Shown here: in pieces, positions 1 to 33,398 of the stretch
How the letters are laid out: the number at the start of each line of letters is the position of its first letter
How positions within the stretch are numbered: the stretch's first letter is position 1
Notes under the pieces: model-generated
Told to the model about the DNA's origin: nothing
Database searches by the model: none
The model's input: only the letters and a program-made list of their open reading frames with translations
DNA from: a virus
DNA: 33,398 bases
UHGV virus genome: UHGV-0115916
Direction: 5' to 3' (one strand)
Translations under genes and position numbers: made by a program

Positions 1-49
1 TTAAGTATAGACACTACATGTTGCGTTCCGCTTGCTTAAAATCACATTT

Positions 50-769
<720 letters not shown>

Positions 770-811
770 CTACCGTACAAATTGTGTACGGGTATTTATG
801 GAATTATAGTG

Positions 812-1021
812 ATGACAGAATCACAATTTGAAACAAACTATCCACGAGATCAGTATAACTATGTACTAAAGAGTCGTCGTGAAAAAGGAAGTATGGGGCA
901 AACTGAAATCGAAGTTTTCGATATAGTATCAAAGCAGACTGGCGAAAAAATACTTACAGCTACTAGAACTGAACATACTAATTTACGTGGATTAGAAACT
1001 ACCGTTAGGTGGGAATGGTGA
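812..1021 (+). CDS. Hypothetical small protein (69 aa from ATG 812)
   Basis: The track ORF begins at a GTG (728) that would overlap the methyltransferase start; the first ATG is at 812. No recognisable motif; ends just before a hairpin terminator. May be spurious. Confidence 0.3.
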   Translation: MTESQFETNYPRDQYNYVLKSRREKGSMGQTEIEVFDIVSKQTGEKILTATRTEHTNLRGLETTVRWEW

Positions 1022-1023
1022 AT

Positions 1024-1054
1024 AAAAAAGCCCGTATTCGGCTACGGGCTTTTA
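1024..1054. terminator. Bidirectional intrinsic terminator hairpin
   Basis: A-run, 8-bp stem AGCCCGTA (1029-1036) / TACGGGCT (1043-1050), 6-nt loop, then T-run; lies between convergent ORFs. Confidence 0.6.
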
Positions 1055-1055
1055 T

Positions 1056-1796
1056 TCATTTATTTGATTCGAAGATATCGAAAATTGATGAATCATTGAT
1101 ATTTAAATTCTCAAACTCATTGTGTAAATCTTCTTTTAGCCTGATGATTTCACTAGAAAGGTCATAAGCTATAGATACATGTGGATTGTCAGTCAAATTC
1201 CATGTTAAATCCTCAAACTCTTTAACTTCATTGTCATTTATAGTAATACCCCAATAACCCATTATTATAGTTAGAAGGGTGATAAGTTCTGTTTGTTTAG
1301 AATTAATTTGTTCAAACTGCTTTAAGATTTTTGAAAAACTATCTTTATTATGAGGTTTAACACTCCATCCCAAAATTTTCAATTTACTATATTCGCTAAT
1401 CAAATCTCTATAGTTTTTTGAAGATAACCCTATTACACTATCAAAAGATTTAATAAGACCATGCATAACTTTAACTTGTGTAAAACGCACCGACTTTGTA
1501 TCGATTAAACAACATAACCATCTATTAAATGTATTTTCTAATATTGTAATTGTGAATTGCTTTTGTGTATTAGGTAAATGTGTAGATAAAATATTTGAAG
1601 AATGTTCAATAGCTAATTCTTGAGTAGCATCTCTTTTCCAGTTTTTAGCAATCAAAAAACCTTTATATGCAACAAAAGCCATAAAAATATTTGCTATTGA
1701 TGAAAGCCAGTCGGCAAGACTTCCAATATCAGAATGGGTTCCATATAAAATTAAAACTGATATAAAACCTAAAATCACATAAGGAATCTTTTTCAT
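1056..1796 (-). CDS. Signal-anchored membrane protein, paralogue of the 26826..27536 product
   Basis: 246 aa; N-terminal hydrophobic helix (ILGFISVLILYG), then DIGSLADWLSS motif and a second hydrophobic stretch, matching DLGSLADWISS in the 26826..27536 protein; C-terminal region diverged. Confidence 0.6.
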   Translation of the reverse strand: MKKIPYVILGFISVLILYGTHSDIGSLADWLSSIANIFMAFVAYKGFLIAKNWKRDATQELAIEHSSNILSTHLPNTQKQFTITILENTFNRWLCCLIDTKSVRFTQVKVMHGLIKSFDSVIGLSSKNYRDLISEYSKLKILGWSVKPHNKDSFSKILKQFEQINSKQTELITLLTIIMGYWGITINDNEVKEFEDLTWNLTDNPHVSIAYDLSSEIIRLKEDLHNEFENLNINDSSIFDIFESNK

Positions 1797-1856
1797 GAAT
1801 CCATCTCATAGTAAAAAAAACAATGTTAAATCACAATCTGCGACTATACAACAAAA

Positions 1857-2150
1857 TTAGCTTCCACCGACCATAATCAAAAGCACCTGTAAAAGTTGCC
1901 CTAGCGGTACTTGGATTACTGCGATACCGAACGCATCCAGTACAGGTACTATAATCCAGTTATAGAGAATGATTAGTGTCAGTACAAAACCTAGTGCATT
2001 ACGCCAGTGAAATGATGCTCTTTCAATCTCTTCTTTGTTTACTTCTATTTGCCCTTCGGCGTTAGTTTTCTGTGCTTCTTTTTCAACTGTTTTTTTCTTT
2101 ATGAAAAAATCCATACCAGATTTTATTAGTTCTACTAAGATACTAATCAC
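1857..2150 (-). CDS. Small membrane protein with two C-terminal hydrophobic helices (holin candidate)
   Basis: 97 aa; charged N-terminus, then LGFVLTLIILYNWIIVPVL and LGQLLQVLLIMVGG hydrophobic segments; sits in the lysis-proximal part of the late region. Confidence 0.4.
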   Translation of the reverse strand: MISILVELIKSGMDFFIKKKTVEKEAQKTNAEGQIEVNKEEIERASFHWRNALGFVLTLIILYNWIIVPVLDAFGIAVIQVPLGQLLQVLLIMVGGS

Positions 2151-2467
2151 GGTTTTACTCCTACTACGTATTGATAGAATTTCTTACCCTTAACACTAAG
2201 CATATGGGAATCAAGTAGTACAACTTCAAAAGGAATACTGTTGTATACCCATTCTAATGTATCTCCATCATTCCACTGTGTTTGGCGATAGCTAAAGACA
2301 ATATTCATATACGTCTTAGTATCTGGTGCTAGGGTTTTAATCTTCTTTTTGATTTTTTTATTATCTAACTGGAATAGATCAAACTGATAGGAGTTACCAA
2401 AAGGTTGTACTCCATCTAATGTAATCTTATCCACTTCTTCCCCATAGTGATGTTCTTCTAAATTCAT
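2147..2467 (-). CDS. Hypothetical protein
   Basis: 106-aa ORF with 4-nt overlap to the downstream gene (translational coupling); no motif recognised. Confidence 0.5.
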   Translation of the reverse strand: MNLEEHHYGEEVDKITLDGVQPFGNSYQFDLFQLDNKKIKKKIKTLAPDTKTYMNIVFSYRQTQWNDGDTLEWVYNSIPFEVVLLDSHMLSVKGKKFYQYVVGVKP

Positions 2468-2470
2468 AAC

Positions 2471-3973
<1,503 letters not shown>

Positions 3974-4006
3974 GAAAAGGGGCATTTTAAGCCCCTTTAT
4001 TTTTTT
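3974..4006 (+). terminator. Intrinsic terminator after the endolysin gene
   Basis: 8-bp stem AAAGGGGC (3976-3983) / GCCCCTTT (3991-3998), 7-nt loop, then ATTTTTTTC; overlaps the 3' end of the convergent ORF 3987..4262. Confidence 0.55.
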
Positions 4007-4262
4007 CAAGAATCGCTAATACGCGTTCTAATTTCACATCAACAATATGAATTTTAGAGCTTAGATCTTTAAGGCTACTCTCTAAATCATCTTGCCCTTT
4101 CTCCAGTCTCGCTACATCAGTTTTAACGTGTGTTAAATCTGATTCTAATTTAGCTAAACGAGAAGAAAGATCTTCTACATCGGCGGTTTTATCACGGAAT
4201 ATACTCCATAAAAAACCACCTGCGGCAATTACCACCGCTGCGATACTCTCCCATCCTGTCAT
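3987..4262 (-). CDS. Type-II membrane protein with coiled-coil domain (i-spanin-like or lysis accessory protein)
   Basis: 91 aa; N-terminal hydrophobic helix IAAVVIAAGGFLWSIF followed by heptad-like charged repeats (LAKLESDLTHVKTDVARLEKGQDDLESSLKDL); no o-spanin partner identified. Confidence 0.45.
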   Translation of the reverse strand: MTGWESIAAVVIAAGGFLWSIFRDKTADVEDLSSRLAKLESDLTHVKTDVARLEKGQDDLESSLKDLSSKIHIVDVKLERVLAILEKNKGA

Positions 4263-4311
4263 TTATTATCCTTAATATAGTTATTGTAGTTACTATTATT
4301 TATTTTAGTTA

Positions 4312-4959
4312 CTAATAACCAGTAAATGAGGCTAACGCTATTTGTACTTGTGCTGAACCCATAGCCTGTGTATATGACATTTGATATCTATTTACATATT
4401 GAAGAGTGAAAGAAGTAGAGCTATTACGCTTAATCAAAATTCCAGAATAACCCGTTACCGTACCATCATCAGACACGTTACCCACACATTGAGAAATGCA
4501 AATCCACGGATCAGCAAATGGTGATGTAACTGTAAGGGCTGTGCCTAAGTCGTGCCCTGCTGGAATAGTAAAGAAACCGCGTACACGTGGCATAGTACCA
4601 GCACTTGCCGCTGACCAGATAAGAGTACCAGCACTATTACGTACATCGAGATACCCAGAAGTTAAGGCCGCTGTATTGTTGGATAGCATAAAACGCCCTG
4701 TACCCGCTTCATAGAGCTGTGCACCGGGAAAGCAGTACCTACCATTACTTTGTAGTTGAAACCAGCGTAGGCCGTTTGCAGTGAAGAAATTAGCCCCTAA
4801 AAACCCTAGTGTAGAGCCATTACCAAAAGATGAGTTAATTAGATAGTACCCTGTATCGCTTAGAGTACCCATAGCTTTTACTTGAGATGATACCGTAGCT
4901 CTATTATCTGAATCGATTGTTAATTTACCTGCATCATTATAACATTGAAAACCTGACAT
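4312..4959 (-). CDS. Tail fibre-associated protein (possible receptor-binding or fibre assembly protein)
   Basis: 215 aa, Gly/Ser/Thr-rich; N-terminus MSGFQCYNDAGKLTIDSD is homologous to the N-terminus of the adjacent 4968..5261 product; lies downstream of the J-like gene. Confidence 0.5.
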   Translation of the reverse strand: MSGFQCYNDAGKLTIDSDNRATVSSQVKAMGTLSDTGYYLINSSFGNGSTLGFLGANFFTANGLRWFQLQSNGRYCFPGAQLYEAGTGRFMLSNNTAALTSGYLDVRNSAGTLIWSAASAGTMPRVRGFFTIPAGHDLGTALTVTSPFADPWICISQCVGNVSDDGTVTGYSGILIKRNSSTSFTLQYVNRYQMSYTQAMGSAQVQIALASFTGY

Positions 4960-4967
4960 ATATTCCT

Positions 4968-5261
4968 TTACTCAAAAGCATACAATTCAAACGATAGAGT
5001 ACGTGCGGATATACCACCTGTGGGGGTATAGCGTACTGAAAAGCTATTAGTTTGAGGTACACAATAAAACTCACTAAAATTATTTGTTACTGGGATAATT
5101 AGCCAACCTGTAGGACGTACACCCGTAAAATTAACTGTCCATACGTTTGTAGTACCTGCTGCAATTGCTAATGAAGCCGTACCCATAAAACGCATATTGT
5201 AATCACCTAGATCTACTACAAGCCTACCGGATGCATCCCAGCATTGTAGACCTTGTGCCAT
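4968..5261 (-). CDS. Tail fibre-associated small protein (paralogous N-terminus to the 4312..4959 product)
   Basis: 97 aa; N-terminus MAQGLQCWDASGRLVVDLGD parallels MSGFQCYNDAGKLTIDSD. Confidence 0.5.
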   Translation of the reverse strand: MAQGLQCWDASGRLVVDLGDYNMRFMGTASLAIAAGTTNVWTVNFTGVRPTGWLIIPVTNNFSEFYCVPQTNSFSVRYTPTGGISARTLSFELYAFE

Positions 5262-5434
5262 TATTCACCACCCTGTGTATTATCGTTCTGTACTAATAGT
5301 TTGGGTAGGTCATCCCATGAATGATTACCAGACTTAAGAATTAAAAACCCTTCGGCCTCTGCCATTTCTACATCGTCTGCTGTGAGCATTAAGCCCATAA
5401 TCTGACCTTCTGAATTATAGATAAAATTGTACAT
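5261..5434 (-). CDS. Hypothetical small protein (57 aa; not in the ORF track)
   Basis: ATG at 5434 preceded by AGGAGA RBS; TAATG stop/start overlap with the 4968..5261 gene; translated by hand as MYNFIYNSEGQIMGLMLTADDVEMAEAEGFLILKSGNHSWDDLPKLLVQNDNTQGGE. Confidence 0.35.
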   Translation of the reverse strand: MYNFIYNSEGQIMGLMLTADDVEMAEAEGFLILKSGNHSWDDLPKLLVQNDNTQGGE

Positions 5435-5487
5435 TTAAATATCTCCTAAAATAAAATGGGGAAGGTTAATCTCCTCCCCATTATTTA

Positions 5488-9178
<3,691 letters not shown>

Positions 9179-9802
9179 CTACTTCATTTTCCATTCTTGG
9201 TTTGCTTGGTTTACCTGTCCTAGTAAACTCATAAATTCATCTCCCGGATAATAAGACTGATAGACACTATTACTTGCAATAGTACGTGTCTGTACGTCTA
9301 ACTTCTGGAATATACTGTTTATATTTACTGTAAGTTCGGTTGTTTTATTATTGGGATCTGCTACTGCTTGGCAATAGTCAATATACCCGCTAAACATTAA
9401 CATTTGATAAATCGGTGTGGTTGTATAGGGATCAAGGATAACCATAATGATATTTACTTTAGCCTTGAATAGACCACCCGATAGAGCTAACATCTGTACA
9501 CTATTATCAATATTACTTACTTTGAAGTTGATAGAGTTATTGCTAATTCCCTTTTCTTCATTAAATGCTGGTAGTGAGTCCTGAATAATATCAGGGAATG
9601 ATTGATAGACTACGCTATTAAGTTCTAAGTTTTTAAATGCATCAGTCCAGTGAATACCATTTTGATTACGGGGGAATACATCAAAACACGTTACATGCTG
9701 CCCTAAACTCATTACTTCTTGAATGGTTAATTCTGTCCTATTACCACCTCTTGTAAGATTCCAGTACTTAAGTAGATTTGGATTAGTTAGTAAATCATCC
9801 AT
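9179..9802 (-). CDS. Minor tail protein (gpL position)
   Basis: 207 aa; gene order tape measure - minor tail proteins - J-like as in lambda-type tails. Confidence 0.5.
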   Translation of the reverse strand: MDDLLTNPNLLKYWNLTRGGNRTELTIQEVMSLGQHVTCFDVFPRNQNGIHWTDAFKNLELNSVVYQSFPDIIQDSLPAFNEEKGISNNSINFKVSNIDNSVQMLALSGGLFKAKVNIIMVILDPYTTTPIYQMLMFSGYIDYCQAVADPNNKTTELTVNINSIFQKLDVQTRTIASNSVYQSYYPGDEFMSLLGQVNQANQEWKMK

Positions 9803-9803
9803 A

Positions 9804-10355
9804 TTATAGATTCTCCGTTGCCTTTAGTTTTAGTGTTACTACATTCGTGATAGGCGTCTTATATTCGTTATCTGCATCTAATACGGCGGTAAGTTGAATA
9901 TTATTGTACTTAATGATTTCCCCTGCCTGTACGCTGGAACGTAGAGCCGGGAATACAGTAATAGAAGTATTAGTACGGTCGATAATGCGATAGATTTTAG
10001 TATGATTGGTGAATTGAACCATATCACCCACACCTAGTAACTGTGAGTTAGTTGTGATTTGGATTGATCCCGCTGCTACTGCGTTTGTACTGGATACTGC
10101 ACCAGTTTGTGTACCTGTGTATTTTGATAGGTGTCCTAAGTCCATAGGGAAAGGCTTACCTAGTGAATATGTAGAAATGAAATTATCCACTTGGCGACGG
10201 TCTTTAATGTTATATGTTAGTGTAAATTCAACTTCATAGTATTGAATACCCGTTGCACGTTGTAACTTTTGCCCCGTCCATGATTGGTGTTCATACATTG
10301 GCTGTACGCTATTTAAAGTAACACCAGATACTTTAATTGCATTTGTAAAATTCAT
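9804..10355 (-). CDS. Minor / distal tail protein (gpM position)
   Basis: 183 aa; first gene after the tape measure gene. Confidence 0.5.
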   Translation of the reverse strand: MNFTNAIKVSGVTLNSVQPMYEHQSWTGQKLQRATGIQYYEVEFTLTYNIKDRRQVDNFISTYSLGKPFPMDLGHLSKYTGTQTGAVSSTNAVAAGSIQITTNSQLLGVGDMVQFTNHTKIYRIIDRTNTSITVFPALRSSVQAGEIIKYNNIQLTAVLDADNEYKTPITNVVTLKLKATENL

Positions 10356-10393
10356 ATATATTTCCTCTTGGGTTGTATGATGTATTTATATAA

Positions 10394-10418
10394 GAAAAGG
10401 GGCATAACGCCCCCTTTC
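10394..10418 (-). terminator. Hairpin (attenuator-like) between the tape measure and distal tail genes
   Basis: 10-bp stem 10394-10403 / 10409-10418 with a 5-nt loop; the single A-C mismatch on the plus strand becomes a G-U pair in the minus-strand RNA; followed on the minus strand by a U/A-rich tract. Confidence 0.35.
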
Positions 10419-10420
10419 AA

Positions 10421-12604
10421 TTATGAGTTTCTTCTCTGAGAATCACGTACAGCCTGTACAACACTGTTTTGATATTTCTTTAGATTAGCCTGAAATTGTT
10501 TATCATCGCTCATGCCGTAGTTATACATAGGGGCATTTACGATAATATCGCCACCACCAGTACCGTTACCGTTGCTATCTTGATTATCTAAGAATTGAGT
10601 TAGTTTCTTATTAGCCTCTGGTTGTACTACACGTTCACCCGCTTTAAGTACAAATGACTTATCATTATAGCTTGCAGGAAGGTTATCTACGCCGCCGTGG
10701 AATTGACCGCTATTAGATGCACCTTTTGCTGTACTGATAATACTCATACCCATACCTGCAATCTGTGCATATGCCGCTAGGTTCTGTGGGAAACCTAAAG
10801 ATAGTGCACTTGCTAACGCCTCTTGAATCTTCATAATGGTCATAGAGATGGTAATACCCTTCTGTACTGCATAGAACGCCTGAGCCGCCCCGGATGACTC
10901 ACCAAAAGCCGCCGCCATACCATCACCGATCTGTGTCATTGCAGATTCAGAAGTAGATAGAATATTCATGTACTCTTGATTCTGAATCTGTAGTGCTTTA
11001 GTTGCGTACTGTGCTGTAATTGCCGCCTTACGCTTTTCAAAAGATTCTTTATCCTGAATTAGCAATTCATTCTGTTTTAGAATTGCATCTCTTTCTTCTT
11101 GCATACGTTCCATATCGTAAGAAGTGGTATCAAGTCCTAAAGATTGATCAAGTTGATTTCCTAAGTAATTAGACTGTTGTTTATTTAGATCACCGTTCGC
11201 AAGTAAAGCATTTTGATCTAGTGTCTGTTGGTTAGGGTTACTATAACCAATCATCTGATTGATCATATTAAGTCTACCCGCCGCCCCTGCTGTTAGTTGG
11301 TCGTTTAGTAATTCCTGTAGTTTTACATCAGATAAGCCTAATGTTTTTGCACTCTTCTTAATTACGTTTACGATTTCGTTTTGCTGGCGTTTGAATTCTG
11401 CTAACTGACGTTCATTAGTACCTTCAGTCTGATCTACAAGTACCTTATCTAATGCGGCCTGTGCTGCAATGCGTTGTTGTGCTGCTTTAGCCTGTTCGCT
11501 GGCTGCTGCTTTAGCCGCTGCCGCTGCTGCCTTAGCTGCTTTCTCTGCGGCCTTTTTAGGATCTTCTAATGGTGTCCATGCTGCGTTACCACGTGGGTTA
11601 GTTACTGTGGCTTTACCAGTTGGTAAATTACTATTCAGTACAGGCATGTTATTTTTATTCTTTTCGGCGTTAGCTTGATCAATTAATGCAAGTGCATCAT
11701 CACCTAAGCCAAAACCTAAGCCCATTGATTTTAGAAGTTTACTAAAGCTGGCTGCTCGGTTCATTTGAGTTTCCCAAAATCCCTTTGCTGTATCACCTTC
11801 TTTCATTGCTGCAATGAATTCATTAGTAGCAGATACAATAGGGTTTAATGTTTCAATCAAATATTCCTGGCCTGTATCCAGTAGAGTACGTAGATTATTA
11901 TCGAATTCTTCATAGGCTTTAGCTTGATCTTCACTAACTGCTACAGTTTGTTTTTTAATATTCGCCATTGCTTCAGAGTAACTATTAAATTCACTGAGTA
12001 CTCCAGTTAGACGGGAACCATTACTAGCTACTGCTTCCATTGCATAGGTTATTTCTGCTTGTGTTTTTCCTGCATCTCTCATTTTATAATAGAGATCTAC
12101 CATTGCTTCAATACCGCCATTGGCTTTACCTACATATTTTGTAAAGTCATTAACGTTTAAACCCATCTCTTTTACGACGGTAATAAACTCACCTGTACCC
12201 GCTGCGTACCCCTCACCCATTTTATCGGATGTATCTTGCGAAATATCCGCTAGACCTTCTGCATCTATACCAGTTTGTCTAAATGCCTTTTGTAGTTTCT
12301 GTAGGTCGGTTACTGATATACCAGATCGTGTAGAAAGTTGATTTAATTCACGTACTAACCCGTTAACCTTAAGTACAAGTGCACCTACTGCCGTTCCTGC
12401 ACCTAGTGCTACTGCGGAAATACCACCGATACCCGTTGAAAGTTTCCCGAATACTTGAGAAGTATTAGATGCAAAACCACCTAATGATCCCCCGGCTTTT
12501 TTACCGAATGCATCTACTCTTTGTTCTGCCTGTTGTAGTGCTTTAGATAGTCCTGTACTGTCACCATCTATTTCTACTTTAATTTTTTCGTTCTTCCTTG
12601 CCAT
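10421..12604 (-). CDS. Tail tape measure protein
   Basis: 727 aa, largely helical/Ala-Lys-Gln-rich with AAEKAAKAAAAAAKAAASEQAKAAQQRIAAQAA; immediately downstream of the G/GT chaperone genes; TAATG overlap with the upstream ORF. Confidence 0.8.
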   Translation of the reverse strand: MARKNEKIKVEIDGDSTGLSKALQQAEQRVDAFGKKAGGSLGGFASNTSQVFGKLSTGIGGISAVALGAGTAVGALVLKVNGLVRELNQLSTRSGISVTDLQKLQKAFRQTGIDAEGLADISQDTSDKMGEGYAAGTGEFITVVKEMGLNVNDFTKYVGKANGGIEAMVDLYYKMRDAGKTQAEITYAMEAVASNGSRLTGVLSEFNSYSEAMANIKKQTVAVSEDQAKAYEEFDNNLRTLLDTGQEYLIETLNPIVSATNEFIAAMKEGDTAKGFWETQMNRAASFSKLLKSMGLGFGLGDDALALIDQANAEKNKNNMPVLNSNLPTGKATVTNPRGNAAWTPLEDPKKAAEKAAKAAAAAAKAAASEQAKAAQQRIAAQAALDKVLVDQTEGTNERQLAEFKRQQNEIVNVIKKSAKTLGLSDVKLQELLNDQLTAGAAGRLNMINQMIGYSNPNQQTLDQNALLANGDLNKQQSNYLGNQLDQSLGLDTTSYDMERMQEERDAILKQNELLIQDKESFEKRKAAITAQYATKALQIQNQEYMNILSTSESAMTQIGDGMAAAFGESSGAAQAFYAVQKGITISMTIMKIQEALASALSLGFPQNLAAYAQIAGMGMSIISTAKGASNSGQFHGGVDNLPASYNDKSFVLKAGERVVQPEANKKLTQFLDNQDSNGNGTGGGDIIVNAPMYNYGMSDDKQFQANLKKYQNSVVQAVRDSQRRNS

Positions 12605-12939
12605 TACTTTTTACCCTTTTTAATAGCCATGTTTTTAATCATCTCCCCAATAGAATTAATCTCCTGAGCTTGATTATTAATTTTTTGTTGTTCCCTTTTT
12701 AATCTACGCTCTTTTGTAGTTAGAGAATCATCGAGCATATCCATGAAATCAAAATCACTGTACTTAAGGGTTTTCTTATAATTGGCTGGTAAGTTTGGAT
12801 TGTACATAGCCATTAGATAACAAGTATGAGTATGATAAAGCATATCCATTTTTTCTTGCTTACTACTCATACAAGATTTATAAACTTCTAATGCTTGGAA
12901 TAAATCAGGATCTATATTCTCCATTTCGTCAATACTCAT
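12604..12939 (-). CDS. Tail assembly chaperone T segment (expressed as G-T fusion by -1 frameshift)
   Basis: 111-aa ORF in the -1 frame relative to G; the frame is open by hand translation from the slippery site through this ORF (…KKIIEDHELRTYLDLICTRGMSIDEMEN…). Confidence 0.6.
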   Translation of the reverse strand: MSIDEMENIDPDLFQALEVYKSCMSSKQEKMDMLYHTHTCYLMAMYNPNLPANYKKTLKYSDFDFMDMLDDSLTTKERRLKREQQKINNQAQEINSIGEMIKNMAIKKGKK

Positions 12940-12989
12940 ACCCCTAGTACAGATAAGATCTAGATATGTGCGTAGTTCGTGATCCTCAA

Positions 12990-13289
12990 TTATTTTTTTT
13001 CGATTTCGTCCACTACATCAGATTCTTTATATAGATCCATAATAGCCATATATATTTTTGCTACTACTTCAGAATCGAGTACATTTAGGTTTACACGACC
13101 TTCAATATCTTCAGTACTGAAAATTGGATCACCGATTTCATCACAAGTACATACGGATACGCATTCCATAGGATCGGTTAGTTTAGAAATATCTTTTGCA
13201 CGTGCACGGTGAATATATAGATCAATACCTTCAATACTATAAGTGTGTTTCTTTGGTGCTAGTTTGTTTAATACATCCTGTAGGTTCAT
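12990..13289 (-). CDS. Tail assembly chaperone G
   Basis: 99-aa acidic protein between the major tail protein and tape measure genes; ends in the slippery A-run. Confidence 0.65.
   Translation of the reverse strand: MNLQDVLNKLAPKKHTYSIEGIDLYIHRARAKDISKLTDPMECVSVCTCDEIGDPIFSTEDIEGRVNLNVLDSEVVAKIYMAIMDLYKESDVVDEIEKK
12993..12999 (-). other. Putative -1 programmed ribosomal frameshift slippery heptamer A_AAA_AAA
   Basis: Eight consecutive A on the minus strand (12993-13000) read GAA AAA AAA TAA in the G frame; a -1 slip enters the open T frame. Confidence 0.55.
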
Positions 13290-13300
13290 TATAATTTCCT

Positions 13301-13335
13301 TTTATTATTGTAAAAAAATAGGGCGATAGAAAATA
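13301..13335 (-). terminator. Intrinsic terminator / attenuator after the major tail protein gene
   Basis: 10-bp stem 13310-13319 / 13326-13335 with a 6-nt loop; the one plus-strand mismatch is a G-U pair in the minus-strand RNA; followed on the minus strand by AUUUUUUUA. Confidence 0.55.
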
Positions 13336-13351
13336 CTATCACCCTTATTTA

Positions 13352-13810
13352 TTATTCTTTTGGTAGTAAACCAGATTCGATAGCTGCACCATCAACCGCT
13401 AGATTAAACGATTTGGTAACTACTGCGTCTTTATCACCAGCGATAGTTGTAGAACTAACGAAACATGTATAGACAACATAGCAGCCTGTAGTTTCAGTAG
13501 CGTCTGTGTAGTAACTTAGACGAATCTGACAACGCTTCTGCTCATCTGCTAGTGTTTCTAGCAATTGGTGTGTCTCGTTATCTGGAAGATAGTTAACTTG
13601 TAGTTCAATATCTGGAATTGATTTAGTACCTAATAGTTTACGGTTATAAGCACTATTGAATGTGACTACATCGATTACAACTGATTCAAAACCTGAAGTA
13701 GTGAAAGAGGCAACTTCTGGTACTTCTTTAAAGTCAGTAGCTAGGGTAGTACCCGCACTTGTACCTACTTCAACTTTTAAATTAGCACCTGAAAAGATAT
13801 CCATTGGCAT
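13352..13810 (-). CDS. Major tail (tube) protein
   Basis: 152 aa; directly upstream of G/GT and the tape measure; homologous to the N-terminal domain of the 13877..16903 product. Confidence 0.7.
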   Translation of the reverse strand: MPMDIFSGANLKVEVGTSAGTTLATDFKEVPEVASFTTSGFESVVIDVVTFNSAYNRKLLGTKSIPDIELQVNYLPDNETHQLLETLADEQKRCQIRLSYYTDATETTGCYVVYTCFVSSTTIAGDKDAVVTKSFNLAVDGAAIESGLLPKE

Positions 13811-13876
13811 TTTTATATTTCCTTATATAAGTTTATTTCTAGTAGGGCAAGAATCCTTTCTTACCCTACGTTGTAT

Positions 13877-16800
13877 TTATTTATTCATTAGTTGTTGTAC
13901 TAATGCTTTTAGTTCATCAATTTGTGATTGTTGATAATCATTATCTTTCTTCAATGATTGAACCGATCCCATTAAATCCATAACAATTGGGTTAACATCG
14001 ATAGACGGTCTATCGCGTGTTAGTTGTTCTACTATGTTTCCTTCTTCATCAAGTACTTCATCATAGATTTCTGGATTGTGTTTCACATACTGAGGTGTGT
14101 TTATTTCTGACTCTTCGGCAATAATCCCAAAACGCTGGCGTTTTTGTTCATCATCTTTATAGACAAAATTAACCATTTTTTGAGATAAAATTCTTTCTAA
14201 CGCTTCGTCGGTTTTTGCTTCTACAATATCTTCTTTATAGTCTCTACCGGATGTACCTTGTAAAGCCAATGCACCACCACCTAGCGGTAGTGAGATCCAA
14301 TATTGTGGGCTTCCTGCTGCTGTGTAGGTCTGGAATCCGTAGTTGCCTACAGTTTCTGAAAAACCAGCACGGATACGTACAACACCATTTGATGCAAGAT
14401 TACATGTATAAGAGGCTGAACCGTTGGAACGTAGCATAATTGCATCAGTACCAGCACTTGAACCACCACACGTAACACGGTTGCTAGTTACATCGAATGT
14501 ACCAGCACATGTAGTATTACCTAATGCAGTAATAACACCGCCGAAATTCATGGTATTAGTAGTACGTGAATAGTTGAATAGAGCTACACCACCTGTATTA
14601 TCACGGTTTAAACGGAATGATCCACCATCTGCTACAAATAGATATGTACTATCTGAGGAATCCGATTCTACAAATGATAAACATGGGTTTGTACTGGTAA
14701 TAGTTAATGGGTTTGACGCTGCGTTAGAGAATTTAGCAGTACCATTATTAGTTACGTTGATACCCGGCGTTGTAATTAGACTACTGAAATAAGAGCCACC
14801 ATTACTAAAGGTCATTAAGCCCTGTCCAACGGTTGCGGAACCTTCACCAACATAGATACGTGCATCATAATCGTTTCCAGTACCGCTACTGTGAAAATCA
14901 ATAAATGATCCCGCCTTTGTTGTTGTACTGCCTAATTCAAAACCTACTGTACTTGTATTTAATGTACCAACCTGTAAGCCACCAGTTTTAATAGTTTGTG
15001 ACCCGTTCCATTGGTTACCACCATCTAGCGTTGGGATAGTTACACCCAATTGATCATTCGTTAGGTATTCTTTCCATGCAGTCCACCCCGCCGTACCAGC
15101 TAATACACGTCTCCATTTACGATTACTTGCGTAGGATGTATATTCTTGTACACAAGCCTGTGCGGTTCCTGCACCAGTTGGATATACGTATAAACCGCCA
15201 GCCTCGGCAATTGGGTATTTGTTAGCAGGGGTTGCACTTGCGTTTAGTGTTTGGTAATAGAATCCAGATTGAGCCGCACCCAATGTATCTAGGTTAACAC
15301 TAGCGGCTAGTGCCGTCTGACTACGGTACATTGCCTGTAAATTATTACGGGCTGCATCTACACTATTTGCACCAGTACCGCCCTCTGTAATTGCAAGTTT
15401 ATTCGTTAGTGTTAGTACACCATTGAAATGTAAACTTGCAGCCATAATATTCATTGAACCACTACCAGCCGCCGTAGTAGAACCGCCTGTAGATTGAATA
15501 CGAGAATCATAATCTACGGTACTACCGGAACTGTGAAAATCAATATAAGATGTACTAGCCGCTACTGTAGAGCCAATTTCAATACCGCCACCTGTGGAAG
15601 AATTAGCCGCAAATCTATTTTGATTGCCGTTAAATTGTTGGTTACCAGACCATGTATTTTCTGTACTTAATAGTGGGATTGTTGCACCAGAAGTACCAGT
15701 ATTAATTACTGCTGAAGTACCTAAGCCTAAGTTTGTACGTGCGTTAGCTACGTTAGTTAAATCAGATAGGTTACTTGCCTTAATAAGATACTTACCATCC
15801 ATTGCAGTACTTGTAACGATACCTAAGTTTACTTGTGCCTGTGCAACGGTACTAGCACCTGTGCCACCGTTCGCCACTGGTACGATATCGAAAGTACCCG
15901 CCGCTTTAACGCCTAAGTTTGTACGTGCTTCTGCTGCCGTCTTAGCACCAGTACCGCCATTTGCTACCGTTAGAGCTTGACCTAAAGTTAATGATCCTGC
16001 ACTTGCTACGCCTAAAGTAGAAGTAGTGGTTTTAATACTTTCACCAGTGATTGCACCAGTTGCCTCTACATCTGCACCCGTAATTTTATTTGCAGAAATT
16101 AAGCTATTGACTTTGACATTACCGGAAAATGTTTTATTCCCTGCAATAGTCTGATCACCAGTTAGAGCTACATACTTTGTATCACCTAGATTAGTTGTTA
16201 AAATACGTTGCCATGCGGTAGTCTGGTTTTTTGCATAGATTGCAAGTGAACCTGTTTTAGTCATTGCGATAGAACTAAAAGTAGTACCATCAATTAGACC
16301 TACACCCATCATATCAGCACTGGCTGGATTACCCACTTGTGACGCTGGGATCTTGATAAAGCTGTTACCTAGTGGGCGTTCTGGTTGATACTGTGGTACA
16401 TCACCACCATTACTACCTACACCATAGGAACCTTCTACTAATGCTGCACTTGCTAACGCCGTACCATCACGTGTAATAACGTCTGTAGGTACAAAAGAAT
16501 AGGTTTTCATTACTACGGTATCTTTATCACCAGATACGTTAGCTGATTGGATTTGACCATTAACCATTGAATAATTGATTAAACCATCTTCAATATTGTA
16601 GCGTAGTGTTAATTGAAATTCTTTTTGACTCTCGGTTGCAGCATCTAAGAAAGCATGTGTTTCATCATCTGGAATATAGTTAACAGTAATATCAATATTA
16701 TCTACGTTTTGTTCTGCTGCTAGTTTAGATGAGTACTCACTATCGTATGTTTCAAGTGTTTGTATCTCACTTTCGATTCCAAATGACGGCATCGCTGCCA

Positions 16801-16903
16801 ATTCGTTTATTTCTTCGTTGCCTGCATTATCGGGAATACGGTTAGCAGTATCATTATTATAGAATAACTTAAAGTTATTACCTGTAAAAATATCATTACT
16901 CAT
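13877..16903 (-). CDS. Tail fibre protein with N-terminal tail-tube-like domain and C-terminal intramolecular-chaperone-like domain
   Basis: 1008 aa; N-terminal ~150 aa aligns with the 152-aa major tail protein (DIFTG/DIFSG, VNYIPDDETH/VNYLPDNETH, GDKDTVVMK/GDKDAVVTK); repeated NGGTGA...NLG fibre repeats in the middle; C-terminus (GRDYKEDI ... RFGIIAEE ... IDELKALVQQL) resembles peptidase-S74-type autoprocessing chaperone domains. Confidence 0.7.
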   Translation of the reverse strand: MSNDIFTGNNFKLFYNNDTANRIPDNAGNEEINELAAMPSFGIESEIQTLETYDSEYSSKLAAEQNVDNIDITVNYIPDDETHAFLDAATESQKEFQLTLRYNIEDGLINYSMVNGQIQSANVSGDKDTVVMKTYSFVPTDVITRDGTALASAALVEGSYGVGSNGGDVPQYQPERPLGNSFIKIPASQVGNPASADMMGVGLIDGTTFSSIAMTKTGSLAIYAKNQTTAWQRILTTNLGDTKYVALTGDQTIAGNKTFSGNVKVNSLISANKITGADVEATGAITGESIKTTTSTLGVASAGSLTLGQALTVANGGTGAKTAAEARTNLGVKAAGTFDIVPVANGGTGASTVAQAQVNLGIVTSTAMDGKYLIKASNLSDLTNVANARTNLGLGTSAVINTGTSGATIPLLSTENTWSGNQQFNGNQNRFAANSSTGGGIEIGSTVAASTSYIDFHSSGSTVDYDSRIQSTGGSTTAAGSGSMNIMAASLHFNGVLTLTNKLAITEGGTGANSVDAARNNLQAMYRSQTALAASVNLDTLGAAQSGFYYQTLNASATPANKYPIAEAGGLYVYPTGAGTAQACVQEYTSYASNRKWRRVLAGTAGWTAWKEYLTNDQLGVTIPTLDGGNQWNGSQTIKTGGLQVGTLNTSTVGFELGSTTTKAGSFIDFHSSGTGNDYDARIYVGEGSATVGQGLMTFSNGGSYFSSLITTPGINVTNNGTAKFSNAASNPLTITSTNPCLSFVESDSSDSTYLFVADGGSFRLNRDNTGGVALFNYSRTTNTMNFGGVITALGNTTCAGTFDVTSNRVTCGGSSAGTDAIMLRSNGSASYTCNLASNGVVRIRAGFSETVGNYGFQTYTAAGSPQYWISLPLGGGALALQGTSGRDYKEDIVEAKTDEALERILSQKMVNFVYKDDEQKRQRFGIIAEESEINTPQYVKHNPEIYDEVLDEEGNIVEQLTRDRPSIDVNPIVMDLMGSVQSLKKDNDYQQSQIDELKALVQQLMNK

Positions 16904-16917
16904 TTCTCTATATTTCC

Positions 16918-17322
16918 TTATTGTTTTTGAGTTGCTACAATATTTATAGAGAATGATAAAGATTGATAACCAGTAGTCGGATCTGTAACTACTTCCCCAT
17001 TGTCGAATGCATATGATAATAGTGTTACTGCATTATCTTTAAATTCTTTAATTGTATTTGTTTTGAAATAATCCATAATTTCCCCGAAAATATCGGCGGG
17101 AAGTTTTACTGATGGTTCGGGTACTAACAGGAATTGAAAATCAAATGTTCCCGTTTGTCTTTGAGTACCGAAATTTGTTAGGTTATAACTCTGGTTTACA
17201 CTAACTAGAATGAATAGATCCTTACCTGCCTGAATATTCATAGCCTTTCGGATTGGTTGAATATTATTCAAACTCGTAATTATCGTGGTTTGTACGTCTT
17301 TTAACAGTGCCATAATTACCAC
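16918..17322 (-). CDS. Head-tail connector / neck protein (tail terminator or completion candidate)
   Basis: 134-aa ORF between the capsid and tail genes; function assigned by position only. Confidence 0.4.
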   Translation of the reverse strand: MVIMALLKDVQTTIITSLNNIQPIRKAMNIQAGKDLFILVSVNQSYNLTNFGTQRQTGTFDFQFLLVPEPSVKLPADIFGEIMDYFKTNTIKEFKDNAVTLLSYAFDNGEVVTDPTTGYQSLSFSINIVATQKQ

Positions 17323-17636
17323 CCATAGTTATTAATGGATGTTAGGCGTATATAGATTTCACTGATACCGCTTAAATCATCGTATACATTACTTACTGTA
17401 TAACTAACACCGCCGATACCTAGAATAGTACCTGCTGTAATATTATGCGTTTTAATATCTGCTGACTTTGCAGAAATAAACGTTTCTACACTTTCTACTA
17501 ATCCTTCAGTACCGCTATCTAACACAACGGGGCGTACATCTACTATACCCGTAAATGACGCCCCGTTAATTGTGATAGGTTCACCAAAGGCATTTAAGAA
17601 AGTAGAATCAATTTGATTACTTGTAAAATGCCTCAT
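17316..17636 (-). CDS. Head-tail joining / head completion protein candidate
   Basis: 106-aa ORF directly downstream of the capsid gene; function assigned by position only. Confidence 0.4.
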   Translation of the reverse strand: MRHFTSNQIDSTFLNAFGEPITINGASFTGIVDVRPVVLDSGTEGLVESVETFISAKSADIKTHNITAGTILGIGGVSYTVSNVYDDLSGISEIYIRLTSINNYGW

Positions 17637-17645
17637 GGGTAATCC

Positions 17646-19496
17646 TTATGCTTGTAGTTTAATTTGTACGAATGCTTCCTCGTGACCGATTGCAGTGTCG
17701 AGATATTGGAAACTACGAATAGCGATAGTTTGAGCCGCACGATAAGTAGTATCGTCAAAATCTAGTTCTTGGCCTTCATTCCAGTTAGCGAAAATTAGCT
17801 CTGAGAAGTCACCGATTAGAATGGTATCTTGTGCAACGAAAGTAGATTCAATTACACGTACTTCATCGTTTAGCCACATGTCATAGCGATGACCTGCTAC
17901 CATTGCTACGGCTGCGGTATTGCTGAGAACTGCGGTTTGACGTAGTTTTGCTAGCATTGCTGGATGCACGATAGCTACACAACGATTAACATCAACGTTT
18001 GCTACACCTAGTGCCTCAATTGCTTTTTGTACGTCTGCTTCGGTTACTGTACCCGCTGCTGCTGTTTCTTGTACTGGTACTGCTAGTGCAATTTTATCAA
18101 ATACTGCTTTTTCTAGACCGTTAGAGCAATGGCGTAGTAGTTCATCAGTTACATAACGTTCAGTTGCTGCATTGCTTAGTAGCATTGCTTTAGTAACTTT
18201 AATACCTGCTGCAAACATAGTAGGCTTTAGAGTGATCTTGTCGAAAGATTCAAAACCATCTACTACGGATTCATCTTCACCGTAGAATTTCGCTACAGGG
18301 TTCATACCTTTAGCACGTGGGATAGAGAAATTACCACGACCTGCTAGGCCACCAAATACAGTAACAGGTAGTTGACCTAGTACAGTACGTGCTAGTAGTT
18401 CACGTAGATAAGAGTCGGCTAGTTGTTCTTTAACTAGACCTGCTGCGGTAACAGTAGAGGTAGTATCTGAAGTAGAACGTACCATTGCATTTAGATCAGC
18501 ACTATAACCACGTGAACCTTTATCAAAAGTTGCTAGTTGGTTATCTTCACCTTTAAGACTACGTAGACCTTCAGCGATTAGAGATTTATTTTCCATTTGT
18601 TTGATATCCTTATCAATTGATTTATCTTTATTTAGTAGTGAGCGTTTAAATTCATCTACGCTTACACCGTTTTTAATTGCTTCTTCGGTACTAATCCCTA
18701 GTACGTTAGAAATAGATTGAAGTTCGCGTACACGCTTATCTTCTACATCTTTATTTAGTTTTTCTTGAATATTGATTTCAGTAGTTGCAATAGAACGTTC
18801 TTCTACTAGTTCCACTTCTTGAAGTGGTTCGGATACTTCTTCTTTTACTTCTTCTTCTTTCACATCTTCAGCGACTACTACAACTTCTTCAGTAACTTCT
18901 AATTCTGGTTGTACTTCTACTTCCTGAATTTCTTCTACGGCTTCTACTTGTGGTAATTCTTGTTTTTGTTCTTCCATGATTGGTTGATCCTCTAAAGTGA
19001 TTTCTTCATTTCTATTTAGTGATCTTCCAATTCCTACTGTATTGTCTGCGGGGGTACTTACTGAACTTAATTCATATGGTTCCCATCGAGTTACATATAA
19101 ATTATCACCTTCAAAGTAATAATCTTTAATGTTGTAACCTACTGATACTTTCGGGCGAATGCCTTCTAAGATCATACCGAAAATAGTTGTAGCACTTCCT
19201 AAAGCACTAAAGCGTACTGTTGCACGACATACTTTATCCATATCTACGCGGGCGTTTTCTACTATTCCAACTTGACGCATTGCATCATGTTCTACTAGAA
19301 CTGGTGCACCATCATTAAGACGGTTTAAATCTACGTTCTCTGGATTGCATAGAAGGATCTCATTAAATAGAGATCCGTTGATTTCGCGAGTTACTGGAAT
19401 TTCTGAGGCAAAAGATAATTCGACGGTACGATCATTTTCATCAATAGCATTACTGATCTGTGTTAGATTGATCGCCCTCTTCTGGTTCAATTCCAT
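17646..19496 (-). CDS. Prohead protease - major capsid protein fusion (HK97 family)
   Basis: 616 aa; N-terminal ~150 aa matches the HK97-type prohead protease pattern (GAPVLVEHD..., KVSVGY, ELSSVSTPADN); acidic Glu/Val-rich linker (aa ~170-230); C-terminal ~300 aa consistent with an HK97-fold capsid protein; 47-nt overlap with the portal ORF makes the start uncertain. Confidence 0.7.
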   Translation of the reverse strand: MELNQKRAINLTQISNAIDENDRTVELSFASEIPVTREINGSLFNEILLCNPENVDLNRLNDGAPVLVEHDAMRQVGIVENARVDMDKVCRATVRFSALGSATTIFGMILEGIRPKVSVGYNIKDYYFEGDNLYVTRWEPYELSSVSTPADNTVGIGRSLNRNEEITLEDQPIMEEQKQELPQVEAVEEIQEVEVQPELEVTEEVVVVAEDVKEEEVKEEVSEPLQEVELVEERSIATTEINIQEKLNKDVEDKRVRELQSISNVLGISTEEAIKNGVSVDEFKRSLLNKDKSIDKDIKQMENKSLIAEGLRSLKGEDNQLATFDKGSRGYSADLNAMVRSTSDTTSTVTAAGLVKEQLADSYLRELLARTVLGQLPVTVFGGLAGRGNFSIPRAKGMNPVAKFYGEDESVVDGFESFDKITLKPTMFAAGIKVTKAMLLSNAATERYVTDELLRHCSNGLEKAVFDKIALAVPVQETAAAGTVTEADVQKAIEALGVANVDVNRCVAIVHPAMLAKLRQTAVLSNTAAVAMVAGHRYDMWLNDEVRVIESTFVAQDTILIGDFSELIFANWNEGQELDFDDTTYRAAQTIAIRSFQYLDTAIGHEEAFVQIKLQA

Positions 19497-20943
19497 TTTC
19501 CATTTTTTCCTTTTGTATTTCTTCCATGACTACCGCCGGGTCATAACCCATTTCACTAATAACCATTGCTTTACTCTTAAGTCCTGAATCAATTGCAAGT
19601 ACCTCAGTTTGAAGGTCTTTATATGGATCAAGTGAGATTTGGCGAGTTGGTACATATTGGGCATGAGTTAGATTATTGAAGTCACTAAAACTTAAATTGC
19701 TTAATGCACTATTATTTATCATTGCTGCTTTCAACCACGTAACATAAAGAGGCTTAAGTACAGAAACGATTAACGCATTAGTACGAGTTTTAAATGTTGA
19801 TTGTTGTAGTTTGTCCGTTAGTTTTGCTGCACTAAATGAAGCATTACTAGTATCAGAGGTTAGGGATTGTTTTGTAATATCAAGCCCCATTGCAATCATC
19901 ATTAATTGGTTATCTACGAATTCACTAATACCATCTGTAGTTTGTGTAGGGTTAACAGTTTTAATATCCTGTCCTGCCTGTAGTTCTACGATAGCTGCCG
20001 GATTTAGATAATCTTGTTCATAGTAAGAAACATCATCACCTTTTAGTAATTCGATTTCATCACTATCTGGATTAGTAATAAATGCCATTGCTGAAGCTGC
20101 TACTTTACGAGAAGTAATAGCCGCAACCATGAATTCTTCTAATTCTTTTAATTTATCAGTACCTGCATGTACATCTGGAATACCGCGTTGCTGTGTTGGG
20201 TAGTCCTGCTGGAATAGGTGTAGAATCTCTTCTGCTGGTACTCGTTCACGTTCACCTAAAAGGTAGTTGTACATGATAGGGTTATAGCGAGTAATCCAAT
20301 ATGCAACCGGGCGATTAGTATCAATATCAAATTCAATACCATTACTGATATAGTTACCTGAAGGTAGAATCTGGTTTTCATATGTACTAATTCGCATTGA
20401 GTCGATGATCTCTACCTGTGGCATACCATCACGCGTTTGGTGAATGCGGATAAAGCAATCTCCATCGATACTACGAGTACGTTCTACAAGGCGTTGGAAT
20501 GTACTGATATCAAGCGTACCGCAACGGGAAAAGGCTTTAGGATCTTCGGCCCATGCATAAAAAGCATCTTCTAACTGTTTATTCACCTGTTGGTTTACTT
20601 TGTCATCCTGTGAACTATGCGAACAAGGGCGAATATATAGACCATCTGCACCAGTAACACCCGCTGAGTTAGTCGCAACGTACTTTTTAACGATACCGTT
20701 TTTAATAGATAGTTCACGGCTTGCCGCTACCATCACTGGTAAAGTACGATTAATAATTGCGTTAATGTTCCCGGCTTGATTTCCTGCGGTGAATCCGAAT
20801 GAAATAACAGGACTACTTGAACCTAGATTTAGGGAAGTCATAGCACGTTTCATTGGGTTGTTTTTCATTAATGCAGTTTTATGTATTTGTACTTTTGGTT
20901 TTTCTGGTTCCTGTACTTTTTTATTTTTATTCCATCCGAACAT
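19450..20943 (-). CDS. Portal protein (lambda gpB-like family)
   Basis: 497 aa between the terminase and capsid genes; acidic C-terminus; size and position typical of portal proteins. Confidence 0.8.
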   Translation of the reverse strand: MFGWNKNKKVQEPEKPKVQIHKTALMKNNPMKRAMTSLNLGSSSPVISFGFTAGNQAGNINAIINRTLPVMVAASRELSIKNGIVKKYVATNSAGVTGADGLYIRPCSHSSQDDKVNQQVNKQLEDAFYAWAEDPKAFSRCGTLDISTFQRLVERTRSIDGDCFIRIHQTRDGMPQVEIIDSMRISTYENQILPSGNYISNGIEFDIDTNRPVAYWITRYNPIMYNYLLGERERVPAEEILHLFQQDYPTQQRGIPDVHAGTDKLKELEEFMVAAITSRKVAASAMAFITNPDSDEIELLKGDDVSYYEQDYLNPAAIVELQAGQDIKTVNPTQTTDGISEFVDNQLMMIAMGLDITKQSLTSDTSNASFSAAKLTDKLQQSTFKTRTNALIVSVLKPLYVTWLKAAMINNSALSNLSFSDFNNLTHAQYVPTRQISLDPYKDLQTEVLAIDSGLKSKAMVISEMGYDPAVVMEEIQKEKMENGIEPEEGDQSNTDQ

Positions 20944-21470
20944 TAACGCCCCCTATGAAATGTTGTAATAGATTTAATAGGGCTACCTGCGTTTAGTCCT
21001 TTCATATCTGAAATTAAATCGTTTGCCCTTTTAACATAGGTAGAACGTAGGCGTAGAAGTACTTCGCTTGATTCATAAGTTAGGGCTTTATTTTGTATTG
21101 ATTGACTTAGTACACCACCACCTTTAATACGGTCTAGTGTAATTTGGTCAATATCTTTTATGATCTGAATTAGATCATTATATTCTGAGGCTTTACTAGT
21201 TGGATCAGTTACTTCAAATTGTTGTACACCGTATGCTTTAGGACTATCAATAATTGCAGTCCAGATACCCACGCCCCACGTATTAGTATCAATATCAGGG
21301 AATGGGTAAACATAGGAAGTTTTAACACCGTTAGGATCTATCAAATCGATATTAGTTCCTTCTGGATAGTTGAAAGTAATTGTTTCACCTTTGATAATAT
21401 CGCCTTTTAAATCAACTTTGCGAACAATTGCCATTTGTTTTATTTCCTTATTTAAAGAATCCTCCACCAC
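20943..21470 (-). CDS. Hypothetical protein in the lambda gpW position (possible head-tail joining protein)
   Basis: 175-aa ORF between the large terminase and portal genes; no motif recognised. Confidence 0.4.
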   Translation of the reverse strand: MVEDSLNKEIKQMAIVRKVDLKGDIIKGETITFNYPEGTNIDLIDPNGVKTSYVYPFPDIDTNTWGVGIWTAIIDSPKAYGVQQFEVTDPTSKASEYNDLIQIIKDIDQITLDRIKGGGVLSQSIQNKALTYESSEVLLRLRSTYVKRANDLISDMKGLNAGSPIKSITTFHRGR

Positions 21471-23376
21471 GTCTAGACGGACGTACTACACGACCTGTTT
21501 TTACTGGTGCTGGTTCTTCTTTATTTACTTCTTTATTTAGTCCTTTCTCTTTTTGTTTGGCGTTGAATTCGCGTAGTTTGCGGAATGGCTGATTACCTAA
21601 TTTAGATAGATACCAGTGGAAACATATTAAAGCGTAGTTAAGACAATCAAGCGTTTCATTCCTTGCTGAACTAATTTTCTTAACCCATACCCACGCCCCA
21701 GCTTTAATAACTCTCTTCTCACTTGATACCTGAATAAAGTAATCATCTGGTACTGAATGGCTGAAGTGTATTTGTACTTCACTACTATTACCACTATCCG
21801 ATACTGCACGGTTTAATAGTTGTCTAATATTACTTTTCCCTAAGTTTACGTTTAGGTTTATTAGACTATGACCACCAGCCGTAGAGCCTTTAAAGAGTGG
21901 GTTAGTATTTGAAGTACCGCCCTTGATTGGTTTAAAGATTGTCGATGCACTACAATAGCGATATACCGTACTGGTTGCGTTACCGTTCGAACTATCTACA
22001 AAACCTGCAAGTACTTTAAGTGGTTTACCGGATACGGTTTTAAAGTTAGTTTGTGAAAATGCTGTTAGCTTATTCCATGCGGGAGCCTCTATTTTAGTAC
22101 AGTCAATGCTATGAATACTGCGATGATCGAGTACATAAAGATTCTTTTCACTTATTCCTAACGTTGTTACTTCAAGGCGGTCTAACTGTTGGTCTACACC
22201 TAGTACGATTCCTTGACAGTCATCCGGCACGGTATCTATATCTATTGAACTATCACGTAGGTTTTCAAGTAATACTAAATCATGATCGGTATTCTCTTTA
22301 TCAATATAAGGAAGTCCTAAGACGTTATTGTAGAATGAGGCTAGATCAAATGTATAATGTGCTTCGGCAAAATCCTGTACTATTGATTTGATCGAGTTAA
22401 TCGGGGAGTATAAACGGCTAATATGATACCCCATGATATCCGTTACTTCTGGTACTGTAGCTATCCATTCACCCTTACGTATCATTCTTACACGTTCGGC
22501 TTCTGTGATTACATTATTACACTTAGGACATTGTAGTTTTGCTGTCTCTGCATCTGGAATGCGACGACGACCACCATCAATAATTTTCCAGTCGAATTTA
22601 ACATTTTCAAATACTAATTCATGTGCATGATCACAATGTGGGCAAGGTACGTAGAACTTCTGTTTATTACTTTGCTCGTACTGCTGAGTGATTAAATCAT
22701 TCTCATCAAGTGGTGTAGAACAAACCATAATAAGAGGGTTGCTAAAAGCCTTTGTACGCTGTTCTGCTAGCTTTAGTGGGTTCCCTTCATCACCATCTGC
22801 ATCTACGTTAGATATTTCGTCAAGAAAGATACGGGGGGCTGTCAAGCCTCGCAAATTCGCACTACTACCCAATGTTAGGAAGTACGTAAAAGTACCGTCT
22901 AAGTTTTGTTGTGTCTTATCATTATTAGTATAGTTTTTATCATTCTTATTACTGACTAGATTTTTAAGTACTGCACATGCTTCGATTACTGATTGCCATT
23001 TACCAGTACGAAACTTACTAGTAGTGCTGGCTGTTGCACCTGCGAAAATTAGATTGCTTGGATCATTTGCGAGGAAGTAGTACATACTATTCTGTAAAAC
23101 TGTTGTTTTGAGAAGTTGTGCACTGCTCATCAAAACTATTTTTCTAATTCTTGGATTAGTAATGTCATTTATGGGCTTGTGCTGAAAGGAAAATAACTTT
23201 ACGCGTTGTCCTTGTAGTTCCCCATCCGGGAATACTAAATTATTCTCTACCCATTCCGCTGGTAGTTGTCGCTTCGGAGGTAGGATCGACTTCGCCGCCC
23301 TCGTTAGTACCTTCATCATCTTCTGGTAGTTGTTCATCCGTGTATGTTCCTTCATATTCATAGCTACCAATTTCAT
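21448..23376 (-). CDS. Terminase large subunit (lambda gpA-like)
   Basis: 642 aa; VPCPHCDHAHELVF ... CPKCNN zinc-ribbon-like segment and DCLNYALICFHWYLSKL parallel lambda gpA (VACPHCGEEQYLKF; EALDCFVYALAAL); true start probably an internal Met (about 23316-23361) because the track ORF overlaps the small subunit gene by 137 nt. Confidence 0.85.
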   Translation of the reverse strand: MKLVAMNMKEHTRMNNYQKMMKVLTRAAKSILPPKRQLPAEWVENNLVFPDGELQGQRVKLFSFQHKPINDITNPRIRKIVLMSSAQLLKTTVLQNSMYYFLANDPSNLIFAGATASTTSKFRTGKWQSVIEACAVLKNLVSNKNDKNYTNNDKTQQNLDGTFTYFLTLGSSANLRGLTAPRIFLDEISNVDADGDEGNPLKLAEQRTKAFSNPLIMVCSTPLDENDLITQQYEQSNKQKFYVPCPHCDHAHELVFENVKFDWKIIDGGRRRIPDAETAKLQCPKCNNVITEAERVRMIRKGEWIATVPEVTDIMGYHISRLYSPINSIKSIVQDFAEAHYTFDLASFYNNVLGLPYIDKENTDHDLVLLENLRDSSIDIDTVPDDCQGIVLGVDQQLDRLEVTTLGISEKNLYVLDHRSIHSIDCTKIEAPAWNKLTAFSQTNFKTVSGKPLKVLAGFVDSSNGNATSTVYRYCSASTIFKPIKGGTSNTNPLFKGSTAGGHSLINLNVNLGKSNIRQLLNRAVSDSGNSSEVQIHFSHSVPDDYFIQVSSEKRVIKAGAWVWVKKISSARNETLDCLNYALICFHWYLSKLGNQPFRKLREFNAKQKEKGLNKEVNKEEPAPVKTGRVVRPSRRGGGFFK

Positions 23377-23812
23377 TTAATTGATCATCTATTTTTTCCT
23401 GTAGTTTGATTTTTAATTCTAATGCGTCTGCTGATTCGAATAATTCAACATAACTTGACGCGGGAATACTTCTTAATACTTGGCGTAGTTGGTAGAAGTA
23501 TTGGGATAAAGTTTGCTGTACTACTGCTACTGGTATTAGCTCGCCGGATTGCTGACGTAATTCCATTTCTTTAATATCAGCTTCTGCTTCTAACTTACGT
23601 AGTGTTGCTTTTTGTATTTGGCCTTTTGTATCACCGCTTCTTAGTGGTTCGATTACGTTTGCAAGTAACCAATCGTCAACTAATTTCTTAGGCCAGGTGA
23701 TATCTAAACCTTTACCAGACCATATACGGCTAACAGTAGAATGCTCTACGCCGAAACGATCCGCGATTTCTTGCCACGTGTAGCGGGTTCCATCGTCTTT
23801 AATTTTTGCCAT
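23240..23812 (-). CDS. Terminase small subunit (Nu1-like, N-terminal HTH)
   Basis: Start reassigned to ATG 23812 (MAKIKDDG...) with AAGGA RBS; YTWQEIADRFGVEHSTVSRIWSGKG helix-turn-helix; acidic C-terminal tail; directly upstream of the large subunit. Confidence 0.75.
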   Translation of the reverse strand: MAKIKDDGTRYTWQEIADRFGVEHSTVSRIWSGKGLDITWPKKLVDDWLLANVIEPLRSGDTKGQIQKATLRKLEAEADIKEMELRQQSGELIPVAVVQQTLSQYFYQLRQVLRSIPASSYVELFESADALELKIKLQEKIDDQLNEIGSYEYEGTYTDEQLPEDDEGTNEGGEVDPTSEATTTSGMGRE

Positions 23813-23891
23813 TTTGTTTAGTCCTTGTTTAGTACAATAAACCTGTACTTTCCTTTTATTTCGTTTTGTTTGTTTTCGATTAGAAATCCCA

Positions 23892-23949
23892 CGAATTTTA
23901 AATACAATTCGCGGCGAAAACTCGATTTTTTTGTTCTCAATTAGAGAAC
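23892..23949. promoter_or_regulatory. Palindromic elements upstream of the terminase small subunit gene (candidate late operator / packaging-site region)
   Basis: CGAATT-N8-AATTCG (23892-23911) and perfect 17-bp palindrome GTTCTCAATTAGAGAAC (23933-23949) in the 229-bp intergenic region. Confidence 0.3.
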
Positions 23950-24041
23950 CTAAAGTTAAAACTTCACTCACGATTTTAATTTTTGATTTGTAATAATATT
24001 TATATTATCATTGTATTATAAAGTAACAACAAGGACATGTA

Positions 24042-24980
24042 ATGAAACACATAATCCAAACCAGAAGTGTTTTTAAGGATATCGAAGACTCTTTATTTAG
24101 TGAGTTGCATTCAGCTAAGACAAGTATCAAAATCTGTGTTGCATGGATAAACTTTGAGCTTTTTGAAAATATATTATTATCTAAGGCTAAAGAAGGTGTT
24201 GAAGTTGAGATATTAGTTAATAATGATTATATCAATACAAAATTTCTTGATAAAATATCTGATAATATAAAACCATTAATTAATCTAATTAAAAACCCTA
24301 TTAGTAACCACTTAATGCATCATAAATTTTGTATCATTGATGATGAAGTTTTGATTACTGGCAGTTATAATTGGTCAAAAAGAGCACCATATCATTATGA
24401 AAATATAATAATCATCCGTAATGATTTCAATCTAATAATGCAATTTAAACATGAGTTTGCAGATTTAAAATACATGGGTGCAATGCCAAGTACAGAATTT
24501 AATGCATTTAAAGTAACCAAAAATCTCAATAGATTTGTTGTTGGCACATATAGTTCATCTGTGGGGATATATGAAACCGTCACATTGCAGTTATGGGAAA
24601 TTGATATTAACAACTTAACTTTTGAACGACATGGCGAAATGGATATCCCTTTCTTCAATTATTTATTAGATATTAATACTGATGATCATTATCTTATTGA
24701 TGAAAAAGAAAGGTACATCGATCTATATGATCAAGAGCGTAGACAGATGGAGACTATCCAAAGTCATTTTAGAAGATTAAATTGTTCAATTCATGCTTAT
24801 GGAACAGCAATAATAGCGAACGAGAGCGAATACCTTGAAGGTTATGAAGAGCCTATTCGTGTAATTCACTTCAATTGGATAGATATGCGATTAAGCAAAG
24901 TATTACCCTCTTCTTTGCCCGCAACTATGGAACTTGAAGGATTATGGCACGAAATATATGCTCCAAATGGATATATTTAA
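24042..24980 (+). CDS. Phospholipase-D-family (single HKD motif) nuclease with uncharacterised C-terminal domain
   Basis: 312 aa; exact H-x-K-x4-D-x6-G-S-x-N motif at aa 93-110 (HHKFCIIDDEVLITGSYN); AAGGA RBS 6 nt before the ATG; AT-rich gene. Confidence 0.8.
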   Translation: MKHIIQTRSVFKDIEDSLFSELHSAKTSIKICVAWINFELFENILLSKAKEGVEVEILVNNDYINTKFLDKISDNIKPLINLIKNPISNHLMHHKFCIIDDEVLITGSYNWSKRAPYHYENIIIIRNDFNLIMQFKHEFADLKYMGAMPSTEFNAFKVTKNLNRFVVGTYSSSVGIYETVTLQLWEIDINNLTFERHGEMDIPFFNYLLDINTDDHYLIDEKERYIDLYDQERRQMETIQSHFRRLNCSIHAYGTAIIANESEYLEGYEEPIRVIHFNWIDMRLSKVLPSSLPATMELEGLWHEIYAPNGYI

Positions 24981-25012
24981 ATAATATTCTATAATTAATG
25001 AGGAACGGTATT

Positions 25013-25372
25013 ATGTCTAATTATCCTATACCACTTAGCCTTGAATTTAATAGTCAAGATACTGCTAATATCATTTGTAGTTATCTAGAAAAAAATCATC
25101 AAGATTCTATTTTAAAAACCATATTAAATATAGATTTGTCTTTTATTGATTATCGTGCACAATCTTCTAATTACTTTATAATTAATGACGTTGAATATAT
25201 TGGAGATAATAATTATATTTTATATTATAAAATAAACTACTACATTTATAATCTCTGTAAAGATATGGATATTGATGATGACTACGAGACTTCGATAAAT
25301 TTTACATTGAATAATGGATTTTTAGTATTTGATATAATTGATTGTGAAAGAAATATATCAGATGAAATATAG
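25013..25372 (+). CDS. Hypothetical acidic small protein, partner of the PLD-family nuclease
   Basis: 120 aa from ATG 25013 (GAGGA RBS 8 nt upstream; the track start 24998 lacks an RBS); Asp/Glu-rich (DMDIDDDYE, DIIDCERNISDEI); 32 nt downstream of the nuclease gene. Confidence 0.5.
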   Translation: MSNYPIPLSLEFNSQDTANIICSYLEKNHQDSILKTILNIDLSFIDYRAQSSNYFIINDVEYIGDNNYILYYKINYYIYNLCKDMDIDDDYETSINFTLNNGFLVFDIIDCERNISDEI

Positions 25373-25436
25373 CCATATTTAATTATCACTTAAGGATTTC
25401 AACATCAGGATTTAAATTTTAATTATATATAATAGT

Positions 25437-25468
25437 AAAAGCCTAATACTCATCAGTAATAGGCTTTT
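25437..25468. terminator. Bidirectional terminator hairpin between convergent accessory operons
   Basis: 9-bp stem AAAAGCCTA (25437-25445) / TAGGCTTTT (25460-25468) with a 14-nt loop; A/T-rich flanks. Confidence 0.5.
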
Positions 25469-25475
25469 ACCTAAA

Positions 25476-25895
25476 TTATAATTGATTCAATCGATAGATA
25501 TTAGATGTACTTGAGCCATCGCTATACACCTCTGATATAGTCAGTTTGTTTCCATCCACTTTGTATTTTACTACACTATCAGCCGGATCATTTCTCCAAC
25601 GACCTGAGCTATCTGGATTGTTTGATGCCCACATAACTTGATCATCAATCAGTTTGCACTTGATAGCCCATCTTGTGCTGTCATCTTTACGTATGTAATG
25701 GACATAGGCTACATCAGATTGAATCTTATCAAGCTTCATTATTTTATGATCTCGCCCAAACATAGATGCAGCCGCCGCTTTGCAGATCTGACCAACATTA
25801 GCTTCCGCTGCGTAGAGTGAAGAACTGAACAATAATGGCACAATCACTAATAACTTTATCATCGCATATCGTCTCGTAGTAAAAATTAATTTCAC
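25476..25895 (-). CDS. Exported (signal-peptide) protein of unknown function
   Basis: 139 aa; GTG start at 25895 with AAGGA RBS; N-terminus MKLIFTTRRYAMIKLLVIVPLLFSSSLYA-AEA is a classical signal peptide; 1-nt gap to the upstream HNH gene. Confidence 0.6.
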   Translation of the reverse strand: MKLIFTTRRYAMIKLLVIVPLLFSSSLYAAEANVGQICKAAAASMFGRDHKIMKLDKIQSDVAYVHYIRKDDSTRWAIKCKLIDDQVMWASNNPDSSGRWRNDPADSVVKYKVDGNKLTISEVYSDGSSTSNIYRLNQL

Positions 25896-25896
25896 C

Positions 25897-26622
25897 TTAT
25901 TTCCTTAATAACTTTTTTAATTCCTCAACTGTCTTCATTTCTTTTCCAATATGAATCATTGCATGACAGTTTGCACATAAAGGTATAAGATCTTCAATTG
26001 GGTCAATCTTATAGCGTTTACCAATAGTATGTAGTGGCACTATATGATGAACATGAATATAATTTTTTCCGTGACTTCCATACACTTCTTCAAAATTAAA
26101 ACCACAGACACCACAACTCAAACCATGTTTATCGATACATTCTTTTCTAGCCTTTGGATCTCTCTCATAGTACGTAGCAATCCTTTGATGCTTTTCACCT
26201 TCATAGTATTCACTTTCTATTTCAGGTGTGAATGAATAGTAATCTTCATCGGTGGCATACCAATCTCCATCTTTTTTAGTAAGATATTTTCGTACTATTT
26301 TCTTTTCAAAATGTTTAATCCTAGCAGCACCATTTTCAGTTGTTTTCTCATGCCTAGTCTGGCTAAAGGTGAAAAGACTATACCCTTCATGTAAAATTTT
26401 ATCTATGTGTTCGATAGATTGTGTATAACCATTTTTTTTGTGTCCATTTACATTTTCACGCCAACTGCTAGCCAAGATTAAAACTTTCTTACCATCATCT
26501 GATCTAAGATCTTCCCAAGCTCCAAAAATTATTTTTTTGTTGATCTCATCAATAAATGACCAACTCCAGTTATCATTTTTACATGTAGCACCCAAAGAAC
26601 GCATGAACTCTGTTCGGGACAT
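25897..26622 (-). CDS. HNH nuclease (restriction / McrA-like) with N-terminal domain of unknown function
   Basis: 241 aa; C-terminal HNH motif CGVCGFNFEEVYGSHGKNYIHVHHIVPLHTIG ... LIPLCANCHAMIH; AAGGA RBS; N-terminal ~150 aa Trp-rich domain not identified. Confidence 0.75.
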   Translation of the reverse strand: MSRTEFMRSLGATCKNDNWSWSFIDEINKKIIFGAWEDLRSDDGKKVLILASSWRENVNGHKKNGYTQSIEHIDKILHEGYSLFTFSQTRHEKTTENGAARIKHFEKKIVRKYLTKKDGDWYATDEDYYSFTPEIESEYYEGEKHQRIATYYERDPKARKECIDKHGLSCGVCGFNFEEVYGSHGKNYIHVHHIVPLHTIGKRYKIDPIEDLIPLCANCHAMIHIGKEMKTVEELKKLLRK

Positions 26623-26659
26623 TTTTCATCCTTAAAATATGTGACCTACATCACATGAA

Positions 26660-26742
26660 ACTATCGACTGTAGGAGGTTTCTATCCTTCGTAAAGCTAAC
26701 AAACCTACCCAAAGTAGATAGAAACCTCCTACAATCGATAGT
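26660..26742. repeat. 26-bp near-perfect inverted repeat between divergent operons (candidate operator or RNA structure)
   Basis: Left arm ACTATCGACTGTAGGAGGTTTCTATC (26660-26685), right arm GATAGAAACCTCCTACAATCGATAGT (26717-26742); 25 of 26 positions complementary; 31-bp spacer. Confidence 0.7.
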
Positions 26743-26802
26743 GTATGTGTGTTCCTTTTGATGGTAAAGTATTAATATAGTGTTACCTAGACTGGGTGTA
26801 CA

Positions 26803-26808
26803 TATAAT
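26803..26808 (+). promoter_or_regulatory. Candidate -10 element (TATAAT) for the membrane-protein operon
   Basis: Perfect TATAAT 18 nt upstream of ATG 26826; no convincing -35 found, and the region is so AT-rich that this is weak evidence. Confidence 0.25.
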
Positions 26809-26825
26809 CAATATTTGGGTTTGAT

Positions 26826-27536
26826 ATGCTTAATCTCACTAAATGTAATTTACTTTTGATCGGCACTGTAATAACTCTATTACTGATAGCTATTCTTGTA
26901 GGTATAAAAATACTATTCTCCGATTCTAATCCAGATCTAGGCAGCTTAGCAGATTGGATCAGTTCTGTATCCGCAATAGGGACTCTTGGTGTTGCCTGGT
27001 TAGCTTATAGTAAAGCTGATGACTACATTGACAAAAAAGCTTCGGAAAGAGGAATTGATATCCTTGTCAATATGGTAACTGAATCATTCGTTGCTTATTT
27101 CAACTCACTAAATGAAACTAATTTCCATGCTTCAAAACTTGAAAATAAAATGATATTGATTGGCTTGGTTGATGAAAAAGTAGATTGCAATATTGAACTA
27201 CAATCATTAAGAGAAAAAATCATAACTCTCTTCGAAAATAGTCATCAAATAGACAAAGATTTTATAAAAATGAAAATAATGAAAATATCAAAACCCAGTG
27301 ATATTTTCTACGATCCAGTAACTAGCGATGATACATTGCAAGCGTTAAAATTAGCATTTCATAAACTGAACACTGAAATTTGTGAGAATGAAAATCAATA
27401 CAACATTAATAATGATTTACTTAGCGAAAATATCAACTTTATTAAAAACACTACCGAAAAGTTAGCCCATGATATTCGCAAACAGTTCTTTACCTCGCCG
27501 AATACTTATAAAGATTATTTTGGAAATCTGTCTTAA
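26826..27536 (+). CDS. Signal-anchored membrane protein (paralogue of the 1056..1796 product)
   Basis: 236 aa; N-terminal helix LLLIGTVITLLLIAILVGIKILF, DLGSLADWISS motif, second hydrophobic stretch, then a ~170-aa soluble domain. Confidence 0.6.
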   Translation: MLNLTKCNLLLIGTVITLLLIAILVGIKILFSDSNPDLGSLADWISSVSAIGTLGVAWLAYSKADDYIDKKASERGIDILVNMVTESFVAYFNSLNETNFHASKLENKMILIGLVDEKVDCNIELQSLREKIITLFENSHQIDKDFIKMKIMKISKPSDIFYDPVTSDDTLQALKLAFHKLNTEICENENQYNINNDLLSENINFIKNTTEKLAHDIRKQFFTSPNTYKDYFGNLS

Positions 27537-27581
27537 ATTATACGCTATCAAATATTCCATCAACATAAACAAGGAAAGTAG

Positions 27582-28280
27582 ATGACTACTCTCACTAGAA
27601 CTTATAATTTACCAAATGAGCTAGTTGAACATTTTTCAAATAACATTGTCTATTTCGAAAAACTTTTGTCTAAGGATTTTTCTGACTTAAATGTTAATGT
27701 AGCACCAGAAGACATTAAGAAAATAGAAAAATCTTTCGAAGTATCACATAGAATACGTGATTTCGAAATCAATCTGTATTGGCAAAGACTGAACTTCCTT
27801 TGGGCCATTACAGCATTGCTATTTGCTGGATGGGGAACATTGATCTTTAAAATCATCGAATTCAATGGAGGGGAAGCACCTTATATTATATTTGCCGCCT
27901 TATCATTTCTCTCACTTATAGGTGGGATTGTAACTATATTCACAAGCTTTATCATTGAGGCAGGTAAGCATTGGCAAAAGGTTTGGGAGTTTCATGTTCA
28001 CGCTCTTGAACCTTTTGTATCAGGTCATTTATATGCAATTCAGTTTTCTTATAAAAATAAAAAAAAGGCATCTATAAGTAGAAGCGTAGAAACTTTCAAT
28101 TATGCTTTGCTGTTTCTTTGGGCATGTTCAGCAGTATTCGCCGCAATCATCCCTTCACAAATAGGGAACGGTCTTGCAGGCATTATCCAATTAGTTATTT
28201 CTCTTCTTATAGTTGGTGCTTTTGTTTATATACGCAACTCTGTTACTAAAAAGGAGTCTATTAAAATTCAGCTTGATTAA
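27582..28280 (+). CDS. Integral membrane protein with about four predicted helices
   Basis: 232 aa; ~70-aa soluble N-terminus, then hydrophobic segments (LNFLWAITALLFAGWGTLIF; YIIFAALSFLSLIGGIVTIFTSFII; ALLFLWACSAVFAAIIP; LAGIIQLVISLLIVGAFVYI); AAGGAAAG RBS; 45 nt downstream of the 26826..27536 gene. Confidence 0.6.
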   Translation: MTTLTRTYNLPNELVEHFSNNIVYFEKLLSKDFSDLNVNVAPEDIKKIEKSFEVSHRIRDFEINLYWQRLNFLWAITALLFAGWGTLIFKIIEFNGGEAPYIIFAALSFLSLIGGIVTIFTSFIIEAGKHWQKVWEFHVHALEPFVSGHLYAIQFSYKNKKKASISRSVETFNYALLFLWACSAVFAAIIPSQIGNGLAGIIQLVISLLIVGAFVYIRNSVTKKESIKIQLD

Positions 28281-28300
28281 TGTAGCATAAGGCATCTACT

Positions 28301-28510
28301 TTAAGCAGCCCCATAATGGGGCTTTCTTTTTTTAGCATTTACTTTTTGAATGCTCATAAGAATCTCACGTACCTTTGCTTCATTATCACCTGCATCATAT
28401 AGTACCCCATCTTTCCAGTACTGACCCAGTAGTTCTACTTTTGGTAAGCCCGGCATTGCCCTTACTCCATCTTCGTGATCAATATGTAATTCAAGTGATC
28501 CAATAATCAT
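28301..28510 (-). CDS. Hypothetical small protein
   Basis: 69-aa ORF; start overlaps the upstream ORF by 4 nt (ATGA-type coupling); 3' end overlaps the terminator hairpin. Confidence 0.4.
   Translation of the reverse strand: MIIGSLELHIDHEDGVRAMPGLPKVELLGQYWKDGVLYDAGDNEAKVREILMSIQKVNAKKRKPHYGAA
28307..28333 (+). terminator. Intrinsic terminator of the plus-strand membrane-protein operon
   Basis: 7-bp stem AGCCCCA (28307-28313) / TGGGGCT (28317-28323), 3-nt loop, then TTCTTTTTTTT. Confidence 0.65.
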
Positions 28511-28707
28511 TGCACGAAAGTTGTTAGGGTTAATTGAAAGTATTCTGCATCGTCTGGTTGTAGTTCAGCGTAATATTCTGGTGTGCTATCAAATGTAATT
28601 TCATTATTGATCATTACGCCCTGTGTATTTACTGCATATCTACGTTGTTTCATTCGGTCAAATAATAGTATTCCTTTCACGCGGTGATATGTTGTTAGTT
28701 CCCTCAT
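28507..28707 (-). CDS. Hypothetical small protein
   Basis: 66-aa ORF with 4-nt overlaps at both ends. Confidence 0.4.
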   Translation of the reverse strand: MRELTTYHRVKGILLFDRMKQRRYAVNTQGVMINNEITFDSTPEYYAELQPDDAEYFQLTLTTFVQ

Positions 28708-28967
28708 TTGGTTAGTCCTTGGTAGTAAGCCTTAGTAGCTCTGATATTGAATTCTTTGTTTAGGTGTGTATATGATGGCATATGCCCGTTATCCGTCATG
28801 TATCGCTCTATGTAGGCCGTAAGTAGTTCTAACTTGGTTGGGCTTACATCTGGTGTATCACTCAATAGAGAGCGTTTAGGGGCGTTATAGAGGCCATCAC
28901 TTCGACCGCCTTGATTCTTGATATTGTGGCGTAGTGTATTCCACTTACCGGGCTTTTGTTTTGGCAT
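28704..28967 (-). CDS. Hypothetical small basic protein (87 aa from ATG 28967)
   Basis: Start reassigned from the track GTG (29033) to ATG 28967, which has an AGGAG RBS; the discarded N-terminal extension lies in a GC-rich repeat block. Confidence 0.45.
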   Translation of the reverse strand: MPKQKPGKWNTLRHNIKNQGGRSDGLYNAPKRSLLSDTPDVSPTKLELLTAYIERYMTDNGHMPSYTHLNKEFNIRATKAYYQGLTK

Positions 28968-29000
28968 AGTATTGTACTCCTGTACTGGTTGATTAATTGG

Positions 29001-29045
29001 GGCGGCGACTCGTTCACACCTGCGGCGGTTCACTGCGTGGCGACT
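29001..29045. repeat. GC-rich block with short direct repeats
   Basis: GGCGACT occurs at 29004 and 29039 and GTTCAC at 29012 and 29028, inside an otherwise AT-rich region. Confidence 0.5.
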
Positions 29046-29109
29046 TCAAGAGACTTTGAATAACTGACTTTCAGTAGTATCTCTTGAGTACTTACACCTA
29101 CTGGAGTGA

Positions 29110-29164
29110 GCGAAAGCGAGAAAAGCACGCTTGCGGGTTTTCGATGCGATAGCGAGAAAAACGC
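29110..29164. repeat. Imperfect ~19-bp direct repeat pair (iteron-like)
   Basis: GCGAAAGCGAGAAAAGCACGC (29110-29130) and GCGATAGCGAGAAAAACGC (29146-29164); AGCGAGAAAA core at 29115 and 29151 (36-bp period). Confidence 0.6.
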
Positions 29165-29191
29165 AATGTGATACCCTTATGTGTTTTTTAT

Positions 29192-29249
29192 AGGGATAAT
29201 AGATAAGACGCTTTAGCGGATTAGCTATTATCCCTCTGAATAATAGATA
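29192..29249. repeat. 11-bp perfect inverted repeat plus 10-bp direct repeat
   Basis: AGGGATAATAG (29192-29202) and its complement CTATTATCCCT (29225-29235); ATAATAGATA at 29196 and 29240. Confidence 0.6.
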
Positions 29250-29272
29250 TGGCGTATTTTATATCTGTTTTT

Positions 29273-29432
29273 CATCTTTCCATTAGAAAGTAGGATAATT
29301 ATAATAGGTTGGAAAGATGCCATTTTGCCCCCCATTTTAACGGTAGAATGCGGGTTTCAGGGGTGTTGTTGGCCATATTTTCACACCATCTTTCCATCAA
29401 AGGGATTCCCACGCTAAACAGTTGGAAAGATG
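29273..29432. repeat. Four copies of an 11-bp motif (TTGGAAAGATG) in alternating orientation
   Basis: CATCTTTCCAT at 29273-29283 and 29387-29397 (latter written with one flanking base as 29387-29398); TTGGAAAGATG at 29309-29319 and 29422-29432; forms two inverted pairs with 35-36 bp offsets. Confidence 0.7.
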
Positions 29433-29434
29433 AT

Positions 29435-29911
29435 TTATAGTGAATTTATGTATACCTTGATACTTCCTAAGCTAGTTCCATCCCTCATCATCTGGTGTAC
29501 TTTCTTTTTTTCGTGCTGTGTTAGCTGTCGTGCATCACCCTTTAGTGCATACTTGATCATTACGCCGTGATTGTATGCCTCTAATAGTTCGTGTGCGGCC
29601 TTTACTGCAATGTTTCTATAATTATATAGCATTGACTTGTTTAGCGGCTTCTCGTTCCATTTCATGCGATTCTGGCGGCGAGTATTCACGGTATGTTGTA
29701 CTTCCTCTATTCCAATCATAGGACACTCTAAAACCAGCTTTAGGATCTCTAACCTACTAACCTTAGTACGGCTAGTGGTTCCTTCAAACTCTTTAGTAAT
29801 GACTTCATCAATAATATCTATTGCTTCTGGTGTAAACTGATTCAAAAACTTATAACCTGATAAAACGTTGTGTAAGTCTGTATTGTCGTATAATTTCTTT
29901 TTTCCTGCCAT
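29435..29911 (-). CDS. Hypothetical protein, possible DNA-binding regulator
   Basis: Start reassigned to ATG 29911 (MAGKKKLYDN...) because the track start codon at 29974 lies inside the stem of a strong hairpin; basic protein with no confident motif. Confidence 0.45.
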   Translation of the reverse strand: MAGKKKLYDNTDLHNVLSGYKFLNQFTPEAIDIIDEVITKEFEGTTSRTKVSRLEILKLVLECPMIGIEEVQHTVNTRRQNRMKWNEKPLNKSMLYNYRNIAVKAAHELLEAYNHGVMIKYALKGDARQLTQHEKKKVHQMMRDGTSLGSIKVYINSL

Positions 29912-29948
29912 AATAAATACCTTTATAAAATGTGTTATGTTCCTTAAT

Positions 29949-29986
29949 GGCGTTATGGTGTTTTCTCCCACCATAACGCCTTTTTA
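29949..29986 (+). terminator. Strong hairpin (12-bp stem) with trailing T-run
   Basis: GGCGTTATGGTG (29949-29960), 8-nt loop, CACCATAACGCC (29969-29980), then TTTTTATT on the plus strand; lies between the homing endonuclease stop and the 29911 start. Confidence 0.45.
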
Positions 29987-30472
29987 TTAGTTGTCTTTTG
30001 CAACCTTTGTATATGTCTGTCTATGTGTACTTCTATTGTACTTTTCATTCATGAATAGCGTGATATTGATACATGACATTCCACCAGTGTATAACGCCTT
30101 TACTTCATCTTTTTGTACTGGTGTTAGACGTGGTTCATTTTGTTTCTTACGTACTGCCTTACATGAATTTTCACTATATGTAATCCACTGCAAATTAGAA
30201 ATATTGTTGTCTCGTTTATCACTATTGATATTATCTACAACTAATCTTTTATTTGTTTGGGGTTTACTTAGAAATGTTTCTGCTACGAGTCTGTGTGTCT
30301 CTATCGGATATGATTTAGATTTCCCATCCTCATAAACAGTTAAAGTAACTTTATAGTACCCATTACTTTTACTATAACTCTGTGTTAGATAATTACCCGT
30401 TTTAGTATTGCGTACTTCTCCGTTACTACTTACTTCATAATTTACATATTGTGTTTGTTTCCATAATGTCAT
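29987..30472 (-). CDS. HNH homing endonuclease-like protein (NUMOD4 + HNH_3-type)
   Basis: 161 aa; YEVSSNGEVRN...NGYY.V.L...GKSKSY.IHRLVAETFL (NUMOD4-like) followed by VVDNINSDKRDNNISNLQWITYSEN (HNH_3-like). Confidence 0.75.
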   Translation of the reverse strand: MTLWKQTQYVNYEVSSNGEVRNTKTGNYLTQSYSKSNGYYKVTLTVYEDGKSKSYPIETHRLVAETFLSKPQTNKRLVVDNINSDKRDNNISNLQWITYSENSCKAVRKKQNEPRLTPVQKDEVKALYTGGMSCINITLFMNEKYNRSTHRQTYTKVAKDN

Positions 30473-30550
30473 TTTCTCTTCCTTGGACTATGGGGTACTG
30501 TGCAATCCTTGCAAGTACATGAGTAATACTTTTTACGATAGTATCAAACG

Positions 30551-30772
30551 TTATTGATTTTCGATTAGTAGTTTGAAAGTTGGAAAATTCATCCTTTCAA
30601 ATAGTTCTGTATGTAGTTTACGTGTTGTGTGGTAATACTTCATATCTTTATAGAAATCAGAATGGATTACCGTATTACAGTACGTTTTACCATTTGGTTT
30701 AGATACATCTGCAATTAGTACATTGTCGGTATCGGTACGTACATTGTTAAAATGGAATTCGCCAAAGTTCAT
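30551..30772 (-). CDS. Hypothetical small protein (possible toxin-like partner of the RHH protein)
   Basis: 73 aa; start codon overlaps the stop of the upstream RHH gene (TAATG); no motif recognised. Confidence 0.45.
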   Translation of the reverse strand: MNFGEFHFNNVRTDTDNVLIADVSKPNGKTYCNTVIHSDFYKDMKYYHTTRKLHTELFERMNFPTFKLLIENQ

Positions 30773-30927
30773 TACTTCTTTCCTCCTAAGATTACTTGTT
30801 GATTGAGTAGATATTGTAAAGCGGTACTCATTGATTTTGCTTTCCCTTCATCAATGATACTTTGTAGTACATTGTGTTGATGTTCGTTTAGACGTGCTGA
30901 TACTTTGTATTCTTTATTTTCTTTCAT
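30772..30927 (-). CDS. Ribbon-helix-helix (Arc/CopG-like) DNA-binding protein (51 aa; not in the ORF track)
   Basis: Hand-translated MKENKEYKVSARLNEHQHNVLQSIIDEGKAKSMSTALQYLLNQQVILGGKK; beta-strand-like KVSARL followed by two helices; AAAGGAAAA RBS before ATG 30927. Confidence 0.5.
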   Translation of the reverse strand: MKENKEYKVSARLNEHQHNVLQSIIDEGKAKSMSTALQYLLNQQVILGGKK

Positions 30928-30974
30928 TGATTTTCCTTTTGTCTGCAAATCCTTAAAAATTTCATGTAAAAATC

Positions 30975-30994
30975 ACCCCGTAGGGATACGGGGT
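30975..30994 (-). terminator. Hairpin upstream of the RHH gene (possible terminator of upstream minus-strand transcription)
   Basis: 8-bp stem ACCCCGTA (30975-30982) / TACGGGGT (30987-30994) with GGGA loop; followed on the minus strand by a GAUUUUUA tract. Confidence 0.35.
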
Positions 30995-31125
30995 AATAAC
31001 AAAATCTAAGGAGGAGGGATTTTAATATTCACACTTATTTATGAGATGAGAGCGGTCGCCCCCTTCATATACTATTATTATATCACATTTTGCCCATTTC
31101 GTCCCAGAAATCGACAAAATCAATT

Positions 31126-31290
31126 TTAAGTGGCTGATTTATATGTATTTATTACAGAAGTCGCGATTATCGCCATAATGCATAAGAAGAGATATACTAA
31201 AAATGCAATGTATAGATAAACTATCCACCCGGTGATCATAAACACCATACCTACCACTAATACAAAAGCACTGACTAACCAATCTAACAT
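31126..31290 (-). CDS. Small hydrophobic membrane protein (54 aa; not in the ORF track)
   Basis: Hand-translated MLDWLVSAFVLVVGMVFMITGWIVYLYIAFLVYLFLCIMAIIATSVINTYKSAT; AAGGGGA RBS before ATG 31290; two predicted helices. Confidence 0.3.
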   Translation of the reverse strand: MLDWLVSAFVLVVGMVFMITGWIVYLYIAFLVYLFLCIMAIIATSVINTYKSAT

Positions 31291-31334
31291 AGTTTCCCCT
31301 TATAATTATTATGTACAATTATTTATCAATAAGA

Positions 31335-31375
31335 CGAAAAAAAGCCCCGTAATGCGACATCAATCGATACGGGGC
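31335..31375 (-). terminator. Intrinsic terminator downstream of the integrase gene
   Basis: 8-bp stem GCCCCGTA (31344-31351) / TACGGGGC (31368-31375); on the minus strand the stem is followed by UUUUUUU (complement of 31337-31343). Confidence 0.55.
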
Positions 31376-31449
31376 ATAACAACTACTACTATATTATTTT
31401 TTGTTTACGGTATTTCTAATCTACTTTCTAGGCCAAAATAAATGCCCGT

Positions 31450-33348
31450 CTAGATCTGGTCTATCCGATAACGCTCTATGAACTCTTTACGTGTTAAACC
31501 AGTCGATTCTAATGCAGTGGCTATATCCTTTGGAACTCGACCATTCAAGGCAATACTATATGTATTGCCTTCATACACAATGTCTACTCGATCATACTTT
31601 CCGGTATTAGGCCAGAATGAAGCCCCACTTATTTCACTATAACCAACCACTTCTAACATCTCATTAGCAGTATTGAACAGATCTAAATAACTTTGTTCAA
31701 TTTTATCAAGTTGTTCCACTGCTTTATTAAATAATGGCAGATTGCTAGTGGTAAGAAATCCTTCATCTCTGATACTTACATTATCAACAGAAGAAAATTC
31801 AACTTTAAACGCCCAATGTGGTTTTCTATCAGTTCCACCAAAAACTAACCATTCATCTTTAAAATGATACTTTATTTTTATCGTTATACACCCATCAGTT
31901 TTATCAACTATAACACTTTCAATAATAGAACTAATTACTTTCCTTATTTTATTTCTATCCGTATCCTGCATATTTGTAAAAACCGCCCACTGAATAAGAA
32001 TCATAAATTCATTTATATCGACTTCTAGAGATCCTTTACCTTTCAGTGAATATAAGCGTTCTTTTAACTTATCAACTTCCAGAACAGTCTTTTTACGTTC
32101 CATATCAAACGCATTTAGTTGAACTGCTAACGCACTAACATTAGGAGCAATTGCTATTGCTTGAGCCATGTTTGTTATGCGAGATTCCAGATCAGTTATC
32201 AACGTTTCTTTTCTACTGAGGTCTTCTTCTATCACAGTTGTGTCAATACCATCTTTTAGTCTCTTATTCATGTAACCGATCAGTAGTGAAATGATCGTAC
32301 AGTGTTCAACTAATTGTGCTGATATAGACCAGCCAGAACAGTTTTTTTGTAAGTGAACCCCATTAGTACAAATATAGCGAGCACTGCCATGATTCATGAA
32401 AGAATGCATAGTTCCTCCACACTTGCTACACCGTAACACCTGCAACCCTGATAACAATTTAATTTCTTCTACTTTGTCTTTCTTAGCCTTGAAGTTGTTT
32501 TGCTGCTTACGTTCAGCCAAGGTTAAATACTCTGCTTCATCTTTGCATAACCATGGATAGTAGTTATCAAGTTTGTAAGTAGCACCACCAGCATTGATAG
32601 TCCTTTCACCAATCAACGCCCGATTATCACGCATCTTTTTCAATACCTGATAATCCCATTCTTTACCCTTTAAACCATTAGGATATTTTTTATCGAGATG
32701 ACGCTTTACTGTATAGATGCCATTCCCATCTAAAAACATGTCTATAGCTTCGCGAGCGATACTCCAGTAAACGGGATGTTCTTTTACTGCTTCATATTGC
32801 GAACCTGAATCATCTATCCAAAATGGATGGCGACCAACTGACTTAATGTTTACTGGCAACCCTGCTTTATGACGTTCGACCAAGGCAACAACATTGCCTA
32901 TGGTCCTGTTAGATTTCGTTTCTGATTCTTCATTGCCACGGATAAACATCAGAATAGAAATCATCAGATCAGTAGGGTTTTGTCTGATGGATTCTCTGTT
33001 ATAGACCTTCCGATCCATTCCTGTGACAATCGTTAGCCCTAAACCAATCAATTCAAGGAATAAACGAAGTGCTTCATCCACCTGATCGCGTGATAGTCGG
33101 TCGAGGTTTTCACAGTAAAGCCAAGAGTCAGACGGTATAGCATTATTTTTTACGGCGTCTATGAAGTCACCCAACTTACCCGCCCTATTTTTTCCCCTGT
33201 AAGCACTCGTGCCAGGTTCCAAAATTTCAACCATTTCAAGCCCCGCTTCTTCAGCATAGGCTTTCGCTGCCGCTACCTGCCTGTTCTTGGTTGTTCCTTT
33301 TTCTTGGCGATCACTTGACCACCTGATATAGCTATAAAGTTGCGGCAT
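31450..33348 (-). CDS. Large serine recombinase (phage integrase)
   Basis: 632 aa; N-terminal resolvase-type catalytic domain (YIRWSSDRQ with the serine nucleophile; ...RLSRD...), recombinase domain, Cys-rich zinc-ribbon segment (CSKCGG...C...C) and long C-terminal coiled-coil-like region. Confidence 0.85.
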   Translation of the reverse strand: MPQLYSYIRWSSDRQEKGTTKNRQVAAAKAYAEEAGLEMVEILEPGTSAYRGKNRAGKLGDFIDAVKNNAIPSDSWLYCENLDRLSRDQVDEALRLFLELIGLGLTIVTGMDRKVYNRESIRQNPTDLMISILMFIRGNEESETKSNRTIGNVVALVERHKAGLPVNIKSVGRHPFWIDDSGSQYEAVKEHPVYWSIAREAIDMFLDGNGIYTVKRHLDKKYPNGLKGKEWDYQVLKKMRDNRALIGERTINAGGATYKLDNYYPWLCKDEAEYLTLAERKQQNNFKAKKDKVEEIKLLSGLQVLRCSKCGGTMHSFMNHGSARYICTNGVHLQKNCSGWSISAQLVEHCTIISLLIGYMNKRLKDGIDTTVIEEDLSRKETLITDLESRITNMAQAIAIAPNVSALAVQLNAFDMERKKTVLEVDKLKERLYSLKGKGSLEVDINEFMILIQWAVFTNMQDTDRNKIRKVISSIIESVIVDKTDGCITIKIKYHFKDEWLVFGGTDRKPHWAFKVEFSSVDNVSIRDEGFLTTSNLPLFNKAVEQLDKIEQSYLDLFNTANEMLEVVGYSEISGASFWPNTGKYDRVDIVYEGNTYSIALNGRVPKDIATALESTGLTRKEFIERYRIDQI

Positions 33349-33398
33349 CTATATAATCCCCGGCATTGTGAGCAACTGATTGTACAAAAAAATGTCTA

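Follow-up and report, generated by a model that had tools for sequence, protein, structure and literature searches.

A McrA-type HNH nuclease with an uncharacterised tryptophan-rich N-terminal domain, a putative restriction-type cargo gene of a tailed prophage

The viral genome UHGV-0115916, analysed over its full 33,398 nucleotides and hereafter called the window, encodes a 241-residue protein in which a McrA-type HNH nuclease domain follows an uncharacterised, sensor-like domain. We consider it rather likely that this protein is a restriction-type defence nuclease carried as prophage cargo and licensed by modified bases, as in Type IV systems, and that the exported protein encoded next to it is independent. 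In the mechanism that we propose, the enzyme would act on its own: a flexible linker would tether the C-terminal HNH cutter to an N-terminal, aromatic-rich β domain, the latter would recognise foreign DNA by some feature, most likely a modified base, and this recognition would license cleavage in a Type IV, modification-dependent mode. We favour a restriction nuclease because the HNH domain is intact, the N-terminal domain is separate and modularly reused, no partner gene recurs, and the gene resides in a cargo hotspot.

The first-pass annotation had described two adjoining minus-strand reading frames, and both are confirmed to the nucleotide. Their parts are as follows.

25897-26622, minus strand: two-domain nuclease gene (N-terminal domain, linker and HNH), 241 aa from an ATG, stop codon at 25897-25899
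26239-26622, minus strand: N-terminal Trp-rich domain, aa 1-128, a putative DNA or modified-base sensor
26173-26238, minus strand: interdomain linker, aa 129-150, predicted to be disordered (pLDDT below 50 at residues 132-150)
25900-26172, minus strand: McrA-type HNH domain (ββα-Me, Cys4 zinc), aa 151-241
25476-25895, minus strand: gene of a small exported protein, listed as a reading frame of 139 aa from the GTG at 25895
25809-25862, minus strand: signal peptide, M12-A29, MIKLLVIVPLLFSSSLYA, read from an alignment of 37 homologues
25435-25470, either strand: hairpin with a 16-bp stem between convergent genes (inverted repeat I2, 94% complementary, 4-nt loop)

The C-terminal nuclease, already recognised as HNH of the McrA type from its motifs, holds up in every comparison. 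Pfam HNH (PF01844) covers aa 170-224 with an E-value of 3.6e-8 and 33.9 bits, against a cut-off of 21.4, and the PADLOC model mREase_IV matches the 241-aa protein at E 1.6e-9. In the PDB, EcoKMcrA gives the best sequence match through its HNH domain (6ghc, aa 193-276, aligned to aa 146-234 of the window protein at E 4e-8); hhalign pairs the two with a probability of 97.7% over aa 139-230. The active site and zinc ligands look intact, because 73 homologues all retain both CxxC pairs (C170-x2-C173 and C216-x2-C219), the H192-H193 dyad, N218 and H220. An AF2 model built from the family alignment reaches a mean pLDDT of 82 and shows a confident two-domain fold, with disorder between residues 132 and 150. 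Among homologues the linker varies in both length and sequence.

The N-terminal domain is rich in conserved aromatics, including tryptophans W19, W21, W36, W54 and W121, and is recognised by the signature GATCxNWxWSWSF...IIFGAWD...LILSxxW...QSxEHI...EGYxLxTF...AKIxxF...WYA. Neither for the window protein nor for 73 family members do Pfam, NCBIfam, PHROGs or PADLOC assign this region to a family, and none of the 73 matches Pfam SAD_SRA, EVE, YTH or ASCH, even at E 1. An hhalign comparison with a small EVE alignment gives no signal; a search of PDB sequences with the domain profile finds nothing above noise (ribosomal protein S6 at E about 1). At the profile level, no link to SRA, EVE, DUF3427 or NEco was found. 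In the AF2 model the domain has seven strands and one long helix, and this one model yields weak structural matches to SRA-like or EVE-containing structures. With the whole model, Foldseek finds nothing significant in the PDB, the top match being AbaSI; these results count against modified-base reading. On the strength of the model, an SRA/PUA-like assignment is plausible. The earlier proposal of an N-terminal modified-base reader, to be sought among SRA, EVE, PUA and YTH folds, thus survives in part: the region is a separate domain that behaves like a sensor module and has weak structural matches of the expected kind, but the sequence and profile links to SRA, EVE or NEco did not materialise.

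More telling is the company that the domain keeps. Searching 1.84 billion representative sequences with the N-terminal domain alone (phmmer), we retrieve 240 clusters of many lengths, 131 of them at E ≤ 1e-10. Among the 35 longest, Pfam recognises HNH in 20, NOV_C/DUF3883 in five and EVE in four, as well as DUF3427, MUG113 (GIY-YIG-like) and VWA once each. The layouts include the domain followed by NOV_C/DUF3883, by DUF3427 and NOV_C, or by MUG113, the domain placed between EVE and HNH, and VWA followed by the domain. Conversely, proteins that share only the linker and HNH region (aa 113-241, 45-59% identity) have other N-termini, among which EVE and DUF3427 are each recognisable in three of 29. 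As readers, EVE and DUF3427 are known from the characterised modification-dependent enzymes VcaM4I/TspA15I and SauUSI/YenY4I/McaZI, respectively (PMC6765204, PMC7897488). A sensor role is supported because the domain is swapped among three nuclease folds (HNH, NOV_C/DUF3883 and MUG113) and stacked with known base readers, and because the relatives sharing only HNH carry EVE or DUF3427 in its place. We therefore describe it as a putative sensor of a DNA feature, as would be expected in a Type IV enzyme. DNA binding by the domain, its reading of a modification and the identity of that modification are what we infer from these layouts, and the nuclease would be modification-dependent by the same reasoning.

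The sensor could instead respond to a phage protein, to DNA structure or damage, or to a nucleotide signal, with the HNH domain serving as an abortive-infection nuclease or one that acts regardless of modification. We judge such a reading unlikely: the domain sits exactly where EVE and PUA domains sit in modification-dependent enzymes, including a YenY4I-like layout, it occurs in tandem with EVE and DUF3427, its structural matches are DNA base readers and not ligand sensors, and no signalling genes recur nearby.

Returning to a reader of modified bases, we tentatively suggest, at slightly less than even confidence, that the domain represents an undescribed and widespread class of DNA-modification readers, attached to at least three nuclease folds, whose members restrict DNA modified otherwise than by Dam or Dcm. 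It would be at most a very distant relative of SRA/PUA-like or NEco-like domains. The target cannot be Dam or Dcm marks, because the hosts of family members are Dam+ (and in E. coli also Dcm+); hydroxymethylated, glycosylated or otherwise hypermodified bases would be the candidates.

The family of the full-length nuclease is large. We collected 285 full-length homologues of about 245 aa, with identities from 99% down to about 43%, and more than 575 matches in contigs taken from one genome per species. Full-length members are spread over about ten phyla, mostly in non-phage contexts: Gamma-, Beta-, Alpha- and Deltaproteobacteria, Chlorobiota, Verrucomicrobiota, Planctomycetota and Bacteroidota, and further Ignavibacteria, Gemmatimonadota, Acidobacteriota and Chloroflexota. 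About 35 prophage contigs of IMG/VR carry the nuclease, and a tblastn search of cultured phages in the GenBank collection finds only HNH-domain matches and no full-length protein. Immediate neighbours at 64 non-redundant loci, judged by the 25 most frequent Pfam families, include no recurrent partner gene, and no methyltransferase family is represented there more than once; this is the picture of a stand-alone nuclease that lacks a cognate methyltransferase. One E. coli locus (L088) has a single N6_N4 methyltransferase gene two genes from the nuclease homologue. Defence and mobility genes do occur among the neighbours: OLD/AAA_15 ATPases, EcoRII, SMODS (the CBASS cyclase), the YoeB toxin and integrases. 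Individually, the gene is seen in Yersinia within an integrative conjugative element and in E. coli within a recombinase-flanked islet.

The second gene of the locus belongs to a family of 82 homologues, all from Enterobacterales and mostly 128-129 aa long. The first-pass annotation had it begin at a GTG one nucleotide past the nuclease stop, with a strong ribosome-binding site. A good Shine-Dalgarno sequence (AAGGA, 6-nt spacer) does precede this codon, but the codon itself is not conserved: at the junction, close relatives have GTG, ATG or GTT, the last of which is not a start, and divergence is faster over the following 33 nt than in the remainder. An ATG 33 nt downstream (25862; M12, MIKLLVIV...) is kept in all relatives and gives a product of 128 aa, in agreement with the length of most homologues and with NCBI annotations. 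From this comparison the ATG at 25862 is the more likely start, and translational coupling at the GTG is doubtful.

The classical signal peptide noted earlier is borne out. A hydrophobic N-terminal leader is kept across 37 homologues and, by inspection of their alignment, has the n-h-c layout and an A-x-A-type site, ending in ...LYA|AEA or ...VQA|SEV, with no lipobox cysteine; cleavage would probably fall before A30. The mature domain of about 100 aa is highly conserved and has two invariant cysteines. In the structural model, residues 1-30 are of low confidence and the mature domain of high confidence. The product is thus probably a small, Sec-exported periplasmic protein with a predicted disulfide.

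Co-transcription of the two genes, also proposed earlier, is likely in the window lineage, because they are tightly linked on one strand (1-34 nt, depending on the start), no hairpin lies between them, and the 16-bp hairpin follows directly after the second. That hairpin, at 25435-25470, is a probable bidirectional terminator closing the two-gene unit, as judged from its position and stem; a terminator scan that requires a T-run does not call it.

The first-pass annotation went further and read the pair as a possible two-compartment exclusion module, in which a cytoplasmic nuclease and an exported protein would work together. We find this quite improbable. It has in its favour that the genes adjoin on one strand between a single promoter-like region and a single terminator-like hairpin, and that the families meet again elsewhere. 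We gathered 82 loci that encode an exported-protein homologue and 101 that encode the N-terminal domain, and sought the partner within 4-5 kb. Both genes are present at 14 loci of either set, and these collapse to three arrangements. In the window lineage (a), the nuclease, at least 92% identical, precedes the exported gene. In a chromosomal arrangement next to GNAT and MFS genes (b), the exported gene comes first, separated by 80 nt from a nuclease of 62% identity. At a similar chromosomal site (c), the exported gene again comes first and the gap is 430 nt; L094, L114 and L141 are the chromosomal loci with this reversed order. An E. coli prophage (L246) provides a fourth arrangement, with the genes 2.3 kb apart and four genes between them. 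Three or four different close arrangements are more than chance adjacency would give.

The case against the module is nonetheless the stronger one, and the refuting observation named in the first-pass annotation, a lack of co-occurrence in other genomes, has for the most part been made. The exported gene is missing at 87 of the 101 loci with the N-terminal domain and the nuclease at 68 of the 82 loci with the exported gene; the partner occurs at none of about 48 species-level genome loci. Co-occurrence is confined to the window lineage and the few arrangements above, which differ in spacing and intervening genes, two of the four having the opposite gene order, so that no two-gene operon is conserved across genomes. 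In the same hotspot, L169, L170, L171 and L200 have the nuclease (60-72% identity) but not the exported gene, and L100 has the exported gene but not the nuclease. Prophages of Morganella have the exported gene behind the one for the tail fibre. Finally, the two families differ in taxonomic range: about ten phyla for the nuclease, Enterobacterales alone for the exported protein. The two families share a habitat and sometimes a transcript, without forming an obligate module; the exported gene is an independent moron that, in this lineage, happens to lie in the same transcription unit.

Upstream of the nuclease gene lies a structured leader, with the following elements.

26660-26742, minus strand: leader hairpin with 26-nt arms (inverted repeat I1)
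26697-26712, within the hairpin: conserved motif UUGGGUAGGUUUGUU in the apical loop
26740-26768, minus strand: promoter-like boxes TTTACC (26763-26768) and TACACT (26740-26745) with a 17-nt spacer, by resemblance to the consensus
26640-26655, either strand: perfect TGTGA-N6-TCACA palindrome, 17 nt upstream of the nuclease ATG

The leader hairpin is kept in relatives with compensatory changes, and no Rfam family matches it at the gathering score. Its loop motif recurs in at least nine other loci, within stems that are wholly different yet self-complementary; these stems could not be aligned (MAFFT/RNAalifold), hence each sequence was folded separately. Copies of the element are found at the following places.

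L001, 564-659 and 1711-1811
L007, 7477-7572
L169, 2866-2966
L171, 3894-3994
L172, 7330-7425
L175, 5550-5645
L191, 6000-6095

The hairpins always share the strand used by the nuclease and terminase genes, though they do not always precede a nuclease gene. In a scan of IMG/VR with the exact 14-mer of the loop, about eight of 120 matches are genuine hairpins, most of the matches being due to chance. The combination of a fixed loop and variable stems argues for a functional element. An alignment of instances shows TTTACC-17/18-TACACT boxes kept ahead of the hairpin in several loci; a generic promoter scan picks a different promoter-like site, at 26802-26774. The palindrome at 26640-26655, retained as GTGA-N6-TCACA in L001, L099 and L169, corresponds to the CRP-type consensus core and is a putative CRP site. 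As a separate observation, in L246 (1003-2523), L175 and L181 the nuclease homologue is followed, one nucleotide past its stop, by the gene of a DUF6998 protein of 263 aa, behind which comes a copy of the loop-motif hairpin; the downstream partner there differs from that of the window.

The window as a whole is a low-GC tailed prophage (about 30-40% GC). Read leftwards on the minus strand, it presents a serine recombinase, a small HNH gene, a few small genes, the terminases, and then the portal, head and tail genes. A stretch of 4.3 kb with still lower GC (29-35%) separates the small late genes from the terminase genes and consists of three two-gene cassettes in alternating orientation.

31450-33348, minus strand: large serine recombinase, 632 aa (phrog_95 integrase, E 1.6e-45)
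29987-30472, minus strand: second, small HNH endonuclease, 161 aa (phrog_59, E 2e-26; phrog_959, E 3e-22)
26826-28280, plus strand: cassette 3, a 236-aa membrane protein and a 232-aa membrane protein of the 8xMP family
25476-26622, minus strand: cassette 2, the HNH nuclease gene and the exported-protein gene
24042-25372, plus strand: cassette 1, a PLD-family nuclease of 312 aa and a 124-aa protein (phrog_13663)
23240-23971, minus strand: Nu1-like small terminase
21448-23376, minus strand: lambda GpA-type large terminase with its own nuclease domain

With the serine recombinase, close to the right-hand edge of the window, one end of the prophage has probably been reached. The small HNH gene sits upstream of the cargo hotspot and could be of a homing or packaging type. 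As listed, the two terminase frames overlap by 137 nt (23240-23376); the GTG start of the small terminase is probably placed too far upstream, because its PHROG match begins at residue 58. The GenBank phage collection contains no DNA nearly identical to the window. The 29.7-kb IMG/VR contig IMGVR_UViG_2770939623_000002, in which both proteins are identical and the neighbouring ones 97-100% identical, is probably the same element.

The other two cassettes deserve a brief description. The 312-aa protein has an N-terminal PLDc_2 domain (E 5e-20) with weak matches to NucT, DpdK, DrmC and MkoC, while its C-terminal 170 or so residues are assigned to no family; the layout is similar to that of defence enzymes made of a PLD nuclease and a sensor. 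This cassette is found in L112 (96% identity) and is missing from L001, L099 and L113. In the third cassette, divergent from the nuclease gene, the 236-aa membrane protein has no family and its neighbour matches 8xMP (PF24838, E 1.3e-16). L001 and L200 carry 8xMP-like genes in the equivalent position, at only 28-33% identity; because these genes hold their position, the 8xMP cassette may belong to the hotspot more stably than the nuclease does. Nuclease and terminase do not vary in step (92% versus 43.5% identity in L001), which argues that the nuclease cassette moves horizontally. The nuclease and exported-protein genes are independent cargo of this variable hotspot upstream of the terminase genes.

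The least probable of the alternatives, that the nuclease is a packaging accessory which, like HK97 gp74, helps the terminase to cut cos, can draw on nine related prophage loci where the small terminase gene has a family member 1.2-2.3 kb upstream of it in the same orientation, but is opposed by a GpA-type large terminase that has its own nuclease domain, by the uncoupled identities, by the mostly non-phage contexts in many phyla, by the missing full-length protein in cultured phages of the GenBank collection, by the sharing of the N-terminal domain with non-HNH nucleases, by the presence of a separate 161-aa HNH protein, and by a two-domain build of 241 aa beside a GpA-type TerL, where gp74-like proteins are small, HNH-only and co-evolve with an HK97-type terminase.

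Modification-dependent nucleases form a major layer of phage defence and are practical reagents for epigenomic mapping, and each new reader domain has so far brought a new specificity. If the N-terminal domain is indeed such a reader, Type IV restriction would gain a new specificity class, as would the set of enzymes available for mapping modified bases. The probable novelty here lies in the sensor-domain family, the Type IV-like kind of system being known already. Large, missing from curated domain libraries and shuffled like a sensor, this family offers a clearly delimited candidate to express and test. In addition, the locus provides an example of a cargo hotspot that precedes the terminase genes in Enterobacterales prophages with a GpA-type terminase, where nucleases, membrane proteins and exported proteins assort independently and a conserved structured leader element is carried along.

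Among the known enzymes closest to the restriction nuclease proposed here is EcoKMcrA, the Type IV enzyme of the E. coli e14 prophage (6ghc). Both it and the window protein are prophage-borne, stand-alone, two-domain proteins of about 240-280 aa, with the same HNH subtype and an N-terminal specificity domain joined by a linker. The window protein's DDGKKVLILASSW...NGYTQSIEHI resembles EDGVYGLILESWG...KDYNIALDYI in NEco, along a motif LILxSW...Y..EHI. The same alignment is given by hhalign, which places S53-W54 of the window protein, W54 being family-invariant, on S30-W31, over 28-40 columns at a probability of 2-3%. In NEco, S30 and W31 form the methyl-binding pocket (PMC7145662). The window domain is nonetheless not demonstrably NEco, since this local match of 28-40 columns has a P-value of 0.016 and a probability below 3%, with an NEco profile built from few, too similar homologues. 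The families also differ in extent: that of NEco is tiny and made of close relatives (eight matches, the annotated ones enterobacterial), whereas that of the window domain is large and spans many phyla.

The SRA-HNH enzymes TagI and ScoA3IV and the EVE-HNH enzymes VcaM4I and TspA15I share with the window protein an N-terminal β-rich reader (putative here), a C-terminal HNH domain and the lack of a cognate methyltransferase. Its nearest relatives that share only the HNH region are themselves EVE-HNH and DUF3427-HNH proteins of this PUA-superfamily type. With no member of the 73 matching SAD_SRA, EVE, YTH or ASCH, the window domain would at best be a separate clade, as yet undescribed. ScoA3V, whose relatives are described as confined to Actinomycetales (PMC6765204), was set aside as a match, and the END nucleases, built of PLD and an inactive EndoIII (PMC12191111), are unrelated.

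In YenY4I, McaZI and their group, a PUA-like domain is followed by DUF3427 and a DUF3883 PD-(D/E)XK nuclease (PMC6765204). YenY4I itself was rejected as a match, being a PD-(D/E)XK enzyme of 595-601 aa (PMC6765204). In another protein, P0292, the N-terminal domain of the window family is found ahead of DUF3427 and NOV_C/DUF3883 in the same layout, where it replaces the PUA-like domain; the window protein differs in using HNH and in lacking DUF3427, and the relation is one of domain shuffling, not orthology.

As for the exported protein, it is comparable to lambda bor and the exclusion lipoproteins of the cor/llp type, likewise small envelope-targeted proteins in variable cargo positions of prophages. 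In the window its gene precedes the terminase genes, and in Morganella prophages it follows the tail fibre gene; from these positions we would guess at a periplasmic role in exclusion or host fitness.

What the first reader, a model, noticed from the sequence alone, without database searches (positions are those of the whole stretch)
26660..26742. 26-bp near-perfect inverted repeat between the HNH operon and the divergent membrane-protein operon
Arms at 26660-26685 and 26717-26742 are complementary at 25 of 26 positions with a 31-bp spacer. It sits in the 203-bp gap between divergently transcribed operons, where a terminator is not expected. That makes it a candidate operator for a dimeric regulator controlling both operons, or a long RNA hairpin in a 5' leader. 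Each arm contains an AGGAGG.
Basis: seen in the sequence. Interest (0 to 1): 0.5.

Follow-up and report, generated by a model that had tools for sequence, protein, structure and literature searches.

The report
Conserved prophage promoter-plus-RNA-hairpin module
The inverted repeat is real, but it is not a repressor binding site: it is one member of an undescribed family of prophage elements, each a small promoter followed directly by a hairpin whose stem changes freely while a 13-base loop stays the same, which points to a structured RNA made from the minus strand.

Summary
In detail: arms 26660-26685 and 26717-26742, 25 of 26 complementary, 31-nt spacer, single copy.

About 30 distinct related loci in enterobacterial prophages (IMG/VR, E. 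coli, Pseudocitrobacter) carry the same module. Read on the window's minus strand it is:
- a -35 box (TTTACC);
- a 17-18 nt spacer;
- a -10 box TAnAnT, with T1, A2, A4 and T6 invariant;
- 0-7 nt;
- a 13-27 bp stem with at least 10 unrelated sequences;
- a loop holding the invariant GGGT(A/T/C)GGTTTGTT.

All 12 innermost stem pairs show compensatory changes. Internal G·U pairs outnumber A·C mismatches 19 to 3 on the minus strand. The AGGAGG in the arms is not conserved.

These facts exclude an operator for a dimeric regulator. They support a hairpin RNA that starts at its own sigma-70-type promoter. In this window it forms the 5' end of the HNH operon transcript.

On the opposite strand the -35 box doubles as an extended -10 (TGGTAAAGT) for the divergent membrane-protein operon. 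The module always points towards terS/terL, at the junction between early and packaging genes.

No Rfam family, annotation or paper describes it. Its function is inferred only. Most likely it is a cis-acting leader, either put-like or a transcript stabiliser. A trans-acting sRNA remains possible.

The parts
26660..26742 (-). Hairpin (the inverted repeat). On the minus strand the 5' arm is 26742..26717, the loop is 26716..26686 and the 3' arm is 26685..26660.
   Evidence: The stem is far more stable than in arm-shuffled controls (-42.6 vs -11.5 kcal/mol, 0 of 300 shuffles).
26698..26710 (-). Invariant loop motif GGGTAGGTTTGTT. Family consensus is GGGT[A/T/C]GGTTTGTT.
   Evidence: 12 of 13 positions are invariant in 25 aligned members. 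Counts by variant: 27 A, 7 T, 1 C (this list includes 4 chance hits). The motif is read in different frames in different loci, so it is not coding.
26740..26745 (-). Predicted -10 hexamer TACACT of the hairpin promoter. It overlaps the first 3 nt of the 5' arm.
   Evidence: T1, A2, A4 and T6 are invariant across 25 members while the spacer is not conserved. Variants seen are TACACT, TAAACT, TACAAT, TATACT and TATAAT.
26763..26768 (-). Predicted -35 hexamer TTTACC, 17 nt from the -10.
   Evidence: In members that lack this motif another TTG-type hexamer sits at 17-18 nt: TTCACA in L177, TTGCGG in L219, TTGATT in L229.
26762..26770 (+). TGGTAAAGT, a predicted extended -10 promoter of the divergent membrane-protein operon. 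It overlaps the -35 of the hairpin promoter (back-to-back promoters).
   Evidence: Conserved wherever a divergent cargo gene follows. It has decayed to AGGTAAAGC or AAGTAAAGC in L230/L239 and is absent in L219/L229, where no divergent gene is present.
26774..26802 (-). Alternative, non-conserved promoter-like site TGTACA-17-TATATT. Transcription from here would include the whole 26-bp stem.
   Evidence: 9 of 12 matches. Not conserved in L021 or L022.
25897..26622 (-). HNH endonuclease gene (241 aa), the first gene downstream of the hairpin in this window. The 139-aa secreted-protein gene 25476-25895 follows it.
   Evidence: Pfam HNH 3.6e-08. Weak PADLOC match to a type IV methyl-directed restriction enzyme.
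26826..27536 (+). Divergent cargo gene: an uncharacterised 1-2 TM protein (here called family 'C0').
   Evidence: No Pfam, PHROG, PADLOC or NCBIfam hit. A C0 homologue is present in all 26 element-bearing loci of the first set.
27582..28280 (+). Second cargo gene, Pfam 8xMP (octameric membrane protein family). A terminator-like site follows at 28307-28323.

Best explanation
The inverted repeat encodes a promoter-proximal RNA hairpin on the window's minus strand. It belongs to a conserved, undescribed module. The module is a sigma-70-type promoter (-35 TTTACC at 26768..26763, -10 TACACT at 26745..26740) followed at once by a stem that only has to pair, and a loop whose 13 nt (GGGTAGGTTTGTT) are the sequence-specific part. 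In this window the hairpin forms the 5' end of the HNH-operon transcript. The promoter's -35 overlaps, back to back, the extended -10 (TGGTAAAGT) of the divergent membrane-protein operon, so RNA polymerase can probably occupy only one of the two at a time. What the sequence shows: conservation of the promoter boxes, covariation of the stem, invariance of the loop, the strand bias of G·U pairs, and constant orientation towards terS/terL at the early/packaging junction. What is inferred: the RNA acts in cis on the transcript or polymerase that made it. The loop would be recognised by a host or phage factor or by RNA polymerase itself, giving put-like anti-pausing or antitermination. The 5'-terminal stem would protect the transcript. 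Together these would let transcription from this point carry through the variable, partly opposite-strand cargo towards the packaging genes. Layered confidence: a real, selected hairpin element 0.9; transcribed from the minus-strand promoter 0.7; the cis-acting role given here about 0.35.
For: Homologous loci keep the hairpin but change the stem. L021 has GTAGGAGG/CCTCCTAC changed to GTTGGAGG/CCTCCAAC. L022, L033, L177, L167, L209 and others have unrelated stems. All 12 innermost pairs show changes on both sides, with a covariation score of 1.06 against 0.26 ± 0.03 in 500 shuffles. In 19 of 25 members none of 300 arm shuffles folds as well. The loop motif is invariant. The -10 keeps exactly the positions that matter for sigma-70 (T1, A2, A4, T6), 17-18 nt from a -35, across a non-conserved spacer. 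A scan that did not require the -35 motif still found members whose -10 sits 18 nt from a different TTG hexamer. The core stem starts 5-8 nt after the -10 in most members, which is the expected transcription start. Internal G·U pairs outnumber A·C mismatches 19:3 on this strand and 10:8 on the other. Window and L021 mismatches are all G·U on this strand. The hairpin strand is the terS/terL strand in every locus where these genes are held, with the element 1.6-4.2 kb upstream. Only 37 nt, with no room for another promoter, separate the hairpin from the HNH ATG.
Against: No transcript data exist. The promoter boxes match only 8 of 12 consensus positions, and the tool's own scan did not list them. 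In the window lineage the stem overlaps the -10. Two compensatory changes between the window and L022 lie in that outer part. A transcript starting about 7 nt after the -10 would not contain it. In more than 15 loci the next gene downstream is on the opposite strand, so the RNA is not always an mRNA leader. Related phages without the element have as many rightward terminator-like sites upstream of terS (0.38 vs 0.33 per kb), so no special need for antitermination is shown. The element is a single hairpin, unlike put. Members are related prophages, so the counts are not independent events.
Confidence: 0.35

Rival explanations
1. Trans-acting small RNA, a regulator or RNA antitoxin linked to the neighbouring membrane-protein cargo. 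The hairpin gives stability and the single-stranded G/U-rich loop is the seed or the protein-binding site.
For: It has its own promoter, a stable hairpin and an invariant exposed loop. It is tightly linked to C0/8xMP cargo: 26 of 26 loci in the first set carry C0, and 9 related C0-less phages lack the element. In many loci no same-strand gene follows.
Against: No terminator lies within 300 nt downstream in any member. The loop shows no complementarity to the first ~200 nt of the cargo mRNA beyond shuffled controls (z near 0). No recurrent complementary site exists within ±7 kb. The element also occurs with no divergent cargo gene and no C0 nearby (L230, L239). The loop is invariant while the cargo proteins are hypervariable.
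Confidence: 0.2
2. A purely structural 5' hairpin with no specific recognition. It would act as a 5'-terminal stabiliser against RppH/RNase E, or as an RNase III processing site. In the window the duplex is 26 bp and perfect if the one G·U pair is counted.
For: In most members the stem starts at the predicted +1. Long perfect duplexes are RNase III substrates. The stem sequence is free to vary.
Against: This does not explain a 13-nt loop motif that is invariant across about 30 loci with unrelated stems.
Confidence: 0.15
3. Promoter-proximal attenuator at the early/late junction, analogous to lambda PR'-tR'. A constitutive promoter makes a short hairpin-ended RNA unless a phage factor loads and allows read-through.
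For: Its position is between the early genes and terS/terL, next to a cargo hotspot as in lambdoid phages. The hairpin follows the promoter directly. A few members have a U-run right after the stem (L179/L207, L196). The invariant motif lies about +17 to +29, where lambdoid Q factors engage paused polymerase (comparison from general knowledge).
Against: The window and most members have no U-tract on either strand. The loop is 19-31 nt. No gene co-occurring with the element was found in the flanks.
Confidence: 0.12
4. DNA-level element: an operator or a cruciform that controls the two back-to-back promoters.
For: It lies between divergent genes. In the window lineage the repeat extends over the -10, with two compensatory changes there. 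Divergent transcription would supply negative supercoiling.
Against: Arm sequences are not conserved, so no shared half-site exists. The conserved part is asymmetric and central. Arm length and spacing vary, and the distance to the cargo -10 varies from 8 to 37 nt. Loops of 19-31 nt disfavour cruciform extrusion. The G·U strand bias argues for a single-stranded fold of one strand.
Confidence: 0.08

Closest known systems
HK022 put RNA (putL), a cis-acting antiterminator RNA
   Same: Both are phage-encoded and lie at the very start of a sigma-70 transcript (putL starts at +3; PMC9378689). Both are structured RNAs with covarying stems and need no dedicated adjacent protein gene. Both point into a long operon that contains terminators.
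   Different: put is about 70 nt with two stem-loops and a triplex and binds the beta' zinc-binding domain. This element is a single hairpin with a 13-nt invariant loop and shares no sequence with put. No antitermination activity has been tested.
Lambda PR' / 6S RNA / tR' with Q (the late-gene switch of lambdoid phages)
   Same: Both have a constitutive-looking promoter at the early/late junction beside a cargo hotspot, a short structured RNA right after the promoter, and orientation towards the packaging genes.
   Different: Most members have no U-tract terminator, no Q homologue was identified, and the hairpin begins at +1 rather than about 190 nt downstream.
5'-terminal stabiliser hairpins (for example the ompA 5' UTR)
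   Same: In both, the stem begins at or within a few nt of the 5' end, and the stem sequence is unimportant as long as it pairs.
   Different: Stabiliser hairpins do not need a conserved loop sequence. Here the loop is the most conserved part.
RfaH ops element (GGCGGTAGnnTG)
   Same: The loop contains GGTAG in most members. It is G/T-rich on the non-template strand and lies in the early transcribed region of a long operon.
   Different: Register and flanks differ (GGGTAGGTTTG). The A varies (A/T/C) among members. The match is too weak for membership.

Membership tests
Operator (palindromic site for a dimeric regulator) | Half-site sequence conserved among homologous loci | tested here: not met
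   At least 10 unrelated arm sequences occur at the homologous position.
Operator (palindromic site for a dimeric regulator) | Short, fixed spacing between half-sites, with the centre not itself conserved or asymmetric | tested here: not met
   The spacer is 19-31 nt. The centre holds an asymmetric, invariant 13-mer.
Intrinsic (Rho-independent) terminator | G+C-rich stem with a 3-8 nt loop | tested here: not met
   The loop is 31 nt in the window and 19-31 nt in the family. The terminator scan does not list it.
Intrinsic (Rho-independent) terminator | U-tract immediately 3' of the stem | tested here: not met
   None on either strand in the window. Present only in L179/L207 and, 8 nt away, in L196.
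HK022 put RNA | Located at the start of a sigma-70 transcript | tested here: met
   Predicted only: the stem starts 0-8 nt after a conserved -10.
HK022 put RNA | About 70 nt with two stem-loops | tested here: not met
   A single hairpin in all members. put features taken from PMC9378689.
HK022 put RNA | Suppresses terminators and pauses by binding the RNA polymerase beta' zinc-binding domain | not testable with these tools
   Needs in vitro transcription or genetics.
Any Rfam 15 family | Score at or above the family's gathering threshold | tested here: not met
   0 hits in the window and in 10 member loci. At the E-value threshold only generic miRNA-hairpin models matched, far below their gathering scores.
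Antisense / type I or type III antitoxin RNA | Complementarity to the neighbouring toxin mRNA (type I), or tandem direct repeats processed by the toxin (type III) | tested here: not met
   Loop-to-cargo mRNA duplex energies equal shuffled controls. No tandem repeats are present. The two transcripts are back to back and do not overlap.
RfaH ops element | 12-nt GGCGGTAGnnTG on the non-template strand | tested here: not met
   Only GGTAG is shared, its A is variable, and the register to the TG differs by 1 nt (by inspection).
Integron attC-like recombination hairpin | Conserved boxes at the base of the stem with a variable centre | tested here: not met
   The pattern is the opposite: variable stem and conserved centre.
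Genome-wide repeat (REP/MITE) | Many copies per genome | tested here: not met
   One copy in the window, one locus among GTDB representative genomes, and one copy per prophage locus.

The most novel reading that the evidence does not exclude
This would be a new class of promoter-proximal phage RNA. A single hairpin starting at +1 would use its invariant 13-nt loop (GGGUWGGUUUGUU) to engage RNA polymerase or a host or phage elongation factor. That would make transcription from the early/late junction resistant to pausing, termination or head-on cargo transcription. Its promoter would also be wired back to back with the promoter of membrane-protein cargo genes, so that the two are mutually exclusive.
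Probability: 0.22. Interest if true: 0.75.

Novelty: new variant of a known kind. Interest (0 to 1): 0.55.

Why it matters
Only a few RNA elements are known that act on the polymerase that made them, such as put and EAR. How small one-directional prophages switch from early to packaging genes across variable cargo islands is poorly understood. This family offers a compact, testable candidate of about 100 bp with clear mutational predictions: the loop against the stem, and each of the two overlapping promoters. It also marks a hotspot where uncharacterised membrane proteins (the C0 family and Pfam 8xMP) and nucleases are carried, likely defence or exclusion cargo. The element could therefore help in finding and annotating such islands. 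Even if it proves to be only a stabiliser or an sRNA, it is a conserved, unannotated non-coding gene present in E. coli and related genomes.

Tried and rejected
- **Nucleotide searches.** Searching the 341-bp region and a 13-kb stretch against GenBank phages and complete E. coli genomes found nothing. Only a typical family member matched one E. coli chromosome, where nothing is annotated under it.
- **HNH association.** E. coli HNH homologues (70% and 67% identity) lack the element. L033, L177 and L052 have the element without HNH.
- **Phage backbone or cos/pac site.** 9 of 14 terS-related loci lack the element.
- **Protein coding.** The loop is read in at least two frames in different loci.
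- **Pseudoknot.** I considered pairing between the loop and the upstream ACUUUACC motif. The pairing is not kept in L022, and the motif is better explained as promoter boxes.
- **Loop as antisense seed.** Tested against the cargo mRNA, nearby phage DNA and the whole window. The only hit is one 12-nt match at 5300-5311, which is not recurrent.
- **Other sites checked by eye.** IHF site, boxA, DnaA box, sigma-dependent pause element and G-quadruplex: none is conserved across members.
- **Searches that gave little.** A protein-alignment-based locus search for the C0 family failed because no block was conserved enough. MAFFT could not align the 3' arms in register, so I used a pair-indexed alignment fitted to each sequence's own fold. 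No covariance model was built.
- **Literature.** Searches for 8xMP and for the loop sequence returned nothing relevant.

Full report
**1. The observation**

The window contains the repeat as described: arms 26660-26685 and 26717-26742, 25 of 26 complementary, with 31 nt between them. It is unique in the window, and no shuffle produced a match. It lies in the 203-bp gap between a minus-strand HNH endonuclease gene (25897-26622) and a plus-strand gene for a small membrane protein (26826-27536), which is followed by a Pfam 8xMP membrane protein (27582-28280). The one mismatch is C/A on the plus strand and G·U on the minus strand. Either strand folds far better than shuffles (z -6.4 and -5.2). The window is a prophage. 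terS, terL, portal and tail genes lie on the minus strand below 23971, and replication-type genes lie on the minus strand above 28300. A near-identical prophage sits in Pseudocitrobacter faecalis DSM 27453.

**2. Relatives: the stem varies and the loop does not**

IMG/VR loci encoding HNH homologues of 93% and 72% identity carry a hairpin at the same place.
- In L021 the arm has changed on both sides (GTAGGAGG/CCTCCTAC to GTTGGAGG/CCTCCAAC), and two further changes give G·U pairs on the HNH-sense strand.
- In L022 the stem is a different sequence altogether, yet pairs over 23 nt.
- The loop core TTGGGTAGGTTTGTTA is identical in both.

Scans with the loop core, with promoter motif plus loop, and with loop plus inner stem gave about 30 distinct members. 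They include one in a complete E. coli chromosome, where nothing is annotated under it.

The statistics on the stem are as follows.
- 25 members were aligned.
- The stems fall into at least 10 unrelated sequence classes, 13-27 bp long.
- Each member folds much better than versions with shuffled arms. In 19 of 25, none of 300 shuffles does as well.
- I built a pair-indexed alignment of the 12 innermost pairs. It is fitted to each sequence's own fold, which must be kept in mind. On it, all 12 pairs show changes on both sides. The covariation score is 1.06 against 0.26 ± 0.03 when partners are shuffled among sequences. Sliding the partners by 1-3 columns drops pairing from 100% to 43-64%.

The loop motif GGGT(A/T/C)GGTTTGTT is invariant at 12 of 13 positions. 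It is translated in different frames in different loci (TLGRFV against WVGLL), so it is not a coding constraint.

**3. A promoter is part of the element**

On the hairpin strand (window minus strand) two blocks are conserved upstream, separated by a non-conserved spacer.
- The first is (G)TACTTTACCA.
- The second, 17-18 nt further on, is TAnAnT, seen as TACACT, TAAACT, TACAAT, TATACT or TATAAT. T1, A2, A4 and T6 are invariant, which are the positions that matter most in a sigma-70 -10 hexamer.

The core stem begins 5-8 nt after this hexamer in most members, which is where transcription would start. Members that lack the ACTTTACC motif still have a TTG-type hexamer at the right distance: TTCACA-17-TATAAT in L177, TTGCGG-18-TACAAT in L219 and TTGATT-18-TAAACT in L229.

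In the window the boxes are TTTACC (26768..26763) and TACACT (26745..26740). They match 8 of 12 consensus positions, below the threshold of the scanning tool. The case therefore rests on conservation, not on match quality.

Read on the other strand, the first block is TGGTAAAGT, a good extended -10 about 35-55 nt upstream of the divergent gene's start codon. Where no divergent gene is present, this reading has decayed (AGGTAAAGC in L230, AAGTAAAGC in L239) or is absent (L219, L229), while the hairpin-strand promoter persists. The two promoters therefore appear to be back to back and overlapping.

**4. Which strand folds**

Within helices I counted positions flanked by pairs on both sides.
- On the hairpin strand they are G·U 19 times and A·C 3 times.
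- Folding the complementary strand gives 10 and 8.
- Total G·U counts (29 vs 20) and stabilities (15 of 25 more stable on the hairpin strand) point the same way, but weakly.

Together with the promoter, this favours an RNA, or at least a single-stranded fold, of the window's minus strand. These counts come from related prophages and are not independent events.

**5. Context**

The element is not tied to HNH. E. coli HNH homologues lack it, and L033, L052 and L177 have it without HNH.

It is not part of the phage backbone. 9 of 14 loci fetched through terS lack it.

In the first set of 26 loci it always accompanies a gene of one uncharacterised family, here called C0. These proteins have one or two N-terminal hydrophobic segments and a variable helical C-terminal part, and match no library. 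The C0 gene is usually immediately upstream and divergent, sometimes with 8xMP or another gene in between.

The promoter-independent scan changed this picture. It found members whose upstream neighbour is on the same strand, two of them with no C0 gene nearby (L230, L239). The constant features across all members are:
- position, 1.6-4.2 kb upstream of terS at the junction between early and packaging genes;
- orientation, which is always that of terS/terL.

What follows downstream is variable. It can be HNH, small secreted proteins, or, in more than 15 loci, a gene on the opposite strand (a C0 paralogue or the 'C3' protein).

**6. What it is not**

- **Operator for a dimeric protein.** There is no conserved half-site, the centre is asymmetric and conserved, and the geometry varies.
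- **Intrinsic terminator.** The loop is 19-31 nt and most members have no U-tract on either strand.
- **Genome-wide repeat.** It is single copy.
- **Any Rfam family.** No hits at gathering thresholds.
- **Antisense regulator of its neighbour.** The two transcripts do not overlap. The loop has no complementarity above background to the cargo mRNA or to anything recurrent within ±7 kb.
- **Typical sRNA gene.** No terminator follows within 300 nt.

**7. Most likely mechanism, and its limits**

Shown by sequence comparison: a selected hairpin with a sequence-specific loop, coupled to a conserved promoter that places the stem at the 5' end of the transcript. The element points towards the packaging genes and shares its -35 with the -10 of a divergent cargo promoter.

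Inferred: the RNA acts in cis. The nearest functional analogue is HK022 putL, a structured RNA that begins at +3 of its transcript and makes the transcribing polymerase resistant to pausing and termination without any phage protein (PMC9378689). A 5'-terminal stem would in addition protect the transcript. An invariant loop across phages with very different cargo fits a conserved partner such as RNA polymerase or a host factor.

Several points count against membership of the put family, and against the idea itself.
- This is one hairpin, not two.
- Related phages without the element have just as many rightward terminator-like sites.
- In the window lineage the stem overlaps the -10, with two compensatory changes there. 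That suggests either an additional upstream start (candidate at 26802..26774) or some DNA-level pairing.

I put about 0.35 on the cis-acting leader reading. The alternatives are:
- 0.2 on a trans-acting sRNA;
- 0.15 on a purely structural stabiliser or RNase III site;
- 0.12 on a lambda PR'-tR'-like attenuator;
- 0.08 on a DNA-level operator or cruciform.

**8. Verdict**

The operator interpretation is wrong. The 'RNA hairpin in a 5' leader' alternative is right for this window but too narrow. The feature is a member of a conserved, unannotated promoter-plus-hairpin family in small enterobacterial prophages. The kind of thing, a promoter-proximal structured phage RNA, is known. This family and its coupling to a back-to-back cargo promoter are not described in Rfam, in the annotations searched or in the literature searched. 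Its function remains untested.

Noticed in passing
window 26640-26655: A perfect CRP-type palindrome TGTGA-N6-TCACA lies between the hairpin and the HNH start codon. L021 and L022 have AGTGA-N6-TCACA at the same place; L167 and L208 lack it. Its centre is only about 26 nt upstream of the ATG, so it cannot be a standard class I or II activation site for a promoter upstream of HNH. It may be a roadblock or repressor site.
   Followed up: partly
window 24042-28280: A cargo island lies between the early genes and terS. It holds a PLD-family nuclease (24042-24980), a 124-aa protein, a secreted 139-aa protein, an HNH nuclease with a weak type IV restriction match, an uncharacterised 1-2 TM protein and a Pfam 8xMP membrane protein. 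This is likely defence or exclusion cargo, but PADLOC recognises no system.
   Followed up: partly
window 23889-23914 (minus strand): The hairpin CCGCGAATTGTATTTAAAATTCGTGG, followed by a T-rich tail, lies about 100 nt upstream of the probable true terS start. Similar hairpins occur at the same place in L166 and L169, the second of which lacks the element. It could be a terminator before the packaging genes or part of a packaging site.
   Followed up: no
L161 3839-3915 and L163 3837-3905: E. coli loci with HNH homologues carry a different hairpin just downstream of the HNH gene. The pattern is the opposite of the one studied here: conserved stem (ATCGATTGTTTG / CAAACAATCGAT) and variable loop. 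The stem shares ATCGATTGT with the window's arm.
   Followed up: no
L179, L186, L193, L194, L196, L202, L206, L211, L214 (downstream of the element): The uncharacterised C0 membrane-protein family occurs as two or three tandem paralogues per hotspot. The copies downstream of the hairpin lack the first hydrophobic segment.
   Followed up: partly
L179, L180, L186, L188, L196, L209, L211, L212, L219, L229, L230 and others, 0.1-2.7 kb downstream of the element: A divergent gene pair lies downstream of the element in more than 15 element-bearing loci and in none of the 11 related loci without it. One gene encodes a ~105-aa protein ending in GGLPF. The other encodes a ~224-aa protein whose N-terminal sequence looks, by eye, like an EAL domain; it was not searched against Pfam. 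In several loci the hairpin abuts the stop codon of the first gene.
   Followed up: no
window 5300-5311 (minus strand): GACCTACCCAAA is a 12-nt perfect complement of the loop. It is intergenic, upstream of ORF 4968..5261 in the tail-gene region. The chance expectation is about 0.02 per window. The homologous region of other phages was not held, so recurrence could not be checked.
   Followed up: partly
L177 6690-6750; L185 just after the hairpin; L175/L176: Short tandem repeats, (CCCTTA)n, (GTTCTTAT)n and (TCATTAC)n, lie in the non-coding DNA of this hotspot.
   Followed up: no
L167 4418-5321: The HNH gene downstream of the element is broken into three ORF pieces, so it is a probable pseudogene. 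The hairpin and promoter are intact.
   Followed up: no
L037 / L091 (about 2729-2830 in L037): This member keeps the promoter -35 block and the loop motif but has a degenerate -10 (TACACA) and almost no stem. It is possibly a decaying copy.
   Followed up: partly

Follow-up and report, generated by a model that had tools for sequence, protein, structure and literature searches.

The locus described here raises the question of what two adjacent genes for small membrane proteins do in a prophage. The window, i.e. the whole stretch of DNA that was analysed (33,398 nt of virus genome UHGV-0115916), represents a temperate, siphovirus-like prophage that shares about 99% identity with a prophage of Pseudocitrobacter faecalis. 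Both genes are located in its low-GC cargo island, and a preliminary description made from the letters alone had suggested for them the logic of a soluble-domain sensor plus a membrane effector, as in abortive-infection and superinfection-exclusion modules. The locus comprises the following elements:

26660–26742, + strand: inverted repeat with 26-nt arms (26660–26685 and 26717–26742) and a 31-nt loop
26762–26770, + strand: putative extended −10 promoter element, TGG TAAAGT, read by eye in an alignment
26826–27536, + strand: gene 1, 236 aa, ATG start, founding member of the family that we call G1
27537–27581, + strand: 45-nt spacer between the genes, holding the Shine-Dalgarno sequence of gene 2
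27582–28280, + strand: gene 2, 232 aa, ATG start, member of the Pfam family PF24838 (8xMP)
28307–28333, + strand: intrinsic terminator, AGCCCCATAATGGGGCT followed by TTCTTTTTTT, that closes the cassette

In the list of open reading frames both genes lie on the + strand at a distance of 45 nt, and their coordinates and lengths agree exactly with the preliminary description. A Shine-Dalgarno sequence AAGGA (27571–27575) is found 6 nt upstream of the ATG of gene 2, and as no terminator was detected in the spacer the two genes form an operon. The clean terminator claimed after gene 2 could be verified as a 7-bp stem with five G-C pairs (28307–28323) ahead of TTCTTTTTTT. It overlaps the final codons of a convergent 69-aa reading frame (28301–28510, − strand). 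The lysis genes, an endolysin-like gene (3521–3973) and small transmembrane reading frames (1857–2150 and 3987–4262), are situated away from the cassette. With a GC content of about 31% compared to 37–40% in the structural genes, and with a strand opposite to both flanking phage operons, the two genes most likely constitute a self-contained, lysogen-expressed cargo cassette with its own promoter region, operon and terminator.

The 5′ edge of the cassette is marked by the inverted repeat, which folds as RNA with −42.5 kcal/mol (z = −9.6) and contains in its loop a conserved 15-mer, AACAAACCTACCCAA (26698–26712). At five other loci (L001, L021, L038, L044 and L046) diverged modules are preceded by this same loop, there flanked by other complementary arms. 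A cos site is unlikely, the distance between hairpin and terS being 2.7 kb in the window and different in L001; pairing of the loop with the ribosome-binding region of gene 1 was also dismissed, with complementarity only partial in the window and absent at other loci. Downstream of the repeat, an alignment read by eye shows TGGTAAAGTA as conserved in the window, L001, L038, L044b and L046. The putative −10 element at 26762–26770, which was not called by a consensus promoter scan, would place the start of transcription near 26777 and leave a 5′ untranslated region of about 49 nt; a perfect TATAAT at 26803–26808 is an alternative candidate.

This arrangement bears on the idea that the two proteins serve the life cycle of the phage itself in lysis timing (holin/antiholin-like), membrane remodelling or control of DNA exit. 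In favour of this are the small size and multi-pass membrane nature of these phage-encoded proteins and the recurrence of the cassette in one terminase lineage. But the cassette has its own terminator and the opposite strand, phages that are otherwise similar differ in its gene content, and the lysis genes are found elsewhere in the window. Kinship with virion or lysis proteins, named in the preliminary description as the finding that would speak against it, was absent for both proteins in PHROGs (E ≤ 0.01) and in the Pfam virion, holin, spanin and endolysin families, and tblastn with both against 50,697 sequenced phage records gave no match. Such a role is highly improbable.

According to the preliminary description neither protein could be assigned to a named family. 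This was right for gene 1, for which Pfam, PADLOC, PHROGs and NCBIfam contain no match, but not for gene 2, which belongs to PF24838, named “8xMP” or “RipA family octameric membrane protein” (61.1 bits at a gathering cut-off of 30, E = 1.3e-16; residues 51–187 align to positions 3–134 of the 136 in the profile). The same profile is matched by 66 of 66 diverse members of the family, and all 22 close homologues inspected were already annotated with it. Homologues span 93–42% identity, and the whole family comprises 1,719 representatives at 50% identity. No paper on PF24838 or 8xMP was found in the literature; it is a catalogued but functionally unstudied family. (The string “8XMP” doubles as a PDB code for CD163.) The following parts of gene 2 can be distinguished:

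Residues 1–69: N-terminal domain, predicted to be soluble and cytoplasmic
Residues 70–88, 102–120, 172–190 and 197–215: transmembrane helices 1 to 4, from hydrophobicity
Residues 126–170: predicted cytoplasmic loop

The soluble N-terminus and the approximately four membrane helices noted earlier are thus well reflected in a 69-aa N-terminal part, four hydrophobic segments and the helices of the AlphaFold2 model (42–93, 101–146, 165–194 and 197–222). With no lysine or arginine in the short loops and seven in the long loop 126–170, the predicted topology is N-in/C-in, i.e. that of an inner-membrane protein that spans the membrane several times and has its N-terminal and inter-helix domains in the cytoplasm. 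Its conserved juxtamembrane motifs, HRIRDFEIxLYWQR and AGKHWQxVWExH..LEPFVSG, are predicted to be cytoplasmic by the positive-inside rule. By family annotation 8xMP would form a homo-octamer. The models of both proteins are only moderately confident (pLDDT 70–71), and the structures they match are generic helical bundles, hence pore formation is without structural support. No related solved structure in the PDB was found by sequence, profile or fold.

Gene 1 comprises conserved and variable parts. A second member of its family is encoded elsewhere in the window:

26850–26906, + strand: first transmembrane helix of gene 1, residues 9–27, from hydrophobicity (mean KD 3.0)
26934–27008, + strand: conserved hairpin helix of gene 1, DLGSLADWISSVSAIGTLGVAWLAY, residues 37–61
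27009–27533, + strand: hypervariable four-helix-bundle domain of gene 1, residues ~62–236
1056–1796, − strand: second G1 paralogue, 246 aa, DIGSLADWLSSIANIFMAFVAY, matched by the G1 N-terminal profile with E = 2.4e-17

An N-terminal anchor had been reported for gene 1 and a strong transmembrane segment is indeed present, but the term “signal-anchored” is imprecise because the segment DLGSLADWISS opens a second, weaker hydrophobic helix (residues 41–59, KD 1.3). That this segment is conserved was correctly seen: it lies within the best-conserved stretch of the G1 family, where the hairpin carries a G-S-L-A-D-W motif and G39, D43, S46, A57 and A64 are nearly invariant. Gene 1 is more likely modelled as a membrane hairpin with a cytoplasmic C-terminal domain than as a simple signal anchor with an external domain, since two natural fusions (see below) support such a topology; the positive-inside rule also predicts a cytoplasmic bundle. 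Topology prediction, proposed in the preliminary description as a check, left its view of gene 2 intact and altered that of gene 1. In the AlphaFold2 model the soluble domain folds as a bundle of four helices, as is common among sensors and adaptors.

Close homologues of gene 1 show 98, 88 and 53% identity, and profile search added about 45 distant relatives; the profile was seeded by gene 1 of the window and matched 49 reading frames in total. Members are defined by an N-terminal transmembrane segment, a G-[SN]-x-[SA]-D-W-x-S helix, a helical C-terminal domain of ~150 aa and an 8xMP gene nearby, and gene 1 displays all of these, the family having been defined in the present analysis from gene 1 itself. 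PADLOC profiles returned just two isolated matches (E > 0.003) in 35 G1 members, and no toxin domain was matched in the same set. Judged by sequence, G1 is an undescribed family. The second paralogue of the prophage lies 26 kb away from its only 8xMP gene.

How closely are both families connected? Of 48 non-fused G1 reading frames, 45 have an 8xMP gene at a distance of no more than 1.6 kb (odds ratio 23, p ~1e-14), and this linkage holds from 100% down to ~27% 8xMP identity, but the counts are not independent because the surveyed loci were found via 8xMP and belong mostly to one (terminase) phage lineage. G1 genes occur singly or in arrays of two to four that flank one 8xMP gene. Pairs of G1 genes without an 8xMP gene inside 5 kb are also seen, in Serratia (L092–L094 and L097/L098). 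The linkage is asymmetric: a G1 neighbour is present for only 19 of the 66 de-duplicated 8xMP genes, the rest being solitary or accompanied by other partners, and 45 of the 66 are without G1 inside 5 kb, some apparently solitary. Co-conservation of the pair, as anticipated in the preliminary description, is therefore seen from the side of G1 and not from that of 8xMP. Hence 8xMP does not need G1, and the assignment of sensor and effector could be reversed or wrong. A 66-aa reading frame upstream of some 8xMP genes was rejected as a third component, as it is part of an identical flank within one phage sub-lineage. Scanning of genome contigs with patterns from close homologues delivered only four loci, and no match was obtained when INPHARED phages and complete E. 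coli genomes were searched by megablast and tblastn.

Two in-frame 8xMP–G1 fusions are known, L032 (445 aa) and L095/L096 (463 aa), that share the 8xMP part and differ in their G1 bundles. The identity of the G1 hairpin climbs with that of the 8xMP protein from 32% to 50%, whereas identity of the bundle is constant at 16–22% (shuffled background 13 ± 7%) even where the paired 8xMP proteins are 74% identical. Thus, the hairpin co-diverges with 8xMP and the bundle does not.

A conserved N-terminal module, a variable C-terminal domain and tandem arrays also recall polymorphic toxin loci, and one plasmid copy adjoins a DUF1778/GNAT toxin–antitoxin pair. The cassette could accordingly be read as a membrane toxin with its antidote, an addiction or competition module that stabilises the prophage or acts in conflicts between bacteria, with G1 mimicking polymorphic toxins. 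However, a domain for secretion or delivery is missing from G1, prediction puts its variable domain in the cytoplasm of the producer, and the 35 members inspected lack toxin-domain matches. The many solitary 8xMP genes would be unexpected for one half of an obligatory pair, and a toxin fused to its own antidote would be unusual. We rate this interpretation as quite improbable.

The genomic surroundings point in another direction. In the window the defence island that houses the cassette is hypervariable and also encodes a PLD-family nuclease (PLDc_2, 5e-20; MkoC/DpdK/DrmC-like), as well as an HNH protein whose C-terminus resembles Type IV methyl-directed restriction (PADLOC, 1.6e-9). At other loci 8xMP genes adjoin DRT2 (5e-205), PDC-S19 (1e-130) and PDC-S18 (2.5e-138), DUF2971 and AIG1-type GTPase genes, or AbiJ/DndB/nSTAND genes, and one neighbourhood is a plasmid island with RelA/SpoT, YfbU and HNH genes. 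The cargo slots of prophages also carry non-defence morons, and guilt by association is a weak argument for defence in such slots. Neither gene 1 nor gene 2 is matched in PADLOC-DB v2.0.0, and the 66 8xMP members gave only isolated PADLOC matches with E of at least 0.0067.

It is against these neighbourhoods that the family name has to be weighed. Its namesake is presumably RipA of Francisella tularensis, the likeness being drawn from source names and the published description. RipA is small and located in the inner membrane, with two regions in the cytoplasm as predicted for gene 2; it is described as a homo-oligomeric protein of the cytoplasmic membrane in which both cytoplasmic domains are essential, and its suppressors map to lpxA and glmU (PMC4322802). 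An 8xMP protein could thus modulate lipid A/LPS or envelope biogenesis, with G1 as membrane co-factor, and the lysogen would benefit from the changed surface (lysogenic conversion). The genetic ties of RipA to LpxA and GlmU and an architecture fitting gene 2 (PMC4322802) favour this, as do the RipA name given to homologues by the sources and the family member P0171, which is fused to a family-25 LPS glycosyltransferase. RipA itself is encoded by the Francisella chromosome and connected with the synthesis of lipid A and with intracellular growth, not with immunity, which counts against a defence reading; gene 2 differs from it in being prophage cargo and in having a variable partner of its own. 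An envelope role leaves the hypervariable G1 arrays unexplained, and it accounts neither for the swapping of partners (DUF2971, GTPase) nor for the constant vicinity of nucleases, DRT2 and PDC genes. Matches of the family to LptF/LptG are weak and below the cut-off. A RipA-like envelope role is a real rival to defence, although we consider it unlikely.

Superinfection exclusion at DNA entry has to be discussed as well: 8xMP and G1 might block injection at the inner membrane without killing the cell, like SieA of P22, Imm of T4 or gp15 of HK97. Both are inner-membrane proteins from a prophage cargo cassette, and the hypervariable domain of G1 could track variable ejection or tape-measure proteins. 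In lambda-like prophages 8xMP genes are also inserted between tape-measure and minor-tail genes, and SieA sets the precedent that a single inner-membrane protein of a prophage can act in this way (PMC10461980). Opposed to this are the predicted topologies: with the bundle and the 8xMP motifs in the cytoplasm and periplasmic loops of only 8–11 residues, the cassette would be oddly built for catching an injection apparatus that arrives from outside. Moreover, the partners DUF2971 and GTPase are soluble cytoplasmic proteins. This explanation appears rather unlikely, too.

The explanation that we prefer is defence from inside the cell, to which we give about an even chance: a lysogen-expressed anti-phage cassette that protects the lysogen against other phages, in which 8xMP is the oligomeric effector or hub in the membrane and G1 an interchangeable sensor or adaptor. 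The constant component would be 8xMP, a four-helix inner-membrane homo-oligomer with its conserved residues on a cytoplasmic juxtamembrane stalk. G1 would dock onto it in the membrane via the conserved hairpin and present the fast-evolving four-helix bundle to the cytoplasm, where the bundle might either recognise a phage-derived cue or restrain the 8xMP complex. Once triggered, the 8xMP assembly would compromise the barrier or energisation of the membrane and infection would be aborted. The sensor-plus-effector logic of the preliminary description fits the island, the hypervariable domain, the linkage, the co-divergence and the fusions; the function itself, be it abortive infection or exclusion, we purely infer. 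Likewise we infer that G1 and 8xMP interact physically, that an oligomer acts as pore or channel, that the bundle is a sensor and that there is an anti-phage phenotype.

Comparison with known systems helps to delimit such a cassette. RexAB-type systems (lambda; Pseudomonas putida PP_5643–5644, PMC12894663) are also prophage-encoded, lysogen-expressed two-gene operons. However, RexA is a soluble DNA-binding protein while G1 would be a membrane-tethered four-helix bundle, and unlike RexAB the present genes show arrays and fusions of G1 and alternative partners of 8xMP. Homology was rejected by hhalign for the 8xMP profile with lambda RexB (probability 0.4%, E = 0.13) and for the G1 profile with lambda RexA (0.1%), and no Pfam RexB match was found for the cassette proteins. 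As an analogy, the resemblance to RexAB is one of logic only. The modular transmembrane effectors (SLATT/2TM) of CBASS, retrons, Pycsar and type III CRISPR systems likewise provide a small helical membrane protein as constant module and share with 8xMP interchangeable upstream partners and the location in defence islands, but the cassette contains no enzyme that generates a nucleotide signal. Kinship with SLATT was discarded: SLATT_5 hit gene 2 only and below threshold (E = 0.025, 14.4 bits versus 29.5), no SLATT match occurred in the other 65 members, and PADLOC transmembrane-effector matches of 8xMP members were isolated (E = 0.007–0.07). A third case is Aristaios, a DUF2971 single-gene system from lactococcal plasmids with validated abortive infection (PMC11381338). 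In Enterobacter prophages (L003–L006 and L022) DUF2971 lies directly upstream of an 8xMP gene 63% identical to gene 2 and takes the position of G1. The window has no DUF2971 gene, and because Aristaios acts alone this adjacency may be co-location and not partnership; the DUF2971 protein beside 8xMP had no PADLOC match.

A broader proposal is rather doubtful at the moment. 8xMP may be an unrecognised oligomeric hub effector of mobile-element immunity that is gated in trans by interchangeable partners, for which the G1 arrays of one large temperate-phage lineage would supply cue-tuned sensors docking via a co-evolving hairpin, in a scheme of one effector and many sensors; the hairpin upstream of gene 1 might then be a regulatory or cassette-exchange element.

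As its source, P. faecalis DSM 27453, is a publicly available type strain, the cassette is directly testable. Should a RipA-like envelope role prove true, this would reveal that prophages encode regulators of envelope biogenesis together with hypervariable co-factors, likewise a novelty. If, in contrast, the anti-phage function is confirmed, the cassette would represent a new defence system with two uncharacterised components and give a first biological role to PF24838, a large family with ~1,700 clusters at 50% identity. The coupling of one membrane effector to arrays of sensors that diversify quickly would then be open to study in a tractable system, with a bearing on how the specificity of bacterial immunity broadens.

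Gene 1 (236 aa) and gene 2 (232 aa) are two ORFs separated by a 45-nt spacer that carries a good Shine-Dalgarno sequence. These ORFs, the four transmembrane segments of gene 2 and a clean terminator, which is an intrinsic one at 28307-28323, stand as announced in the preliminary description; the finding is genuine and holds more than could be seen there. On the opposite strand the overlapping ORFs are small and spurious only. The terminator hairpin (28301-28333) lies within the last codons (…KPHYGAA*) of a convergent 69-aa ORF (28301-28510, minus strand) so that a single hairpin may end both convergent transcripts.

The window is a temperate siphovirus-like prophage. Megablast gave no match in 50,697 deposited phage records or 5,426 complete E. 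coli genomes. The chromosomal prophage of Pseudocitrobacter faecalis DSM 27453 (L016) shows 98.7% DNA identity across 11.8 kb and prophages of E. coli draft assemblies (L008-L013) show 97.6%, i.e., P. faecalis (L016) and E. coli drafts (L008) carry essentially the same prophage. The gene pair belongs to a 4.3-kb island (24042-28280) that separates the small terminase gene from the early genes and has a GC content of about 29-35% versus 37-40% in the structural genes.

Main features of the window
Between 5488 and 23971, minus strand: genes of tail fibre J, tape measure, major head, portal, large and small terminase
24042-25372, plus strand, in island: PLD-family nuclease-like gene and 124-aa ORF
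25476-26622, minus strand, in island: HNH protein and signal-peptide ORF
26826-27536, plus strand, 3' part of island: gene 1
27582-28280, plus strand, 3' part of island, to its end: gene 2
31450-33348: large serine recombinase

The PLD nuclease-like protein (312 aa; PLDc_2, 5e-20) has weak similarity to MkoC/DpdK/DrmC/NucT and is followed after 17 nt by the 124-aa ORF (phrog_13663); in locus L042 a 48% identical homologue occupies the same slot. These two genes are likely a separate defence candidate. The C-terminus of the HNH protein (241 aa) matches the PADLOC model of Type IV methyl-directed restriction (E = 1.6e-9), and 1 nt after its gene follows an ORF of 139 aa whose N-terminus resembles a signal peptide.

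Neither protein of the pair had been considered assignable to a named family. For gene 2 this does not hold since it is a member of Pfam PF24838 (“8xMP, octameric membrane protein family”; 61.1 bits versus a cut-off of 30), and its homologues are named “RipA family octameric membrane protein” in UniRef and NCBI. The assignment itself is ordinary. An exhaustive profile search yielded 1,719 8xMP representatives (50% identity level, E <= 1e-3), most of which stand alone at a length of 210-260 aa. From hydropathy and the positive-inside rule, gene 2 is predicted to have an N-in/C-in topology with a 69-aa N-terminal domain and the 45-aa TM2-TM3 loop as cytoplasmic parts. Near-invariant residues of the family (R59, F61, E62, I63, W67, R69, W74, G114, W131, W135, E136, L142, E143, G148, S164 and W180) are concentrated where TM1 and TM2 extend into the cytoplasm. 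Sequence and fold searches revealed no related solved structure, and PADLOC v2 contains no model for this family. A SLATT relationship was rejected, as gene 2 shows only a weak SLATT_5 match that is not common to 8xMP proteins. The architecture fits Francisella RipA, a likeness drawn from the published description: RipA is a homo-oligomeric protein of the cytoplasmic membrane with two essential cytoplasmic domains and genetic ties to LpxA and GlmU (PMC4322802). Rare members of the 8xMP family are P0047 and P0050 (461-478 aa) with long uncharacterised C-terminal extensions and P0171 (489 aa), in which an N-terminal family-25 LPS glycosyltransferase is fused to 8xMP; this fusion is the only feature at sequence level that hints at a role in the envelope or in LPS.

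Gene 1 is without match in Pfam, PHROGs, PADLOC, NCBIfam and PDB, and word-indexed searches found nothing beyond “hypothetical proteins”. An HMM seeded on its first 80 residues and iterated over the ORFs of the fetched loci recovered 49 ORFs, here denominated the G1 family. The putative N-terminal membrane hairpin comprises a TM helix (missing in some members) followed by a short acidic loop, and a second helix of small residues, whose conserved motif is G-[SN]-x-[SA]-D-W-x-S...A-x-Y-x-A..A-K-x-W. The helical C-domain of about 150 aa, a predicted cytoplasmic four-helix bundle, has faint motifs only (L..L..GW.L in mid-domain and F..[YF]F at the C-terminus). A second paralogue (1056-1796, minus strand, 246 aa, “DIGSLADWLSSIANIFMAFVAY”) is found at the other prophage end, 26 kb from the sole 8xMP gene; its neighbours are an ORF resembling DNA methyltransferases (50-763, with a GNPPF motif) on one side and a small TM ORF (1857-2150) on the other.

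Seen from the side of G1, both families form a unit. For 45 of 48 G1 ORFs an 8xMP gene lies within 1.6 kb (odds ratio 23, p ~1e-14, with loci that are not fully independent), and this linkage is kept over 8xMP identities from 100% to about 27%. G1 genes occur upstream or downstream, as single copies or arrays, with three copies upstream of 8xMP in L014 and two on either side in L015. Moreover, two natural in-frame fusions (L032:4983-6320, 445 aa; Serratia L095/L096, L095:5806-7197, 463 aa) unite 8xMP and G1, both complete, in one polypeptide; their 8xMP parts are nearly identical, their bundles differ and their TM count fits an N-in topology of the G1 hairpin. Identity of this hairpin climbs with 8xMP identity from 32% to 50%, and that of the bundle stays flat at 16-22% (shuffled background 13+-7%) even at 74% 8xMP identity. 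From the 8xMP side the link is looser, and co-conservation is asymmetric: among 66 de-duplicated 8xMP genes G1 is adjacent to 19, elsewhere in the locus for two and absent within 5 kb for 45. Other arrangements are DUF2971 with 8xMP in lambda-like Enterobacter prophages, an AIG1/MMR_HSR1 GTPase with 8xMP, tandem 8xMP genes (L001, L017/L021) and apparently solitary ones in prophages and plasmids. In L001:4479-6699 two paralogues (38% identical) flank a G1 gene, and in Kluyvera (L017:8-1781, L021:5001-6774) a 232-aa copy precedes a 326-aa copy. Serratia also has G1 pairs without 8xMP gene within 5 kb; in its loci L092-L098 similar 242-aa HNH genes adjoin G1 pairs. A function in envelope or lipid A physiology like that of RipA is a real yet improbable rival, as hypervariable G1 arrays are hard to square with envelope housekeeping.

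The 5' edge of the cassette goes along with an inverted repeat (26660-26742, 26-bp arms, RNA fold z = -9.6) situated 84 nt upstream of gene 1. Its invariant C/A-rich loop carries AACAAACCTACCCAA, and this 15-mer recurs exactly on the module's strand (L001:4379, L021:4011, L038:4137, L044:3975 and 4895, L046:4797 in L046/L047), 75-130 nt ahead of the module's first gene, in loci whose 8xMP proteins are merely 28-80% identical. Complementary arms surround it in six of seven copies with arm sequences unrelated between loci. About 20 nt downstream of the hairpin a conserved TGGTAAAGTA block, read by eye, is a possible extended -10 promoter; if so, the hairpin lies just upstream of the module transcript. 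For the divergent HNH mRNA it would form part of the 5' UTR, and it could be an operator, insulator, cassette boundary or RNA element. In one E. coli prophage copy the HNH gene and gene 1 are separated by an IS with DDE_Tnp_1 family transposase (L009:3928-4896), whose insertion lies about 100 nt before the start of gene 1; the 15-mer is kept on its far side (3807-3821), and the cassette promoter may have been replaced or disrupted.

Almost all G1-linked loci have a GpA-type large terminase, 39-86% identical to that of the window, at a distance of 2.5-3.5 kb; they thus represent a hypervariable slot for cargo genes within a single broad lineage of temperate phages. Here and in other slots DRT2 (E = 5e-205), PDC-S19 (1e-130), PDC-S18 (2.5e-138) and an FRG/PDC-S15-like protein adjoin 8xMP, with AbiJ, DndB and nSTAND genes in the vicinity. 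A DUF2971 gene is also among the neighbours; Aristaios (PMC11381338), a validated Abi protein, has this domain. RelA/SpoT-domain, YfbU, HNH and P-loop NTPase genes are found on a Raoultella plasmid, and the window contributes its PLD nuclease and the Type IV restriction-like HNH protein. This is a defence-island signature, by association only. Full-length DRT2 reverse transcriptase (PADLOC Drt2; L030:3454-5819, also L036 and L037) lies directly upstream of extended 8xMP forms (307-328 aa) on the same strand with a gap of 82-139 nt, which could mean co-location or an accessory of DRT2 not yet described.

The best-supported reading, to which we give about an even chance, is a defence cassette expressed in the lysogen. 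In it, 8xMP would form an oligomeric complex acting as the constant effector or hub in the membrane; G1 would dock on this complex via its co-evolving hairpin and expose the fast-evolving cytoplasmic bundle, which would serve as sensor or adaptor. This logic resembles RexAB, of which a recent example of this type was described (PMC12894663); tests for homology to RexA and RexB were negative. The preliminary description had proposed abortive-infection or superinfection-exclusion logic. A block at DNA entry appears as improbable as the envelope role, since three points speak for sensing in the cytoplasm rather than for a block from outside: the predicted cytoplasmic location of the variable domain, the solubility of the alternative partners and the gene neighbourhood. 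That the genes constitute a membrane toxin-antidote pair is quite improbable, and a function in the phage life cycle still more so. Apparently undescribed so far are G1 as a family, including its arrays and fusions, the modular way in which 8xMP combines with partners, and the hairpin conserved upstream of the cassette; we rate the cassette as a candidate prophage defence module composed of sensor and membrane effector.

Follow-up and report, generated by a model that had tools for sequence, protein, structure and literature searches.

The two small overlapping genes at positions 30551-30927 encode, in the reading that we consider moderately probable, a CopG/Arc-like ribbon-helix-helix (RHH) autoregulator that heads an early or replication operon, together with an accessory early protein. 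The window, i.e. the whole stretch of 33,398 nucleotides under analysis, is essentially an entire ~33 kb serine-integrase prophage of Enterobacterales. In E. coli, related prophages occupy the interval between rimO and bssR; Citrobacter, Pseudocitrobacter and Pantoea carry them as well, the prophage of Pseudocitrobacter faecalis DSM 27453 showing 99.7% identity. Literature on the rimO/bssR prophage contained nothing relevant that we could find.

The 51-aa RHH-like gene lies on the minus strand at 30772..30927, with ATG at 30927 and the stop codon TAA at 30774-30772. The 73-aa gene follows on the same strand at 30551..30772 (ATG 30772-30770, stop 30553-30551). As the original prediction had it, the two ORFs meet in a TAATG junction, base 30772 being shared by both. 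This junction had also been regarded as the classic coupling of such pairs, but it is not distinctive in this genome: one-base overlaps occur at 12604 and 20943 too, there between unrelated phage genes, and several overlaps of 4-8 nt are present in addition. An alternative 58-aa version of the RHH protein, initiated from TTG at 30948, is possible. This start fits neither the conserved MKE... N-termini of the family nor the AAGGA Shine-Dalgarno sequence at 30938-30934.

Assignment of the 51-aa protein to RHH proteins, initially made from the letters of its ORF, is supported by the topology of its model, by the identity of its nearest folds and by weak matches of its relatives to an RHH family. 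The protein is basic (pI 9.5). In its AlphaFold2 model, calculated for the monomer (pLDDT 89), residues 1-14 are extended and are followed by two helices (residues 15-26 and 33-46); this predicted strand-helix-helix topology is that of an RHH monomer. Polar and hydrophobic residues alternate in the strand segment YKVSARL. In the alignment of 15 family sequences G28, A30, K31, A36 and Y39 are invariant, and the glycine-containing turn between the helices is present, with nearly invariant K29 and subsequent positions rich in S/T/N. The top Foldseek neighbours of the model are ParD RHH domains, TCP domains and CopG-like viral regulators, all of them non-significant (E > 1). RHH domains of ParD antitoxins are the best among these structural neighbours, with 28-34% identity.

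Support for this assignment from sequence comparisons is weak. Pfam RHH_1 is weakly matched by three of the 15 relatives (best E = 0.008), the window protein itself giving no Pfam match. Scans of the 51-aa and 73-aa proteins against Pfam, PHROG, PADLOC and NCBIfam retrieved no meaningful match. Searching PDB sequences by hmmsearch with RHH family profiles gave chance matches only (e.g. PrgB and CheC), and tblastn and megablast found no match in the phage collection. A single RHH match was obtained in the plasmid collection, on a Pantoea megaplasmid, and it represents the same prophage context. The family profile was further aligned by hhalign with CopG, ParD(RK2) and Arc. The strand and the G-x-K/S turn came out in register, at non-significant scores: E = 0.08 for CopG, with E-GKAKS aligned to EMGLSKS, and E = 0.12 for Arc. 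Judging from the model, the 51-aa protein is most likely an RHH DNA-binding protein consisting of the bare domain, and as such it forms part of our best reading.

The 51-aa ORF proved to be conserved. RHH homologues (36-100% identity) hold the same genomic position in ~17 related cassettes, and the RHH gene can therefore be considered genuine. The same is true for the 73-aa gene, since its reading frame stays open in five diverged cassettes and comparing three of these five in pairs gives dN/dS values below 1. Both ORFs are genuine genes. Neither the 46-54-aa RHH family nor the 72-78-aa family that includes the 73-aa protein is covered by any curated library.

Gene order was compared in E. coli, Citrobacter, Pantoea and IMG/VR loci. 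All share the succession of integrase, small membrane protein, conserved promoter, short leader with intrinsic terminator, and RHH gene. The region downstream of RHH is variable and contains primase/helicase genes directly, an HNH gene with a gene for a ~180-aa protein, genes for unrelated small proteins, or a member of the 73-aa family (five cassettes). A 645-650-aa ATPase directly follows RHH in L014 and L016. Proteins of 87 and 977 aa are encoded there in L015, of 101 and 470 aa in L018, and of 77 and 958 aa in GF3-3, while the HNH gene with the ~180-aa protein gene is found in L007, L017, L019, L020, L021 and the window. The 944-aa protein of L013 matches primase/helicase PHROGs (E about 1e-15), and large ORFs occupy the corresponding position in L015, L020 and GF3-3. 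In many relatives, the early operon would be a replication operon.

In the window, the next same-strand gene after the 73-aa gene encodes a NUMOD4/HNH_3 homing-type endonuclease (29987..30472, minus strand), recognised by both Pfam and PHROG matches. Behind it, a protein of 157-179 aa with no assigned function (29435..29974, minus strand, likely start at 29908) is encoded by the last gene before a repeat-rich intergenic region. Its counterparts, judged by eye, follow the HNH gene in L007, L017, L019 and L021, and the order of RHH, HNH and ~180-aa protein genes is found also in Citrobacter and viral loci. No replication protein was recognised by Pfam or PHROG among the window genes downstream of RHH, whose place is taken by the HNH and 157-179-aa proteins.

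The 73-aa gene, to which no function is assigned, is a cassette that may or may not fill the slot behind RHH. Between members of a near-isogenic pair it constitutes a clean presence/absence indel of 222 nt. Its central patch (30575..30704, minus strand, roughly codons 24-66) differs from that of E. coli locus L001 by 50 mismatches in 130 nt, within flanks of 99.7% identity that carry 8 mismatches over 2694 nt. Over codons 24-62, synonymous divergence (dS) amounts to about 1.1 and nonsynonymous divergence (dN) to about 0.51. The patch looks like an old allele brought in by recombination. Origin from a diversity-generating retroelement was also considered and rejected: no reverse-transcriptase domain was detected among the scanned ORFs, and substitutions are saturated at synonymous sites too. 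In the plasmid collection, nothing matches the 73-aa protein. Slot proteins of 77 and 87 aa are unrelated to its family according to the homology test, and the 72-aa slot protein of L013 displays a marginal local match only (E = 0.011). The 73-aa protein probably fulfils an accessory early function, host takeover or counter-defence being our guess.

A putative sigma-70 promoter of the RHH operon was read from the sequence at 31077..31105 (minus strand). It comprises the -35 hexamer GGGACG (31105-31100), a 17-nt spacer and TGa-TATAAT (31085-31077). Because its -35 hexamer matches the consensus in three of six positions only, this promoter is not listed by a generic promoter scan. GGGAC(A/G), a spacer of ~17 nt and a TATAAT-like hexamer are nevertheless present in most lineages, surrounded by diverged flanks. 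A repeat search revealed a candidate operator at 31087..31120, namely a 14-nt inverted repeat (86% complementary, 6-nt gap) with arms at 31087-31100 and 31107-31120 that is centred on the -35 hexamer. A perfect 9-nt inverted repeat is found at the equivalent place in L012. The repeat was not recovered in L007, L013 and L017, and is thus seen only in the window/L012 lineage. By analogy we infer that it might serve as the RHH operator.

An inverted repeat (26660..26742) and a series of repeats (29273..29432) elsewhere in the window had been proposed as targets for binding assays of the RHH protein. Neither of them has a motif in common with the RHH promoter region. The TGGAAAGATG repeats of the latter region (29273-29432) were rejected as RHH sites, no copy being present near the RHH promoter. 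The inverted repeat over the -35 hexamer is a better candidate RHH target than either of these.

The leader of ~75 nt (30998..31070, minus strand) contains a CU-rich box, ATCCCTCCTCCTTAG, at 31020-31006, and in every lineage read an (A/T)TCTCC(T/A) box closely precedes the terminator. Between promoter and RHH start, the terminator scan detected an intrinsic terminator at 30966..30997 (minus strand; hairpin 30997-30972 plus T-run). In nine of nine lineages the leader ends in such a GC-rich hairpin and U-run, with differing stem sequences, and leader length ranges from ~45 to 190 nt. Rfam scan of positions 28500-33398 detected no relevant family, C4-type RNAs included, and the CU-rich box has no extended complementary target elsewhere in the window.

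Motif comparison further pointed to a GACAAAA box (30943-30937) that overlaps the RHH Shine-Dalgarno sequence, the two together spanning 30934..30943 on the minus strand. TG[C/T]AGACAAA is kept in three lineages; as a dispersed operator it is not enriched in the window. A second, inverted GACAAAA is located at 31113-31119, and the window contains six copies, two of which bracket the cassette (a post hoc observation). The cassette of promoter, leader, terminator and RHH gene is 94% identical in nucleotide sequence between the window and L012, although their integrases share only 36% identity. The regulator and its cis elements therefore travel as one unit.

Pfam and PHROG detected no CI-type repressor among the scanned ORFs of at least 70 aa outside the tail and head block. 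The ORF at 28704..28967 shows a sub-threshold match to LexA_DNA_bind (E = 0.024) and may encode a winged-helix protein. Since a second DNA-binding protein may thus exist, RHH need not be the main switch.

The close arrangement of the two genes suggested originally that they might form a toxin-antitoxin pair; as a type II module, a ParD/CopG-type RHH antitoxin would neutralise a novel 73-aa toxin and autoregulate the bicistron. The antitoxin-first order and the one-base overlap conform to this, as do the tight adjacency of both genes again in L012, L013 and L020, the constant presence of RHH directly upstream of the 73-aa gene, and the ParD domains among the structural neighbours. Nevertheless, we now regard such a pair as very improbable. 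Members of the RHH family are 46-54 aa long and the modelled fold fills residues ~6-46, which leaves no C-terminal region for neutralising a toxin. RHH stands without the 73-aa gene in about 12 of the 17 cassettes, and the clean indel likewise removes the supposed toxin alone. The two proteins do not co-vary: in L001 RHH is 100% identical and the 73-aa protein 70% identical, in L012 the values are 98% and 46%, respectively. Moreover, no toxin family or fold matched the 73-aa protein, and the pair is never free-standing on plasmids or chromosomes outside the prophage slot. As the scan placed no terminator between the 73-aa gene and the following same-strand gene, the pair appears to be embedded in a longer operon behind the leader terminator. 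Similar objections apply to a two-protein switch in which the 73-aa protein would modulate RHH as co-repressor or anti-repressor. Translational coupling and strict adjacency in five cassettes are compatible with it, and both ends of the 73-aa protein, its N- and C-terminal segments, show no variation where RHH shows none. But most family members do without the gene, as does one member of the near-isogenic pair, unrelated proteins fill the same slot, and RHH sequence is no different between lineages with and without the 73-aa partner; we hold this role to be rather improbable.

Both genes lie within 600 bp of the large serine integrase gene and would be expected to be expressed early after induction, so either product might be a recombination directionality factor of this integrase. 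Small size and diversity are typical of such factors in serine integrases, which also speaks for this possibility. It is unlikely, to a high degree, on account of the comparison in which RHH cassettes are 94% identical in nucleotide and 98% in amino acid sequence beside integrases that share 36% identity and differ in their attachment sites. Most family members lack the 73-aa gene, whose product is only 70% identical beside a nearly identical integrase gene (8 nucleotide differences across 2.7 kb including the integrase). In addition, the integrase has its own terminator and forms a separate transcription unit, and literature revealed no link between RHH proteins and directionality of serine integrases. 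A small but appreciable chance is left to an immunity or decision module, in which a constitutive promoter would chiefly yield a short, terminated, CU-rich RNA to keep the early operon silent, RHH being a Cro-like or anti-immunity factor expressed by read-through only. Promoter, CU-box leader and terminator are kept in all lineages read while hairpin sequences differ, the stretch from the terminator to the RHH start shows no visible promoter, and the scanned ORFs of the ~33 kb genome contain no CI-type repressor. On the other hand, there is no match to Rfam families such as C4-type RNAs and no specific complementary target, leader length is variable, and the terminator could be nothing more than a leaky attenuator, or could end transcription of the upstream membrane-protein gene. 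The possible winged-helix protein (28704..28967) is a further point against it.

The autoregulator reading is best illustrated by comparison with known systems. CopG of plasmid pMV158 is a 45-aa protein that consists of the RHH domain only; its gene is the first of an operon and is co-transcribed with that of the replication initiator (PMC2724298). CopG represses its own promoter Pcr via a pseudo-symmetric element overlapping the -35 region (PMC2724298). Similarly to CopG (RepA) in copG-repB, the 51-aa protein is a predicted RHH-only protein encoded first in its operon, primase/helicase genes follow in relatives, and in the window the candidate inverted repeat is centred on -35. Unlike CopG, it belongs to a phage element with a leader and an intrinsic terminator between promoter and RHH gene, no antisense RNA was identified, the downstream genes of the window encode the HNH and 157-179-aa proteins, and sequence similarity is not significant (see above for hhalign and RHH_1 values). 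Arc of the P22 immI region is a 53-aa RHH protein encoded by the first gene of a phage operon, which Arc shuts off after a burst of early expression. The 51-aa protein resembles it as a small RHH protein encoded first in a phage operon. The original idea of a small Arc/Mnt-like phage regulator thus comes close to the reading favoured here as far as the regulator is concerned, but not in its P22 details: there is no ant homologue, no divergent mnt-like gene adjoins the cassette, no Arc-family match was obtained, and it is replication or HNH genes that follow in the operon here. Neither CopG nor Arc operons have a terminator separating promoter and gene.

Our protein resembles ParD in that its gene lies upstream of a small ORF, which it overlaps, and in that ParD RHH domains are its nearest, if non-significant, folds. 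The C-terminal domain of ParD is intrinsically disordered and wraps ParE; in VcParD2, which has 81 aa, residues 49-81 form the toxin-binding tail (PMC10776004). The 51-aa protein has no such tail, and its optional 73-aa partner neither resembles ParE nor co-varies with it. As to the leader, CI RNA of P4 and c4 RNA of P1/P7 are short RNAs derived from the leader of an early operon that exert termination-based control over downstream genes. Likeness to these concerns the architecture of the leader only, i.e. a short leader RNA with a terminator; no Rfam C4 match, processing signals or target sequences were identified here.

We propose that RHH, as a conserved gene, opens the early operon in ~33 kb temperate phages of Enterobacterales with large serine integrases. 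RHH dimers would cooperatively occupy the element with dyad symmetry that covers the -35 region of their own promoter (31087-31120) and thereby limit transcription of their own operon, as does CopG with copG-repB in pMV158 and Arc with arc-ant in P22. Transcription from this promoter would also have to traverse the conserved intrinsic terminator in the leader; with this terminator on top of RHH repression, expression would therefore be gated twice. The 73-aa gene would share the RHH transcript via translational coupling, not as a partner of RHH but as one of several unrelated small genes that fit the variable slot behind it. Position of the terminator between promoter and RHH gene hints at control logic unlike that of CopG or Arc. 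We see a limited chance that these are CI-less prophages whose early/replication operon is governed by a cassette not described before, with a constitutive-looking promoter, a terminated CU-rich RNA and RHH made by read-through only, amounting to immunity based on RNA or attenuation, combined with a hot slot for exchangeable accessory genes such as those of the 73-aa family. The logic of such immunity would be analogous to that of P4 or P1 c4, its sequence being unrelated.

As a CopG/Arc-like autoregulator with an accessory protein, the RHH and 73-aa pair is a new, fairly ordinary member of known phage and plasmid control modules, and a false toxin-antitoxin lead is removed. The 46-54-aa RHH and 72-78-aa proteins define two families beyond curated libraries. 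The conserved promoter, leader and terminator are the part of the cassette of most experimental worth. Phages exchange small early genes in the variable slot that follows the regulator; slots of this kind are useful for seeking host-takeover or counter-defence functions. If the proposed reading is true, the cassette would be the chief point of control in a so far uncharacterised group of serine-integrase prophages of ~33 kb.

The two ORFs lie head to tail on the minus strand. The 51-aa ORF runs from ATG at 30927 to TAA at 30774-30772 and is preceded, six bases before its ATG, by an AAGGA Shine-Dalgarno sequence (30938-30934); the 73-aa ORF extends from ATG at 30772-30770 to the stop codon at 30553-30551. 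Reading of the minus strand bore out their proposed overlap as TAATG, with one base common to stop and start. Since identical one-base overlaps join ordinary phage genes at 12604 and 20943, and several more genes in the window overlap by 4-8 nt, this arrangement says little by itself. Both ORFs are nevertheless genes. The 51-aa ORF is conserved in related genomes, in agreement with the original prediction: homologues of 46-54 aa with 36-100% identity were found in Escherichia coli, Citrobacter, Pantoea and eight IMG/VR contigs. Members of the 73-aa family are few: HMMER, run exhaustively over 1.84 billion representatives, found three clusters, and the related locus L020 supplied a 78-aa relative. 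Its reading frame has been kept open over deep divergence and dN/dS is well below 1 (dN 0.45 and dS above 2 between the window and locus L013).

It is very likely that the 51-aa protein adopts a ribbon-helix-helix (RHH) fold. Its AlphaFold2 model, built from an 8-sequence alignment (pLDDT 89), has an extended N-terminal segment and helices at residues 15-26 and 33-46. When this model was compared with PDB using Foldseek, the best matches were RHH domains of ParD2 and ParD1 antitoxins together with TCP domains; in BFVD, a 48-aa archaeal-virus transcriptional regulator ranked second and entries annotated as CopG/RHH were also retrieved. All these matches have E above 1, as is expected for a domain of 45 residues. 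The family alignment displays an alternating K-V-S-A-R-L strand and, ahead of helix B, a G-K-A-K turn that is invariant or nearly so. Using hhalign, strand and turn fall in register with CopG, ParD and Arc, in matches that do not reach significance. Pfam RHH_1 is touched by three of 15 relatives (best E = 0.008), and the protein is basic (pI 9.5). Model topology, nearest folds and the RHH_1 matches indicate that the RHH assignment was probably right; topology, gene structure and conservation can be taken as established.

The window corresponds to a nearly complete prophage, with small and large (gpA-type) terminase, connector protein, tail, lysis and methyltransferase genes on the minus strand and a 632-aa large serine integrase (31450..33348) at its right end. 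A prophage of Pseudocitrobacter faecalis DSM 27453 (NZ_QNRL01000002.1) shares the right-hand 5.8 kb at 99.66% identity, the match ending exactly at the window edge. The E. coli relatives, inserted between rimO and bssR, measure about 33 kb; others adjoin msyB or modC-side genes, with integrase identity down to 36%. Judged by sequence, this phage is distant from all deposited phages: no DNA match to them was found, and identity of the large terminase does not exceed 36%. Between terminase and HNH genes, cargo is found on the plus strand: a PLD-family nuclease (weak MkoC/DpdK/DrmC-like matches) with a 124-aa protein (24042..25372), and a 236-aa protein with an 8xMP membrane protein (26826..28280). 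The corresponding slot of the E. coli relative GF3-3 contains SLATT and SMODS genes (L011 3051..4351), and the position looks like a defence-gene hotspot. Three homing-type endonuclease genes are also present in the 33 kb (3046..3483, 25897..26622 and 29987..30472), a SegE-like GIY-YIG gene and two HNH genes, of which one has NUMOD4.

Further, we examined the neighbourhood of the RHH gene in relatives. Upstream order is constant (integrase, 53-75-aa membrane protein, intergenic cassette, RHH gene) and the downstream side varies, so that the RHH gene invariably comes first in an early operon whose other genes change. It is directly followed by a 645-650-aa Walker-A protein in L014 and L016, by an 87-aa and then a 977-aa protein in L015, by a protein of about 100 aa and then a larger one in L018 (470 aa) and Pantoea (418 aa), and by an unrelated 77-aa and then a 958-aa protein in GF3-3. 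An HNH endonuclease and then a protein of about 150-190 aa occupy this slot in Citrobacter, L017, L019, L020 and L021. Members of the 73-aa family follow in the window, L001-L006, L012, L013 and the second cassette of L020. In L013 the 944-aa protein has primase/helicase PHROG matches (E about 1e-15), and the RHH gene is accordingly considered to head a replication operon in many relatives. Two RHH cassettes are present in locus L012 (4471..6164, compared with L013 4170..5450). Its truncated ATPase gene ends with 19 residues, VIRDWLVIPKVQEFFFHTS, identical to the L013 integrase C-terminus, and is followed by an L013-like cassette lacking the 73-aa gene; recombination, prophage nesting or chimeric assembly could account for this locus.

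The RHH gene is linked to a promoter, leader and terminator of its own. On the minus strand, a hairpin and T-run of its own (about 31375-31336) close the integrase gene, and the 54-aa membrane-protein gene follows (promoter-like site 31329-31302, stop codon 31128-31126). In the putative RHH promoter, 17 nt separate a GGGACG -35 element (31105-31100) from an extended -10, TGaTATAAT (31085-31077). Next, a ~75-nt leader with a CU-rich box, ATCCCTCCTCCTTAG (31020-31006), leads to an intrinsic terminator detected by terminator scan (hairpin 30997-30972 and T-run), and the RHH start codon lies 38 nt past it. This unit (window 30966..31105) is located at the same position in L001, L007, L011-L014 and L016-L021. 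GGGAC(A/G), a spacer of about 17 nt, a TATAAT-like hexamer, an (A/T)TCTCC box and a GC-rich hairpin with U-run are shared by almost every lineage read; hairpin sequences differ, the leaders measure about 45 to 190 nt, and the terminator hairpin ends all nine folded leaders. As neither the promoter scan nor the sequence as read shows a promoter between terminator and RHH start, the operon appears to rely on terminator read-through. The leader region has no Rfam match and the CU box no extended complementary target in the window; the unit could represent an attenuator or a small RNA.

A 14-nt inverted repeat (31087-31100/31107-31120, 86% complementary) is centred on the -35 element, and L012 has a 9-nt perfect one at the equivalent place. 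This resembles the pseudo-symmetric element over the -35 of Pcr in pMV158, which nucleates four CopG dimers; copG is co-transcribed with repB (PMC2724298). Since the repeat was not recovered in L007, L013 and L017, we regard it as a candidate operator only.

Repeats at 29273..29432 had been proposed as RHH target. In the intergenic region 29033-29435, which follows the 179-aa gene, TGGAAAGATG occurs four times without mismatch, arranged as two inverted pairs (gaps of 26-27 nt); 28408 is a further position of this repeat. When one mismatch is tolerated, nine matches are counted versus 2.2 expected by chance. None of the perfect copies lies near the RHH promoter, to whose boxes they are unrelated, which speaks against the proposal. 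They resemble iterons or operators, probably those of another protein. A GC-rich hairpin with 12-bp stem (29949..29980) separates the 179-aa ORF from the HNH gene and overlaps the first ATG of this ORF, whose true start is therefore probably 29908 (MAGKKK...). A 26-nt inverted repeat (26660..26742, 96% complementary, 31-nt gap) is situated in the divergent intergenic region between the HNH-241 and 236-aa genes; E. coli L002 has an IS element in the matching interval.

The original prediction also considered that the two genes might form a toxin-antitoxin pair. Its sole support is that the 73-aa gene always directly follows the RHH gene, and a fixed insertion slot accounts for this equally well. 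ParD-type antitoxins wrap their toxin through a disordered C-terminal domain (residues 49-81 of the 81-aa VcParD2; PMC10776004). The 51-aa protein lacks such a neutralising tail, its family measuring only 46-54 aa and the fold filling residues ~6-46. Nor do the partners co-vary. Comparison of the window with E. coli L001 shows only 8 differences in the 2694 nt that extend from the integrase to codon 23 of the 73-aa gene (~99.7% identity), and none in the RHH gene; the centre of the 73-aa gene (30575..30704) is diverged, with 50 mismatches in 130 nt (62% identity). This patch seems to be an old allele brought in by recombination, since synonymous sites are near saturation (dS about 1.1, dN/dS about 0.47). 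The last 11 codons contain a single synonymous difference and homology stops at the stop codon, exactly where the mosaic boundary falls. Similarly, L012 pairs a 98%-identical RHH protein with a 46%-identical partner. The 73-aa gene is moreover optional: L013 and the otherwise near-identical second L012 cassette differ by a gene-sized 222-nt indel that precisely deletes it, the next start directly following the RHH stop. Family and fold searches gave no toxin match for the 73-aa protein, which had been noted as lacking a recognisable motif, and sequence searches never found the pair outside this prophage slot. The toxin-antitoxin reading is thus unsupported.

A role of the RHH protein as directionality factor of the adjoining integrase is unlikely. 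A cognate directionality factor is expected to track its integrase. The RHH gene tracks its promoter instead, because the promoter-to-RHH cassettes of the window and L012 are 94% identical in nucleotide sequence while their integrases, at different chromosomal sites, are only 36% identical.

We favour autoregulation in the manner of CopG or Arc, in which an RHH dimer would bind the dyad over its own promoter and the terminator would act as a second gate on operon expression. The 73-aa protein would be an accessory early protein translated by coupling; a low-confidence model suggests that its invariant N- and C-terminal strands enclose a swappable central region. The RHH protein need not be the main switch, since an 87-109-aa ORF (28704..28967 or 28704..29033, minus strand) has a C-terminal segment resembling the winged-helix DNA-binding domain of LexA (Pfam LexA_DNA_bind, sub-threshold E = 0.024). 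Its DNA is 77% identical to the 3' part of the L001 645-aa ATPase gene, and it may encode a second regulator or an origin-binding protein. The one feature that may prove unusual, at a slim probability, is the conserved arrangement of promoter, short RNA and terminator in prophages for which no CI-type repressor was detected. The 73-aa proteins are an orphan small-protein family. The RHH family is new and uncurated, and belongs to a well-known kind, regulators that consist of RHH alone and stand first in an operon of a phage or plasmid.
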